Shown here: piece by piece, positions 1 through 4,796 of the stretch
Layout: each line of letters opens with the position of its first letter
Position numbering within the stretch: the first letter of the stretch is position 1
From: a virus
Lineage: Duplodnaviria > Heunggongvirae > Uroviricota > Caudoviricetes
Reading direction: 5' to 3' (one strand)
Length of the DNA: 4,796 nt
Virus record (IMG/VR): IMGVR_UViG_2534682164_000007
The notes under the pieces: model-generated
Databases searched by the model: none
What the model was told of the DNA's origin: nothing
The model's input: the letters and a program-made list of their open reading frames with translations, nothing else
Position numbers and translations under genes: made by a program

Positions 1-102
1 GACCAGCTACGTCGCTGGACATATGCTGGCGGTAAGCAATGGAAAGGGCTGATGACCCGTCGTGAGATTGAGCGTGAAGTCTGTTTGTGGGGGCAGCAAT
101 GA
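1..102 (+). CDS. R: Phage endolysin (lambda R-like), C-terminal fragment; 5' end lies outside the window
   Basis: Frame 1 is open from base 1 to TGA at 100-102 and translates [33 protein letters not shown]. The stop overlaps the Rz start (ATGA at 99-102), as in the lambda R/Rz junction. Identity rests on position directly upstream of Rz and my recollection of the lambda R C-terminus. Confidence 0.7.
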
Positions 103-563
103 GCAGAGTCACCGCGATTATCTCCGCTCTGGTTATCTGCATCATCGTCTGCCTGTCATGGGCTGTTAATCATTACCGTGATAACGCCATTACCTACAAA
201 GAGCAGCGCGACAAAAACGCAAGAGAACTGAAGCTGGCGAACGCAACCATTACTGACATGCAGCAGAGACAGCGTGATGTTAATGCACTCGATGCTAAAT
301 ACACGAAGGAGTTAGCTGATGCGAAAGCTGAAAATGAAACTCTGCGCGCTGATGTTGCCGCTGGTCGTCGTCGGTTGCACATCAAAGCAGTCTGTCAGTC
401 AGTGCGTGAAGCCACCACCGCCTCCGGCGTGGATAATGCAACCAGCCCCCGACTGGCAGACACCGCTGAACGGGATTATTTCACCCTCAGAGAGCGGCTG
501 ATGACGATGCAGATGCAACTGGAAGGGGCACAGGAGTATATCCGCACTCAGTGCATTAAGTAG
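99..563 (+). CDS. Rz: Rz i-spanin (inner-membrane spanin subunit, type II membrane protein)
   Basis: From ATG 99 the ORF reads [34 protein letters not shown]..., an N-terminal TM anchor followed by a charged coiled-coil-like periplasmic domain, which from memory is near-identical to lambda Rz. A G-rich SD-like run (GGGGG, 89-93) precedes ATG 99. The track's GTG 87 start adds MGAA and is less likely. Stop TAG at 561-563. Confidence 0.9.
319..501 (+). CDS. Rz1: Rz1 o-spanin (outer-membrane lipoprotein spanin subunit), entirely embedded in the +1 frame of Rz
   Basis: 60-aa [63 protein letters not shown]. It has a signal peptide with lipobox (VVGC), a proline-rich mature region, and its own SD (AGGAG at 307-311, 7 nt before ATG 319). 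From memory it closely matches lambda Rz1. Confidence 0.85.
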
Positions 564-605
564 CCTTTTTATCGTGGTAAACATTTCGCAGGGTATGAGG
601 TATTT

Positions 606-956
606 ATGCCATCACTAATCCCACGTGCCTGCCGTAAGCGTGGATGTGCAGGTACAACCACAGACAGTTCGGGTTACTGCGATAAACATCGCGGTGAAGG
701 CTGGGTGCAGCACCAGCGCGGACTGAGCCGCCACCAGCGTGGCTATGGCTCAAAATGGACGGTGATTCGTGCCCGTATTCTGAAGCGCGATAAAGGTCTG
801 TGTCAGTTGTGTCTGCGTGTCGGTGTGGTGAGCGAGGCGAAAACCGTCGACCACATCATCCCGAAAGCGCATGGCGGAACAGACGCAGACAGCAACCTGC
901 AGAGTCTGTGCTGGCCCTGCCATAAAGCGAAAACAGCGCGCGAACGAATCCGGTGA
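606..956 (+). CDS. HNH endonuclease (small phage HNH protein of the type associated with terminase/cos cleavage)
   Basis: 116-aa ORF with an N-terminal Cys-rich stretch (CRKRGCAGTTTDSSGYCDKH) and a C-terminal HNH motif (VDHIIPKAHGGTDADSNLQSLCWPCHKAKT, with a second Cys pair). SD-like GAGG at 596-599 precedes ATG 606. Size and position just upstream of the terminase genes match HK97 gp74-type HNH proteins. Confidence 0.88.
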   Translation: MPSLIPRACRKRGCAGTTTDSSGYCDKHRGEGWVQHQRGLSRHQRGYGSKWTVIRARILKRDKGLCQLCLRVGVVSEAKTVDHIIPKAHGGTDADSNLQSLCWPCHKAKTARERIR

Positions 957-978
957 TAATTATTCTCACTTGTAGGGA

Positions 979-1038
979 GGGGCGGGGCAAATCCCTGTGA
1001 CCTGACGTCTTCCGGACTGCCCGCCCCATCGTTTTTTT
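979..1038 (+). other. GC-rich imperfect inverted repeat plus T-tract in the HNH–terS intergenic region; candidate cos/terminase-recognition element or atypical terminator
   Basis: GGGGCGGGGCA (979-989) pairs with TGCCCGCCCC (1018-1027) as a ~10-bp stem with one bulged G and a ~28-nt loop containing the short palindromes GACGTC and TCCGGA. A T7 run follows at 1032-1038 after a 4-nt spacer. The long loop and spacer are not ideal for a classic intrinsic terminator. Confidence 0.35.
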
Positions 1039-1077
1039 ATACCCGCGAAAAATGAAATTTAACCAGGAGTGCCGCAT

Positions 1078-1572
1078 ATGGCTGGAACGGCGGGGCGTTC
1101 CGGGCGTCGCCCCAAGCCAACGGCGCGCAAGGCGCTGGCCGGAAACCCCGGCAAGCGAGCCCTGAACAAAGATGAACCTGTTTTTACGCCCATCAAAGGT
1201 GTTGAGCCACCAGAGTGGTTCGCTGAAGAAGATCTCCCTCTCGCCACGATCATGTGGCAACTGACAACCAAAGAACTCTGCGGTCAGGGCCTGCTGTGCG
1301 TGACTGACCTGGCGGTACTTGAGCGGTGGTGCGTGGCCTATGAGTTCTGGCGACGTGCCGTGAAAAATATTGCCATACAGGGCAACACCATCACCGGTGC
1401 AATGGGCGGCAGGGTCAAAAATCCGGAGCTGACCGCCAAAAAAGAACAGGAGTCCGAGATGAGCAGCACGGGGGCAATGCTCGGACTCGACCCCAGCAGC
1501 CGCCAGCGTCTGATTGGCCTGGCGGGGCAGAAGAAAGCCACTAACCCGTTTCTGAAAATTATCGAATCATGA
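1078..1572 (+). CDS. Terminase small subunit (P27-family-like)
   Basis: 164-aa ORF from ATG 1078, with SD AGGAG at 1065-1069 (8-nt spacing). The track's GTG 1069 start overlaps the SD and is rejected. It has a basic N-terminus ([31 protein letters not shown]), has typical small-terminase size, and sits immediately upstream of, and is translationally coupled to, the large subunit (ATGA overlap at 1569-1572). Confidence 0.85.
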
Positions 1573-3302
1573 GCCGGAAATCTTACCCCAACGTAAATGC
1601 TGCAAATCAGTATGCCCGGGATGTCGTGCGCGGAAAGATTGTTGCCTGCCAGTTTGTGATTCAGGCCTGCCAGCGCCATCTTGATGACCTGATGGCGGAA
1701 AAAAGTAAGTCGTTTCGTTACCGCTTCGACAAGGACCTGGCTGAACGGGCCGCGAAATTTATTCAGCTGTTGCCGCACACCAAGGGGGAGTGGGCATTCA
1801 AACGGATGCCCATCACGCTGGAGCCGTGGCAGCTATTTGTGATCTGCTGTGCGTTTGGCTGGGTCAATAAAGGCACCCGGTTGCGCCGCTTCCGGGAGGT
1901 GTACACCGAAATCCCCCGTAAGAACGGCAAATCAGCAATCTCTGCCGGTGTTGCCCTGTATTGTTTTGCCTGTGATAACGAGTTTGGCGCGGAAGTGTAT
2001 TCCGGTGCCACGACAGAGAAACAGGCGTGGGAAGTCTTTCGCCCGGCGCGACTGATGTGTAAACGCACACCCATGCTGACGGAAGCGTTCGGGATTGAGG
2101 TTAACGCCTCAAACATGAACCGTCCGGAGGATGGCGCGCGGTTTGAACCGCTGATCGGCAACCCAGGTGATGGTTCATCACCCCACTGTGCCGTGGTTGA
2201 TGAATATCACGAGCATGCCACCGATGCGCTTTATACCACAATGCTTACCGGGATGGGGGCGCGACGTCAGCCACTGATGTGGGCCATCACCACCGCCGGG
2301 TACAACATTGAGGGGCCGTGCTACGACAAGCGGCGGGAAGTCATCGAGATGCTCAACGGCTCGGTGCCTAACGATGAACTGTTCGGGATCATCTATACCG
2401 TTGATGAAGGTGACGACTGGACCGGCCCGCAGGTGCTGGAAAAAGCCAATCCAAATATTGGCGTGTCGGTTTATCGCGAATTTTTGTTAAGTCAGCAGCA
2501 GCGTGCGAAAAATAACGCCCGTCTGGCAAACGTCTTTAAAACAAAACACCTCAATATCTGGGTGTCGGCGCGTTCGGCGTATTTCAACTTGGTGAGCTGG
2601 CAGAGCTGCGAGGATAAATCACTGACCCTTGAGCAGTTCGAGGGGCAGCCGTGCATTCTGGCCTTTGACCTGGCGCGTAAGCTGGATATGAACAGCATGG
2701 CGCGACTTTATACCCGCGAGATTGACGGTAAAACGCATTACTACAGTGTGGCCCCGCGTTTCTGGGTACCGTATGACACGGTGTACAGCGTCGAGAAAAA
2801 TGAAGATCGACGGACAGCCGAACGCTTTCAGAAATGGGTGGAAATGGGCGTTCTGACCGTTACCGATGGTGCGGAGGTGGATTATCGCTACATCCTCGAG
2901 GAGGCCAAAGCGGCGAACAAAATCAGCCCGGTCAGTGAGTCACCCATCGACCCCTTCGGGGCGACCGGGTTGTCACATGACCTTGCTGATGAAGACCTGA
3001 ATCCCGTCACTATCGTCCAGAACTTCACCAATATGTCCGATCCGATGAAAGAGCTGGAAGCAGCGATTGAATCGGGACGTTTTCATCATGACGGCAATCC
3101 CATCATGACCTGGTGTATCGGCAACGTGGTCGGCAAAAACATGCCGGGTAACGATGATGTGGTGAAACCCGTCAAAGAGCAGGCGGAAAACAAAATCGAT
3201 GGTGCAGTTGCGCTGATTATGGCGGTTGGCAGAGCCATGCTGTACGAGAAAGAAGACACGCTGTCTGACCACATTGAGTCCTACGGGATCCGCTCGCTTT
3301 AA
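1569..3302 (+). CDS. Terminase large subunit (ATPase plus nuclease; HK97/Terminase_1-like)
   Basis: 577-aa uninterrupted ORF. It has a deviant Walker A P-loop ([14 protein letters not shown], nt ~1909-1950) and a Walker B-like hydrophobic stretch ending in DE ([10 protein letters not shown]). The C-terminal half carries acidic residues consistent with an RNase H-like nuclease domain ([11 protein letters not shown]...). Size and position between terS and portal fit. Confidence 0.92.
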
Positions 3303-3313
3303 CTGAGGTAATT

Positions 3314-3496
3314 ATGATCATGCTGATTCTCGCGCCTCTGGTGGGCGTGCTGGGTGCGCTTTTGCTGGCGTATGGTGCCTGGCTGATTTATCCCCCGGCG
3401 GGTTTTGTTGTTGCCGGGGCGCTGTGCCTGTTCTGGTCGTGGCTGGTGGCGCGATATCTCGACCGTACACGGCAGTCTGTCGGCGGAGGTAAATAG
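3314..3496 (+). CDS. Small hypothetical membrane protein (60 aa, two predicted TM helices, charged C-terminus)
   Basis: [67 protein letters not shown] at 3305-3308 lies 5 nt before ATG 3314 (an alternative ATG is at 3320). It has host-like codon choice, fits exactly between the terL stop (3302) and the portal start, and its stop TAG 3494-3496 overlaps the GTG at 3496. Function cannot be assigned from sequence. Confidence 0.6.
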
Positions 3497-4652
3497 TGTT
3501 CTTTTCGGGATTATTTCAACGAAAAAGCGATGTGCCGGTGACCACGCCAGCAGAACTGCTGATGCTATCGGGCTGTCATACGACACCTATACCGGAAAGC
3601 GGATCAGTAGCCAGCGGGCCATGCGCCTGACGGCGGTCTATTCTTGCGTCAGGGTGCTGGCAGAGTCTGTTGGTATGCTGCCCTGCAGTCTCTACAAAAT
3701 CAGCGGTACCCTGAAAACACGGGCGGTGGATGAACGACTGCATAAGTTGGTTTCGGCAAAACCTAATGGCTACATGACACCGCAGGAATTCTGGGAGCTG
3801 GTTATTGTCTGCCTGTGTCTACGGGGGAATTTTTACGCCTACAAGGTAAAGGCACTGGGAGAAGTGGTGGAGCTTCTTCCGATAGATCCGGGCTGTGTGG
3901 AACCGAAGCTGAACAGCCAGTGGCAGCCGGTTTATCAGGTGACGTTTCCGGATGGTTCCGTGGATGTGTTGACCCAGAATGAAATCTGGCATGTGCGCAC
4001 CCTGACGCTGGATGGATTTGTCGGGCTGAATCCCATTGCGTATGCGCGTGAGGCCATTTCACTGGCAGCGGCAACCGAGGAGCACGGTGCCAGGTTGTTT
4101 AGTAATGGTGCGGTGACATCCGGTGTGTTGCGTACGGAACAAAAGCTCACGCCGGATGCTTACGAGCGTCTGAAGAAAGATTTTGAGGAGTGTCACACGG
4201 GGCTTGGCAATGCTCACCGCCCGATGATTCTGGAAATGGGGCTGGACTGGAAGTCGATGGCGCTGAACGCCGAGGACAGTCAGTTCCTGGAAACCCGCAA
4301 GTTTCAGCTGGAAGAAATCTGTCGTCTGTTCCGGGTGCCGTTGCACATGGTGCAGAACACCGATCGCGCCACCTTCAACAATATCGAAGAGCTGGGGCTG
4401 GGATTTATCAACTATTCACTGGTGCCGTATCTGACCCGCATCGAACAGCGGATCAACACCGGACTGGTACGAAAAAGTAAGCAGGGCGTTTATTACGCCA
4501 AATTTAACGCCGGGGCGTTACTGCGCGGGGATATGAAGTCCCGTTTTGAAGCCTACGCCACCGGGATCAACTGGGGAATTTACTCTTCCAATGACTGCCG
4601 CGACCTGGAAGATATGAATCCGCGTCCCGGTGGTGTAATGCCGATCAGTTAA
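3496..4652 (+). CDS. Portal protein, HK97 family; N-terminal ~30 codons are in a different frame from the rest of the gene (apparent 1-nt indel near 3588), so possibly a pseudogene or a sequencing error
   Basis: The long ORF (frame of 3621..4652) encodes portal-like sequence (KRISSQRAMRLTAVYSCVRVLAESVGMLP..., 415 aa in the track). Its in-frame upstream extension to ATG 3405 overlaps the small membrane ORF by 92 nt and looks like non-protein read-through. A second frame opens at GTG 3496 and reads [31 protein letters not shown] before stopping at 3628-3630. The two frames join cleanly if one T is inserted after 3588 (P-YTGKRISS). The first in-frame ATG of the long frame after the upstream gene is 3621, with no clear SD. 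Confidence 0.85.
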
Positions 4653-4685
4653 GGATCAGTTGACCGATCCAGTGGCTGTGTAAGA

Positions 4686-4719
4686 ATCCGGAAACGCTCA
4701 CTTGTTTCCGGATTTTTTT
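4686..4719 (+). terminator. Rho-independent terminator-like hairpin downstream of the portal gene
   Basis: Perfect 10-bp inverted repeat ATCCGGAAAC (4686-4695) / GTTTCCGGAT (4704-4713) with an 8-nt loop, followed directly by a T-run through 4719. It lies 34 nt after the portal stop. Confidence 0.6.
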
Positions 4720-4796
4720 ATGCACATTGGACAGGCTCTTGATCTGGTATCCCGTTACGATTCTCTGCGTAACCCACTGACTTCTCTGGGGGATTA
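4720..4796 (+). CDS. 5' end of a downstream ORF (MHIGQALDLVSRYDSLRNPLTSLGD...), presumably the next head-morphogenesis gene; truncated by the window edge
   Basis: ATG at 4720 opens a frame that runs to the window end. There is no recognisable SD (the upstream sequence is the terminator T-tract), so the start is uncertain. Function is inferred only from position after the portal. Confidence 0.3.
   Translation, partial: MHIGQALDLVSRYDSLRNPLTSLGD

Follow-up and report, generated by a model that had tools for sequence, protein, structure and literature searches.

The portal gene in this DNA is very probably a pseudogene with two independent lesions, lying in a Shigella sonnei prophage remnant whose late region is of the P27/ST64B/e14 type. 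The window, by which we mean the whole 4,796-nt stretch analysed, reads on the + strand through Rz/Rz1, HNH, TerS, TerL, YmfR and portal genes and then into the left end of IS4. The Rz spanin gene (87..563, with Rz1 embedded at 319-501) was recognised by PF03245 and PF06085; the HNH endonuclease of the packaging module (606..956) by PF01844 gene calls and by its phiP27 homologue, which is annotated as an HNH endonuclease and adjoins the cos site of that phage; the P27-family terminase small subunit (1069..1572) by TIGR01558 at 72 bits; and the terminase large subunit (1569..3302), intact at 577 aa, by PF03354 and PF20441. Next in the list of open reading frames is a ymfR-like small membrane ORF of 60 aa (3314..3496), whose homologue is named YmfR or membrane protein in phiP27, E. 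coli A36 and e14 of E. coli K-12. All of these features are on the + strand, as are those described below.

The exact TerL protein occurs in 4305 blocks of the assembly collection, and the window as a whole is 99.98% identical to several S. sonnei chromosomes, that of Ss046 among them, with one SNP (T4017 vs C). The T at window position 4017, where all other S. sonnei loci have C, changes a Leu to Phe (TLTLDG-F-VGLNP) in the portal pseudogene; the exact 343-aa product carrying this allele was found on three contigs (two places listed), represented by the chromosome HE616528.1, presumably that of S. sonnei strain 53G, and by short draft contigs. Over the TerS region (window 1050-1590) there is no nucleotide similarity to phiP27 (L001) or to E. 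coli A36 (L002), and the sequences on either side do match them, at 92-94% in HNH and ~83% in the TerL/portal region, rising to ~94% over ymfR and portal. Such a TerS mismatch between matching flanks shows what appears to be a mosaic exchange within the packaging module.

The split reading frame and the missing base

That the portal N-terminus is divided between two reading frames, as the original prediction held, is borne out. One frame opens at GTG 3496, whose G is shared with the TAG stop of the 60-aa ymfR ORF (3314-3496), and closes at TGA 3628-3630 after 44 codons (3496..3630 by ORF list and translation), 21 of them specifying portal residues and 23 being out of frame. The other, longer frame extends from 3405 to 4652 and, apart from tandem TTG codons at 3405, 3408 and 3411, has no start before ATG 3621, again as proposed. 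This ATG lies 5 nt before the stop of the 44-codon ORF (ATGCGCCTGA) and lacks a Shine-Dalgarno sequence; it opens the 343-aa ORF (3621..4652) that is the usual gene call, reaching from Met43 to a stop inside IS4, with its last five residues (VMPIS) spanning the junction.

DNA alignments with phiP27, SfIV, ST64B, SfI, phi467 and two E. coli prophages show the window to lack one base that every intact relative has, the gap falling at T3557/G3558-C3559, and the site measures 181 nt in the window as compared with 182 nt in 30 of the 30 E. coli matches listed. A tblastn comparison with seven intact portals placed residues 1-21 on 3496-3558 (95% identity, E 1.9e-8) and the remainder on the long frame as far as 4634. 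Portal codons 1-21 occupy 3496..3558 in the native frame, with the same N-terminus in K-12 BeeE, and codons 23-380 occupy 3561..4634 in the long frame, where by tblastn, profile matches and the alignment with 8cez they span the whole conserved HK97-type portal core. What has been lost (3558..3559) is one G of an ancestral CTG-GCT at codons 21/22 (Leu21-Ala22): two intact relatives found by pattern search, L020 from IMG/VR and L027 from a metagenome, read CAGAACTGGCTGATGCT where the window reads CAGAACTGCTGATGCT, between identical flanks, so exactly one G of a GG pair is missing. With that G restored, the translation matches the relatives and K-12 BeeE.

The deletion had originally been placed near 3586-3591 and the missing base taken for a T. 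The net deficit of one nucleotide is real, but its site is 3558/3559, ~30 nt further upstream, and comparison with L020 and L027 identifies the lost base as a G of CTG-GCT. Insertion of a T after 3588, the repair then suggested, would restore the frame but produce 10 wrong residues; the peptide LMLSGCHTTP of the 3496 frame is out-of-frame sequence and not portal. Nor does the long frame become portal-like only from ~3588, since homologues match it already from 3561 (DAIGLSYDTYTGKR). Tested against homologue N-termini by tblastn, the frameshift does appear as a passage from the 3496 frame into the long frame, but the switch occurs at 3558 rather than ~3588, and colinearity of homologues with the long frame upstream of 3588, which had been named as evidence against a split gene, is seen over 3561-3588.

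The native start and family of the portal

The GTG overlapping the upstream small ORF, proposed as the beginning of the portal, is the native start according to the annotations of relatives, the GGAGG before it and the pattern of synonymous codons after it. The GGAGG Shine-Dalgarno sequence (3486..3490, from the sequence and the alignments) stands 5 nt upstream of GTG 3496; the eight aligned sequences do not vary over window positions 3490-3509, which take in the final G of this motif and the GTG, and the three compared over 3480-3509 do not vary either. Six relatives (phiP27, E. coli A36, E. coli C311, SfIV, phi467 and beeE of K-12) have their portal annotated with the ymfR-overlapping GTG as its start; for ST64B the annotated start is one codon further upstream. 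Nine intact relatives have 16 variable codons between them within codons 1-42; 13 of these show nothing but synonymous changes when read in the 3496 frame, as opposed to 1 of 16 in either of the other frames, a pattern that shows this N-terminal extension to be coding and under purifying selection in the relatives.

Alternatively, one could suppose that the portal natively starts at ATG 3621, with the upstream 42 codons outside the protein and no true 5′ lesion. In favour of this, the portal of phage SfI (L017 623-1738) is annotated from an internal ATG equivalent to window 3621, and the conserved core begins about there (PF04860 from residue 47, TIGR01537 from residue 39). However, the frame upstream of the SfI ATG is open for its 42 codons and identical to that of the other portals, so that the SfI record probably has an under-called start, an annotation choice; the other annotated relatives begin at the GTG or, in ST64B, one codon before it; nothing comparable to GGAGG precedes ATG 3621; and the HK97 portal aligns from residue 27. 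Because codons 1-42 vary mostly synonymously in the 3496 frame, ATG 3621 is not the native start, and we consider this alternative very improbable. A protein made from ATG 3621, one of the outcomes put forward earlier, would accordingly not be the native form, as 42 codons under purifying selection precede an ATG that has no Shine-Dalgarno sequence.

With GTG 3496 as the start, the repaired translation matches TIGR01537 over residues 39-379 (profile 3-343 of 343) with 263.8 bits, against a cut-off of 112.05, and PF04860 over residues 47-373 with 358.1 bits, against a cut-off of 39.1. It also matches 8cez_A, a 424-aa portal chain which we take to be the HK97 portal (E 1.6e-50, residues 27-380 vs 41-398), as well as the HK97-family portal Rcc01684 of Rhodobacter. 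A single intact frame for the ~413 aa portal is absent: the deletion at 3558/3559 splits off codons 1-21 and IS4 removes codons 381-413. Judged from its sequence, the gene is a pseudogene of the HK97 family (TIGR01537 / PF04860) and not a functional member. Its upstream neighbours are TerL and then ymfR, as in the family; downstream, in Ss046 and the window's strain, come IS4, IS2 or IS600, and then chromosomal genes. On one contig (L026) the portal stands between the TerL side and protease and capsid genes.

The IS4 insertion and the region beyond it

Homology to intact portals ends at 4634/4635, where IS4 has inserted after codon 380. The long ORF ends in ...PRPGG-VMPIS*; its VMPIS comes from reading across the junction and stands where the relatives have their last 33 codons. 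The left end of the element (4636..4796) begins with the terminal repeat TAATGCCGATCAGTTAAG, contains the transposase ATG at 4720, runs off the window and matches IS4 InsG records at 100%. In another S. sonnei locus (L006) the complete element measures 1426 bp between inverted repeats; the IS4 transposase gene calls, of 442 aa, have Nterm_IS4 and DDE_Tnp_1 domains. Immediately to its left in the window is a 12-bp sequence, GTCCCGGTGGTG (4624..4635), the left copy of a target-site duplication whose other copy directly adjoins the right end of IS4 in L026. The target duplication of IS4 is 11-13 bp long. With its inverted repeats, a length of ~1.4 kb, a DDE transposase and the 12-bp duplication, the element at 4636 is IS4. 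This truncation at 4636, and the absence of head and tail genes after the portal, were missing from the earlier account of the gene.

L026 is an IMG/VR contig with the S. sonnei-type allele (99.88% identical over 2442 nt to Ss046, L009) and with the G deletion. At 4150-4290 it carries the IS4 right end, then GTCCCGGTGGTG, then the rest of the portal gene in register; beyond the portal are ORFs colinear with the prohead protease and capsid genes of phiP27 and then further ORFs, one of 1081 aa among them, which we read as tail genes. Its tail-tube protein is named S. sonnei in the database, on 3 contigs. Because L026 keeps the duplication, the 3′ part of the portal and the downstream genes, IS4 simply inserted into a prophage that was still complete. 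L026 is the only sequence to show the right-hand copy of GTCCCGGTGGTG together with what remains of the portal and with protease, capsid and tail genes. In the same contig (2443-2839) the portal also runs on past the IS4 target site, for 376 nt and into the protease gene; this read-through stretch meets an N, joins IS4 68 nt inside its left end and is 99.2% identical to the copy on the right of IS4. Either faulty scaffolding or the collapse of a second prophage copy accounts for it, and for that reason it is uncertain which L026 copy carries the deletion.

No head or tail gene was present beyond the portal in the ~4.7 kb of sequence read in Ss046 or the 2 kb read in the window's strain. To the right of IS4 we found bamE and recN in Ss046 and raiA-pheA in other strains; for the window's strain, the sequence read ends with nothing but IS600 on that side. 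What borders IS4 on the right thus differs among S. sonnei strains (L003-L009; ~11830 in L009, ~10493 in L006), being either bamE-recN or raiA-pheL-pheA-tyrA, and the target duplication was not found at the bamE-recN or the raiA-pheA flank in these loci (L003-L009). Variable right flanks without a duplication indicate a probable IS4-mediated deletion or inversion after the insertion. The IS4 beside the Ss046 portal is itself interrupted (L009 10187-11520) by a ~1.33-kb IS with GTGTC at both junctions, whose gene calls of 121 and 301 aa look like those of IS2; in the window's strain IS4 is interrupted by IS600 (L018 4135-5032), ~4 bp from the Ss046 insertion point, and in other strains (compared at L006 10157-10227) it is uninterrupted. 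Both lesions, the deleted G and IS4, are present in every S. sonnei-type sequence examined, including L026.

Consequences, annotation and relation to known prophages

Ribosomes starting at GGAGG/GTG 3496 would be out of the portal frame once past residue 21 and would terminate at TGA 3628-3630, yielding a 44-residue peptide. The IS4 insertion after codon 380 would in turn exchange the last 33 residues for VMPIS, and reinitiation at ATG 3621, within the overlap ATGCGCCTGA, would give at most a 343-aa core fragment devoid of 42 N-terminal and 33 C-terminal residues. We infer that no functional portal is made. No virion is buildable from the locus in Ss046 or the window's strain, since the sequence read past the portal contains neither head nor tail genes there, and a portal gene has no assembly role where such genes are not found. 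Of the three outcomes first proposed, the supported one is inactivation of the portal in a defective prophage with intact terminase genes, and we are highly confident that two lesions have made the gene a pseudogene within a prophage remnant, the frameshift being fixed in S. sonnei. The term remnant is not true of every strain, because on the minority contig L026, of S. sonnei type, genes for protease, capsid and tail persist beyond the right end of IS4. The still-intact terminase, HNH and lysis genes could reflect recent decay or some retained use.

Against the view of a dead gene one might set the fact that the 343-aa ORF, starting at residue 43, keeps essentially the entire conserved core (TIGR01537 profile 3-343 at residues 39-379). 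A truncated 343-aa product may be made from ATG 3621, going by the arrangement of the two frames, and one could envision such a core fragment, from Met43 to the IS4 junction, being expressed by termination-reinitiation and co-opted, for example against incoming related phages. Start-stop overlaps of this kind permit translational coupling, and here ATG 3621 lies just ahead of the 44-codon ORF stop; in addition, the whole core is retained and the allele is fixed in S. sonnei. However, a recent clonal species is expected to show fixation in any case, the ORF has a private Leu-to-Phe change in the window's strain, no indication of selection on the ORF was found, and IS insertions keep accumulating beside it, so we regard co-option as very unlikely. 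The more particular proposal that the core, reinitiated at ATGCGCCTGA, is kept in S. sonnei as a decoy that poisons the capsid assembly of incoming P27/SfII-like phages seems to us more doubtful still.

Two further readings would remove or bypass the 5′ lesion of what we take to be a pseudogene. The first is an error of sequencing or assembly, also raised originally, with the G present in the real genome and the 5′ end intact. A single-base indel is the commonest assembly error and the lost base belongs to a GG pair, but GG is no long homopolymer, and the same 181-nt segment, deletion included, recurs without change in each of the ten S. sonnei loci, including Ss046, that were retrieved via the exact TerL protein from independent assemblies comprising complete chromosomes and short-read drafts. 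Five further IMG/VR contigs have the deletion allele as well, and at least 1000 contigs, all named S. sonnei, bear the truncated gene call that results from it. These counts refute an assembly error, to which we assign almost no probability. A search with an exact 29-nt pattern across the lesion gave no match in a collection with one genome per species and is uninformative either way; GTDB places S. sonnei inside the species E. coli, and its genomes are therefore not expected among species representatives. Among complete E. coli genomes none was closer than 94.5% over the 181-nt site and none covered the region at 95% or more.

The second, programmed recoding by -1 ribosomal frameshifting or transcriptional slippage that restores the full N-terminus, has in its favour that the frames overlap by ~70 nt and that recoding is known in phage structural genes such as those of tail chaperones, but it is scarcely credible here: the 3496 frame contains no X_XXY_YYZ slippery heptamer in 3496-3630, no homopolymer run lies between the lesion and the stop, the two-frame layout is not conserved (nine of nine intact relatives and 30/30 of the E. 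coli matches listed are one base longer and single-frame, and therefore nothing selects for a recoding signal), and IS4 truncates the gene regardless.

For annotation, the original prediction that gene callers would report an overlong or a truncated start was correct: Ss046 has a 414 aa product from TTG 3408, and most other records have one of 343 or 336 aa. Public entries include AAZ89394.1 / Q3YYL8 of Ss046, a "putative portal protein" of 414 aa, and "phage portal protein" entries of 343, 336, 338 or 332 aa. The 414-aa and the 343/336-aa entries are artefacts of a frameshifted, IS4-truncated pseudogene. The gene calls of one complete-genome record (L003) have no product between ymfR and the IS, a gap consistent with annotation as a pseudogene. 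The importance of the locus is mainly one of annotation, namely correction of the public S. sonnei portal gene calls. This is an ordinary dead gene, with no new mechanism and no new biology; the expansion of IS elements and the build-up of pseudogenes in S. sonnei are well known, and our search of the literature on S. sonnei prophage pseudogenes and portals found no paper on the portal locus. It is nevertheless a small, clean case of stepwise prophage decay in a clonal, IS-rich pathogen, in which, after a point deletion and the IS4 insertion, head and tail genes would have been lost or relocated in association with IS elements. The deleted G and the IS4 junction are possible lineage markers.

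The closest known portals are those of phiP27, SfII, SfIV, SfI, ST64B, phi467 and P27-like prophages of E. coli, with 87-94% nucleotide identity over ymfR and portal. These phages and prophages share with the window the GTG overlapping the end of ymfR and the order HNH, TerS, TerL, YmfR, portal; their portals, however, are intact, with 405-414 codons in one frame followed by prohead protease and capsid genes, whereas the window lacks one G at codon 22, has IS4 where the last 33 codons would be and is without the downstream genes. The HK97 gp3 portal (PDB 8cez / 8fql) is a clear sequence homologue, although a distant one whose first ~40 residues are unaligned, so that it fixes only the family and the extent of the core. 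The closest described parallel is ymfR-beeE of the cryptic prophage e14 of E. coli K-12, which has the same junction and the same N-terminus and likewise consists of a decayed portal in a remnant. In e14, BeeE has been reduced to an N-terminal fragment of 157 residues, which in the K-12 record overlaps jayE, a pseudogene downstream of it, whereas the S. sonnei gene keeps the whole core domain and has been disrupted by a 1-bp deletion and an IS4 insertion.

Follow-up and report, generated by a model that had tools for sequence, protein, structure and literature searches.

The window, by which we mean the whole stretch of 4,796 nt analysed here, corresponds to the left arm of the late region in a prophage of the P27/ST64B/e14 type. 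It carries the Rz spanin gene (87-563), in which the Rz1 lipoprotein ORF is embedded in the +1 frame (319-501) to form a classic embedded spanin pair, then an HNH endonuclease gene (606-956) and the gene for a P27-family small terminase (1069-1572). The S21-type holin and the lysozyme of the element are encoded just upstream of the window and make up, with Rz/Rz1, a complete lysis cassette. The large terminase gene terL, with its TerL_ATPase and TerL_nuclease domains, spans 1569-3302 (+), and an HK97-family portal gene starts at 3496 (+). Between these two lies a short ORF at 3314-3496 (+), which begins with ATG, encodes 60 aa and ends with TAG. The cos sequence of phiP27, CGCCCGCCCC, is not present in the window.

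The portal gene of this copy is broken. Its N-terminus (MFFSGLFQRK...) is read from the GTG at 3496 and closes after 44 codons (3496-3630, +), while the rest of the portal coding sequence (PF04860) continues at 3559-4652 (+) in the frame of the ORF 3405-4652. The cause is a 1-bp deletion at 3558/3559, where a G is missing in comparison with ST64B and phiP27 (GAACTG-CTGAT versus GAGCTGGCGGAT). The frameshifted allele is common to four IMG/VR contigs (L006-L009), and a full-length portal is present in 73 of 80 close relatives. Further downstream, IS4 replaces the 3' end of the portal gene from ∼4617-4635. Similarity to intact portals ends at ∼4634, and the segment ∼4617-4796 matches the end of IS4 with 97% identity. 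The window recurs with one mismatch in 4796 nt in three enterobacterial chromosomes (CP104423.1, CP022457.1 and JBEAAA010000004.1). Past the portal gene, these chromosomes carry the IS4 transposase and a further IS, after which come the host genes bamE and recN. The prophage is thus a defective remnant with no head or tail genes downstream of the portal, and whatever role the 60-aa protein has in a phage cannot be exerted by the copy in this window.

The short ORF is packed tightly against both of its neighbours. The terL stop codon TAA (3300-3302) is separated from it by a gap of 11 nt, which holds the Shine-Dalgarno sequence GAGG (3305-3308, +), 5 nt 5' of the ATG. At the other end, stop and start overlap in TAGTG (3494-3498, +), with the TAG at 3494-3496 sharing its G with the portal GTG at 3496-3498. 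The Shine-Dalgarno sequence of the portal gene, GGAGG (3485-3489, +), lies within the short ORF, whose final codons GGC GGA GGT AAA (Gly-Gly-Gly-Lys) also serve as the portal ribosome-binding site. The original prediction, a tightly embedded, hydrophobic two-helix ORF with a basic tail between terL and portal, furnished with its own Shine-Dalgarno sequence and overlapping the portal GTG, agrees with what we find. It had also proposed co-translation with the structural genes. The frameshift at 3558/3559 means that coupling to a working structural operon holds for the relatives and not for the window. With 0.607, the GC content of the ORF is higher than the 0.54 of its neighbours, which could be attributed to its Gly/Ala/Leu content. 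An opposite-strand ORF of 95 aa (3299-3586, −) covers the entire region. It shows no sign of being a gene, and the deep amino-acid conservation lies on the + strand.

The encoded protein has the character of a small membrane hairpin. Hydropathy computation gives a GRAVY of 1.155 and zero charges over residues 1-46. Helix 1 (residues 2-25; 3317-3388, +) is Gly/Ala-rich, with G11, G14 and G21, and includes the stretch Y20-G-A-W23. It is followed by the tight, uncharged turn Y26-P-P-A-G30 (3389-3403, +), which contains a hydropathy dip at Y26-P27-P28 and would face the periplasm. The hydrophobic section of helix 2 comprises residues 27-46 (3392-3451, +). All charges (R47, D50, R51, R53 and K60) are found in the basic, poorly conserved C-terminal tail (residues 47-60; 3452-3493, +), which is probably cytoplasmic. 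AlphaFold2, with the family alignment as input, predicted two helices at residues 2-25 and 27-57 with a mean pLDDT of 73.

The original prediction held that no family could be assigned from sequence. This has been superseded: comparison with known prophages identifies the 60-aa ORF as an allele of ymfR, an already named and catalogued prophage gene. At the DNA level it is 98.7% identical to ymfR of the cryptic prophage e14 of E. coli K-12, and the protein differs in a few residues from e14 YmfR, Sb3 and L37. The genes for the latter two, sb3 of Salmonella phage ST64B and L37 of phiP27, are equivalents that occupy the same position between terL and portal. The HMM searches proposed with the prediction returned a full-length match to phrog_502, a "membrane protein" family (E=2.8e-28; residues 1-55 aligned to positions 3-57 of the 58-position profile), and none in Pfam. 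More broadly, sequence searches of Pfam, NCBIfam, PADLOC and PDB with the protein or the family gave no meaningful match. RefSeq names the K-12 gene product "protein YmfR" or "IPR020297 domain-containing protein YmfR".

DNA resembling ymfR is present in 1362 of 5426 complete E. coli genomes, or about a quarter. Across the 24 genomes sampled from these, genes for the terminase large subunit and the phage portal protein flank ymfR in every full-length row. Literature that mentions ymfR does so in gene lists or as an integration locus, and we found no functional study among it; a search for small membrane or transmembrane proteins beside terminase and portal genes likewise yielded nothing relevant. 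Phage records treat the gene inconsistently. ON470584, ON470603, ON470580 and PQ793804 label the ymfR homologue "head-tail joining protein W". The label appears to be an error that arose from gene position, a gpW-type name having been given to YmfR because it fills the slot between terL and portal and has a similar length. In other records, such as that of Shigella phage SfV, the homologue is missing from the annotation altogether.

Family searches place YmfR in a large and diverse group. A word-indexed search of 90% identity clusters found 166 relatives, all from Enterobacteriaceae. When 1.84 billion representatives were searched with a profile, 423 clusters (50% identity) reached E<=1e-3, and nearly all of these were 45-80 aa long. 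The members share the signature G..G....[SA]YGAW[LI].Y.PAG[FY]I..G.LL, with the core G..G....YGAW..Y.PAG, which is far more specific than mere hydrophobic composition. The protein of the window has the motif residues G14, Y20, G21, A22, W23, Y26, P28, A29, G30 and G35, and its turn coincides with the best-conserved segment of the PHROG 502 family. All 51 diverse members that we assembled match phrog_502, including an unannotated 53-aa ORF of SfV (see below). PHROGs 7105 and 4810 are satellites of PHROG 502 with more diverged members. Distant members gave no match by tblastn in cultured phages, where such short, low-complexity queries are filtered out.

Judged by the positive-inside rule, the distribution of charges in the family points to an inner-membrane hairpin whose N- and C-termini are both cytoplasmic and whose minimal turn is periplasmic. 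The N-termini contain 321 K/R against 88 D/E and the C-termini 232 K/R against 169 D/E, and the turn is essentially uncharged, with 17 K/R among 862 residues. Five relatives of 102-122 aa (P0160, P0187, P0197, P0233 and P0265) are tandem two-copy fusions of the hairpin, a hint that the hairpin may work as a dimer or higher oligomer.

Purifying selection acts on the family, above all on the membrane core: the median dN/dS of enterobacterial alleles is 0.29 (225 pairs), with ∼0.2-0.3 in the core and less constraint in the tail. The conserved C-terminal GG[EKD] of the family coincides with the portal ribosome-binding site. This poses the question whether the ORF might have no protein function at all and be a chance ORF, or a spacer that passes ribosomes from terL to portal. 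That the portal Shine-Dalgarno sequence is encoded in the 3' end of the ORF speaks for such a spacer, and GGAGG can indeed explain the conserved GG[EKD]. What it leaves out is the amino-acid motif, which is kept over 423 clusters and down to ∼30-40% identity despite diverged DNA, the low dN/dS of the core, and a hairpin architecture that is retained beyond sequence detection, for example in gp3 of Streptomyces phage Chymera. Conservation thus largely refutes this explanation, and we consider it extremely unlikely.

To describe the genomic context we used 100 diverse loci, 80 from viral contigs and 20 from genomes that include Halopseudomonas, Sphingopyxis, Reyranella, Rhizobium, Shinella, Sulfitobacter, Pseudaeromonas, Mangrovibacter and Edwardsiella. 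In phages whose portals belong to the HK97 family, the hairpin gene is part of the late operon for packaging and head formation. By Pfam, a PF04860 portal is the downstream neighbour in 70 of 75 non-redundant loci, and TerL is the upstream neighbour in 60 of 70. With local HMMs, terL and portal both adjoin the hairpin gene in 78 of the 100 loci and portal alone does so in a further 17, giving 95 portal-adjacent loci. The remaining five were not scored as portal-adjacent; two of them (L116 and L167) end at a contig end or have a broken portal frame, and the others are L122, L173 and L174. Among the 100 loci there were no bacterial homologues outside head modules. The ORF is conserved, neither absent nor disrupted in its relatives, which answers the synteny check put forward with the original prediction; none of the refuting findings named there was encountered. 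Its position is kept across phages of Alpha- and Gammaproteobacteria whose portals are only ∼30% identical.

The link to the portal gene is closer than that to terL. Some of the 17 portal-only loci are artefacts of truncated contigs or of our choice of start codon, and the rest carry genuine inserts between terL and the hairpin gene (L097/L110, L105-107, L109, L169 and L171). No insert between hairpin and portal genes was seen among the loci scored as portal-adjacent. In L105-L107, L169, L171 and L097/L110, which are environmental and alphaproteobacterial loci, the hairpin-portal pair is set apart from terL by an additional 0.4-1.4 kb; the insert in L105 includes a 229-aa ORF. In 68 of 72 non-redundant loci (94%), the hairpin stop codon overlaps an in-frame portal start, as TGATG (40), TAATG (15), TAGTG (7), ATGA (5) or TTGA (1). 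The conserved portal N-terminus (M.GLFG or MFFSGLF) starts exactly at the overlapping codon, which confirms this codon as the portal start. We considered whether portals preceded by a hairpin have a special N-terminus and rejected the idea, as the M.GLFG type also occurs in portals without one.

A comparison with SfV shows the hairpin and portal genes moving together. The window is ∼96% identical to SfV through terL up to ∼3222, where a sharp mosaic junction lies 80 nt before the terL stop. Past this point the last ∼27 codons of terL, the hairpin gene and the portal gene are all replaced together. This joint exchange places the hairpin gene in the recombination module of the portal. The exchanged unit begins at the terL tail, and the C-terminal tail of TerL is generally thought to contact the portal. 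In the place of ymfR, SfV (L002, NC_003444) encodes the 53-aa family member at 2289-2450, which overlaps the terL stop codon in ATGA. The annotated portal start of SfV, at 2392, falls inside this ORF and has probably been set too far upstream. Taken together, the hairpin gene stays with the portal gene when recombination or insertions break the junction between terL and portal.

This context bears on the suggestion, made in the original prediction, that the ORF is a moron. Here, the gene would be expressed from the repressed prophage and benefit the lysogen by superinfection exclusion or by blocking DNA injection. Like gp15 of HK97, YmfR is a small inner-membrane protein encoded within a structural operon (PMC3594210). 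The ORF has also stayed intact in decayed prophages, both in e14 and in this window with its broken portal gene, and an assembly collection contains the identical protein in 5102 of its indexed blocks. An intact ORF of 183 nt in a clonal lineage is, however, weak evidence of selection. A moron is by definition an independent unit of transcription that has its own promoter and its own terminator (PMC3594210), and a consensus scan of the + strand from 2801 to 3812 revealed neither promoter-like nor terminator-like sites. Instead, the ORF is coupled on both sides, with 11 nt to terL and a stop codon inside the portal start. Its position is conserved across phages of Alpha- and Gammaproteobacteria, unlike that of sporadic morons, and the sampled loci place homologues in head modules. 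The moron reading therefore fits poorly, and we regard it as improbable.

The original prediction also drew a parallel with holins and antiholins. A holin, antiholin or pinholin-like protein that sets the timing of lysis would match YmfR in size, in its two transmembrane helices and in the charged C-terminal tail; with both ends inside, as the positive-inside rule suggests, this is a class II topology. Helix 1, rich in Gly and Ala, resembles SAR-type domains, and one of the 51 relatives has a weak match to Pfam Phage_holin_10 (E=6e-4). The likeness goes no further than topology. The protein of the window has no Pfam holin match at E<=1, and hhalign gives a probability of 0.3% against the S21-type holin of the same element. 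That holin belongs to the complete lysis cassette 3 kb upstream, with HNH, small terminase and large terminase genes intervening, and the family members adjoin portals, not endolysins. A function in lysis timing thus appears very improbable.

To see how far the arrangement extends, we sampled 14 cultured phages with HK97-family portals. A two-helix hydrophobic ORF abuts the portal gene in four of them (Vibrio K270, Ralstonia YO136_1, Vibrio pVa-7 and, as gp3, Streptomyces Chymera), and P27, ST64B and SfV add to these from beyond the sample. The other ten have no hairpin ORF; they comprise Moraxella, Acinetobacter, Halomonas, Caulobacter (W2), Burkholderia (E228), Serratia, Lachnospiraceae, Streptococcus (Javan113), Bacillus (Gamma) and Staphylococcus (phiSa2wa) phages. 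HK97 itself runs from terL directly into the portal gene without a hairpin gene. The original prediction had taken this as the norm for HK97-type packaging modules; that is right in part, as it applies to HK97 but not to the hairpin-bearing phages named above. Presence of the hairpin is thus patchy among HK97-type phages, yet its position is fixed wherever it occurs. Chymera gp3 (L195; 981-1163) is a two-helix hydrophobic protein of 60 aa between terL and portal, with no detectable similarity to PHROG 502 or any other PHROG. It may be either an extremely diverged member of the family or an independent invention of actinobacteriophages.

We propose, with a probability of roughly 35%, that YmfR is a late inner-membrane protein that acts together with the portal. 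According to this model, YmfR would be made only late in infection, by ribosomes that continue into the portal gene. At the inner membrane it would, for example, hold or concentrate portal subunits and thereby promote efficient formation of the dodecameric ring from which procapsid assembly starts. We know of no membrane step in the assembly of HK97-type procapsids. In T4, portal initiation is membrane-bound and involves the portal protein gp20 together with gp40 and YidC (PMC9958956), and by analogy this system is the only precedent for the role proposed for YmfR.

Because many HK97-type phages, HK97 included, lack the hairpin, YmfR would be an accessory helper and not a core part of the assembly pathway. 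Likewise, any role it has must be dispensable, given that HK97 and ten of the 14 sampled phages do without it. Capsid-forming PICIs of Proteobacteria have terL after the head genes and are hence uninformative on a role in head assembly. Several points weigh against a partnership with the portal. The best-conserved residues lie in the membrane core and the periplasmic turn, whereas variability is found in the cytoplasmic tails, the parts that would need to contact the portal. A tethering of the mRNA to the membrane during translation is doubtful, as a 60-aa protein is fully translated before most of it leaves the ribosome. The linkage could also simply reflect the presence of the portal ribosome-binding site in the 3' end of the hairpin gene.

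The same pattern of conservation, highest at the intramembrane Gly/Ala residues and the aromatic turn YGAW..Y.PAG and not in the cytoplasmic tails, leads to a different possibility. YmfR may be a late membrane effector directed at the host envelope, with no involvement of the portal; its position would then reflect only shared late expression and operon packing. By oligomerising, the Gly/Ala-rich hairpins could disturb the inner membrane or lower its potential in part; alternatively, they could bind to a conserved membrane protein of the host. As a result, the DNA of superinfecting phages might be shut out in late infection, or the energy state or timing of lysis might be tuned. In line with this, natural tandem duplicates suggest self-association, a patchy phylogenetic distribution is what an accessory function would show, and PHROGs files phrog_502 under "moron, auxiliary metabolic gene and host takeover". 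None of the 51 family members, however, matches a PADLOC defence model at E<=0.01. Such an effector would also leave unexplained why the stop/start overlap is specific to the portal in 94% of loci, why inserts are seen between terL and the hairpin gene but none towards the portal gene, and why the hairpin gene is swapped jointly with the portal gene. We regard an effector of this kind as the main rival of the portal model, possible but somewhat unlikely. A confirmed role with the portal would reveal a membrane step in head assembly beyond T4; should such a role be refuted, the family would probably be a late-expressed membrane effector.

The name ymfR, PHROG 502 and IPR020297 were already known, and the portal-linked synteny is a testable lead, not a new kind of element. 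Three findings make YmfR a testable candidate for a portal factor, namely the hundreds of clusters in the family, the 94% stop/start overlap and the joint mosaic movement. More tentatively, and with considerable doubt, we suggest that, in Proteobacteria and perhaps also in Actinobacteria, a substantial minority of the phages that have HK97-family portals possess a dedicated, co-translated two-helix inner-membrane partner that tethers or nucleates the portal ring. If this were true, membrane-initiated head assembly, so far a peculiarity of T4, would be widespread and could be recognised by a simple genetic marker.

Related to YmfR among known systems are the hairpins of SfV (the 53-aa ORF) and of the phrog_7105 and phrog_4810 members in Ralstonia YO136_1, Vibrio K270 and pVa-7, which likewise form a two-helix hairpin encoded directly before an HK97-family portal. 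They differ from YmfR in giving weak to moderate matches to the phrog_502 profile, with ∼30% identity or less, in the degenerate state of the YGAW..PAG turn and in their assignment to separate PHROGs.

Other proteins resemble YmfR in position or in shape. The gpW protein of lambda has a similar length and occupies the same slot between terL and portal; it is soluble and binds the filled head. Identity with gpW can be rejected, as the original prediction had anticipated: YmfR has no Pfam gpW match and, with its GRAVY of 1.155 and 46 consecutive uncharged residues, is far too hydrophobic. The S21 pinholin of phage 21, with ∼70 aa, resembles YmfR in size, in two transmembrane helices with the ends inside, in a basic C-terminal tail and in a Gly/Ala-rich helix 1. 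The two show no homology, and the element has its S21-type holin in the upstream lysis cassette.

HK97 gp15, an inner-membrane superinfection-exclusion protein encoded by a moron inside the virion structural operon (PMC3594210), is similar in kind and setting. It is expressed from the prophage as an independent transcription unit, occurs sporadically and has chromosomal YebO homologues. In contrast, ymfR shows neither promoter-like nor terminator-like sites, is coupled in translation and occurs exclusively beside portals.

The model for the role proposed here is T4 gp40. In T4, gene 40 lies apart from the portal gene, and the portal belongs to a family other than that of HK97. A sequence relationship between gp40 and YmfR was not found, nor would one be expected. 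What the two may have in common is function: gp40, with the host protein YidC, is a phage-encoded chaperone of the membrane-bound initiator gp20 and ties formation of the portal ring to the inner membrane (PMC9958956), as YmfR would do for portals of the HK97 family.
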